Positions 1 through 64,000 of a stretch of 64,000 nucleotides of DNA are shown here, in pieces. Both the position numbers and the translations under genes were made by a program. Under the pieces are notes generated by a model. That model worked only from the letters and a program-made list of their open reading frames with translations. It made no database searches and was not told where the DNA came from. Origin of the DNA: Balanoglossus misakiensis (taxonomy: Eukaryota > Animalia > Hemichordata); contig CM082585.2 in NCBI GenBank assembly GCA_040954595.2, positions 6,721,808 through 6,785,807 of the forward strand. Reading direction: 5' to 3'. Every line of letters begins with the position of its first letter. Positions within the stretch are counted from its first letter, which is position 1.

Positions 1-28
1 ATCTGGCAATGTGTCCCATGGCGCAGTC

Positions 29-221
29 ATTTCCAGATGACGGGCAAGCAATATTTCGGCATCCAGTAAAAGTTTTCATGAGTATGTTTTTACTTTAGAA
101 CCGCCACACACATAACATGTATCGGGTATGTTGCCTCATCAGCCTCATTGCATTTCGTCTGCACAGTCTTTGTCAGCACCACGTAAGTCCACGTTGCTGA
201 ATTTGCCCGTCATCTGGAAAT
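29..221. repeat. Inverted repeat pair (19 bp perfect), probably the inner part of a palindromic MITE cut by the window edge
   Basis: ATTTCCAGATGACGGGCAA (29-47) is the exact reverse complement of TTGCCCGTCATCTGGAAAT (203-221). The outer ends and any TSD are not visible. Confidence 0.55.
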
Positions 222-349
222 TTGAATGCGAACGCAACTGCCACCTGAGCGCGTCTGACGTCATTTGATAGCGAAGAATTACTTTAAATACTATAATTTT
301 GCGCTCAAGCTGAAGTAAATGAACGAAGGGGGTTATTTTATTATTTCAG

Positions 350-597
350 GCCACACAGGGAAACTGTACATCTATAAATCTTGCTACGGAGCTAATCACC
401 AGCACGATTACAACGATTGTTTAGCGGGCAAAGCAGAAACTGAGCTCCAGTTTCACTGCGACTCGTCATACCATACTTGGCACTGTGTCCATTGTTGCCA
501 AGGGGATCTCTGCAACCCGAGTGCTGTCGCTGTATTGATCGCCAACGTTCTGACCATCCTGATCGGCGCTTCCGTGACCGCCTTTTGGGTCAAATAG
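350..597 (+). CDS. Last coding exon of a GPI-anchored Ly6/uPAR (three-finger) family protein; upstream exons lie outside the window
   Basis: Acceptor ttatttcAG ends at 349 (phase 1). Translation ...KSC...DC...HC...WHCVHCCQGDLCN carries the diagnostic C-terminal CCxxDxCN motif, followed by a hydrophobic tail (SAVAVLIANVLTILIGASVTAFWVK*) typical of a GPI signal. The ATG at 319 in the ORF track is intronic. Confidence 0.8.
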
Positions 598-3500
598 ATT
601 CCAGGATGAGAACTTTGCAACCATTCTAAAATTATGAGTTCTAACTCACATTTGGTGCGCCATCGAGAGGTAATTATAAACGTGTATATATGTATAGTAG
701 AACCTCTCGGAGTCAAAACCGAACCTATCTTCACTGGACACCATTTCTAGTCCCTTCTACATAGGATACCATGTTTAATGAACCTATAAAACCAAATACC
801 ATTTGAATGTCCGGTTTATACATGTTTTACTGTCCTCCTCCGCCTTTTTGGTGTATGTGGTGCGCCGTCAGGCGGTAATTTTGTCTGTTGTCGTGCCTTC
901 GTCTACGTTTTCGTGTTGGCGCGTATGGTGCGCCCTCGGGTGGTAACTTTGAAACCATGATGAAGGCTTCTCCGGTAAAGGTATAGAATTTCTGTCGCAA
1001 TTCGCCCGGGTTCAGTGTCCTCACATTGCAGTTTAGTCTCCAACAAACGACCGTCGTTTCATTTATCAACGGCACCACTATTCCGAGAATGGCGGCCGGT
1101 TAATTGGTGGAATTTCATCATCCGTCTCGTTTTACAACCAGGGTATCGACAAAAAATCACGTTCTTATCTTACAAGACCAAAGAATTTTATAATTGAGCC
1201 GAAAACCGACCCATAGGTAATATGATGTTGCTAATTGGGAAATATTTGAACAGAAATACCTCTAAGCCACCGTATATATGTCACCAGCTCTGTGTTAGTG
1301 CAAAATTAATTACACAGAAATTGGTGACAAGCGCAGGGAGATCATGGCGGCGTCTGGAGTGTATCCCACAATGCAGCACGGGGAGCCGACTATCACGAAT
1401 ATCGCAGCAGGCTGTCCGGGTTCTTCCAATAGCGGGCACTGTCAGCACAAGATCAAAGACTCTAGGAATCATTTCAAGCTGGTGCTTGCCTTCACATCGC
1501 CGTCGGCAGGCTGGTTTTAAATTGGATACCAAATTAAAGTCGATGTTGTCATCGTGGCGTGGTGCAGGCTGCAGCCGAGATGCGCATTACGGCGGCGCAA
1601 ACGACATTCAATTGATGGTTGCCGTCCGCCTGTGGGGGGGGGGGGGAATTAGAACTTTGTATATATTGAAGACAGCGGGGTGCAATTTATGTGAAAATTG
1701 AAATGTCTTGTTAGGCGGGAAAAAATTGGGGTTAATGAAGTACGGGGCGATTCACAAATCCCGAAGTAGCAGAGCACATCACTTCGAATTTACTCGTTAG
1801 TTGCTGATTGCGAGGACGTTGTTGTAGGTAGGTTTACGCCATACACATTCATATTTATTTGGCAAGAAACACTTGATGGATGATATGACACGCTTCAAGC
1901 TTGTCAAATCTGTGCATAGATTGTTAAATTTTGATGGAATCGTCTGATTTGATACTAAACGGCAAAATCTGTTATAGTCGCAGTCAGACTTGACCAATGA
2001 TGTGACACGGTGATGGACATACCTGACAAACGAGAGGTTGAAAAGGAACATATCAATATTTTGCATCAACATGTAGGAATTTTATGAATTTTATTTTGTC
2101 ATGATAAGTAACACCACTGAAGTGACATGTGGCAGATTTTAAAGGTGTCTGATTTGCTGTTGCCATGGCAGTTATGACTCATGAAACGGTCATGTCTATA
2201 CGCATAGTTTGGACTAATTTCAGAACAACATGCATGATGTAAACTAATTCCAGTCGGTCTTGCCCTCGGCACGACTTGAATAATGAAACACCCACGAAAT
2301 GCGCTCTGTTCGGTATGATTCAAGTCAGCAAATTGAAAGCCGTGGTTTCGAGGCAGGTTAGTTGTTCAAGCTGGAGATCACAATAGTCGACGGTCGCGTC
2401 TTGGGACGTGATTGGCAGGATGGTACAAACAGCTGCTGGCATGGCAGCCATGATGTGCTCATTTGCATATTTGTCTGTGGTGAAAGTTTTGAACTTATCA
2501 GATAGATGTAGATGCTCAATGTTCCAGGTAACGTCACCCAAAGTTGAGAAGTTTTTTTCAAAACGTCTGATAGCATTCAGGTTAAGGCGAACAACTTAAT
2601 CCTACCGTATTGTAATGTTAAAAGGTTCTTTGGTTTGCAGTATAGGACCTGGAATGCGGTCCGTATAGGCGTGGGGTCAAGCGACTATAGCCAGACACCA
2701 GGTATGTGAGTGGACACAATTGGAATCGTTTAAGTCTGACAAAGGTAATGTGGGGCGGTACGTTGGATGTTTGCTCGGCTCGTCGCAAAGCAAGTCTTAA
2801 TTGAGTCACTTGTTCAGGACACACAGCATTGACTGCCTTCATCGTCAACAACCGCTGTTGTCAACAATGGCGTGGCTTTGAGCGCTGCACATTGGATTGG
2901 CTTGATATGTCGCGACATGACTTCGTTCATTGAAGAGAAGCATGCTCTGTGAGACATTCACGCAGTGTCTTTTGTCGGGTAATCGTTTTTTTATACGCTC
3001 GCTCGCAGTCGTTTATAAAATCATTTGCTTCAGAGACTACGGTGAGATGCAATCACCACCGAAGGATGTACCGTTGTTGTACCAAAATTTCACTTGGAAG
3101 GGGAGGTGATAGCGATAAAAACATTTGTTTTGGTCAAATCACTCAGTTTTGCATATAACGTTCTGGTGATCGACTCGTTTTTAACCATGACCAATCTCAG
3201 ACACACTATAATCCTAAACCCTCACTTCATCATTGCCATGAAAAAATGCAAGATCACAGATATAACCGCCCTCGTGTTTTATTTACAAGCACGCCATGAA
3301 ATATGCATAGAAACATTCCAAAGACGATTCATCGCCGCAGAGCAAAGGTAGTAGATGCCACGGAATAGTATCCGTGATACCCTATGCAAACAATCCAGAG
3401 AACGTATAGATACGGCGACGCTAACCGACTGAGAAAACCAGCCCCCGCAATCAATTCCAGTGGGACCGAAAGCCATTTTCTTCGTTGTGTTTGCTCATTA

Positions 3501-6236
3501 CTTCTTTCCTTGGGGCAGGTAATTGGTACTGCTTTGGCACAGCTCCCTTGAGTCAGAATAATTTGGATCAGAGAAAACGAAGACAGAAGGATACTCGTGG
3601 CGGCAAGGGCAGCTATCTCCTCTAATAAAATTCAATGTTTCTGGCCCTGTCGATGTCGCGGTAAAAGTAGTTGTTGCGTGCGTTGCAGTAGAAAACAACC
3701 GCTGTGGCAGAATTGAACGAAACTGGATGCCGACTCTCATGTCAACTTTATATCAAGGGAGAGCAGTTCTCTTGGCTCGCGCTAAGCTTAATTCTCCCGG
3801 ATGAACTAATCATCGGGTTAAGGGATATGCGAATTGGCAGCTGTTCTCAGTTGGTGTTCTCTGAAGCTAGGCGATCGCAACCAGGTTGCCATGGTTTTCC
3901 AATAAGCGCACTCTGAGCAGTTTATCTCTGCGGCGAATTTTGTCATTGTCAACGCCGGTTTTTGATGTCACGCCGAGATCCGAAAGATCGGTCTTGACGG
4001 CAGACACCCGCGGCTGGTGAGAACACCCGCCAACCGCTGGTAACTAGTCAATACTTATCAAATTAGGTTCGTTTTGTCGTTGCCATCTTGGGAGTTTCGC
4101 GTCAATTAACGGTCTCTGTAATTTCAGAATAAGTTGAACGGGAGATCTAAAAGACTGTAAATTGGACTATGAGTTGAGGTTAAGAAACGAGCGTAATGAG
4201 ACAGAGGGTAGTTGAAAACCACATCTCCACACTGAGTGCACACAGACTTGACTTTGTAAACGTGTCTCCATCATAGACAAGGCCCGAGGTAAAGTTGCAA
4301 CTATGAAAAGGCGTGAGCTAGCGGCCCAACAGCGTTTCGTTGCTGCTTCGTGACCCATTCTGAAGGTAAAATTACCCCAACCGTCTTCTCTAAATAGCTC
4401 GCGCGGCGCGGGTCAATATTGTGTTATAAGCTTTCACGCATCGAACAGATAAAAGATGCCGAGCTCAGAGGTCACCAGGATCAAACTTGTCCTGTGTAGT
4501 CACGTGGTACAGGCATATTAGTAATTGATAAACGCTCTGGTTGGGTGAAGGCAGGTGGAGATATAAACAACGACAGAGAATTTCAGCAGAAGAGGTTAAA
4601 ATCGGAACTGTGCTGTGCATCGGAATGACTTAGTTCAATTTCAAACATATTTCTTCTCCAGTTATTTTCGTACATGCTTTGTGCCCTTGGGGTAAGAAGG
4701 CTGAAAATGCAACGAACCCCGAAGCGCCTTGTCTTTAAAACTGAACAGAAACTATTCTTAATTTAAATACAATAGTCCACACTATTCATAAGCAGAACAC
4801 GGCTGACACGGAGTAAATTTCCAATGTAGAGAGAGTGTTATCCGAAGGAAACTGGGAGTAATGATATTCAGGAGCGGAGAATTTCTGTCAATATCGAGAG
4901 CTGTGGTTCGTCCTCCCACGCCCGATGCCTGCCGTACTGACCCCGCCCACACTCAACACCCGGCACATAAATGCACCTAAGGGCGCTTATAAAAGTGCCA
5001 CCTAGCATACCTTCAGTAATTTGATCCGTAATTAACCACGTTAAATCTATCAAGGGCGACTTTCTTTGCGCTCCAGGCTACCAAATTAGAGGCCCTGGAG
5101 GTCACAAATAACAAACACCGTTGGCTGGGCTCGTGTGAAGATGTGTGTTGTGGCAGCGGTGGGGTAGCTATTAGTTGCGCCACAGATCACAGACGGCAGA
5201 TATAGTGTGCAGAGTTTTGATGTCACACGGGAAGACCGTTTTTTCTTTTCCAGACCCTATTCCAGATTGGAATTCTTCTTCACAACTGCACTGACACAGG
5301 GCCCATGTTGAAAATATCAGTTGTCGCGGAGCACGCCGAGTTTCTGATAACTTATACAAGGGATACGTCACAGCTGAACAGCACGGAAGAGTCTATTTTC
5401 AGACAACCTACAAGGTGGCTCGCAGGGGAAAGTCTCCAGGTTGCGGGTTTTGAAGTCAGACAGGTCAGATTGAGAATGATTGGTTGCACAGCTGAACGTG
5501 GAAGCTGCCAGATGGCCCAGGAAAAAAGCGGTGTTTGAATATTCACACCGGTTCCAGTAACCCTTGGAGGAAAGACGAGGGCTGAGAAAGTTTAGACGCG
5601 GGGTCGGACGGCTGGCTGCACACCAGAAAACAACTTTCTTTCTATCTCTGTTTCAGAAACACGAGATTGTCACCGGTAACGCTTTACAGTGGACCGTACC
5701 GGAGCGCTGTTGTGGCTGACACTGCACTGATGTCTCCGTTAATACGCCAGTGTCGATTTCTCAACAACGATGGGAATCCCAACACACGATACTGACTGGG
5801 CTGCCCGGTGATTTGAATTTAAAAAGCGAGAGGCATTTCTTTCCGCTTCACGCAGGAACTGCACCGGATCTGTGGCTGCGTGAGTTTGGCGCGGCCCTGG
5901 TGTAGTGTTTGCACGGCAAGTGTGAGTAATGTAACAGCAGGGCTTGTCCACTTGGCTGACAAAGCAGAGCCCTGTGTCAGATAGCCGGAGATGTCGACGC
6001 TAACACAAAGAAAGATGTTCGCGCAGGCTCGTACGCTGTGAACCGCAACACGCCCGGCACTCAAGTCCAACATCGCCGATCAACCATTTCAGCCTCCGTG
6101 CACATGATTACAGTTATGTCTACTCGCACGGATTACCTCGGAAGCAAAATGAACCCGATACGTCCATCGGTAGTGACCGCGACCTAACAGGAGGAACACA
6201 CAAAAAACTTGTACGAAACGGGACAAAGTTCTTAAA

Positions 6237-9200
6237 ATGGTGAAACGTCTGCCCGGATTTTTCTTTGCTCTGTGTGGCGTGGCGTTTCTGACGTTGTACA
6301 CGCTTACTCTCCTCCAGCCTCGTGCCTACAGAGTCGCAGCGAGTACAAGGTAGGTGAACACATCAGTAATAAGACGCTCTGAAATTTCACCACTGTTAAA
6401 TCTATGGACGAGCGTTATAATTTAGGAGAGAGAAAATTTGACCAATATCACGAGTTTAGTGTCTTTACTTGCGAACCATGGGGCCGCTGTTTTACAACAG
6501 GTAAACACGACACATAAAATGATTTCACTGCGTCATCTTATCGACTTGAATACTACATGTATAGTTGGAAAAATTCACCGATCAAAATGAAGGTTTGTTC
6601 AACGGCAATTCCCGACGGTATCAAAGTCGATGGCGATAAGCGGAGACAGGTGAGGGCCAGATCAATAAGTCGATGGATTCACTATGTGATCGTCGCAAAC
6701 CCACAACCATCACTGCATCGTCCAATTCTCAACCGGTCGATATATTCACACACATCACGAGCAAATATCAGTCAATAAGCTTTTTGGTCATCAATGGAGA
6801 CTTTGTTAATGTTCTAAAAAAATCAATTCTAATGGACTATGCGTACTTCACTAGAAAAGGAATCCTTCATCGTTGTAGATGCAGATTTCATTCATTCATT
6901 CATTCATTCATTCATTCATTCATTCATTCATTCATTCATTCATTCATTCATTCATTCATTCATTCATTCATTCATTCATTCATTCATTCATTCATTCATC
7001 CATCCCACCGGAGGAGACACACTCAGATGCGATCATCATGATACCAGTTATGTAGCTAATTGGATGACATAAAATCGTGGAAAAACAGATATTTGTTTCT
7101 GTTTGCACCGTACGGGAGTCCATGTATTGTTGACCGAGCGTCCCGTTATTAGCCAAATTTGGGATACGTACGACATACATCGTTTGCCATAAGCAACAGA
7201 AATGATTTTATAAACAGAAAATATGAGCAGGGTAAATAGATTAGAACGTTGACGTGAGTGCATGCGCAAATGGTACCCTGCCCAAGAGAATGTTTATCAA
7301 TAAGTATTAGACGTCAGAAACTCATTAAAGCCTCCATTTAAAACAGCTTAGTCAAGGTTGATTGGGATTGCTTCGCGGGATTTACCAGATGATAGTAATA
7401 TCGCGGAATCAGAAGGGAATTTTCAGCGCCAGGGATTGAACCTCATTTTCAAATCACCGTGATTGTGTAGACTTCTCCCGTTACAACTCCGATCTGCGCG
7501 ATTTCTCTTCCCCGAGAAATCTAAGACGCCCGGAAAGATTAATCCTGACGTTCAGGTAGAGGCAGTCGGCCAAACTATCGAACTCCACAGACGACACGCG
7601 AGATCTCTCGTTCTTTCGGAGAAGATTGGTTACAACTGAGGATCCGCGCTCGACGCTGAATTAAGTGTCAATCATAGGCCAGTCGCCATGGCGACGTGTT
7701 TTCCATCGATTAGCAGACAGTTTTAGGTTGACGTTTTACATGCGACGCTCGGACTCGCCAATTCCGCTCGTTCGACAACGACATGTCTTTCTCCTTACCG
7801 CGGGAGTGTTTCACCCGAGACTCGACTATGGCTGGGGACGACTGAGATTTGACGTATGAAATGTTTACAGTCAGAACATGAGTCGCCCATTAAGAGCAAA
7901 GGTCAAACACACTTCCCTGGTGAACCTTTTTAACTCCATTAAGAGGTGAAGAACTAAACGAAAAAAAACATTTTCTGGGGACAGACGAAGTATAATTGTT
8001 ACTGTGAGTTGTAAGGCCAAGTACTAATATGTGTATTTTCCAGTTGCCTCCACGCATGACTAACTCTGGTGTATATTCTAAGGTCAGTGAAAGCGATACA
8101 TACACAGTGAGGATAGGAATTTTAGCAATCGCCGTTTACATCTTACAGTTCCTTGAAATACAGATATTTTACGACCGGGAAAATCGAGAAATCGACTGGT
8201 AGATTTCTCGTAACATCGGATACTTTTCGTGAGTCAGTTGTCGATTATTTAGTTGCTCGCAATCGATCGATGAACTTCGGAATCGCTCGATTGAAAATTG
8301 TCGGTTGCGTGAACAATATCGTACGGATAAATGCGCAGATATCATGAATATAGGTCTCTGTGGCTTGCGAGTTAATTTAACCAATTTGGGGATCAAAAGA
8401 ATGCTTAATTAGGCAATGATTGGTTGGTTGGTTGGCCCGTTATTTGATTGGTTGATTGATTCATTGATTGAGCTTGCGAGTTAGCGTTCAACAGGATAAA
8501 TGTCCAGTGTAAAATAAAAACCTCAAACTTTAAAATTTAACCAAGTCTTCGATCTACGAAAAGAAGCAACTTGACGTACATTTCGACTTGTGTTGAAACG
8601 TGTTTCTCTGACTTGAATATCCCCTTTCACTCGATCAGAATGCTTAGTCTGATTTTTCAGTTGTTCCTAGTACATAAAAAACCCAGTTCATATACCCGAC
8701 AGTTGGCTGGCTGTTGTGCTATACGGTAATCGAGCGAGAGTAAACTCAAATCCCACGAGAGTTGGTAACCAAATCCCGCCTCTCCAGCTGCATTCTCTCG
8801 GTGTGAATTATGACGTGCGATATTCCATTTTGCCCGGCTCCCCTAGGGAGGTGAACATTCTCCACTACCCACACTGAGTGATGATTGACAGTTTCCCTGC
8901 CTCGGCTCTTCCGATAACACCGAAGGTCGCGCGGGTCCCTCTCCAGGAAGTACGTTCGCATAGTCTCAAAACGTTTGTGTAAGAAAATGCCTCACCACAA
9001 CGCAGCTGCTTATATCCAGGGCAAATGAGTAAAATGTTCGCGAGGCACTCCAAGACCGGGACCGTTGCCAGGAACACACAGTGCGGGTCAAAAGAGGTCA
9101 TTCGTCCTTGTATGGATATAAAGTATTCATGTGTTCAAACTGAACCGCCTTATAAGTAGATGTTGCATAATCTATACAAAATGTCTCGGTAAATTATCAG

Positions 9201-12200
9201 TGCCATCCATACTTGTCATTATATTCAGGTTGTCATATCGATTCCTCGTTCTTTTTAATTTCAAAATAAAATCTATATGAGACCACCGGCACTTTTGAGC
9301 GCATTCGATTCAAAACGTTCAAGCTAGTCTCGTTTTTAGCGTTGCTTTGAGAGATGACATATCGTTTCGGTTCGTTTTGACCTGATATAACGTTTCTCAT
9401 TAGCAAAACTGACTGTGCATCAAAGCAATTAGTTTGAAGTTACTAGTCAGGATAACGTATATGTCTTCGTTGTGCTTGCAATCATCTCCATTGATTCCGG
9501 GATATCGCATGTCAGTTGGTATCAAATCTAAGATACGTTTTATCGACCAACCATTCCACGTATCCATCCATCCATCCATCCATCCATCCATCCATCCAAA
9601 CCCATCCACCCACATTTATATAAAAAAAAATATGAATAAAAAAAAGTAAACCGTACAGAAATGTGACAAACGCAGACAGTGACTAATACAATTGATTATT
9701 TTAATAAAATACCGGTAGCTTTCCAATGAAATGGTTGGAATGGAATTTCTCGGGATAAACTCTTGCCGTGAGGGAATAATGCAGGTCTATGTTTCAATAT
9801 CGAGTCAGAAAACGACGAAAGGAAGCCGCGAATTCGTGCCGACAGCCAAAGTAAGCTTGTTTTTCAAATCCCTGTAGAATGCGTATTCAAACACCGACGG
9901 CTGAAGAAAATTGCGCGGTAACTCAAAAAGGGGTCGAAAAATGATCCAATCTCAACACTGTCTGGGCGATCTGTAGTATTATGGATATTATAAAATAGAG
10001 ACGAAATTAAAAAAAAGGAGACAGACATATACGTTACGGGGTTATACGTGTGCAGATGAAGTTGAATTTAAGACGAAATTCAGCCGGCGGTTATAGTTAG
10101 ACGAACAACCCTATTATGAGGAAGACGGTCGACCTTTACAATTGCATTGTGGAGTATATTTGCTTGGTCGTGTAGGCAAGCAAAATTACCCAGGAATATG
10201 CTGGCTAAATTAGATATACTGTCAGAGGGGGAACACATAGAAATGTTAGAATACACGATTTGTGTAGTAATGGCGGTTCAAATTGGATTATATTTCGGCC
10301 CTGTCGGCTAATGACACAAATTATCGTCTGAAATGAAAAGAGGCGGGAAAATCGGAAGAAAATTAGAGTTTCATTGTATTGCCTGCAGAAAAGACCGATG
10401 TGGCGGTAGGTGTGATGAATTTTTGAGCAACTGCTCGCGAGCGACATTTTGTGGAAGTAAAATAATTTAATTACTAGGGGTAAAAAGAGTCGAAACTGGA
10501 TACCCTTTTGTGTCAGATATGCCTTATTACCTATTCAGGCAAAAACGGTCACAAATTGTCGGTTTGTTGTGCATTGCCAATTAGCTTTCACTTTGATGAC
10601 ACGACAACAGCGATTTCCACGAAATGTACTGACAGCTGTAGTCCGAGTCGGTTAACATGCATATACGTGCTGAATTTGCACGTTAAATTTCGCCCGTCAA
10701 TCAGTGTGCATTTATCGGCAAATGGGAGAAGGAAATGGCAAATCAGACGGCGCGCTCCCGAAGGACAATTTTCTATTCACCGGCTTTTATGTCAAATGCG
10801 GCAACTAACTGTAATCTCGCGAGATAATCAACCTTTAATGAGGTCTTTACTGCTATTAAAAGCGTTCACAAAAGAGAAGATGACCCTGTACTTAAAATGC
10901 TTGTGTTCTACGCGTTGATGTCATATTTCAGCGATACCCGGTGTGCATACATTCAGTAGTCGTTTTCTGAACCATTAGAATTAGATAACAACCTTGGCTC
11001 TGTACAAAGTCACTCGTTTGCATTGGATGTATCTCCATCTTGACATGGCGCCATCTGAGTTTACCCTAGCCCCAAGATAAACTATTCCCCCAGCATCCAG
11101 TAGCATTTGTAAGGGTTATCCAAGTTTGAAGGTATTACACTGTCTCCACTTTACCGGTCTTGATTTCTGATACTGTCACGAGGCTATAGGTCGCGCATTG
11201 TGACCGTTCTCTGCACGAACAATCTTGGCGATGGTAAATCGTGACAGACAACTGAATGACAGAATGTTCGCTAATATATCTTCGAAAAGATTGGTTAACT
11301 GCAGTAGTAAGAGAATGTTTTATCTAATGATTTATATTTCCATGCTCTGTGCCTCCTCCCTCCCTCCCTCCCCTCCTTCCCTAATAAATCCAACGGTGCC
11401 GTACATCGAAGGCGATATAGAAATCTACAGCATCAAATATTCAGTCAAAAGTGGTCTCTTGTCCGACTACATGGCAATTTAGTTTTAATCTCGTTACATT
11501 TGCTTCATTAAACTTCACATGTGACGTCACATTTCCAGATTGGATTAGAGAGGGAAGGTAGAATTAAACTAGATTCGCTTTTGGCAGTTCTTATTTCAGA
11601 CCCCGATCTAATATTGAACGTCTGAGTTTAAATAAGAAAATCCCTCACTAAGATTCCGACTTCGTCTTTGTGGAATTTCGTGGCGACGGCGACAATTGGA
11701 ACGGGGATCAAGAAAAAGAGATTAATACAACAGTCAAAGCTGCATTTACCTGCCAGCTGGTTATCGTTTTTTTTAATTCTAATGGCGGCGTTATTATGAT
11801 TGATAACAAATCTGGGTTGATTAATAATCTGTAACCCCGCTAGCCTCCTGGGCATTTACGGTCGAAGTTTTCTCTTTTTTTCTTCTTAAGTTGCATTTTG
11901 TTGTTGTAGTTTACCTGATACCAATCCGGTTAAAACTAGATCTAGAGGTGGCTTCGTCTTTGCGTATGCTGGTTCTGTTCCGTTCTGTTCTGTTCTGTTC
12001 TGTTCTGTGCGGTTCTATTCTATTCTTCGGCAAACGCCCCAAAGTATAGCGTGGCCCGTATATTTAAACGGCAGACTATGTAAACATGAAAAAGCTTGGA
12101 AATGGCATTTTCATTCAAATTCTGACATGAAACCCGAGTGAATGACTCCATTTGGGGCAACACTATGATCAGAGCAGATACATGTAATGCAAGGAAGACG

Positions 12201-14665
12201 ATGAGATACATCGTGACATTTCAATAGTGCAGACAGACAATATCAAAACCCTGCTACTACCTGCAATATCCGGTCGAATACACAGCTGTCGCCAGGTCGC
12301 CCCGTTCCCTTGACGTTTCCATGGCAACGGGTAATTTTCTAATGCAGACATCTTAAGGATATTTATTCTCGAAGAGAAAATAAGAAAGAAAATCGACCCA
12401 GGCCATATCAATAACGAATATCATGTTAAAGGTATATACTCTCACCTATGCAAATTAAACCGCAGTTACCAAGGAAAGCTGTGATTCAAGATTTTTAGTT
12501 GGTGGCCACGCGAAGAAAGTGTACCACCTTATTTACGGTCATTCGAAGACTCAGCCACGCCATTTTTAAACATATATGGGCATATGTAAATCAGTGTAGA
12601 CTGAATACCTTTTTATATGTCAGAACGAAAACATTCATACATTATAGAATGGAGAGAAATTACTATTTCTATAAGATGATGCTCCCCAAAACTGACACTC
12701 AGAAGAAAAACTTGACCTTCTTGAAACATTTCAAGTTTGTGGGGAATACTTTTGAGAAACAGCGGTGCCAATGTGTTTTCTAGGGAGGAAGTAAAAAACA
12801 TCTTTGGTCAGATTTAACAAGAGGGTTTAACAGCCATTTTGAACACTGATTTGAGATGAGTAGGTCGAGCTTTTCACTTCGGCAAATTATGCGGCGACGT
12901 GCGAGACTTTGATTTCCGAAGCCCTTACAACTTTAATTATTGGAAATTTTGGAGAGGATTTTACTGACAATGGGAGCAAAGAACGCCGCCAAGGAGAAGG
13001 GAAAACACACAGCAAAAAAGCGACGTGGGTACGCATAATAGCTGATTGTCAAGGGCCGATGTCTCAGACATTCATTACCACGATTACAATGTTTACAAAA
13101 CTCTCTCTATTCACGATGAAAGGGACAGTTCTAGTGCCTTTTATCAATGCATGCTAATCGAGAAATTTCAATCTGGGTAGAGCGTCTGCTGAAAAAAATG
13201 ATCATTTACGGCGACCGAGAGTCAAAATGATTCCATTTGCTTGAAAGGTTTTGATTTCAGAAAAAGATACGCTCCCTATTGATGTCTCCAATCAGGTAGC
13301 AAATGAACTAACAAGGCCAGTCTATACTTTTCCAAATTGAAGTGGACTGGAGAAAATTAAACTCCCCTCATGCAGCGCTTCAAGTCTTTTCTGTGTCACA
13401 AGAAATGTGCGTTTCTTTCATTGACTTTACCTGTATCTTGTAGACTTCATCTGAGACTGCGCAGTCCGTTGAACAGTCCGTATGGCTGGTTGATGTTGCG
13501 CACCTGACGAACAATATATGTGCCTGTCGTTCACGAATAAACGCTTTCTGTATCTTTTTACAGATCCGCCATTTTTAACTCGTCCAGCACAGACGCGGGT
13601 GTCCAGACTGAAATATCGCACGGTTTGACCGGTGATAGTAACGGTTCATGTCACGAGGTGAATAACCTGGTGTTTATCAAGACACACAAGACTGGCAGTA
13701 CGACTTTAGCCTCCATTATCCAGAGATTCGGTTACCTGCGCAATCTGTCGTTCGTTCTGAACCCGCACAGCCACATCCTGACCAGTCAGTTGTTTCATCG
13801 CAAGCTGGCCGTCAAGTCGCCGCCGCCATTGGACCTCAGAGAAGGGGAGAAAATCACGTTCAACATCCTGACAAGTCACGCCCGGTACTCAAGAAGAGAG
13901 ATTGAGGCTGTCATTCGACCCGGTGCGAAGTACGTCACCATTATTCGCGATCCCGTGGCGAACTTGGAGTCTGCTTTCGGTTATTTCCAGCTGGCCAAGC
14001 GACTGGATCTGACGGAGTACAGAAACCCGTACAACATGTTCATTCGAAGGCTGGAGGAGTTTTCGCGCCAAACGTTCTTCCGGCGACCGTACATCAGGAA
14101 CGGTCAAATGTACGACCTGGGACTAAACACCGAACAGCAGATGAATATCTCGCACGTGCAAAGGAAAATACAAGACTTCTCCACAGAATTTGACTTAGTT
14201 CTCATTCAGGAATACTATGACGAATCTTTGGTCTTGCTGAAGAACCTGCTCTGTTGGGATTTCAATGACATTCTGTACATTCCCAAGGGAGTGCGTAGTA
14301 AAACCCTGCGGTACAACTACGACAGGGGCTTTGATAATAAGATCAGACAGTGGAGTTTGGCAGACTCTATGCTCTACGAACACTTCAACAAGACACTGTG
14401 GAGGAAAATCCGCTCGTTGGGCGAAAAATTCTACCGCGATCTCGACACTTTCCGTAGAAAACAACAGGAGGTGTTCAGGACGTGTGTCAGTGACGGAGTG
14501 TATGACACGACCGACAGGAGAGAGGAGAAATTCGTACTGGTCGCAAACGCCTCCGTGTTCTGTCAACTTTTGCGACTGGAGGATACGCAATACTGGAAGA
14601 TGCTCGGGCACCGTCAGATGATAGCCGCTTTACGACGGATGAATTTCACGTTAAATTTCAAGTAG
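6237..14665 (+). CDS. GAL3ST: Galactose-3-O-sulfotransferase (GAL3ST / cerebroside sulfotransferase family), type II Golgi membrane protein, 2 coding exons, 404 aa
   Basis: Exon 1, 6237-6349, encodes MVKRLPGFFFALCGVAFLTLYTLTLLQPRAYRVAAST (signal anchor) and ends AAG|GTAGGT in phase 2. Exon 2, 13564-14665, follows tatctttttacAG in matching phase and joins the 346-aa ORF. Motifs: 5'-PAPS-binding VFIKTHKTGSTT, 3'-PB YVTIIRDPVANLESAF, FDLVLIQEYYDESLVLLK, LYEHFNKTLW. AATAAA at ~14820. The specific paralogue cannot be assigned. Confidence 0.92.
6887..7000. repeat. (TTCA)n microsatellite in the GAL3ST intron
   Basis: Long perfect TTCA run; it explains the spurious HSFI-repeat ORFs. Confidence 0.97.
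9562..9612. repeat. (CCAT)n microsatellite
   Basis: Direct read: atccatccatccatcc... Confidence 0.9.
11972..12006. repeat. (GTTCT)n microsatellite
   Basis: gttctgttccgttctgttctgttctgttctgttct. Confidence 0.85.
12430..12610. mobile_element. Diverged copy, in opposite orientation, of the ~185-bp TTAA-type MITE at 45469-45653
   Basis: Starts ttaa|AGGTATA and ends GACTGAATACCT. The interior (gttacca..ggaaa..agatttttagttggtggccacgcgaa..ccacc..ttcgaa..acgccattt..catatatgg..tatgtaaat) aligns by eye to the reverse complement of 45469-45653. Confidence 0.6.
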
Positions 14666-15151
14666 ATCCTGTCATGAAAATAATATTACATACATGTATC
14701 ATGTATATGTACTGTGATGAAAGTCATTTCAGTGATCGTTCGTGATGCTGGAGTGAGGAGGGAGGGGGGGGGGACAGAACGCCTTCAGTACCAAGCATGG
14801 TACACATATTGTTGTCATCAATAAAATATTTCAAATCTACTCCCCGTGCATTGAAATTCTCACCATTAAGCCATTACTTGTATTTGCATCAGTTTGACAT
14901 CTCTTGGCGACCCATACCACGATAGCTGCGTACTGCACCGAGGGTACGGGAGCTGCAGTCTCTCCTAGCGCAGCCAGCGGTGGGAATTGGGCAGGGAACC
15001 ACACTAACCGATGGGCTGAATGGAATATGCGCTAGCGCCGATTGGGGGCGCAGACTCGCGCTTTCTTACCCTCGACATAGCTTCATGGATTATCAAGTCA
15101 CTTGTACTGCCCATGGTGGCCTCCGTACCTCTCCAAAACCGAAACAAACAA

Positions 15152-15198
15152 ACACACACGCACACACGCACACGCACACACACACACACACACACACA
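15152..15198. repeat. (CA)n / (CACG) microsatellite
   Basis: Direct read. Confidence 0.9.
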
Positions 15199-15505
15199 AA
15201 TAAACATGTTAGTAATCGTGTGCGACGACGGATGACGGATGTCTAGTTGTGGAGTCCGTCAATATTCACCTGGAATCAATGTTAATTCACAGCTGATCAT
15301 CGGGGTATCCTTTGTGACCAAATTTACGCGGTACGGATAATGTCTTACGTTACAATATCTTTGATTAAAAGTCTCAGTAGGGTGCCCATTTTACTATATT
15401 GTAGTAAGAATTTCAATGTTTTTAAGTCGAATCATAACACTTTTTATTCAGAAAATGACGATTTTAACTATGTTATGATTATCCGTTTACTTTTTATCAT
15501 TTTGT

Positions 15506-15569
15506 GTACAGCGCTTTGAGATGTATTTATATGGAAAGTGTTTTTTACAGAAATAAATATTATTATTAT
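15506..15569 (+). mobile_element. Probable 3' tail of an L2/CR1-type LINE or SINE
   Basis: gtacagcgctttgag...aaataaatattattattat resembles the stem-loop plus (ATT)n tail of such elements; short, recognised by pattern only. Confidence 0.35.
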
Positions 15570-16158
15570 GACGGCTGAACAGGCTCGTTATAGGACATAC
15601 GGTTAGCTGGAAAAGCGTACGATGTCTGGTAGGTCATGATTTTCCCACTTTTTGTTTATTGACTTTTATCAGTTCAATTGTCAATTTTCCATGCAGTTCT
15701 ATATATATTGTCATGGAAATACTAGGTCAATGCCCTACACAACACTCTGATCTATGGAAATCCAATTTTCCCCTGATTCTCAGACCGAGAAATCCTACAG
15801 CAAGAGAAACCGCCAATCACTTAGGCTCGTCCAGGGTTACCCAGCAGAGGAGTCTGGGTAACCGTGACCTAGCTTACTACAACGATATGAAGTAATCCGC
15901 GAACGAGGTTGGAAGGCGTGACTAATCTTGGTATGCAAGCTCAGATAAAAATGGCTCCTCGCTAGGAAGACATGTCGTGTAAAGACTTCGCCGACTAAGT
16001 CGTGTTTTTTTATTATTTATTTGGCGTGATAGTCGTGGCAGACGCTATTATTAGCACCATCGTTCGTTCGTAACATTCTCCTATTTTTTCGGAGAGCAGA
16101 AACCTTGGCTATGCCACGCAGAGCTAGACATTGGCGGGCGGGGGCTGAGATGTAGCAA

Positions 16159-16600
16159 AACTCGGCGTTTTCTACTGGGACAGTTGTACTCTGGGCACCG
16201 TACTCCTCACGGGATCTGATTCACTCAGATCAGTACACGTCCTAGTGGTTAATGCCGCATCAGTTCCATAAGGGGTGACAATTTTAGACATGATAGGTTA
16301 TTTTGTCTCATGTGACATAGTACACGGCATGGCATTTTATTGAAATTGGGCATGAATTGTTTGTTAGCGTGGGACAGAACTCGGCGTTTTCTACTGGGAC
16401 AGTTGTACTCTGGGCACCGTACTCCTCACGGGATCTGATTCACTCAGATCAGTACACGTCCTAGTGTTAATGCCGCATCAGTTCCATAAGGGGTGACCAT
16501 TTTAGACATGATAGGTTATTTTGTCTCATGTGACATAGTACCACGGCATGGCATTTTACTGAGGTTGGGCATGGATTGTTTGTAATCGTGGGACAGGACT
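16159..16600. repeat. Two-copy tandem repeat, 219-bp unit
   Basis: AACTCGGCGTTTTCTACTGGGACAG... starts at 16159 and again at 16378. The copies are near-identical; each contains a GATCTGA-ttcac-TCAGATC hairpin. Confidence 0.95.
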
Positions 16601-16679
16601 GGGTCAGGTCAAAAAAAATTGCAATACTTATTTTATGAAGTACATGGCGAGGGATGAGCTTTACATTTTATTTAATACA

Positions 16680-17970
16680 TGTATAGTGCAGAACTTGGGG
16701 GCATAAACATTTTATTGTCAAAGTACAAAACTAGGTGAGGGTATGACATTTTATTTTGAAATAGAACTAGGGGAGGGTATGACAGATAATTGTCAAAGTA
16801 CAGAACAAAGGGAGGGCTTGACATAATGCCAGTCCTTTTTCAGATCTAGGGGAGGGGTGGGCATGGCATATTGTCAGTCATAATACACATCTGGGGGAGC
16901 ATGGCATATTTTTTTTATTCAAAGTATAGAACTAGGGGAGGGCTTGACATTTTATTGTCAGTCATATAACAACCAGGGGGAGAGGGGGACATGACATATT
17001 GTCAGTCATAATACACATCTTTGGGAGAGCATGATATATTTATTCAAAGTATAGAACTAGGGGAGGGCTTGACATTTTATTGTCAGTCATGATACACATC
17101 TTGGGGAGAGCATGATATATTTATTCAAAGTATAGAACTAGGGGAGGGCTTGATATTTTATTGTCAGTCATATAACAACCAAGGGGAGAGGGGGACATGA
17201 CATATTGTCAGTCATGATACACATCTTGGGGAGAGCATGATATATTTATTCAAAGTATAGAACTAGGGGAGGGCTTGACATTTTATTGTCAGTCATATAA
17301 CAACAAAGGGGAGAGGGGGACATGACATATTGTCAGTCATAATACACATCTTGGGGAGAGCATGATATATTTATTCAAAGTATAGAACTAGGGGAGGGCT
17401 TGACATTTTATTGTCAGTCATATAACAACCAAGGGGAGAGGGGGACATGAGATATTGTCAGTTATAATACACATCTTGGGGAGAGCATGATATATTTATT
17501 CAAAGTATAGAACTAGGGGAGGGCTTGACATTTTATTGTCAGTCATATAACAACAAAGGGGAGAGGGGGACATGACATATTGTCAGTCATAATACACATC
17601 TTGGGGAGAGCATGATATATTTATTCAAAGTATAGAACTAGGGGAGGGCTTGACATTTTATTGTCAGTCATATAACAACCAAGGGGAGAGGGGGACATGA
17701 GATATTGTCAGTCATGATACACATCTTGGGGAGAGCATGATATATTTATTCAAAGTATAGAACTAGGGGAGGGCTTGACATTTTATTGTCAGTCATGATA
17801 CACATCTTGGGGAGAGCATGATATATTTATTCAAAGTATAGAACTAGGGGAGGGCTTGACATTTTATTGTCACTCATATAACAACCAAGGGGAGAGGGGG
17901 ACATGAGATATTGTCAGTTATAATACACATCTTGGGGAGAGCATGATATATTTATGCAAAGTATAGAACC
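16680..17970. repeat. G-rich minisatellite: 125-bp unit built from three related ~40-bp subunits, with a 250-bp higher-order period
   Basis: TATAGAACTAGGGGAGGGCTTGA recurs at 17131, 17256, 17381, 17506, 17631 and 17756. Alternate units carry aacaaCCaagggg or aacaaCAaagggg. Two units lack one subunit (~81 bp). Degenerate ~40-bp monomers lie at 16680-16920. Confidence 0.95.
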
Positions 17971-18233
17971 GGGGTAGAAAATAAACAGCTCACTGATGAT
18001 TACTCGGTTTTTAATTAAACTAGAAGTGAAGCTTTATGACAGGATGTAGATGGAATGCGAATTGCTTAATTTGGGAATTAGCATTCTCAAGTTCGTATAA
18101 AATAAATACTGAGTCACTAATTGTTCGCTGGAGTTTATGATAGTCGGAAGCAGTTGTGCAAACATTTCACAAATACTTTTACAAAGATGCCGCAAGAAAA
18201 CTGTGCATGTTTTCAAAGAGTCACATAATTGCA

Positions 18234-20410
18234 CCCCGACTTTTGATTGTTCTGCGCTAATCGGTATCAATTAACACCAAATGTCCCAACTACGGAATTA
18301 TTCAATAGACAGCGTTTTTCGCTGAACAAGACAACTTCGACCCGATCAGACGTGAATTTGTGTTGCTCCGAGTCCATGCCCAAAACAAAATATTGATTAC
18401 GTTTTCACTGATGTAAAAATAAACCACACACAACCATACACATGTATTTAATATATTTATTTAAAAACCTATGAACTAAGTAAAAAAGAACTTAACAAAA
18501 ACACAATAAAATTAAAAGTCAAATAAAGTCATGAAAAATAAAAGTAAAAACAAAACAGCTGAATGATTCCTCGCCCTGACTACTCTACCCTAACCCTAAC
18601 AAAAACACAATAAAATTAAAAGTCATGAAAAATAAAAACAAAACATCTCAACCCAAACGCTGACTACTCTAATCCCCCCCTTGAAATTTATTTTTTAATT
18701 CTGCCATCACCTTCTCTGCCAATTTCTTCTTCTGGCTGTTTTTGGCTTTTTCGGTCAGGTAGTCGTGGAAAGTGTTCTTGATCCCAGTCGGCACAAAGTT
18801 CTTCGGCCACAGCCCGTCTTTTTTTCCGCTGCGGATCAGTTCTTCTATAACGACACGTTTCCCTGAACAAAACAATCACAAACTGAGAGTCGGTTAATCT
18901 ATAATGTAATCTTTTGCCGCGATGTGTGAACACAGTGAATATTCTGGTCCCAGTCCAGAAAATTTAAAATAACGTCCAAATGATTGGTCAACCGTAATTC
19001 ATGTTTATAGTCAAAATAGTCCTACCTGAGTACCCTTTTTTCTTCTCAATCATAAAAAAATGAAAGTAGGCGTTTTGGGCCGGCGTCAACTTTCCGCTCA
19101 CGCTGGAGACGTAGTGTCTTTCCAGGCGGTCCTTCAGGTCGTCATCCTCGAGATCGTCCAGTGTGTTTGGCACCTTGGGTGGTGCCGACGTAGAAGGCAT
19201 GATCGATCTGAACACATTGGTAAACTTTTTCTTCTTCGGGGGCTCTGGTATGTCGTCGTCGCTGCCTTCCGGCGCTGCCGCAGCCCGTTTTGTAGCCAGG
19301 GCGTCGTTCAATGAACGAAATTGTTCCTTCATTGTCCCCGACTTTTGATTGTTCTGCGCTAATCGGTATCAATTAACACCAAATGTCCCAACCACGGAAT
19401 TATTTAATAGACAGCGTTTTTCGCTGAACAAGACAACTTCGACCCGATCAGACGTGAATTTGTGTTGCTCCGAGTCCGTGCCCAAAACAAAATATTGATT
19501 ACGTTTTCACTGATGTAAAAATAAACCACACGCAACCATACACATGTATTTAATATATTTATTTAAAAACCTATGAACTAAGTAAAAAAGAACTTAACAA
19601 AAACACAATAAAATTAAAAGTCAAATAAAGTCATGAAAAATAAAAGTAAAAACAAAACAGCTCAATGATTCCTCGCCCTGACTACTCTACCCTAACCCTA
19701 ACAAAAACACAATAAAATTAAAAGTCATGAAAAATAAAAAAAAAAACATCTCAAACCTAACGCTGACTACTCTAATCTTGAAATGTATTTTTTAATTCCG
19801 CCATCACCTTCTCTGCCAATTTCTTCTTTTGGCTGTTTTTTGCCTTTTAGATCAGGTAGTCTTGGAAGGTGTTCTTGATCCCACTGGGCACGAAGTTTTT
19901 CGGCCACAGCCCGTCTTTTTTTCCGCTGCGGATTAGCTCGTCGACTACGACATGTTTCCCTGAACAAAACAATCAGAAACTGAGAGTCGGTTAATCTATA
20001 ATGTAATCTTTTGCCGCAATGTGTGAACACAGTGAATATTCTGGTCCCAGTCCAGAAAATTTAAAATAACGTCCAAATGATTGGTCAACCGTAATTCATG
20101 TTTATAGTCAAAATAGTCCTACCTGAATAGCCTTTGTTCTTGTCGAGCATGAAATAATGAAAATATGCATTTTGTGCTGGGGTCAATTTTCCTCCGCCGA
20201 CGGTGGAGACATAATGCCTTTCCAGGCGGTCCTTTAATTCTTCATCGCTGATGTCTTCCAATGTGTTCGGCACCTTGGGTGGTGCCGACGTTGAAGGCAT
20301 GATCGATCTAAACACATTAACTAGCTTCTTCTTTTTGGGCGGCTCCGGTAAGTCCTCGTCGTCGTCATCGTCACCGCTTACCGGCGCTACCTGAGGCTGA
20401 GCCCGTTTTG
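18234..20410. repeat. ~1.1-kb tandem segmental duplication (18234-19335 and 19336-~20410)
   Basis: CCCCGACTTTTGATTGTTCTGCGC... begins at both 18234 and 19336. The 3' flank, exon 3, intron and part of exon 2 are duplicated in order. Confidence 0.93.
18669..19332 (-). CDS. Uncharacterised spliced gene, copy B (5'-truncated duplicate with intact C-terminus)
   Basis: Exon 19332-19026 (MKEQF...PEPPKKKKFTNVFRSIMPSTSAPPKVPNTL...KKKGYS G|GTAGGA); 163-nt GT-AG intron 19025-18863; exon 18862-18669 (GKRVVIEELIRSGKKDGLWPKNFVPTGIKNTFHDYLTEKAKNSQKKKLAEKVMAELKNKFQGGD*). Phases match. An excess of synonymous differences from copy A supports real coding constraint. The ATG sits 3 nt from the duplication junction, so expression is uncertain. 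Confidence 0.6.
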
Positions 20411-20666
20411 GTGCCTGGTACTGAACCATAACCTCCATTTTGTCCATTTTCTCTTCGATTCTTTTCAATCTTTCGTTCATCTCTTTTAAGGTTTCCAACG
20501 TAAAATCTTTGAGTACTTCAAACGACGTGCTCATTTCCATTTGAAATTCCTCCAAGTCTTCTTGGTGAGCCTGAAATCAAAAATATATACCACCAAAATT
20601 AAAAAGTAACCTTCACAGAAAAAAAAATATCAATGATATAACATTATTAATTTGTTTACTCACCAT
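19772..20666 (-). pseudogene. Uncharacterised spliced gene, copy A (complete 5' end, premature stop in last exon)
   Basis: ATG|GTGAGT exon at 20666-20664; acceptor ttttgatttcAG; exon 20570-20123 (AHQEDLEEFQMEM...coiled coil...DDDDDED LPEPPKKKK...NKGYS G); 163-nt intron 20122-19960; exon 19959-19772. A TAA at 19849-19847 replaces the GAA of copy B and removes the last ~25 codons. It could still make a slightly truncated protein. Confidence 0.6.
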
Positions 20667-22145
20667 TGTAAGAAGGGATAAAACTGGAATAATTCTGAAA
20701 TCTGAAATGGGAAAAACGGTAGTATTCAACAATTAATCTCTTTAAGTCTACACAAAATGTAGTAAAATTTCGTTAACTCGAAAGTTGGCGCTGAAGAAAT
20801 TCACACGTCATCATATCAGAGTTAAGTACACAGTTAACTAATTTTAACTCCTCGTGATTCTGAAGTCTTTCACGTCGCATCAAATGAGCATCTATGTACT
20901 GTAAAATGGGAAATTCAGGCGAACGATAAACTAAGCGACAGCCAAATAAATGCAAAAATCAAAGATTGCGTATTTTTCGGTGATGACGAATCGTGCCTGG
21001 TTTACATACGAGCAGAAAACTTCAAATGGTCAACAAAATACAACAATCGATATTGTAATAAGATGTAAGTCTTTACCTTCAATACATCGACACGCACAGC
21101 AGAACTGATGAACGCAAACTAAGTCTCAACTTGAAAAGCGTGGGCACTGCATGGTGCAAATTTGCATGACAAAGCCACAATATCCATGTCAGGAAACCCC
21201 TGATCACAGGTGTACGATTCATAATAGGGTAATTGATCATTATCAGTTAGAAACTAAGAGCATCTTTCCAACTTGTGGAAACCCAAAACGAAAGGAAATA
21301 AAAAAAAACAACTTATTACTACCCCTTTATTTTGTAAATCCTCAACCGAAGAATTCACGAAAGCGTCAGCATTCTGTAACAATACCTGTTTAATGTATCC
21401 CTCTCATTGTCATTCAAATCAACCCCTCCCACAGCAGCCTATAGTCTGTAGTTTGCTCATGAGTGTAAACGTTCCACGACACGTTTCTATATCATTCGAT
21501 ATCTACTGAAGATTCCATAAAAAAACAACCCTCACTTAATGTTCCGTTTCATAAAATTAACGACGCTTGTTTTGTACATTGGACTACTATGATTGGTCAT
21601 TATTTTTGGCTCGATCAGGCTTTGTTGATTAAAAGTCAGCAAGTTCTATTTAGATAAACTTACAGGTAGTTGCACAGCTATATCTTGAAAATAGCGCCAA
21701 GGACATTGTATTTATTTTTGGATTTTTCATTAAGTTGCAAGTTATTTTTGTCAAAATGAAATGACTCGTGGAAAGTGCAGACTATGCCCTGTACTCTGGA
21801 AAATAGTGCCAAGGACACTGTGGTCTCATTCATGTAGGACTAAACATACATGTAATATCAGACATATTTTGCTTTCACTGGTAAATTTACTAACAAGCTT
21901 TTCCGTAACGTGTTGGTGTCCGGCGGCCATCAATGGCAATTTTAAGTGTAATATTGCCAAATCCCCATGGCATCACTCACTCACTTCCTTGACATATTTT
22001 GACAGAGAATATATGTGTTTATCTCGGAGCTAAAGGTAGACCGAAATAGCACACCTCTGCCGTACGTCACCCCATAAAATGAAATAAAAACACCAGCGCA
22101 CGTCAGTATTCTGTGAGCGTGAACAAGTCACAGAAGAGGACGAGC

Positions 22146-25100
22146 ATGATGATCGCTGTAAGATTAATCCTATGTTTGCTCTGCCAGGTATGTTGTGTTA
22201 CATTTCCAACATTGTAGAGTATCCATCCAAGTTTTTACTTCGAACACTGAAATCGGATATGGGACTATTTTGTGTTGTCGAGAAACACTCATGCCAATTG
22301 AGAGTTAATGTTTCTCCTAAAAAAAGAGATTCCAAGCAGTTTAACTTCGAGATAAAGTCAAAGGCTTCTCATTCTGCTGTTTTAGTTTTCGTTACAGACT
22401 GAGCTAGGATTGTACAAAGGACTAGCTTTTTCTAAAAGTAAGATGTTATTGATATTTATTGTGTAATTGCGAAAGCTGATTTGTGACAATTCTTTATTTG
22501 GGAAATCTTAATGCCACATTTAAAATTTTTCGCTCATTTTTCCGTACCGCCTTAATATACCAAGTGGACATAATGCTCCACTGTCGAAAGATATTGATCA
22601 AAGTTTGAGAAAACGTGGGAAACATTTTGACAGTTAATTCTTTTTTATTTAAAAAAAAGATGATGATAAGTTGCCTAATGCGTTGAAAGGGTTGATCTAT
22701 GTTTACTTGACCAACCATATGTCCATAAGTACAAGTATCAATTGGCTAGAAAATATTCTGCTCTAACAGTAAGACTGCTGTAAAGAGGCGGTGCAGGTTG
22801 GTGGGCCCTAGATTGTGGTGTCGACTGTTGAATTAGTGTAGAGTCACTATTTCTGGATTTTTCCATTAACATGGAACGATAAAAGTGCAACTATCTGAAA
22901 AAATTCAATTATGATGGTGGGAAAACAGGGTAGTCATGTCGTGAAAAATACAATTAGGTCGGTAAATAACCAGCAATTTTGTTACTTGGGACACAATATC
23001 GTGCTCAAATTAACCTAAAAATAAATTCACGAAGTGTATTGATATATGCATATTTTGGGATGGTGCACGATAATATTAAATTTTGCATAACAATTTCTTT
23101 CAAAATGAAAGGGTTAATTCACATCTAAGATGTAAATCTGTAGAATGTATGCCGTATATGATGTACACAAAGTTAAACCGCCAATTATGTGATGTAGGAA
23201 TACGATTTTCTCTCAGTACATTGGTCCATCATGTTATAATCATCCCGTCTCTGCTCGGGGTATCTGTGACACCATTATCCAACATGAACCTAAGGGGAAT
23301 TTACGATTGGTGTCTCTTTTTTAGTTACTCTGTAAATGTATCGCGCCCTCTTGATTGTGACATGCAAGGCGCGTAATGGTACATTCTGTTTCGTGCGTAA
23401 ATTTCAAAATATAAAGTGACACGGTTTCATTTCTATGCCTTTATAGACAGCAATCAACGGTATTGCACTGAATCATCGCCGATCCGACGGTGAGTTGAAA
23501 TGATAATTGTCTACAGGTAACATGCAACAGGGAATATTTGGGACTGACGATATACAATTACGGCAGCCCTGTTATTTTTGTGCATGGATGCCAACCTCCT
23601 GCCAATGCATTTGCTGAATTTACTGATGTGATGTGATTTCACACCCATGATTTTGTTTGAAAATATATAGACGTGATTGCAATTACGCATATCATGCACG
23701 GAGAAAAGTAGAATACCCTTTCCTTGTTATATGTGACCAGTATGCAAATTGAATTCCATATGGTACACTCTAGGATGGGCTGGTTTTTGTCATCCCAGAG
23801 AAATCAAAATGGAGTTGAATCCCCAAGTTCAAAATGAGGGTTTTCGGAATGACTTGTAAACCGTGATTTTTTTTCTGCTCCAAAGTGGTGTAGTCCCTTC
23901 CACCCGAAACACGGCTGGCCAATTATGGAAGATGCGAGAATCTGGTGTCCCAAATGTGTATTCAGATCTAAAGGCTCCTTGTCTGTTGCAGAATGCTCGG
24001 GTACGAATTATCTGCATGCCCAGAAAGGACAGACGGTGACCATCTCGTCGCGGAATCACCCGTACGACTACAGCAACAGCAACGACTGCGTGTGGGTGAT
24101 CAGCACTGACCTCGGCGGGAGGCTGCGCACTCACTTCACGTCCTTTATAACGGAAAGTGGCTACGATTATTTGTCGATCGGCGAGGGATCAGACCCCGAC
24201 GACAAAGACTCCGAAGCGAAGAAATTATCTGGCAACACTTTGCCTACCGATTGGCTGTCTGAGGCGTCGCCCATCTGGGTGAAGTGGCATGCTGACGCTT
24301 CGGTGACAAAGCCAGGATGGAGTCTTGAAATCAGTGGAGTTGCCGGAGGTAAGGTATCTACCGCGATTGGTGGTGAGATAACTTGAGAGATGCACACCTT
24401 ACCGGCTCAATATGCTGAATGTTTACTTTGTCATTATAGTAAAAATGCTAGTTTTGATGTCGAAGGAGATGTTAATTTCTGGGAGACCCACTTTCTTGAA
24501 TGATATACTAATATAGTATGATATAAAACTAAAAATATGACTTCTTCAGAAAGAAATTCGGTATTTTTTAATGATTCTGTTACAGCCTGTGTAGGCACGA
24601 ACTTTTTAAGCGTAGAAGCGGGTCAAACAATCTTCATTTCGTCGCCCGACTATCCAAGCCAGTACAACAACAACGAAGACTGTCAGTGGGTGATCAGTTC
24701 TGACGTCGCCGGCATTCTGCAGACTGTCTTCACGGCTTTTGATACGGAGAGTGGTTACGACGAGGTGGCCATTGGATCTGGCAGCGATCCCAGTGATGCA
24801 GACTCAGAGGTTGTGAGAGCGTCCGGTTCGACCAAACCCGCGGACTGGTGGTCTGAGGGGTCTCCAATATGGGTCAAGTGGCATTCGGACGGTTCGGTGA
24901 CGAAAACCGGATGGCAGCTTGCGATTACCGCACATGACAGCCGTAAGGACATTCTTCTTCTCGGGCTGCATGTAAAATTGTGGGGTGGGGGTAGACTCCA
25001 TAAAAGTCGTCCCATGCACTGAATGAAGGAGAATAGCATCACATTGTGAGAGGCCCTTCATCTCGCATGTCGTGGATTTTAAAGACCGACCTCTAAGATT

Positions 25101-25666
25101 TTGGATTAGGTGAAACCGTACTTCTACCATTATTTAATAAATTGCATTTCCTAACAGAGGGAATAATGGCCACATGCACGCACACTTCTAAAAGCCTGTT
25201 TTTTTAAACAACCCGTTTGCGCTATCCGCGATCAGATAGGCGCACATCATGTGCATGTAACTATGTAAAGCTTGTGACAGAAATATGCGTTTCTGTGCAT
25301 TTTACTATGACAGGTTGCTCGGGCACGAAACACGTACACGTAGCGCAGGGTCAATCCTTCTTCATGACGTCACCAAACTACCCCAGCAACTACGAAAATA
25401 ACGAAGACTGCGTCTGGTTGATCAGCACTGACATGGTCCACACTCTGCAGACTCACTTCACAGACTTCAACACCGAGAGAAATTACGACGTGATTGCGAT
25501 TGGGTGGGGCCACGATCCCAGCGACACCACCTCGGAGGTGATCAGGGAATCTGGCACGGTCGCCGTGGGTGATTGGCAATCGCCGGGGTTTCAGATGTGG
25601 GTCAAGTGGCACTCGGATGTATCGGTCACCCGTAAAGGCTGGAGCCTGACCATCACTCAGACTTAG
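22146..25666 (+). CDS. Secreted protein with three tandem CUB domains, 5 exons, 383 aa
   Basis: Exons 22146-22187 (MMIAVRLILCLLCQ|GT, phase 0), 23447-23489 (TAINGIALNHRRSD, phase 1), 23992-24348, 24586-24942 and 25314-25666 (one CUB each, all phase 1). CUB motifs: C.G, S(P)xYPxxYxNxxDCxWxI, FxTExxYD, WVKWHSDxSVTxxGW. AATAAA near 26010. Confidence 0.88.
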
Positions 25667-28600
25667 GTGAATATTAAAATGCACTCGTACACAAGAATAC
25701 TTGTGCCAGGCTGTACCCCGTATACCTGCTCTTTTCACACACAACTCTGATAGGTTTAGCAGTGGGGGATAGACATGAGCTTGCAAGCACTGTAAAATGA
25801 GTATTGGCTGAACATTTCACCCTAAAAAGATTGCTACAAACGGTTTCTCACCCGGTTTCTGTGTTATCGGATATCATATATAACATATTAAAAGTCCAGC
25901 AAATGCTGACGACTGGAAAGGTGTAATCTTAAGGTGACGCCCAAGATGGCCGCCACTTAATTTTCAGTGGAATATTCTTATTTTGTTGTTTTTAAAATAT
26001 ATTGTACATAAATAAATTTTATTATTCTATTTCTTGGGAAACCGTTGGATGCAAAAGATACCTTGTTTCACGAAACAACGCGGCACACAGAAAGTTGAGA
26101 TTCCTTGGCGTGTATCATTGAGAAAGATGATTTCAATGTCTGCCTTTATATTGTCTTTTTTAAATGCCCTTTCTCTATTTCATTGCAGATTTGTATTAGC
26201 TTTAGAAAGGCGATGCAAACTTGAAGAGAACGACATCAAAATTATTACACAATGTTTAATTAAACCAGTTATCATATTAGACCTGGTACAAAATGATTTT
26301 GACGTATCTGCTGTAATGGTTGCTATTATTTCAAATCTATTCCTGGATTTTAAAGTTATTTAGTGCTCCAATTATATAGAAGGTAAAACTGAGTGCTGAC
26401 AATAAAATTATTGAGTATGTACATGTATGTATGTGGAACTCCCCTACATACTGGTGAACGCCCTCTAATGATTATACGCAAAATGCACTTGTTTTTCGTT
26501 TGGAATAAGATATCAGAATTTCTCTTCGCATAATCTTAGACTAATAAGTATGAATTAGTGGATGTTTTCCGTACTATTTTTTACTTGCCTATAGTTACCG
26601 ATATAGTGACTGTCATTCTCGAAAGAAAACAATACAGAGAAATGATGAATCAATAGTAAATATTTCCACCGGTCTTTAATCGTCCCGGTTGAGCACACAC
26701 GTCTACATATGTTCTATTAATATGTTTAATTATAGTAAGTGAATTATAGATAATGCGCACAGGTATTTACATTTCGATTACAACATAATGCGACTTGATA
26801 ACGTAAATCACCAGGAGGCGTGCTTCTCTTAATACTATCACCGGAAACACCACCACGTCCATAATTAGAGTGGAAATTAATTCACTCTTGTTTAAGGAAT
26901 TAGCTAACACTCTATCAAACTTTCCATGCTTGCAACACCTGTCCCCGTACTAGAACTGAGACCGGAAGTAATCAAGGCATTGGAGAAGTCAGAACGACAC
27001 ATCAATATTTGCTTGAGATCGTCCATTAGGGATTATACAAATAATATGCAAATGTTAGGCCGATGGTTGAAAACGCGCAATTGTTGGAAACGAGATTTCC
27101 AGGTGCATCTTTGAAGTCCATAATTACGCAGAAACCATGTAACTATCAGTCATCTTACAGCAATTCTCAAACCCGAAGAAAGCTTTTCCCCAGCAGTCTA
27201 TTCAGATGAAAAGCCAGTTTGGTGAATTTAATATATGCACATTACGAAAAACCAACAATGAGGCCAAATGTCGAAAAGTTGGCATAGAATATGTTTCATT
27301 TCTTATTTGAAATTTCGGTCCAATGTGTCTGATGCAGATGGAACATTGGAAGCTTGAACCTTTTGAGAACCCCATGTGGTTGTGTATGTGAATCGCTGAC
27401 CAGGGGTTCAATCCACATCTTTACCAGATTATAGCTTACAGTCTATTGAGCGCACGCACATGGAACTGGCATAATGTCACGATCTCCGGTTTTACAAATA
27501 AAAATAAAGGTATTGCTTGCGTGTTTATCACATACAACAACAAAGATTGGCTTTGGTTCAGTTAGGCATTCTAAAGCTAGTTGTTGACACGGTCGATTCA
27601 AGCATCCAAAGGTAAGCCGATTTGACACGTATCTATGAACTCAGTCTAAAGTCAACAGCGCGAGTTATACATAAGAAGCACGGCATCGTTTTTCTTCTTT
27701 GCACGTACGGAAAAAAAGGGGCTTGGAATAAGAATGTGGCAAATGGAAAGTGAATACCTATTTTTTGATGGAGGAGGTCCTTGAAATCTTTGGAAATTAG
27801 ACTTCTCCAAACTTGAACACGCATGCTATTATACTCTGCATTGTACACAACTGGGAGTGAATAGTAGTGTCTTCAGCCGGAGACCCTGAAGGGAATTTTG
27901 TACCAGCATTCGTGTGGGACGTGACCGCAAAATGTGAGGGTAAACTAAGCGCCATTTCACTGAGCCAAATAATGCAATATATGTACCGTAAAATATTAAT
28001 GATAGCATAACCTTGGGCAGTTTGACTAGGATGTGTTATACGAAATTGTCTTTGTGAATAACACAGCCTTCGCTAGTTCAAGAGATGTGGGAAACATTGA
28101 CATTGTCCTTTCTTTCAACTGAGATTTCAGTGAAGATGTGTCAGTCAAGGCATCATTAACCATACCAAATAAGTTAGAGTTTTTTTATCAAGTTTTCTAA
28201 AAAGATTTAGGAATATTCCTCAAGCTCAATAACTGATCATTCTACCAGCAATGTTCGGAAAGTATTAATATGATAAAAACTAGAAGTGAAACTTGAAAAT
28301 AACTACTACAGTTGATTATCAGCAGTGAAACTATCTGCTGAATAATTAATGAAGCTAAATGTTAAAACTACACAAGGAACCCATTACTATCAATAATTTA
28401 TGATCAACGTTTATAAAATAATACGCAAAACTACACATCAATATAACACGTGGGATATAATTATCTTAAAGATCAGTGATAACTGTAAAATTGATTAACA
28501 CGCGATAAATTCATCATTTCTCAGTAAAATTGAAATTGTCAGTGTCTAAATCGTGATCTAAATGAAACATTGAATGATGACATTTATCATGAAGAAACCG

Positions 28601-30293
28601 ATTTTCTATTAGATGTAACAGATATTGTACGGTTTACTTTCAACAGGAGCGTGATACATTATGTTCCAATTTTCTTTCCAGAGATTAGAAACCACTCGGT
28701 TATAATAACATGAATTTGTAATTCAATCCCCATCATCATCTACATCACCCCAACTATCACCATCATCATTATCATCATCATCGCCGTCGTCATGATCACT
28801 TTACGTGTATGCGAAAAGTCAAAAACATCTGCTTAATATACCATTAATGATTAAAACACACGTACATATCCATAATCAGATGAAATTAAAATGCTATCAA
28901 AGAAAATCCACCCCGGTGATAATAAGGTTCACTGGTGCGGTAATACTGTATAACCACACATTGGACTGACTTCAGTGGTAACAACAAAATGGCTTCCAAG
29001 TGGTGAAAATTTGTGCTTTCTCCCGCTAATCTTGTTCAGAAAGTAATTTTGTCGTCGTGACATTGTTCGAAATATGTCCCAACCTAGTCAATAACATTTG
29101 TTAACGTCAAGGACGCTTTAGTATTGTTGAAGAAACATTCTAGTATGAGACAATATGAACATATGAAATACATTTATTGATTGATTAAGTGGCACATTGT
29201 CCCCCATTTATTCTTTGACTATGCTGAATACATGTCTTTGAACTGAACTCATTAGAAATATTAAATTGTAAAATATACTTTCGCGTATGGACCTGAATGA
29301 CTATTGATGAGAATTTAATGAATGCCCGCAGTAAGTAAAGTATGTGCTACACGCATAATAATTAGTACGGATCTGAAATTAGGCCAGTCTTGTGAGAGCG
29401 AAGAAATATCGTATCGCAAGAATTCTGGCAAGTCTACAATTGATGTAAGTGCATCGTAAAGAAACAATATACACATAACATCGACTCATACACACTTTCA
29501 GATAACGTCGTGATATCAGAAATCCACCACGTCACAATGTTATAAGTTCATAATGGGATGAACTTTGTTTGATTTGCAGTGTGTATGGAGTAATATTTGG
29601 CTTTTATAATTATAGACAAATATCCTTTATAATGATCCATTATTTCATAGCGGATGCCACGATAAGAGGCACTGGGTCCCAGAAATGGGGGATTAGAAAT
29701 ATATAACTCACACAGCATTATCATTATGATTGTGCCATCATCATCATACATAAGTTTATCATGACTCGGGTAAATCTGACGGTTTAACAACTATGGGGGC
29801 GTAATCGTGACTTCCCCCGCCTTCTATAGCAGTCTTACAGTTTTCTATTACCCACCTTCACTGTTTAAACTGCTTCTGAGAAATTTGGAAAAGATGGCTA
29901 ATGCACAGCAGTGGGTTTCTTAAAATATTGTGTCGCTTTTTAGAAAGTTACGGGCAGCTTTCACTGAAAAGACCAGTTCCAGCTGGTAGGTAGTTATTAC
30001 TTATCTCACCCTGCCACCGAATGAATACGACCTACATTTTTTGTACATGGCTAGGGGAGCTGGCTCACTGGAAATCCATCAAGACGGCGATTACGAACTA
30101 ACTTGCCTCACATTATCATATGTTGACGCTCGCTTCGATTTCTTCGTCGGACTGTTGCGGACGAAACCAACGGATGGCGGTGCATGTTTGTTGAACTCGA
30201 ACATGCTAGAAGTCAAATCATTGGACACATTCAGCCTGGTTCCAGAACATCCGAAGAGGAGGGGAGAACGCTAACAACGTCAGATGTGGTGAA

Positions 30294-33200
30294 ATGGGCA
30301 TCTTCGACATCTCCAATCGATTCAAGTGGACGCATTACATTCCCCAACCGTCCATCTCTGTATATTTTCAGACTGTGCTTGTTTTCGTGATGCTAAGTAT
30401 TGACTATTGTAATGGTGTTGAAAATTTCACAATTGGACTACTGGCCCCGTTGGGATGCGACTCCGTCTTCTCCACAGCCATGCCGCAGATAGCCACCGAA
30501 CTGGCTATAGAGAATATCAATAACGACCCAGAGTTTCCTGCTCAGATTAACTTAGATTATTTGGTTAGAAACACCAGTTGTTCTGGCACAGGGGAACTGG
30601 TTGAGTTGGTCAGTTTACTGACGGAAATGTCTGTGGATGCAATCGTCGGGCCGACGGAATACTCGACTTGCGAACCGGCTGCTCGCCTCGCAAGTTACTG
30701 GTCCACTCCAATGGTGTCTTGGACGTGCACAAACAGTGATCTGAAAGATCCTAGCATTTACAGGACGTTCGCAAGAACGGTCTCACCCTTTGCGTGGACT
30801 GCGAAAGCACTTGCGGCGGCACTGCTGCGCTTCCGCTGGAAATACTCGGTCGTCGTCGCGACTCCCGACCGATACTGGCAGGAAGCGGCCAAAGAGATCA
30901 TTTTCAGTCTGGGAGAGGCAAATCTGGTGGTTACTGAGTTCCTTACGATTGAAAACGTGGCATCTCGCGAAGAGATTGCTACAGCCTTGGGAGGCATTTC
31001 ACCTATTGTTAAAGGTAATTGATGAAATTGTCTTATTAAGATAGGAAATCCAGTACTTTAATACAGGCTTTTGGCGAGAAATATAAAAAACACCTTAGCA
31101 ACTCAGGCTTGATTTCACATTAGTTCTACTCAATTTATTCGGCATAAATGTAATATTCGTTTGATTGTTGGGTATCGCTATATCTATGCAGTAGCGTATC
31201 GTTACATTATCACATAAACGTCAATACCTTATCTTCTTCTGTACTGGCGGCGATTTCACGCATCATAATTATTTATGCGATTGCCATTTTAAAGCCCTTT
31301 CTTACTCACTTAGATACTATCCACTATAATCAAGAGCATTCAGTGTCGTATGTGCATGTCTATATCTGTGAGGGTTCCTTTGCAAGCAGGTCTTTTCTGC
31401 CAACTGATTTCCTCCAAGCTATGTTGAGTTATCGCAGTAAGCCAACCTCAAATTGAGACGTCTGGCGTCTGCTAAACACTTATTATAATCAGAGCGGCGG
31501 TAAGTCTCGAATCCTGAAATGGAGCACGATAAAATTAGCGCCAATTATCGCGCTTCAACAACTCGGAATTTCAATCAAGTCAAATGGGGCATAGTGGTGC
31601 AGCGAGAAGCACGCTTGCACTTGACCCAAGGTCCATTAAATGGTCATTTCATTTCAAAGCTTGGGCGAACAACACCCCGAGCTAATATACAGAATTACAG
31701 CGTCGAAGTCGCCATACTAATATGATGATACATGTGCCTAGAGTTTATTAAATTGTGAGATGTTGCCTTTTTGAGTGCTTACATTCGTGTGTATACAACA
31801 CTTCACCAATATCCAATATTACCATGTTGGAGCTGCAGTGCATTACCGTTATTCCCTGTTCATCTAATAAACGCTTGGAGGTCTTTGAATATTTTCACGA
31901 GAGCAGGCTTAGTTTTCTTTGGTGAATACAGTACAGGTTTTCTCGACTGTGTGTGTCCCCGACAACACTGTTTTAATTTCCCGTCAGTTTTTTGCGGACT
32001 GAATTTCTAAGACAATCCATGATGGATTACAACATCTTCGTCCGCTGCCTGCAGAGATGGAAGTCCATCGCAGGAAGACAAACAGCTGTCTGTTGTCATG
32101 GTGACCATATACAAACGATCAATCAGCGAGTAAGGAAACACTGTCAATGGAGACTTTTAATTGCTTGTATCAGTCTACATTTGTACCAGTCCCTTGCGAA
32201 TAAATTATTTCTGCAATGCTATTGTGTTGTTGGGGTGAAAAGACTGGATGTAAATCATAATGTCGGATTTCGTCAGACATGGGACCAGGAAATATACAAG
32301 GTCTAATCGAACAGTTTCCGCAGTTCTTGCATCAAACCAAATCAATATGACGTCAAACAAGGTCCATTGTGATTCAAAGCGATCTCATTACCAGCTCCAA
32401 GAAATAAACATGGAACTGATAAATATAATAGGGGCATCTTGAACCAGGCCATAGAAATTTAAGCGCTCCCTGCAACCTGTCAAGACTGGCCCAAAGTGAC
32501 AAGTTCAAGTGTAATTTGGGTAACCACCAACTTACTGTAAGTTGAAAATTGAAGTTAGGAATGGGCGGAGGTATAATATTTCCATATCTATGTGTACCGT
32601 AGAGATTTTTATGTACGCTCTCACCAATATATTTTCTGAGAATCTGATAATCGCAATGTATACGATGATTATGTCCAAGTTGTGTAACCGACAGCCTTAA
32701 CGTGAGTCGCGGGCTCTACAGTATCTCACTCAGGAGTCGTGAAAAGTATACAGTGGAGGTAATGGAATAGTTACGATTGAACCTTGAAATGGTCACTTTT
32801 GCCACGCAGCTTAGCGTCACTGTTTCAGTAAGGAGACAGGGTGCTATTTATCGCCAGTGATTTTAGCTCGTCAATGCGAAAATGCTATGTATGCAAGGAA
32901 CAAACCAACAATCGATATGGATGCAAATAATACGGTTATGGCTCCCTTTCTAACAGTAATCGCTGATGTTAATTAAGTAAACACGTGTGATGCAAGTGGT
33001 TATGTCACCTGGACGGTCTTTTAGAAATGTCAAGGTGTGACTTCAAATTATAGACAGACAGACTTTGTTTTTCATCCCCGAAAAAGAATACGGCTGCAGA
33101 AAATAATGGTTGCTTCTGTGATATTGTAATTACTTGGAATTCTGGGTAATCATCTTTTCCTTTGGCTAGGCATAGGGAACGAAGGTTTACACAGCTTCAG

Positions 33201-36200
33201 TTAAAATTGCCTCCAAATGTTGATGGTCATTTTCAATTGGTGACTGACCTTTAATCAGTCTGACTGTAGGCGTTTTCATTATTACTCACTGCGCCTTGCA
33301 GATTTTAAAGAAAGCACAGCCTTGAGCGGGCAAATTTGACTTATGGATACCAAGAATTCGCGTAGTAGGTGCCGACAACATGTCGACACCTTCTTAAAAC
33401 GCCATTGTTCGATATGTTGCCATCAATACCCTATGAACAACCTGCTAGCATTCAATTAAAGGTTACAACCTTCCGACCCTCTCATTATTTCTGACTGCCT
33501 GCTAGTTACGTCAGTTGAGATTACAATATTACAACCTCGAGCACATTGTTCCACGAATATGATATGCCAGATTTTGAGAAAGTATCTCCTGGTGATGTAC
33601 ACATGATACAAAAGCATCATTTTTATATGACGTATCAAATGACCTCTCTCAAATCTACAATCAGATATGAATGACTATGCCCTCGTGCTTGGACTATTTT
33701 GTCCAAGTAAAATGTTTGACATATTACGGTCTGTACTTCAGTACTTTAATTGTTGGTCAATACCAGAAATTTGTATGTTCAATAAATACAACGTCTGTAT
33801 GGAATATTCCCAGGCATGTAAGTCTTTGTGTGAAAGGAAACTACGTGACTGAACAACAGACGATTTAATTGCAGATAGATTTGACGACAGCGAAAGGTGT
33901 CGATGAATCGAAAACATAGATACTTCTATCTAAAGATCAAAACTCAGTCCGAAAGTGAGTGCTGGCAATTTATGATAGGTTCGAAATACTAGCCGATGTC
34001 TACGGGAGAAAATCACACGAGCGAAGACACAGGGCAATGGGGACGGTGCTGATTTATACGTACACTGTAACACATCGGGCATAGTATCACCTTACCTAGA
34101 TCAGAGATCAGTTGTAGAGTTCAAAGTACCGGTATATAAGACCTGCCTTTCATGTTTTGTCCACTATGTGTCTCCGTATAGTCATGAAAGTCAAATCAAA
34201 AACATAAATGTATTATTCTACATACAAATCTCCCTTATGTATAATCAATGGTGAATGGGATATTGTTTTGTTAAATGTATATCTATAACCGATTTCATTG
34301 ATACCGAGCTACATCCTTCAGCATTGACGTTATACATTGCTTGTCTCCAAAACGAGGTTAGGGCAAGTAAGTCAGAAACTTGGTAAGGCGAGCAGAGAAA
34401 TAACTTTCTACGAGTGATCCCTGCAGTGCATTGGTCAAGGCTTATGAACTTTTCAATTTAATGCGACACGTTGTGTATCAAATTGAGACACGCGCATCAT
34501 ACTATATGCGTACAACAAATTCTTTCGGCCTGTTTTCAGATTCATCACAACCGATACCACCATGGCGTCATATTGTCAGTTAATTAAAGGCGCGTGCTCG
34601 GGGGAGAGCGTTTCAGCAGCAATAGTAAGATCCTTGAAACATGCCCAATCTTGTCTATGACTTGTAGAGTGTCGGAACAGTACTTCAAATATACATGTTA
34701 GTTTACTGTTTTCTCTGTCGGCAGACCTATTTTTTGTCGTTTTCTGTGTTGAAATCTCTTTGCTTATTGTAGCCATAGTGTTTTATTAGACAAGAGGCGT
34801 TTTCCTTAATTGACTTCTAGGTATTGTTTAAGATAACATATCTGTTTGGGTTATCCCTGTGTCTGTATACAGGCGACAAAAATTCACAACAGAAACTAGC
34901 GATTTCAATAGTATTGATGCCAACCCTAATTTGAGTTTTAAACGCCGATCGAAGGCGAACACAAGTCTCTTGCGACTAATGTCGATACTGGATTCATGTA
35001 AACAACATTTAATTTGCAAGGTCCCGTGCCGTGGTCGTTATTGAATTCACACACTACAATCGTCGTGGTACTCGGGCACGGTAAGGTGATCGCCATTTTC
35101 TGTTTGAATAACTATCTAAAGAAGATTGCGAGTAATCTCGAATCACATACTCAATAGTGGCAGACACGGACGTCAACCTAGTGCCACTAAATCAAATCAC
35201 TGCAGTCGCGCAATTATGCTGAAAGTGAACACTTTCTAATGTTTTCTTTTTTATCATGCGATCAGCCCAGTTTTAATTTGATTAGAAAAAAATGTAGGTG
35301 TAGAATAACTTTGACAAGACTGCAATGTCATCAGGTATGGGTCGAATTAACACGTACTTTGGAAATTGAAAATAAGACGTCCTCGTTGGATCAATATTTA
35401 AAACACCACTTTCTGCTACATTTGGCATACATGTATTTTCAACGATTGGATTTTCTTATCCATAACCGATGGACGACACCATTTTCAATTGGGGGAAGAT
35501 AGGAAAATGCTGCGTGTGAGTAAGAAACAAGAAACGTAAAGCCAGATTGAACACACACCTCCTGGGCATAACAGTTATAGTGAAGTACCCGTTCATTAAC
35601 CAGACGGACAGCTGGTTTTCCACCAATTGCACTCCGTTTCGTGAGTTTGTGCGTGTTTTACGAAACACTGCATATTCGTATTACACTTCGTGCATAGATA
35701 TATCACACGAGAGCAGAGAAGAGCACGTTCACCTTTGTTGTACCAAATTGTTAACAAAATGAAGTAACTTCGGTCGTTGTAAAGTTACCTGAAAATAAGG
35801 TAAATTTAATGCTTTTCTCGTTGGTGTCTAGACATGGAAATGTGCTGCATTCAACTCCCTGAATCAGAAAACATTTGTGAAGCTTTAACACAACTGGATA
35901 TTACGTTCTGAGTGACAACCAGACATTGGGGAAAAGTTACCACCCTGGTTTACATCGCGACCATCTACGGTAATGCAGCAGTATTAACATAATGGCTTTG
36001 ACATTGGTTTATTAGCTCCACATGACAAGAGTTTGTACTTGGTCGATCTTCCGGCACGATGGGTCGTTTCCTTTACTAATGAAGGACAGAGTCATTGACA
36101 ATCATTAGAGTGTATTCGCTGCGACGTCTATGCCATTATGGGCACCCCCTCACAGGTATTGACTGGTAACACTATGTTACAACATTATCGCCAATGTACG

Positions 36201-39200
36201 ACATTGACTTCCCCAGTCAAACGGGATGTATGGATGCGTTTAGTTACGGATGCCATGAATCTAAACCAAACCGTCTCAGTCAGGGGACGCATGCCTAGAA
36301 GTTGTTCTAGTAATTGTGACTACACGTAGGAATTATCATAAGCGGCCTCAGAAACCATATAGCAGAGAACGAGACACACAGACAAACAACCATAATATCA
36401 CCCAAAGTATTCCCCTACATTCCTCAATCAGGTTGATGTAATACCTCTGGCACTTCACCCAATTCATTATCCTTCCGATTACGAGTATATGACCTCTCAA
36501 TTTTATGTGCAGTTGGCTTTGTGATTGCGTATATTGATTTTCTGAACGGTTTTTCAGGTGTTGTTGTCGACTTGTACTTACTGAACATATCTTATTCATT
36601 TGGGAGCATTTTTTATATTAAGTGCATATTTCTGTGCATACATTAATATCTTCCAGAGTCACGATGGAAATTTGACTCACTTAAGAACTCAATCGATTCG
36701 ACAGTGTTTATAAACGGAAAGTTTACACGTGTTGTGTTACCAATTAAGCAGTCTCCTTGCGTACAGTTTTAGCTTTATTAGACAATTTATTTTCCATTTT
36801 GTTTCTCTTGTAGTATATGCAGACTTGGCGTAGACAAAAAATCTATGTTTTCTGGAATAAAAGTAACACAGTAGAAAAAATTCACAAACTACTTTATCTT
36901 ATAATCAAAAGGCCAAATTTTTGTCTACAATCTTCAATAACTTTACACATGGAACATAACATCCGATTAATGCCTGTTCGATTGCCTGTTTGTGTGTTAC
37001 TTCAGCCACGGCCCACTGTCATTTGAAAACCCATTGAGATAATGGACTTTCAAAATATAAAGTGCCGACGTGAAGTGTCGGTTAATTAAGAAATAGCTTT
37101 CAAAGATCAACGAGGTAACTTAACCGGTATATGAAATATATGTGTTAATGAAAGCTTATAAGTAATATTAATTAACTATCAGTACTTAAATTTATCTTCA
37201 ATTTTCATTGTTTACTGACATAAATTAAACAATTGAAGGTCATCGCTAGCTCCATTTCAAGATCATAGCAAGGGCATTCGCGTATCGAAGTTTCATAATT
37301 GATCTCCCCAGTGAAGAGAAAATCGAGATGAGTGAGCATGTCATTCAATATACAGTGAGGTGTTTTTCTGTGTTCACGAGTGGCAATCAATGTTAACTGT
37401 AGTTGTATGCATGGAAATGAGATGTACGGTCTATAAAATATTGTGCATCAATAAATGCTGGTGCACTTCAGACCTAAATGATAGAATTGTTCATCCAAAA
37501 TCAAATCGGTATATGCACCTCATTTCACAACATGTCTCTGCATTTACATTTATTAGGTACCTATAAAACATGATATGTAATATTGTAACATGCGAAGCTG
37601 GCAAATTACGTTGTCAACCAAAGAAAATAGTGTTAATTTATATATCGTCACAAAATCACTGCGAATGATTTCCAACAGATATGATGTTTTACACACAATT
37701 CTCTTGAGGTTTGATTTACAGTCTCGTGTTACATAGCATATGTTTCTAATCATCCACCAAGGGTACATGTGCTTTTTAGATGACATAAATGACTGTCTCT
37801 CAATGTTGTCAGTTGATTGAACGGCCGCGTGGACACACAATACCGCGCACGCGTCTGTCCATCGCATTTCCGGTAACACGACCACGTTCCTCAGAATTAT
37901 GACGACACCTCATTCAGAATCGGCAATTAGGGAATGGACGAGGCGTACATCGCAAATGTTTTGCTTGGATTCAGATTTCACACTTCCGATAAATCATCAA
38001 AGATACTGGAGTTTAATCTGCACGCTTGCTATGGACACCATACAAATGCCCATATTTTACCATGTTATCTTATCCTACCCCTTGCATGCTATAAATAGTT
38101 AGCAAGCATCATACCTGCCTGTTGTTCTGAGCATATCTATTATTTGGCAGATGCGTGCTTTCTTTTGTCGCCAGTTCTTTTATGAAGAGATAACGCATGC
38201 AATATTCGTATCTTATTATTCACTTTATAAAATTAATGGTAGAAAGGCCTTACAGAAAGGAGTTGTTTGGAAGACACTCGAAAACCCCTACAAAGTATAT
38301 AATTTTGCACAATGTGACATGTCGTAGAAAGTAAAAGGCTATTTTGACATTTTAAGCTCCGTATCGTGTAAGGAAATTTGTAAGGTGTAAGGAATTACTC
38401 CTCGTTAGAAGCGTCGAGATTTTTCACTTCAGTGCCGCCCGATTGACATTCCAAGGAGATGTCAAGTATACATAAATGCAAGGATTATTTTTTGTGGCTA
38501 CAAGAGTGAACAGTGAAGGACTCACCCAGCGTTTCACACAAATAACTTGTAACCTAGGGGATCCATCGATAAGTCGGCGTTGTCACCGCGAATGAGGCTT
38601 GTGTACAATTCAGAAAGCACTACTGAAAAAAACTCTTTATGCGAACTGTTTCAGTAATTTTCAAGATGATTTCTCAACAATCCCTCCGTAGTCCGCATTA
38701 TGACCGTTGCACAATATCCGATTGCTTCTCTTGTGGTACAATTTGGGTTTAGAAACAAATTATATCAATCAATCAATCGATCGATCAATCAATCAATCAA
38801 CAAAAGTTTATATAGCACCAAAACATATAATTATATAACAACAGATGAAGTCAGCAGAAGGAAACGGGGTTTGTCTTGTCCTAACCTGGTCTCCAAATCA
38901 AGAAAAAATCACACAACTCCGACATACGGGTGGTTACGGTAAATGGCCGGATGAGTAATACAGCCGTTTATTCTAGAAAAATCGTTTATTCTTGTCTGTG
39001 TGCTAATTTGATGCATGTATTATGGCATTAGTGTCTGCATAGTCGATCCTTGAAGGAAGAGACATGCAGATTTTCATGTGTACAAAGCTTCTGTCGACTC
39101 TAGTCAAGCTCTTTTGACTAGCTCTCTCCAATATCAGTCTTACTTGCGTTCAGGTATTTACGTCCCCCTTTGTAGGATTTCTAGCAATAAGCTTGATCTT

Positions 39201-42200
39201 CGATTGTATTGTTGTCAATAACGTGTTTGGATTACTGTCATGCTTAAAACCCAGCATAACAGAATGTCCCTGCCCCTTTTTGACATGGTTATTCTGTTTT
39301 ACCATATTTTGACTCATCCTATTTCACCCATTTTACAGAAGCCTCAAAGTTGTTCAGTGTGTTTGGTTGAAGTACTGTCTTGCGCCAAAATAATGGGATA
39401 GTCAACATCATTCTATTTCATAATCTATAGTACAGGCGGCGTGAATCAAGCATTTTGCGTCTTTCTGGCGCAGCGTGTGTTTAAGGTACACACGTGTGAA
39501 TATAAACGCTGTAGTAAGAGTAACCATGGCAACAGTGAAAGTCGATTCCTGGAGTGTGTCGTGGACTAGCTAGGAAGGGATGGTCGCGGATAATTCAGAG
39601 TCCTGTGTAGACAGAGGGCACTGGGTTGGATAAGAAGGCAGATGAGAGAAACAACAACACATAAGGCGTTAGGAATGAGTGCAGAGTAGACGAGACAGCC
39701 TGCCAATACTAGTGACAGGCATTCAAGCTCCGAAAAAGCCACTGAACCCTCTTCATTAATTAACTCAAGGCTCGATAAAAATCTATTTTTAGCTTGAGTA
39801 TTAATCTCCATCCATACCCTTGCGGCACTTCAATATATATTATAATTAAAATGATCTACACGTTGCATATACAGTACCTTACGGAACCGTCTCGAACCGT
39901 ACGGCACTTAGCGATGTACCAACTAAACGCCATTTTGCATGCTGGCCACTTCACTATGAGTACAAGCTATATATCTCAAGATGCTTACAAAATTGTTGCG
40001 GCGAGCAAAAAGGAAGTAATTACGTGAAAAGTTACAAAAAGTGGCTTGTTATTGAAAAACTGAATACAAGAATAATATCCAAAACGATGAGAATCTTTGG
40101 AATTGTGTTACTATATAAACTGCGTTTCGTTTATGTTATATTTTGTAAAACATATAGCATTACAAATAAAATGTAGTAAGTACGTTGATAATCGCAATCT
40201 TTGTTTTTTCCCCATGTATACTGATCTGATGAAATGCAGAGGCAACTGAATATAATACATAACCACTTGCACATACTCTTAATATTTCGTTATCTCAGGA
40301 TATTTTTCAAGAGAAACTGAACACAGCAAGAGCAATACCAATAATTTTTATTGCTCTTTAATAAGAACAACCTGTTTTAAGGATTATGAAAAAGCTTGTG
40401 CTTATGAAATGTGTTATTTCATATCTGTCGTATGATTTTAGTAAACTATATAGGTCTCTTGCAAACAAGTCTCTCTGATCGGTCTTTGGCTAATATGTTA
40501 TATTGTTGATAGCTGGCCAGTATTAAGGATTCAGTAAAAAAAGTACAACACCAAATGAACCTCAGTAGACCTCATAACCGAGATATCAAATCAAATTGAT
40601 GGTGGTTTTGTCACACTCGCCATTGTCATTGATTGTAAGAAAAGCATTGGATAAAATCAATCACACAATTCTGTTATCCAAGGGATACGATTATTGGGTT
40701 TAGGGTGTCCACACTTAATTGGTTTAAGGCTAATCTAGAAGGCCAACAACAAAAATGTTCATGATTGCACTTCAATCGTGAGTACAATCTCCAGTGGAGT
40801 TCCACAGGGACCAATTTGATGTCCATTTCTTTTCCTGGTGTATATACAAGACATTCTGCAGATCTTTAGAACAATTTCAGTACAGATGAGGTATGTAAGA
40901 GTACTTCGAAGTGCATACTCGGTGTATACAAGTCCGAGTACAGCCACTACTCGGAGTGTACAAGTCCGAGTACTCGGACTTTGAAGTCCGACTCGGTCTT
41001 TGAACTCGGAGTATGCACTTCGAAGTACTCCTACATACCTGTACAGATGCATTATCTGCTGATGAGCAGACACAACTGACCCGGGCAATTTGAACATTGA
41101 GTGTTTTTCTCGGGGCTACTCATGATTCCTCAGTACTATATGCTGAAATTCTCACATTGACACACTTTGTAAGGAATTTAACCGAAATTTAGGTCTTATT
41201 TCATATATCTACGTCATTAACCTCCCCAAATCAACCGATAACCATTGCTCAATTGGCTTATTCTTCCCCCATATAATATATTGGAACGAGATATGGCGAG
41301 ATGCATACAAGACACACTGCACGTAGATCGTCTTTATGAATTGCAAAAGAGAATTGTAAGGTTGATAACCTTTTCTGGCCGCAGTTATTTCGGCAACTTG
41401 GAATTACCAGCGTTCAAAATCTTTGTAAACTTCGAAAATTGTAATTACAATATAACAAAAGCACGATCCTGTAGTCGGGGTGTGCACGTTCCACTGTTTG
41501 CAGGTACATGACGACGTAGCACTCATAAAATTGCAAATTAAACGAGTTTTGCTATCGACAATGTCTTGTTGTCAACATGATTGTATCCATTGAACGACGT
41601 GTTAGGCTTAGCGGGTCTCGAACATTGTTGTCAGTGAAAGTCAATTCTTGGTTCACGATCACACATGACTGCATGTACCAGTTTCATTTAATGTAATCGA
41701 TTAGCAAAATTGAGTTAATCCCAAGCTCAAAATTGAAAGTTTCCACCTATGCAGAACAAATATGGAAATTCATCAACTGGAATGAATAGAGCCTATGGAG
41801 GAGTTTTAAGTGACTGTCTCTAGCACAATGTCCCCACTGAAGCAAAAGTCTTCAAATAACCCAGCACAAAAATAGCCGATGGCATGCACTTGGTAATATG
41901 GAGGGGTACTCATTTTGGCTCAATTCAAGGTTTAATCAGAAGGTCAAATGCAATTGTTTACGTTTACCCGAATTTGTATAAGCATCACCGATTTACACTT
42001 TCTGTTTATTTATATCGTGTATAGTTGCCCACAGCAACAAAATTACACTCTGCTACTAAAGTAAAGGGACACTTAATCTGTCGTCATATTTAATTCAAGT
42101 CAATTTTATTGTATGATTTTAGTGCGTCATTTACATTAATATAATTTGGTGAAGACTGGCAGCAATATTTTGTGTGGGTTTATCACTATCCCTTTCCCAT

Positions 42201-45200
42201 AAACCATTATGTTTGGAAGATTAACTCTGAGTTCCTCTCTGGGAAGATATTAGAGGGCCTTTATATGAAATACAGAGAATTCTCCGCCTTCGGGTAGTTT
42301 TGCTCTTTTGATCATGTTGCCTGGCAACGACTTGTCCCTAGGGTCAAACCATGGACCCAATTTACCGCAGAAAATGGAATGGTTTTGGTTGCAACTTCGT
42401 GGGAAAAAACTCAATACTGTTAGTTCATTATAGCTGGTCGGTCATGTCTCAAAGATAATCATATCTCTTACAGCTGTTGTTAGTCTTAAAGGCACTGATG
42501 ACAATTGACAATAAAGCTTGTCCACATTACCATTTAATTAATTTCCACCTTTACAATTATTTCAACAGCAAACAAGCGATAATTCGAATTAGCTTCCTTC
42601 AATTAGTTTACACAAACATTGCTATTTGGAAAATTTATAAGAGCACTATATTAGTCACCCCATTGCCTTGGATGTGTTACTCCAACAAGGCAATGGGGTG
42701 ACTAATACCGTTACTCATGTCGTTTTTAAAACCTAAATTATATTTGAAGCAGACGAGTACTATTTAAATTGTTCAACAAGGCTTATATTGCCGCAGGTAG
42801 ACACATTGCTACATGTGTATACAGCAGAATTTGGCTATTCTTAAGAGAAACTGAAGCCACTAATCACATGCCAGTAGCATACACTGCCCGAAGTAAACAA
42901 GGGGGAGTTGTCGAAAACACATTTTGAGAACATGCTGTTTGAATCAGTTCGTGTACTTTTAAGTCGCATATACTTAACGGTTCCAATCATAGCATCCCTA
43001 CAGTAAGCACTGTGATATTACCATCCCTGGATCTATTTTAAAAGATTAAAAAGAGGTGCATTATCACGACGACTTTCCGAACAGAGCGCAATCTTCTTCA
43101 ACATCCCACCGGGGGATTTAACGACACCGTTCCTCGTCTCACGCGCAGACATTCAGTATTTAAAGATCTGCCGCATGTTTTTTGAAGTGTGGAGTGTCAC
43201 TAGTCTTCGTCCCTGAAGTAGAATTGCTCCGAGGTTTTCTGTGGAATTCTTGGAAAATGTATGAATTAATTAAAGGTTAACTATGTCGGGTTGAAGGGGT
43301 CAGGGTGTGTGAGTATATATGTGATCGTTTCTAACGTCCAAGTAGTACAAAACGTGTGTCAAGAAGAAGATTGTCGCCGCAGAGGTTTTTCTTGAATCAT
43401 GAGTAAGCAAAATCTGTTAAGCATTGGAATCTCAAACTAGGTAGAGTAGATAATATTGCCCCTTTGGTGCATATTCCGAGGTGAAAACACTTTAAACCAC
43501 ATGAAACCACAATATAATAATTTATAATGAATGATGTAATTATCATAATATGGATAATAATATGTTTCTGTACAATGTTTCTCCGTAGGGGTATTTGGTG
43601 ACAAAGAATAATTGTGGGTTTAGTTCGCTAATACACATTCAAAAGGCCTTGGAATTTGCGAATATTATGTTTTGCCATTATAACGCGCGTGCTTTAACGG
43701 TCCTTCTCCGTACCGGTATAGAAGCCAATTTTTGAGTAGCTGTATAAAATGACTGTATTAATTTTACTTCGTGGATGTTACATCGTCATGTTTAGATAGC
43801 AACTAAACTGGATCCGTCTACTAGCTGGTTGTTCTAATGGATCATGAACGTGTTGATTGATAGGAACACCAAAAGGAAATCATGGAAGTTGTCGTTACCA
43901 TGACCGACTGCCGTGTGTTCAATCAACAAATGTTTTCAAACAAAATAATCGCCACGACCCACCATGGTATATTCATTCATACATATGAATGCTATCGCCC
44001 CACCGCCTGTTTTGTCCTTAACAAAACAGATCTACCGGTATACCTTAGAACAAATTTCGATGGCTTGTTTCCTTCTGTACATTAATCGCAAGAGATTGTC
44101 AGGATAAAGTATTGTGTAGGATATTATATGCACCCTGGAATGAGGCGGAATTGGAAATCATGCCATCCGTTTACATATTTACATGTATCTATATATTGTA
44201 TTATTTTTACTAAACTTGGGGTGAAAGGTGCGAAATGCCATGTTTTGATTACCATGTGCATGTCGGAAAGCTTTCTAAATGATACTAGTAGAGTTTATTT
44301 TGGGAAAAACAAGATTTTCTCGAGCTGCAGCCTCATTCAGAGTTATATCAAACATAATGCTTATATCAAACATAATGGAAAAAAGGCAGCGAGAGAGAGA
44401 CTTAATTTGTCCCTTTTATATGCTCATTATTTCTCTCTCTGATGACAGAAAATAAATCACGATATTCAATTTGTGAAACACAGGCTATTCGATCTTAAGT
44501 GTCTTTCATTAGTCGTGCTTTAAAAATATAATAAAATCATGATATGAATCCTTCTCGAAATCAGAGATCCAATTTTGTTATTATCACTCTCAGAGAATAT
44601 TAATCCAGAAAGATTTGTTCTATCTTCCCAGAAAACATAATCCTACATCCAGATGCGCATATTATATAGACTGATTCTAGGAACGTATTATAGTAATCAG
44701 TTAAGCTTATCCAAGTATGCCACAACGTCTCAAGGCTGGGACATTTTGAAAGAAGTTAATAATGATATCTGTCAGATGGAAGTATTAGGCATATTCTTTC
44801 GGTAACATAAACCTACTGTGTAGCATCAATCATTTAAAAATACATTATGAGCTAGGCAGATGAAAATCTTGCTATCAGTTTCATTCGCTGGCAACGCAAC
44901 GAAGATGTATTATTTGCTACTTTTTGTCATTTTCGGGCCAATATTGAGTTTACTAGTAAGCGACAGATTCAGTGCCCAGGGAACGCATTATAGTTGTGTT
45001 TCTTAATTGTATTGTATACATTACGTGGTTAGACTACACCAAGCGACTGTATTAAGAACGGCAATAAGAAGAAACTCATTCGAGAACTTAATAAAATTAT
45101 GAAAATAGTTCAGAGCCTTCAGCTTTGCCTTATGTGAATGTAATACAAGGAAAACATCCCATATTCATGTATTATAGCGGTTATTATTGAAACCACATTT

Positions 45201-48200
45201 AGCGATAACTATCTCAGTTGCACTTGTTTTTTTTCATCAAATGAATACTGTATAAAGATTTACTTAATTCCTGTCATTGTTTCTGTTCGAGAGTGTTATT
45301 GCATTGTGTGTACGTTTCTTTGTTTTTTGATATCGAAATGAGGTTGAAGGGGTTGGGATCATGCATGTAATTTGCCATGGATTTTACTTCAATGGGATAG
45401 CTGTAAGCAGGTATGGTTGGGTTCGTCACATGATGCAAAAAGTATGCAGCAGTGAACTCCTACATTAAAGGTATACAGTCACCTCCAATTTACATACGTC
45501 CATATATGGCTGAAATGGCGTATTTGGGCATTCGAAAGAACATATGGTGGCGCTCTTTTTTTCGCGTGTGCCACCCACTGAAAATCTGTGATTGGCTAGA
45601 TCTCATTTTGCCATGGTAACTATAGCTAATTTTCAATGGGTGACCGTATACCTTTAAGCTGGTGTGACCAGGATTACCGGGGTATATCCGTGAACAGTTG
45701 TAGAAAGCATACCTTCCAGCAGTGTGTTGGTCGTTACCTTGTATGATGTCTAAAAATGCGTGGATAGCATGTCGTTTAGTGTCTCTTGACAGACATGTGA
45801 AGAGAAACTGAAAATGGGAATCGTGAGACTCCCGTAAGCATGCCACCAAAACGTGCAGTTCACATCAGTGGCCATAGCGATTGTGTTATTCACACCATGC
45901 ATTGATCAATACAAACTGCGCTGCCTGTTCGTGCTAAATCATCACGAGGGTCCAAAACATGAAAAAAAAGTTTTATCTTCATAAGGCTTATCTCTCACTG
46001 ACAATAATCTTAAGCATAAGACGTCGAGGAACATTATAGAGCGGATATCAAAAGTGGGGACAGCTGTGAAAAAAAGTAACATGCATCAACTTTTCATAAC
46101 TGCATGTTGCTATTACCAACTACACGTACTGAGTGTAAATATAGCATGGGCACATAAAAGAATACAAGAAATCCGTGATACAGTAAATGTCTGAGAGCAA
46201 CAGTGACTTGGGCTGTATAGGGGTAGCTGACCCCTAACAATCCGCATGCCACTTACAAAAAGACAGTTTCAGGAATGTTAAAGTTTTCTGTCAATTACCG
46301 AAGTTATTAGCCCTAAAACATGTACATTCCGAAAGCCCAAATGTGAGGAAATCCTATCGCAGAAGGTACAGGAAGCATCATTTGGACAATGGTCACGTGA
46401 CATGTGTTTTTGCTGACCAAACATTTCAACAGTAACCATTGACTCTCTGCTTATTTTCGCCTTTGAAGAAGATATGGGCGAAAGTTAATTATGCAGTGTA
46501 GTGGGGAGTAGTACTCAGTGTCAATGTTGCGCCATTCTCCACACAGACACTATAGGCGTGGATAATTTTAACCTAGATAAGGAATATGACTGATACTTCA
46601 TGTATACTTACTATATCAACGGACAATGGTCAGACTCCTTAGCTAGGTTGAAACTGTCCACGTTAGTCTCTGTGTGGAGTGTTGCACGTCTTATTTGACA
46701 CTTACTGCATTTGGGGCGGATGTGAATAAAACATGAAATTTATGTACAGGACGTTAATGCTTAATAGAATCGTAAATAGAGGAAAAAGTAACATTCTGAT
46801 AACAAAATAACATATATGTAATAGCCGTTGATGTTACATTTAACTGTTTTGCCTTGCTGAAATATCAAGCATAGGGTTGGTTGAAGAGCTCACAAACCGG
46901 TCTGTAGACTCATCACATTCAAAACAACATGTTCCCAGCATGCAACACAAACGCTATATTTTTTGAAGAAAGAAACATCAAGTCTGGTAAACCGAAGTCT
47001 GCATCATGTTGCCGGCGGCAACATTCACGAAAATGTAGTCATGCGTTAACTAAAACTATACGTTTTAACACTCCGTGAACGATTTTCCTGTTGTGTAGTT
47101 GTCCTGTAGTTAAAAAAAACTATAATGTGCGATTGTTGAAATCATTCGAGTGTACTAAAAAGTGTCTGTGTCGTGGTTGCTATGCAACGACCACCATAAC
47201 TCGCCGCATTTTAAACACAGGCTGAGTTAAATGTCATGAGACGTACATTGTATAGTAAGCAAATACTCCGATGTACATATGTTACTAAATGCTGATGTTT
47301 GAATTTCTCAGTGGAGATTTGAATTATTTCAGGAATGTCCAGTTTTGAATTAAACTACTTTTCGTTTAAAAAAAAATGGACAGGCCAACTTTAATATCAT
47401 TACTGGAAAATACAGTACCCATAACACAATCAGACAATATATAACAACTTGTAATGTAAGTGACAAGGACGCATATGTTGGCAAAATAGCGTAGTAATTG
47501 CATTATACCTAGATAATAAAAGAAATGTCCCATATCATATGTCACCAGCTCATTACCAATGATAACAACATCAAGTGTTTATCCCTTTCGCCGCATAAAA
47601 TGTCATCGCACAACTGTGTATTGTGGGTTTGCCCAAATAAAACTGAATTTTCTTCTGGTTGGATGCGCTTAGCGAGCAACCAGCAATGATCTCCTGTTAT
47701 CTTCTTCCACTGCATCACTGACTGAATTTGTCAGGTCGTGCCGCCAGAGCAAATTCTGCATTAAACTACAACATATACAGTAGTTTATTGGTGAATTTTG
47801 AATTCAGCGTAAACTTGTTGTTTTTGTTTGTATTTCACCATGCTTTCATAAGATAACGCAAAATAAATTCTTCTCTTCAAAGCAATATTAATTGTATACA
47901 TAAACCAATAAATTGCGTATTTTGGGCTGTTGACAACGTCGATGAATTGGTTGAAGATTTGAAAGAGCTACAGCCATGACTTATCGTGGCCAAACTGCGT
48001 CTCGAATTCGACTAGTATGGACGGATATGTTTTTTCCGCCAAAGGAGAACAAACCACATTAAGCTTATATTTCCTCGGTTTACCGAATTATTCTCAGCAA
48101 CCGTTGCCGTAGAAACTAGGTATCTCCTAAAATCGGATCAACTAATGAAATGAAAGTCGTCTTGACAACGTGAGATATGAAGTACATGTATATGAAATGA

Positions 48201-51200
48201 TCTGGGTCAGCCTAATTGACAGCATTAGGAAAATATGGTGCATTGTGCAATGGGCAATGGGATTAGTGTGTGGTTATTGGTGAAGCAATGTATCCTGTAT
48301 CTTTTGTAGTAAATCTGACAACGATTGTGTAATCTAGTGGTTTTATGATGTCAATTGTTGATTATTAATCACGGAAATACTATCAATGTACAGTTCTAGT
48401 ATCTGTAATCTGTGGTAATTTTTTCGGCATTTTATTATGTGTGTCTACAACTTCTTGTTTGGACACTTGAAACAGGGTTAAATGCGTGTTTTTTTTTATC
48501 TTGTCAATATAGCTCACACGCGCTCATTCGACAGTGTTATTGTTTAACATTGTGTGGAAGTCCACATTTGAAAGCTTTTGTAAACAATTACAATGATTCG
48601 TACGCATACACGTTACTTGTTGACAAAATCCGAAAACGAGGCATGTTTGCATGATGGTGGGAGGCGAACAAGAACACGGCTGTCGAAAGAAATGAAAAAA
48701 TAACCAGATGCATGCAAATACAGTTTTAATCCGTTATGTCAATCAATAAAATATGACAAGGAATTTTGACATTGTTTGTCCAAATGCATTGCAAATACAG
48801 CTGAATAATCCACCCAATACATAAAATCTGTCAGTCTGTTATTATGAAAGTTGGCGATGACCAGTATATTGGTACCTTGTTACCCTAACTACACGTCACA
48901 TATGTATTCATGTTACTTTGAAATGTTAACAAATTACAAAGGTAACGTGGAGCATTATTTGACAGACATTTGTATACTGGCTGTTGATATACTGAGTTCG
49001 TGAAGTCGTATATACAAGTGAGAATGTTGAGTTATAGTGATGGGTATCGAGTTTTGCAAAAGACGTGTAGTACGGTATATTGATCTTACATACCCCAAGA
49101 GCCGTTAAGCAATGACATGATCAATTAGAACTAATAGGCATGACATTTAAAGATTTTTACATATAGGTTCCATGAATACCGTGCCAACTTATGTCAACGA
49201 TTGCTTACCAGAATGTATAGTCACAATATATTGTTGCATATCTTCACGTTACCATGACAAGTAACATTCACCCCAAAGGGCACATTGAAGTAACATTTCC
49301 TTGATGTGAAGAAGAGACGTTTAACACAAAATCAGCCCAACCTCTTTATAGTCAAGATTTTCAAAGACTAAAAGTGATCAATTGTGAGCTAAAATGTCTA
49401 CATTTTATCAGGCAACTAACACAGGCGATGAAATCCCCTTTTCGGTAACCATGGTTAAAAGGTCGGTCATGTCGATGCAAAATTGATTCGACCATCAAAA
49501 CAGCTGCCTGTCCTGTGTGCAAACTCTTGCAATGAACGATATCTTTTGCCGGCTCCTTCGTATTCGATCAGCGAAATCAATGCACCGCTTGCAGAGACTG
49601 TGAGTGTCAATACTAGATATCTGAAATGTCAGACAGTATTCAGATGCCCGGAAGATATTTCAGAGTAAATCCTACTGCGTCATTCCGCTCAAAACAACTG
49701 TCTTACAAGACAATGTATCTTCCGTTGTCTGCTGCTTCGCTTGAAATTTCGTACACAGGTACCAGGAAAGACATTTTTTTCAAATTATAACACATCACAA
49801 TTATATATTGTTGTCTAGTGCAGTGTAGTCCATGTTTGAATTATAATCTTGGGCCAGCAGTCCCCTCTATTCTTTGTATGGATTACATGTATACTTATAA
49901 ATGCTAATCAGTGTTTGAACATATACACGATTATGTGTGGGGATGTGTCTGTTACTTTCTATAATTGGGCAAAGAAAGAGGGTTATGGAAAGACGGGGAA
50001 TCTGGGAGGTACGTAGGGAAACGAATACACGTTTTCACATTTTCTTGTTGCTGGTTAAGTCGGAATATCTCGGCATTTAGAGTCTGGAACATTTGATCAC
50101 GATTGTGTTTTTACTCAACTCAATTATTGATAAAGCCTTTCAGTTCTATTGCCAGACTAATGCATTGTGCGACAGATGAAGGAGTTCGGTCGATTGATCC
50201 TTATAGCACCATTGTGTTTTAATGTATAATCGACCAAACTCGTTATCTCCTTCATAGTACAAATCACTACAGCATTATTTTGTATCGTCGGTTTCAATGC
50301 GTCCATGGCAATCGTATTCCACCAGAATCCAGTCAAGGTGTTGCCGTGGGTATTGCGATGATGATGTTCTTTGGAGCGGCCTAGATTTTGGACGTTGGTG
50401 CCAAATTGAAACGGGTTTCATGGTGGCGCGAAAATCGAAAATCCTCCCAGCAACAACATGGACCCTCATTTGAGCATAATATGACACCAATATCTACATA
50501 CTGTAAACCTGGACATTTTTTGCGCATTCTTATTTTCGCGCAATTACGTATATAATCCATTAGTGTCCATTGTTCTATCGTATTATTTTCAGAAGATTTG
50601 TTTCAGAGAGTGACCGATGCCTGATGTGACTCGAGTCACTATGTTTAACCATGCTGTCTGTCACATTGATTTCAGTGTTCATAAATGCCATTGCCGTGGC
50701 AACATCGCAATGTTGCGTCGTACTAAGAGAGATGACATTGTGAACACTATGAGCAAAACAGGATATGCATATATAGGAGACTTTAACAAAAGAATAGCCA
50801 CAACGCATTAATTGTTGGTCGGCATTCATACATTAAATTGCAACGAACAAAGATCGCAATTGACGTCACGACCTACTGGATGACCCCGCGTTCTCTAATA
50901 TCGCGTCTTCGTCGCAGAAATGAAAGTTAGAGCACTTCGGTGATAGATGACACTAAATGACACTTGCTGCTTGAAAAAAACGCATGTATTGATTTCTCAG
51001 TCATGTCTTTGGAGAGAAAATTCCCATTTGCCTTTTTCAATAGCGATAGAATTCTTGCTTGTCAATGAGCTTTCCATGAGCTAGACAGGTGTTCATTTGT
51101 TCGCTTGTGCGACTCCCTGAAAGAAAATTGATCTGTAACTTCAGATAACATGAAACTGCATCTCTGGATATTCCTTTACACGCCGTATGCAATATATTTC

Positions 51201-54200
51201 ATTAAACCTAAATTATTCAGCGTCTGACTGTATAGGTAAATACTTACATTGGAATATATTTTAAATTAACCGATTTGAACATAATGTTTTATTCCGCCTG
51301 ATAATGTGTATAGGTTGCTTTCGGTTGACAAGCTGAAAGGAAGTGGGCATGTACATTTATTCTGACAGGATGTATGTGATACAATAAAGGAAAATATACC
51401 GGTAAATACTATAACCATTCAGATATCGATGGCTATTTATTCGTTTCTTGGTTTTATTCTGTAGAGAATTCCACGCACTGCACTAAAACAGGATGTTGGA
51501 ATTACCGCTATTAGTGGCAGTAGGAATAAACGAGTTTCCGCGAATTGCCTGATCTAGTGAGACTGTAAATTACCGTAGCAACGGTTTCGTAGCCAAGTAT
51601 AGTACACGCCGAGGTTGTATGAATCGGTGCAAAGTTTAACAAAATATCTTTTGAGCTGTTGTACAGGAAGTGTTTTTTTACCTGTCTCACGTGTTGTTTG
51701 TCCTGATTTACATGAATATCCTACCATAAACTGCCTTGCAATTCAAGGGTGAATTGGCAGGGTCGTGTGGAGTTCTCAAATGGTATATTAAAGAACGGTT
51801 GCTAAGGGGAACAACGTCATGGCCGTGCCTCAGGTCTCTGACCACGATACAGCCTTATTCATCTACTCGAGCAACTGAACTGACCGTCAACTCCTTTTAT
51901 AGAAAACCACCAACCTCGAGGAGTGTGTAGATTATCCAGAAAATCGGAGGGGTGCATCTTTGCTGAAAAATCTCAGCTTTATCTATTTCTGTAGGGCTAC
52001 TGTACTCAAAACGACCTAGCTAGTCCAGCCGTGCAGACTGGACGATTTAGGGTGGTTATCTGTCGAACAACGACTGTAGCCGCGGCCTGCACCTATACGA
52101 ACAATATTCGATAAAGTTGGGTTTCAGAGAACATATCGATTTTATGTTCCCTTTGTTTGCAATCTTTACTCGTTATCGATTCACATGATTTGCATATTAT
52201 TTTACGTATCATCTGCTCCATTTCATTGATTGTCCAATTTTCAGGACGAACTCCTTGCAGGCAGAATTCGTTTTTTTAGGTTAGGTTTTAGAAAATAGCT
52301 CTTTTTGGAATGAAATTCTTGGGAATGGAGATCGCTGTGGCTTCAAGTTTGGTCTTTAGGCGATAGTGAATTTAAGGTCAATGAGCAATGTCAATGCCGT
52401 GCGAAAAAGGACGTGGTTGATGAAATGAAGATATCTCTTTTAGAGTTTTCAAAACAAGAGTGTGTGACCGCACAAAGGAAAGGTGTCTACTTGTGATAAT
52501 GGAAAGACCTTTCTCTGAAACTCGCGAAGGGTGTTCACGTAGAATTGCGTGCTCACTCTCATGTTTGTGAATATAAACACCATAATGGAGAATACGGTGA
52601 CATCAGAAGCCCGGTTGGAAATTAATGAACTCCACGTTGAATGACACCGTAAAACCAATCGGGGGCCGGGCATGTATTGTTGCTAACACACCCGGTGTTT
52701 CTGTATGGAAGAGGCAGGCAAAAGATTATCATATGGTTATCGTATGATTGCGAAGTTTTTTTTCTCCCAATGTTTGCACTTGTGCCTGGAGAGAAATTTC
52801 TAGTATAGGCCGGGTGTAAAAAAGATGACCAATACTAGAAAATGTAATGGGGAACATTGGATGCACATGCTATGCTCAATGATTTTTCATGCACTGAGCA
52901 CAAACTCAATGACCCTGTTTCTGTGTCATAATACTGTCACGCAATGATGCATCACTATGCACTGATATGTGCCAAATTGTCACACATCATTTGAAAAGTA
53001 TGGTGGACATTTATATACAGATCAACAACATACATTTTTCGCCTTACTTCTATGGTTATCTGCATCTGTCATGTCATAGATCCACATACACGTGCATTAG
53101 TGTGTAACGCCATGGTTCTGCCTGTCTACTTGTCAACTTGTCACTCACTGCTACTTTCCCGAAAGTCTAAAAGTCATTTCTGACGAGATGATCAAAATTT
53201 GATACTGAAGTGCGTCTGTAGAGGGTCATCTGCTGCCTGACGATAATCAGATTGGACATAAAGCCTCTGAGACGAGAAGTGAATTTGACGACAAGCAGAT
53301 AACGGGCGTTCTCACACTAAGCGCATCAGTTGCACACTCGTTCCAAGGGAAGTGTTAATAACCGCGAATCAATTTGTTAGGGCCTAGGAATTTCACACGC
53401 AAACATCCTAAAGTAATTTCTTTTTGATAACCAAGTAAATACGAAGATAGATGAGATCAACTTCGGTGGACTAACTGAAAATTACACAAAAATGTTAATA
53501 CACGATCAAAGAATCCTGCGATTTAACGTTTTTTTTTTATTATAAGCACATCGGACAATTTGATCGATTTTTATAGAATTTTGTGTGAAAGATTTAATTT
53601 TGAATTCCTTAGTTTTCAGTACATTCACACGATACCCTCATTTTTGAAGATTAAAGTATAATCTTGGCATGCACAGAAAACTGCTGAAAGATATAAAGAC
53701 CCACGCATTTACTGCCCATGGGCTTTAGACTGATACCATGTGCAAACGCAAAAGTATTCTGTGCTAAATTTTCCGTTCATTTTCATTCGCAGGTGTTATA
53801 TTGTGCGTTGCATCAAGGTCTGTGAACAGCTCGGATCAAGAGAAAATTATGGCCGTCGCCAGTGAGTTAGGAATGACCCGGGGTGACTATGCATTTCTGG
53901 CAGTGGACACCTTATCAAGCGTTTGGCTTGAAGGCGGGAAATGGTTTGATCGCGCCGATGATCCTGCCGATCTCCGCGAAGCCTACCGGGCATTGTTTAT
54001 TATGACAGTCCAACCATCACTCATACTTTCCTATGATACACTCTTACAGAACTACTACGATAAGATGGCAAACATGACTTTAGGAGATGAAATCCGTCAT
54101 GAAGAGGTATTGATATCCTTCTGTCTGAATAATCGTGACGTATTATGTAGCAAAATAATGGTTTGATGACCAGCTTTTGGATATATAGATACAGACTTTT

Positions 54201-57200
54201 TTACCTTGCGCTTTTCATAGCCGTCGGCCATTTTTGTCTTTCGTGGAATATTACCGGGGTACACTTTTTACCAGTAAGGGTTGTTATTTAGGTTAGAATC
54301 AAGAAGTGTCTCCATCTTAAATGTCAAATTAATATAGAAAGTCAGTTACGCACGCTGTTCACACACAGAATGGCATCGCAGGTTGTCACAGTTATCGATA
54401 TTCGAAAGCTTTGATGGGCGCGTTGCATAGTCCGTCTTTGCACCTTGTAAAGTGCATGTATGTCGCGTCGATTTTTGTCCTTATGAAAGAGTACATCCCG
54501 TTGTCTGACTTATGAAAATCTGGCAGCTTGATGGAAATAGCACAGTTTCAGTTTTTTCCCCGTACACCGCCGTTACACACGTCATATTCGCTTTCAAAAT
54601 GTGCTGGAGGAAGCTGTAGAAAGTGCCTTGATCTGGCGCGATTTTCTGCCCGCCTCTTCATCACACCTTTAACGATCTTCGACGTCATTGAAAGTAGACT
54701 AGAAACGCCGGCTATTGAGGTGAACGGCACGCAGGCTCCTCGCATGCAGTCTTTTAATCCGTTTTTTATTTCCAGTTGAGAGGATTTCTTGTCTCGGAGG
54801 CAATTGTCCACGAGGGAGAATGAAATCGTGTTGTCTTCAAAGAAACGGAAAGCGATTAAAAGGTTTCCCGTGCCTAATGATGGCCGGCTATTGTTACCTC
54901 CAGTAAACCGTTTGTGTGGAAAATGTCGGCAACGCGCACAATGCCTCGGCTTTGCCGCTGTCAACCCGGCTCAACAAATTTAGAAAAAAAAGTCCCTTTC
55001 TCCGTTTTGTTGACTTAAATAGCAGTTTCGCAGAAAGTTATTACATGTAAGGCAATACCGAAGGTTTCAAATTTTTACCTTTGTAAGTGTGGTTTTTCGA
55101 TTTTGTTTGTATCGGAAAAAATATAGGAATGTAAAAATCGAAAAAGGCGAAGGAGGATTTCGCGTCTTTAGCCATAGATATCACATGCATGCGTGTGAAG
55201 ATGTTAAAACGTCCCAGCTGCACCAAATGTGGACCAAGTTTCAAATTTGCGGAAATTTTGAAATTTAATAACGGGATACGTGTCTGAGGCTTCGAATAGA
55301 CCTTACATTTAGGGAGTAAGTGGCAAAGGTAATAAGCTGCCTGTCAGAAGATTGTAGGTTCGAGATCCAGACATTGTCGCGATGTTGAGCCCTTTGGGCA
55401 AGGCACTTTACTTCTCGGCAGTGCTTTTCTCAATATTTTACTGGCAGTACATGTACACAAAAACACTTTGTAGCTCTTTTGTAAATTGTGTGTAGAATTA
55501 TTTTACGTTGAACTGGTACGCTTTAATTGCACCATTTGTTTTGCAGGTTAGTACTCTATTCTCCCAAGTGTACGACTCGATCTATGTACTTGCCTACGCG
55601 ATGAACAGAACACTCTCCAGTGGAGACTCGTTGACTGGCGAAAATATAGCTCACTCTATGAGAGACCTGACTTTTACGGGGTTGTCCGGGGAAGTCCGGT
55701 TGAATACCGATGGCGAGCGGGTGATGAACTTTGTTCTGCTTGACTATGACGGAGACCTTGATTCTTTCCACGAGGTTTTGAAGTTTAATTCCTCATCCGG
55801 CGAGGAGTACGAAGCTCTTACTGTTGAGGGCGCTGCAATTAATTGGCCGGGTGGTGTTGTGTTGGAACCAGACGCTGAGTGCCTTTTTGTGGACGACAGT
55901 TGTACCGTTAATGGCATAGGTAATAGAAGAAAATGAAGAGTGATTATTTTACTTAATAATGAACACACAACTCTTTCGTTAAGCTCAATGCATCACACGC
56001 TTGTTACTTGCTATTACGATTGCGTCATTTTGTTATAGGTGGGACGCTGTGAAACTGAAAAACAATATGATTATAACCTACATGTACAATCTCAGATCTG
56101 ATATTTCAAATGAAATTTTCCATTGATAGATACGCTGTACATTGCTGGAATCCTGGCTGCAGCTTTGTTTCTTATATGCATATTCATCACTGGTTACTGG
56201 ATAATCAGGTAAATGTCTTCAAACTTCGTCCATAATCAATCACGTTATTCGACTGCATCCAACCTGAGAATTAATTGACGTTACTTTACGTTTTGGTTAT
56301 GGGCTTATCTCGTATGATAAACCCATAACCAAAACGAGCGCAGTCATGATGATGATGATGATGATGATGATTCCATCCACATTTACCATTTAGGCGGTCG
56401 AGTTTGAAACGTGATATGGCGAAAGGACCAAACAAGATTCTGCTTGCATTTGGAGATTTACAATTCGAACCGCCTAACAAGCTCATTTCAGGAAGTCGTA
56501 AGGTATGCTCGACAACATTTGCTTTGTTGTGCTTTCATAATTTGTTCCACGTTAATGTTTGTTAGTTAAGCTATAGCCAAATAATAACGATAACTATGAG
56601 AATGATTACAGAAAACATTTTTTGCAAGAATATGATGATATGTCCCATTAGACATCCACATTTATATGTTTCCTTATGTTTTTAGTTATTAGACCCTGAT
56701 AAACAATCGACTCTTACGATGAATGGAGGTAAGGTTCTGACGTCACCACAGCCATCATCTGAGCATCGTCTGTCTCGAGGCAGTAATGTTTTGGCCGATA
56801 TGACCAACTTGGCTAGATATAATGTAAGGATATTATGTCGTTTAACAAATAGTATATTTTCTTGATATAATGTCATCATGTTTTGATATAATTCATAAAA
56901 AATAGTGTTGAACTGTTGTGTCATATTTTGTAGCATGTCTAACTTTGCTGCAGTAAGTAGAATAAAGACCCGATTATTTCATGCTTGGCGTAAGTACATG
57001 TAGGAGGGAAAGTACACGACCGGGTAAACTCGGAAGACGGCGTGAAATATGACGGGAAGGGGGAAATGGGGAATAAATATTCCAGGAAATTGGAGGCAGA
57101 CAGGAACAGGATGGAATCGATGTTTAGACTTTTGAACAGCAGAGGCTCAGTGGGGGGGGGGGGGGGGTCTTCTTTGTCACATAACAATCCATTCAGTCCA

Positions 57201-60200
57201 TACTGTACTGCTATTGAGAGATCTATAATTTTCTTCTGGATCTCAAGAGCTTTCCAATGGATGTACTTTCTCTAATGAGGTTATCATAACATGGGGTTAG
57301 GGGTGTGCTGTTATTTTTCTTTATATCTGCTTGTACTGTACTTAGTTTATTTTCCTCGTCTACGGTACATTAGCATTTGGACAACATCACTTAAAACTCT
57401 AAAGTGATTGCAATAGCTGCAATGGTACTAGTAATGAAGAATATGTTTTTTCACCCTAATCAGCATGACTGATGATCTCTGGTGTATGTTTCCGTTACAG
57501 GGTGAACACGTTCGAGTGAAAACTTTGAACTGCAGTAATTTCGATGTGAAAAGTTCGACAATTCATATATTGAAACAGGTTAGGTTTTACAATGTACAAG
57601 ACTGACCGCTGTCAAAGATTCTTCATTTGATTCCCTGTAAATGTCAAAAATATATCAAAATTACAAAAGCTGTAACAGTGCAATTTATATCCGGCATATA
57701 TGATGAATAATACTGTGGTAATCTTGATATCTCATTACAAAGTGGTATAATTCCCCTAATTTCTCTCTCGCTTTATAATTGTACGAAACATGAAACCGAA
57801 TCGGCGAACTATCAGTCCATGACGTCTGATCGAAGCTTGAGCGGGGGACAAAGTCTCTGCGTTTGACATTTTTGTGATAGAATACAGGGAATACTTGCAT
57901 AAAGTCACTCTCTGTGATGTTGGTGCATAACCTAAAACGAGTCTGACATTACTCCTTTGCTGTAAGAAAAATGGGAGCATAAACTGTTTTTAGTGAATGG
58001 TCAACCTTGTCTGTCTACAAGCATTGTAGAGATTGAGTGCAGTTCATCAGTAGTTCAGCGTGGCACATTTAAGTATTCTCTAACAGCAGTAACAGCTCTT
58101 GATATCGAACAAAATTCGTGGCAAAAATCTAGAAAAAGAGAGATGCTTTGTTCCTTTAAGAATCACCACACTTTATTTATATTTCAGATACGTGACATAC
58201 GCCACGAAAATGTGAACGCATTTCTGGGGTGCTACATAGAACTAAATAACTGTGCTTTAATCACCGAATACTGTAACAAAGGTAGTCTTCAAGACGTGAT
58301 CAACAGCCAAAATATCAAGCTGGACTGGATGTTCAAATCTTCTCTTCTTCTGGATCTAGTGTCGGTACGCATGACGATTTATATTTATTGGCTCTGGTTT
58401 TACACATTTATTTTCTGATTAAGGGCTAAGACTGTGATGTTAATTTCTAAAAGATTATAATTCTCTGTTCTGTGTCTCCAGCGTTTACAGGCGATAAAAC
58501 TCAACACGATCGATTCGTAATGTGCCAATTCATTAACTTCTGGAATAGTGTGTGTATTCGATAAATATTTACACTGTTCATATTTGAACCTTGTTTACTT
58601 TTTGTTTGTAATGTTATTCTCCTGCCTGTATTTGTCATGATTTCTATCCAGTCGCTCACCACGTGTCAATCACGTCCATTTCCGTGCAGAAGTGACATTT
58701 GATCGCCTTGGCCGAATTCAAGATGTTTTCGATTAAGCAACTTGTCAAAACGATTGAAATTGGCTAAATTTGGTGATAGTGAAAGAACTGGGTACAAACG
58801 CCAATAGCACAGGCGATTTCATTTACTTATATACTGAATTGACTCGTGGTGGAAAGATCATCGCGATGAATTCGCATTGAAATTGAATGCTTTTTATATT
58901 TTCTCCAGTCAAGAGGAAGATATGTTCTCATGATTGAACACATTTTATTGCGTTTATGTTCTGCGTGTCACGTATTAGACACCATTCCACCCTTGTACAC
59001 ACTTTGTGGCCACATACAATGGGTTTAACGACACATATAACGACAACATCACAATAAAAGTGGAATATGAAAAGTATAGAGGTTTTCATCTAGTGTCGTT
59101 AGCGTGAGATGACAGATTCGGTACGTGTATGCACGCATCTATGCGATGTATGGAAAACTGAAAAACTAAAAAAGGAAAGGAAATTAGGGTTGTGTATAAC
59201 TTGTTACAATTTATTCAATATATCTTCACACTTTACAGGGTATGAGATATTTGCACAACAGTCCCCTCAAATACCACGGTCGTCTTAAGTCTCGCAATTG
59301 CGTCATCGATAGTCGATGGGTTCTGAAAATCACTGACTATGGCCTGCCGGCACTCCTTGAAACACAGAGCAACTATCAAGAAGAAGAAAAAACTATTGAA
59401 GGTCAGAAGAGTAGAATAACAAATGGTATTTAGCAGAGTTTGTCGAAATAATTCCATTGCGTGGTCTTGTAGAGAAAAAGGGCAAACAATTGGAGAAACA
59501 AACCTTTGGAACAACAAACAAAATTGGTTTACATGTTATTATTTTGCGATAACTTAAGATGGTCATGGTGACCACAAACTTGTATTCAGTACTGGCTATG
59601 AATAGACCTTTTTACAAACTTTGAGAAAGTCTGAAATAATTATATTGGTTATTACTCCAAACACAGGGTCTCCAGGCTTTAAAACACAACGCACATGAAA
59701 TGGCTTCCAATTTTGTATCAAGAATACCTTTCATATCTTTCAGAATTATTGTGGTCATCGCCAGAATCCTTGCGCGATCCTATGCTAATGAAGAAAGGGT
59801 CACCAAAAGGAGATGTATACAGTTTTGCTATCATTGTTTCTGAACTTCTGACGAGGGGGAAACCCTTTGGTATGCTCAGTCTCACAACAAAAGGTAAACA
59901 TATTAATGCCATTTTGAACGAGAATAAATTATCTAGGCACAATATAATAAACAACATTTCAAATTTGCACGTAAATTTCATAGCAAGGTTATAATATAAT
60001 GCCAGCCAAATGTCATTTGAAATCTAAATGCGGAAGTCACGTCAACTATAAATTCATTGTACGGGACAAACCGGCTTGTCAATTCCAAATCTTGCGGTTT
60101 TTTGATGGCCTGTTGTAAACAATATTCGTGCATTTGTGTAACATTCCCGTGTTTAGCACCACTAAGCTTAGGTACTAAGTTTTACAAATTACATTTCTGA

Positions 60201-60494
60201 TTGAATCGCTTTTTTCTGTATGTAGAAATCATCGCTAAAGTCAGAAAGCCACCGCCACTTTGCAGGCCGTCTGTATCTCAGAATGAGGCACCAAGGGAGG
60301 TTATTGAGATCATGAAACAATGCTGGGCAGAACTAGCTGACATGAGACCAGACTTTGAAACCATCTATCAACTATTTAAAAAACTTAATCAGGGAAGGTG
60401 GGCAATTTTTTTATTCGTGTTTATATGAAAATGTCGATATCTTTATGTGCACAAGTGACCAAGTGTGTGAAATAAGTGATGATTGTGGTGGTGG

Positions 60495-60528
<34 letters not shown>

Positions 60529-62681
60529 ATATAGAAAACAACTCACTGTCTTGGTCAAAGTCAACGTTCATGTCCATTATTTTTTTAACATTGATAGATT
60601 CCATGTTTGCATGGTCTTCTGATAAACATTCATTGATTCATGTCTTGCAGAAAAACCAATATTGTTGATTCCATGTTCAAAATGTTGGAGAAATATTCAA
60701 ATCACCTTGAAGACCTTATCAGAGATCGAACACAAGAACTAGCAGAGGAAAAGAAAAAAACGGACAAGCTTCTTTACAGAATGTTACCGCCGTAAGTTGC
60801 GTTTTAGCGTCAAGGGAAGGGTTGGGGTCATTATCAGGAATGTTCCATTGCAATAAAAGTAAACACAGCCTTTTTCATGAAGAATGTTATGGTAATATGC
60901 AATTCCTATATATGCTGGTCGTTCACGCTTTCCTTTTGTAATCGCCGTCGGCACTACATGTATATGATGTAATGTCACAGCAGAAGCTGCCTCGTCTGCA
61001 TAAGCTTGGACATCGAAACTTGAAGTCGTAACAACCGATTGTGCCATCTAAATAGAAACATCTTTGCTCAGTTCAGTATATGCGAAACAATGGTCAAAAG
61101 GCAGAGGGGGCTATCGACAGTCTAACACTATGCCAGAAAAGTTACTTGATATAATTATTTAGTTGCTTTGGTCATTTGAATAGATTGGCGTCACACGCTG
61201 ATTCGAGTCTAGTGTATTCAGAGGGGTGTGACCTGTTGTTTTAGCCACACGCCTGCGTCCATGGAGAAGAAACTGTACGCATTAAATGTATGTGAGACCC
61301 ATCATAACACAAATACAAACAGCTCTTACAGAGAAGTACTTCACGTTTCAGGTCTGTCGCAGAAAGTTTAAAATTTGGTAAACAGATCGAAGCTGAGAGT
61401 TTTTCCGAGGTCACCATATTTTTTTCTGACATTGTGGGGTTTACAACCATCTCTGCGATGAGTACACCTTTACAAGTTGTCGATTTCCTTAATGATCTGT
61501 ACACCATGTTCGACGACATTCTTTCTGCCTACGACTGCTATAAGGTAGGAGGAGCATTTACTTCATCTTTGAAAAAAATACCTGTTTTTGGTGGTCAATT
61601 TTCTTCAAATGTGCATAAGCCAGCATTGTGTTATGTTGTCTTGTACAGCTAATCCTGTGTTGGAAATTGGTAAATGATAGACCGTCATACCATATCCGGA
61701 TGAAATATTTATCCATCGCAAATATATAGTATTTTTTTCTGATCAAGACGTAAACGCGTATCATTGATACTGTATTTTACCACACAGGTTGAGACAATCG
61801 GTGATGCGTACATGGTGGTCAGTGGACTGCCAATACGTAACGGTAACAGGCACGCTGGTGAGATAGCTACTCTAGCCTTGGATCTACTACATGCCGCTGG
61901 ATTCAAGTTCAAAATTAGGCATATGCCAGAGAAACCTTTAAAACTTAGAATAGGTCTCCATACAGGTACAATGGCGAACTCTCGTGTCATGTTGTGTTGT
62001 GTCATACATGTATATCGTGTCGTGTCGTGTCTTATTTTCTGTCTTCCTTTCTGTCGGGCTGTGCGTCTTCTATCCCTAAAAAAAAACATCCGATCTGGTT
62101 TTACCAAATTTGATGAATAGACATTGTTTTGGATTGGGATGAAAGACTTTGGTTTTAGTTAGATGCTCAATGGAGAGCACAATTAACATATTGACATATA
62201 CACAAATTGACGCACTAAATTGGATGAAAACTTCTACTATAATTAGCCGTATAATGGCTCTGTGGGTGTTATGTCAATTATCTTTCTTATTCAATATTTG
62301 ATGACAAATAATGAGTAATACATATCCGCAAATTTGTTGAAAGTTGCAACAGAAACAGACCTGGCAGCTACATGTACTTAAATGTAATGTGAGACGTTTT
62401 GCATTTTCACACTAAATTATGGGTAATTTTAATGATCTTGCAGATATGTATTAACGCTTTAAATATCAAGACTTTCCACTATGGCTATTATCACTGTACT
62501 GATTCACACTGGCACATATTACAGTCAAATCTCAGACTGAGACATATCTAAATTGGTTCTTTAATTTGTTATATACATGTAGGCCCTTGTGTGGCTGGAG
62601 TGGTGGGTCTCACCATGCCGAGGTTTTGTCTGTTTGGTGACACTGTGAACACGACATCTAGGATGGAGTCCACTGGGCAAG
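30294..62681 (+). CDS. GUCY2D: Receptor (membrane) guanylyl cyclase of the retinal GC type (GUCY2D/GUCY2F-like); 3' end outside the window
   Basis: 15 phase-compatible GT-AG exons: 30294-31014, 53793-54106, 55547-55919 (ANF-receptor-type ectodomain); 56130-56208 (TM); 56394-56502, 56686-56823, 57501-57578, 58188-58364, 59239-59401, 59744-59893, 60226-60397 (kinase-homology domain: [34 protein letters not shown]); 60651-60791 (dimerisation helix); 61352-61544, 61788-61965, 62583-62681 (cyclase: [41 protein letters not shown], with the GTP-specifying E and C). The symbol means 'GUCY2D/2F-like', not proven one-to-one orthology. Confidence 0.93.
40620..41380 (+). mobile_element. Decayed CR1/L2-clade LINE reverse-transcriptase fragment in GC intron 1
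   Basis: Frameshifted remnants read [44 protein letters not shown] and later [12 protein letters not shown]. These match the KAFD/GVPQG/LQKR motifs of non-LTR RT ORF2. Confidence 0.7.
40889..41040. mobile_element. 152-bp MITE with 32-bp TIRs and a 9-bp TSD (Mutator-like by TSD length), nested in the LINE remnant
   Basis: TIR AGGTATGTAAGAGTACTTCGAAGTGCATACTC versus GAGTATGCACTTCGAAGTACTCCTACATACCT (1 mismatch). Direct repeat GTACAGATG at 40880-40888 and 41041-41049. Confidence 0.88.
42649..42707. repeat. Perfect 22-bp inverted repeat with 15-nt loop (hairpin)
   Basis: TATTAGTCACCCCATTGCCTTG (42649-42670) / CAAGGCAATGGGGTGACTAATA (42686-42707). Confidence 0.9.
45469..45653. mobile_element. 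185-bp non-autonomous DNA transposon with TTAA TSD (Kolobok-like termini)
   Basis: ttaa|AGGTATACAGTCACC ... GGTGACCGTATACCT|ttaa: 15-bp TIR with 1 mismatch, TTAA on both sides, RR...YY ends. Confidence 0.8.
55310..55420 (+). mobile_element. Degenerate tRNA-derived SINE
   Basis: A-box-like gtggcaaagg, B-box-like GGTTCGAGATCC, then ccctttgggcaaggcacttta resembling the conserved core of invertebrate SINE2 families. No full cloverleaf. Confidence 0.45.
56346..56371. repeat. (GAT)n microsatellite in a GC intron
   Basis: Direct read. Confidence 0.9.
60495..60528. repeat. (GAT)n microsatellite in a GC intron
   Basis: Direct read. Confidence 0.9.
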
Positions 62682-62944
62682 GTAATTATAACATTGGGGA
62701 TATACGAGTGACACTTTGTGTATCTATAAGAAACTTGATGAACGATTTTGTGACAGATCATGCTGTTCATCTCCGACCAATTATGACGTCGAGTCGTGAC
62801 GTTGAATTGTTAGAATAGGATAAACGTAGCCGCCTCAAGATCAGAAAACATGACAAATTAAATGCAAGTGTATGCACAGTCAAACCTGTCTGTAACAGCC
62901 AGTCAAGGGACTTTCCTAAATTGGCCTTTATAGAAAGGTGGCCT

Positions 62945-64000
62945 TCACAGACAGGCCAGTTACTGAACATGTAAATCGCACGTGAACTGTGGCCGCCACG
63001 GACAGGTCAGTTACTGTACATGTAAATCGCACGTGAACTGTGGCCGCCACGGACAGGCCAGTTACTGAACATGTAAATCGCACATGAACTGTGGCCGCCA
63101 CGGACAGGCCAGTTACTGTACATGTAAATCGCACATGAACCATGAACTGTAACATATTGGCCGCTATAGACAGGTCAGTTACTGTACATGTAAATTACAC
63201 ATGAACTGTGGCCGCTATAGACAGGCCAGTTACTGTACATGTAAATCGCACGTGAACTGTGGCCGCCACGGACAGGCCAGTTACTGTACATGTAAATCGC
63301 ACGTGAACTGTGGCCGCCACGGACAGGCCAGTTACTGAACATGTAAATCGCACGTGAACTGTGGCCGCCACGGACAGGCCAGTTACTGAACATGTAAATC
63401 GCACGTGAACTGTGGCCGCCACGGACAGGCCAGTTACTGTACATGTAAATCGCACATGAACCATGAACTGTAACATATTGGCCGCTATAGACAGGTCAGT
63501 TACTGAACATGTAAATCGCACGTGAACTGTGGCCGCCACGGACAGGCCAGTTACTGAACATGTAAATCGCACGTGAACTGTGGCCGCCACGGACAGGCCA
63601 GTTACTGAACATGTAAATCGCACGTGAACTGTGGCCGCCACGGACAGGCCAGTTACTGAACATGTAAATCGCACGTGAACTGTGGCCGCCACGGACAGGC
63701 CAGTTACTGAACATGTAAATCGCACGTGAACTGTGGCCGCCACGGACAGGCCAGTTACTGTACATGTAAATCGCACGTGAACTGTGGCCGCCACCGACAG
63801 GCCAGTTACTGTACATGTAAATTACACATGAACTGTGGCCGCTATAGACAGGCCAGTTACTGTACATGTAAATCGCACGTGAACTGTGGCCGCCACGGAC
63901 AGGCCAGTTACTGTACATGTAAATCGCACGTGAACTGTGGCCGCCACCGACAGGCCAGTTACTGAACATGTAAATCGCACGTGAACTGTGGCCGCCACGG
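62945..64000. repeat. 51-bp minisatellite array in a GC intron, running off the window
   Basis: Unit GGACAGGCCAGTTACTG(A/T)ACATGTAAATCGCACGTGAACTGTGGCCGCCAC, about 20 copies. A variant unit with an insertion (catgaactgtaacatattggccgctatag) occurs twice. The 17-aa repeats in the ORF track reflect the 51-bp period. Confidence 0.97.

What the first reader, a model, noticed from the sequence alone, without database searches (positions are those of the whole stretch)
18234..20410. Tandem gene duplicates with inverted divergence: exons differ 10-20% (mostly synonymous) while intron and 3' flank are ~98-99% identical
Seen (hand counts, approximate): the two 163-nt introns (18863-19025, 19960-20122) differ at 2 positions and the ~435-nt 3' flanks at ~8-9. 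Exon 3, which lies between them, differs at ~20 of ~190 nt. The alignable part of exon 2 differs at ~46 of ~226 nt, largely at third codon positions. Divergence runs to within a few bases of the splice sites (GGG TAC TCA G|GT versus GGC TAT TCA G|GT) and then stops. Established: after ordinary duplication, introns and synonymous sites diverge at similar rates, so this pattern is the reverse of expectation. Inference: either exons were overwritten from a spliced RNA/cDNA of an older paralogue without intron loss, or non-coding DNA is being homogenised across a family whose exons are kept diverse, as in some immune gene families. Either could indicate an undescribed exon-diversification process.
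Basis: partly seen in the sequence, partly recalled or inferred. Interest (0 to 1): 0.85.

Follow-up and report, generated by a model that had tools for sequence, protein, structure and literature searches.

The report
Near-identical intron, diverged exons, orphan family
Copies of an unnamed animal gene share an almost identical intron while their coding exons differ deeply, mostly at silent sites, in this genome and in a distant relative's DNA, likely because DNA copying between the copies (gene conversion) keeps the non-coding parts alike, as known from primate colour-vision genes, rather than because exons are rewritten from RNA.

Summary
Copies A and B differ at 47/236 (exon 2, dS 1.20, dN 0.11) and 20/182 (exon 3, dS 0.46), but at 2/163 intron and 8/439 flank sites. 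A lacks its 5' end; B has a premature stop. Read-derived contigs show more copies whose diverged exons join a near-constant intron, so collapse is unlikely. A distant homologous pair shows the same skew (intron 0.13, exon dS 0.73) with an unrelated intron sequence. The protein is an unnamed animal family. Best reading (0.6): gene conversion homogenises non-coding DNA while exons escape, likely held apart by selection and their own divergence, as in L/M opsins; the intron's 5' part is probably also constrained. Against cDNA overwriting: divergence falls near the stop codon, is patchy inside exons, and no intron-less joint appeared. The scan noted this pattern before in other genomes. Unusual here: a roughly 40-100-fold contrast, dN/dS near 0.1, family-wide. 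Why the exons resist homogenisation is untested.

The parts
20664..20666 (-). Predicted start codon (coding part of exon 1) of copy B, followed by a GT donor
   Evidence: sequence; no RNA support
20571..20663 (-). Predicted intron 1 of copy B, 93 nt, GT-AG, phase 0
20123..20570 (-). Exon 2 of copy B: predicted coiled coil, acidic run, basic NLS-like motif (both read by eye), start of conserved helical domain
   Evidence: 30% identity over 145 aa to L001 exon 2, E 2e-10
19960..20122 (-). Intron 2 of copy B, 163 nt, phase 1, with a CCAAT-box-like motif at 20078
19772..19959 (-). Exon 3 coding part of copy B with premature TAA at 19847-19849
19336..19771 (-). 3' flank of copy B, cut off at the junction with copy A
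19026..19335 (-). 5'-truncated exon 2 of copy A, open frame
   Evidence: a joint 19312 to 20557 in runs X1 and X2 points to a longer A-type copy elsewhere
18863..19025 (-). Intron 2 of copy A, 163 nt, 2 differences from B, CCAAT-box-like motif at 18981
18669..18862 (-). Exon 3 coding part of copy A, intact, conserved animal orphan domain
18234..18668 (-). 3' flank of copy A, 98% identical to B's; poly(A)-type signals at 18461 and 18452
16714..17969 (.). G-rich minisatellite array (36-125 nt units) downstream of copy A

Best explanation
These are two damaged members of a small, old gene family whose non-coding DNA is likely kept alike by gene conversion between copies, while the coding exons likely escape because selection rejects tracts that overwrite each copy's protein variant and the built-up differences then block further copying. 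Shown: the divergence contrast, purifying selection on the protein (dN/dS about 0.1), several further exon variants joined to a near-constant intron, and the same skew in a distant homologous pair. Inferred: (1) conversion is the homogenising force; (2) tracts also invade exons where the amino acids already agree, which gives the identical runs and the gradient from the flank into exon 3; (3) the 5' part of the intron is also under sequence constraint (likely a promoter-type element), which kept it inside the identity range needed for conversion; (4) the A-B tandem arose by a deletion or non-homologous join that fused B's flank to A's exon 2. The protein is predicted to be a nuclear coiled-coil protein; I think it is about as likely as not carried by a mobile element, which is not shown.
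For: (rates); non-coding A/B distance matches the local allelic-level distance (10/602 vs 8/886); in X1, 18880-18967 has 0 differences at depth 140.8 and 18963-19029 has 0 differences at depth 202.8, against about 35-45 for single variant contigs. Two more contigs keep the intron's 5' end (2 differences in 55 and in 61 nt) and then run into exon-2 ends spelled differently at silent sites within 4-5 nt of the donor. Contig D: 14 differences in 114 nt (105 intronic, no gaps) versus 32 in 116 nt of exon 3 (p = 0.005); silent differences sit nearer to amino-acid differences than by chance (permutation p = 0.039 one-sided); beyond 6 codons only 1 of 20 third positions differs versus 33 of 89 nearer (cut-off chosen after seeing the data), close to the intron's 1 of 40 at 21-40 nt. 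L001/L003 intron 34/293 (JC 0.13) versus exon 3 37/167 (dS 0.73, dN 0.18), p = 0.003. No CpG or single-base bias in exons (37 transitions, 30 transversions, 11 of 67 in CpG context). Precedent: PMC3213168 (abstract, section 12), PMC3924837 (section 3.2).
Against: The amino-acid differences are scattered and mostly conservative (D/E, I/L, S/T, F/Y), not an obvious target of selection for distinct functions. Patchy conversion alone would also couple silent and amino-acid differences, so that test does not show selection. The coupling is absent in exon 2 alone (p = 0.31), in L001/L003 (p = 0.81) and in all pooled (p = 0.14). Pooled over 12-40 nt from an amino-acid change, exon third positions still differ more than intron sites (10/45 vs 1/40, p = 0.008), so distance alone does not explain the step at the donor. 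The classic test (paralogues closer than orthologues in introns) needs a sister species and was not possible. Both window copies are damaged. Depth is only a rough copy count, and all runs come from one sample that may be the assembly's source.
Confidence: 0.6

Rival explanations
1. Pure constraint: the intron and flank are cis-acting elements (promoter, replication or mobility signals of a mobile element) under strong nucleotide-level purifying selection, while silent sites drift freely; no conversion is needed.
For: The intron stays alignable with few or no gaps in distant copies whose flanks are unrelated (contig D; L001/L003). Its 5' part is the more conserved part in both hosts (17 of about 200 vs 17 of 89). 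CCAAT-like motif. Copies are damaged, lie beside minisatellites and, in L003, near a weak transposase-like fragment (DDE_Tnp_4 E 0.019, below the cut-off).
Against: It would need a roughly 25- to 100-fold slowdown over about 600 nt that includes AT-rich low-complexity repeats. No fold signal (z -0.05 and -0.53). No Rfam match near a gathering score (4 matches, E 1.2-4.5). No similarity between the window and L001 introns (p = 0.16). No terminal inverted repeat found.
Confidence: 0.17
2. Selfish or recognition family under frequency-dependent selection (like the wtf drivers): each copy must differ from its sisters in protein, or its mRNA must differ in sequence to escape silencing by small RNAs from sister copies, while a shared intron promoter and flanks are swapped by conversion.
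For: Many exon variants in one sample, including silent-only respellings of the same residues and a variant of B's 5' exon 2 with 21 differences and a 6-nt gap in about 235 nt. wtf genes share a 150-bp intron-1 promoter and stay distinct within clusters (PMC5478263, passages).
Against: dN/dS is about 0.1. The predicted 3' UTR, also a small-RNA target, is 98% identical. By eye, no in-frame ATG lies near the intron's end to give a short sense isoform. No functional or expression data.
Confidence: 0.11
3. Exons were overwritten from spliced cDNA of older paralogues, leaving the intron and flank of a young duplicate.
For: The donor-side boundary is sharp (90% set 19015-19033) and recurs in several copies.
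Against: Divergence falls near the stop codon, not at the predicted transcript end. Divergence is uneven within and between exons. None of the 4 listed joints skips the intron (contigs cannot prove absence). In L001/L003, identity extends 21 nt into exon 2. From general knowledge, cDNA recombination across a junction tends to delete the intron and would homogenise exons rather than diversify them.
Confidence: 0.06
4. Assembly artefact: the non-coding parts of two diverged copies were collapsed or polished to one consensus.
For: No listed contig spans the whole stretch, and none listed bridges the 19335/19336 junction. The runs may be the assembly's source. Contigs drop single-base bubbles.
Against: Separately assembled contigs carry the flank (19478-19722, 1 difference, depth 145) and the intron (depth 141-203) at about 2-3 times the depth of neighbouring DNA (67), while diverged exon contigs end about 30 nt inside the shared intron. 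The same skew appears in unrelated assemblies.
Confidence: 0.03

Closest known systems
Primate L/M (red/green) opsin tandem genes: intronic gene conversion with exon divergence peaks (PMC3213168, abstract and section 12 read; PMC3924837, section 3.2 and passages read)
   Same: Tandem paralogues in which both synonymous and non-synonymous exon divergence exceed intron divergence.
   Different: Here dS reaches 1.2 against 0.012 in a 163-nt intron, several copies take part, no selected residue is known, and both window copies are damaged.
Tigriopus GOT1p1/GOT1p2 islands of divergence (PMC3728101, abstract and passages read)
   Same: Marine invertebrate paralogues with exonic divergence islands, low Ka/Ks and patchy conversion; clustered divergence is said to block conversion.
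   Different: That pair has no intron; in the intron-bearing GOT1Sd/Sr pair it is the intron that diverged, the reverse of this case.
Fission-yeast wtf meiotic drivers (PMC5478263 and PMC9562144, passages read)
   Same: Compact spliced multigene family, ectopic conversion, near-identical flank, conserved intronic promoter, clustered copies that stay distinct.
   Different: Wtf proteins are transmembrane poison-antidote pairs; this protein is predicted to be nuclear and soluble, shows dN/dS about 0.1, and has no evidence of drive or of two isoforms.
Fast-evolving exons of venom-associated genes: snake SSPs and conotoxins (PMC7150969, PMC3862624, passages read)
   Same: Introns conserved within a family while exons diverge.
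   Different: Those are marked by abundant non-synonymous change; here the changes are mostly silent.
Sea-urchin SpTransformer family (PMC8634487, passages read)
   Same: Small clustered two-exon deuterostome genes in repeat-rich loci.
   Different: Their intron tree mirrors the exon tree and most exon SNPs are non-synonymous; no sequence relationship was tested or seen.

Membership tests
Opsin-type divergence peaks under interlocus gene conversion | Exon divergence, synonymous included, significantly above intron divergence between paralogues | tested here: met
Opsin-type divergence peaks under interlocus gene conversion | Introns group by species while exons group by orthologue | not testable with these tools
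   No host genome held and no sister-species locus found
Opsin-type divergence peaks under interlocus gene conversion | Conversion tracts or mosaic patches visible in the sequence | tested here: inconclusive
   Identical exon runs and coupling of silent to amino-acid differences in A/B (p = 0.039), not in L001/L003 (p = 0.81)
Opsin-type divergence peaks under interlocus gene conversion | Identified residues whose difference is kept by selection | not testable with these tools
   Function unknown; differences mostly conservative
cDNA-templated exon conversion | Divergent tract covers the whole mature transcript, 3' UTR included | tested here: not met
   Flank 8/439; change point near the stop; first poly(A)-type signals at 18461 and 18452. 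The transcript end is predicted only.
cDNA-templated exon conversion | Intron-less donor copy exists | tested here: inconclusive
   0 of 4 listed joints skip the intron; contigs cannot show absence
Accelerated-evolution (venom-type) genes | dN/dS near or above 1 in the diverging exon | tested here: not met
   0.09 and 0.11; 0.24 in L001/L003
DNA transposon accessory gene | Terminal inverted repeats and target-site duplication around the unit | tested here: inconclusive
   None among the 25 longest of 606 inverted pairs; end motif has no inverted partner; the unit's true ends are unknown
DNA transposon accessory gene | Linked transposase gene | tested here: inconclusive
   L001 has a 938-aa orphan ORF upstream with no family match; it has no tblastn match in the window
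wtf-like poison-antidote driver | Two isoforms, one from an intronic promoter, and transmission bias | not testable with these tools
   Only a CCAAT-like motif in the intron
Intron-encoded structured RNA (snoRNA, miRNA) | Rfam match or folding better than shuffles | tested here: not met

The most novel reading that the evidence does not exclude
An unrecognised, animal-wide selfish gene family, likely mobile, in which copies are selected to differ from their sisters in coding sequence, even at silent sites (to evade cross-silencing or cross-neutralisation), while a shared intronic promoter is continually swapped among copies: an animal counterpart of the wtf driver architecture, repeated in at least two distant hosts.
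Probability: 0.1. Interest if true: 0.8.

Novelty: new variant of a known kind. Interest (0 to 1): 0.36.

Why it matters
If conversion is the cause, this is an extreme natural case (silent-site distance about 40 to 100 times the intron distance) that can test how sharply a divergence barrier can sit at an exon edge, and whether constraint on an intron is what keeps it convertible. It also flags a conserved, unnamed animal protein family whose paralogues appear to resist homogenisation in two distant lineages, which marks it as worth a functional look. It does not, on present evidence, show a new RNA-templated diversification mechanism.

Tried and rejected
Whole-genome search: no genome is held, so copy number, retrocopies and exon versus intron trees could not be computed. 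Expression: no RNA holder listed; this is no evidence either way. Protein identity: nothing at a curated cut-off in Pfam, NCBIfam or PHROGs. Exon 2 found 0 relatives among 24 candidates, and the exon-3 profile 0 among 7991 longer proteins. ESM Atlas gave no usable hit. PDB sequence searches gave only chance-level matches. The exon-3 model (pLDDT 74, two helices) had best Z 5.0, rmsd 2.8, 57 aligned, among generic helical matches and no viral match under E 1.8. The 938-aa L001 ORF folded at pLDDT 34 and was not searched. No relatives in viral contigs or prokaryotic genomes. Rows dropped: P0008 (repeat protein, 1 of the 9 hits); L004-L007 (4 of the 7 loci, 23-residue matches, not analysed); L002 (99.8% identical to L001). 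The metagenome scan covered 58 of 64 parts. Rejected: CpG or editing-type hypermutation; structured RNA in intron or flank; terminal inverted repeats. Paper searches with 0 results: cDNA-mediated exon conversion among paralogues, intron homogenization with balancing selection (81), piRNA escape with conserved introns (101), venom hypermutation (61); one search gave 6 unrelated papers. These were strict all-term searches of open-access text only, so they do not show absence from print. No supplements were opened.

Full report
Observation. The window holds a direct duplication of about 1.1 kb (18234-19261 vs 19336-20361, 91.6% identical) of a minus-strand spliced gene. Copy B has a predicted ATG exon (20664-20666), a 93-nt intron, exon 2 (20123-20570), a 163-nt phase-1 intron and exon 3 with a premature TAA at 19847-19849. 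Copy A starts abruptly inside exon 2 at 19335, fused to B's flank, and has an open exon 3. Differences are 47/236 in exon 2, 2/163 in the intron, 20/182 in exon 3 and 8/439 in the flank, with Fisher p from 1e-4 to 1e-9. dS/dN is 1.20/0.107 and 0.46/0.051. A structure-blind change-point model places its best three breaks at 19030, 18857 and 18639, next to the donor, the acceptor and the stop codon; only the first is tightly bounded.

Is it real? No whole genome is held. Three runs were listed, all from one sample that may be the assembly's source; two hold the stretch. Their contigs were laid twice. Depth is only a rough guide, but neighbouring DNA lies at 67 in X1, single variant contigs at about 20-45, the shared flank at 145 and the intron at 141-203 with 0-1 differences. 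Diverged exon contigs end about 30 nt inside the intron, as expected if they converge on one shared node. At least three further contigs carry the intron with other exons. Contig D has 14 differences in 114 mostly intronic bases with no gap, against 32 in 116 bases of exon 3 (by subtraction; p = 0.005), and its flank does not align. Two others keep the intron's 5' end (2 differences in 55 and in 61 nt) and run into exon-2 ends that spell nearly the same residues with other codons. A joint from 19312 to 20557 points to a longer A-type copy elsewhere. I read this as roughly 7-10 haploid copies, an estimate only. Collapse is unlikely, but no listed contig bridges the A-B junction.

The gene. It lies between a galactose-3-O-sulfotransferase ORF and a CUB plus ANF-receptor gene. 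Earlier notes of this scan call the host an acorn worm (not tested here). The exon-3 peptide has 9 relatives at E up to 0.001 among 1.84 billion proteins, 8 of them alignable short pieces of 59-80 aa, with no informative name. A metagenome scan gave 7 loci, 3 of them near full-length matches. L001 encodes a homologue over all of exon 2 (30% identity, E 2e-10) with the intron at the same codon, and has a 938-aa intron-less orphan ORF upstream. Family, atlas, structure and viral searches named neither protein. The coiled coil and nuclear-localisation motif are read by eye. Damaged copies, adjacent minisatellites and a sub-threshold transposase fragment in L003 hint at a mobile element; no ends were found.

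Replication. L001 and L003 are 82.5% alike over 543 nt only. Their intron differs at 34/293 (JC 0.13), exon 3 at 37/167 (dS 0.73, dN 0.18; p = 0.003), exon 2 is broken in L003 and barely alignable, and the flanks are unrelated. The intron shows no similarity to the window's (p = 0.16). L003 and L001's twin L002 come from one metagenome assembly, so a common host is likely but not shown. In both hosts the 5' part of the intron is the better conserved.

Mechanism. The non-coding A/B distance equals the local allelic-level distance (10/602 vs 8/886), which points to recent exchange between copies whose exons split long ago. Exon divergence is patchy: identical runs of 35, 29 and 23 nt, dS falling from 0.57 to 0.34 along exon 3 towards the flank, and silent differences lying nearer to amino-acid differences (p = 0.039; 1 of 20 beyond six codons). 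This coupling fails in exon 2 alone, in L001/L003 and in the pooled set, and would arise from patchy conversion without selection. At matched distance the intron is still more alike than exon third positions (1/40 vs 10/45, p = 0.008), so some constraint on the intron is probably needed as well; a CCAAT-like motif sits in its most shared part, with no RNA structure or Rfam match. The substitution spectrum shows no CpG or editing bias. I therefore favour conversion of non-coding DNA, with exons held apart by selection and by their own divergence (0.6). Pure constraint gets 0.17, a selfish or recognition family 0.11, cDNA overwriting 0.06 and artefact 0.03. The cDNA model fails mainly because divergence follows the coding sequence rather than the predicted transcript, and no intron-skipping joint is among the 4 listed; the transcript end is predicted only.

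Comparison. Gibbon L/M opsins show both synonymous and non-synonymous exon divergence above intron divergence, explained by intronic conversion (PMC3213168: abstract and section 12; review PMC3924837: passages and section 3.2). Tigriopus GOT1 paralogues give an invertebrate case and state that clustered divergence lowers conversion (PMC3728101: abstract and passages). wtf drivers offer the closest selfish-gene analogy (PMC5478263, PMC9562144: passages). Venom-type genes and SpTransformer differ in their abundance of amino-acid change (PMC7150969, PMC3862624, PMC8634487: passages). The locus works like the opsin case; the defining cross-species test is missing, so membership is not shown. The scan recorded similar patterns in other genomes; my opsin reading came earlier.

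Verdict. Real, family-wide and repeated in a second lineage, but best read as an extreme variant of a known process rather than a new exon-diversification mechanism. What keeps conservatively different proteins apart, and what the family does, remain open. Interest 0.36.

Noticed in passing
L001 499-3315: 938-aa intron-less ORF upstream of the homologous gene with no match in Pfam, NCBIfam, PHROGs, PDB sequences, ESM Atlas, viral or prokaryotic contigs; its C-terminus looks Myb/SANT-like by eye (recalled motif, no call). Candidate enzyme of an unknown mobile element.
   Followed up: partly
L001 6105-6221: Long imperfect hairpin directly after the stop codon of the homologous gene.
   Followed up: no
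L001 5653-5690: Short 12-nt tandem repeat inside the conserved intron, resembling GTCY microsatellites of Helentron-type elements (recalled, not tested).
   Followed up: no
window 20321-20555: A contig with 21 differences and a 6-nt gap at about the same depth as the exact copy in both runs: possibly the other allele of B, about ten times more diverged than neighbouring non-coding DNA.
   Followed up: partly
window 17970-18380: The distal flank is shared with other loci that continue into unrelated sequence (loose ends at 18347 and 19480 in X2); a 59-nt insertion variant at 18172 occurs in both runs.
   Followed up: no
window 20897-20930 and from 21830: A 34-nt motif matched by many unrelated contigs, and the start of a very high-depth repeat (about 15,000); likely transposon remnants.
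   Followed up: no
window 16159-16600: Two 219-nt tandem copies, 95% alike, next to the minisatellite.
   Followed up: no
window 22146-31022: Predicted signal-peptide exon, three CUB-like exons (two scanned) and an ANF-receptor exon: likely a CUB-bearing receptor, head-to-head with copy B.
   Followed up: partly
window 62882-64000 and 40889-41040: A 51-nt tandem array with a 208-codon open frame on the minus strand, and a 150-nt imperfect inverted repeat.
   Followed up: no
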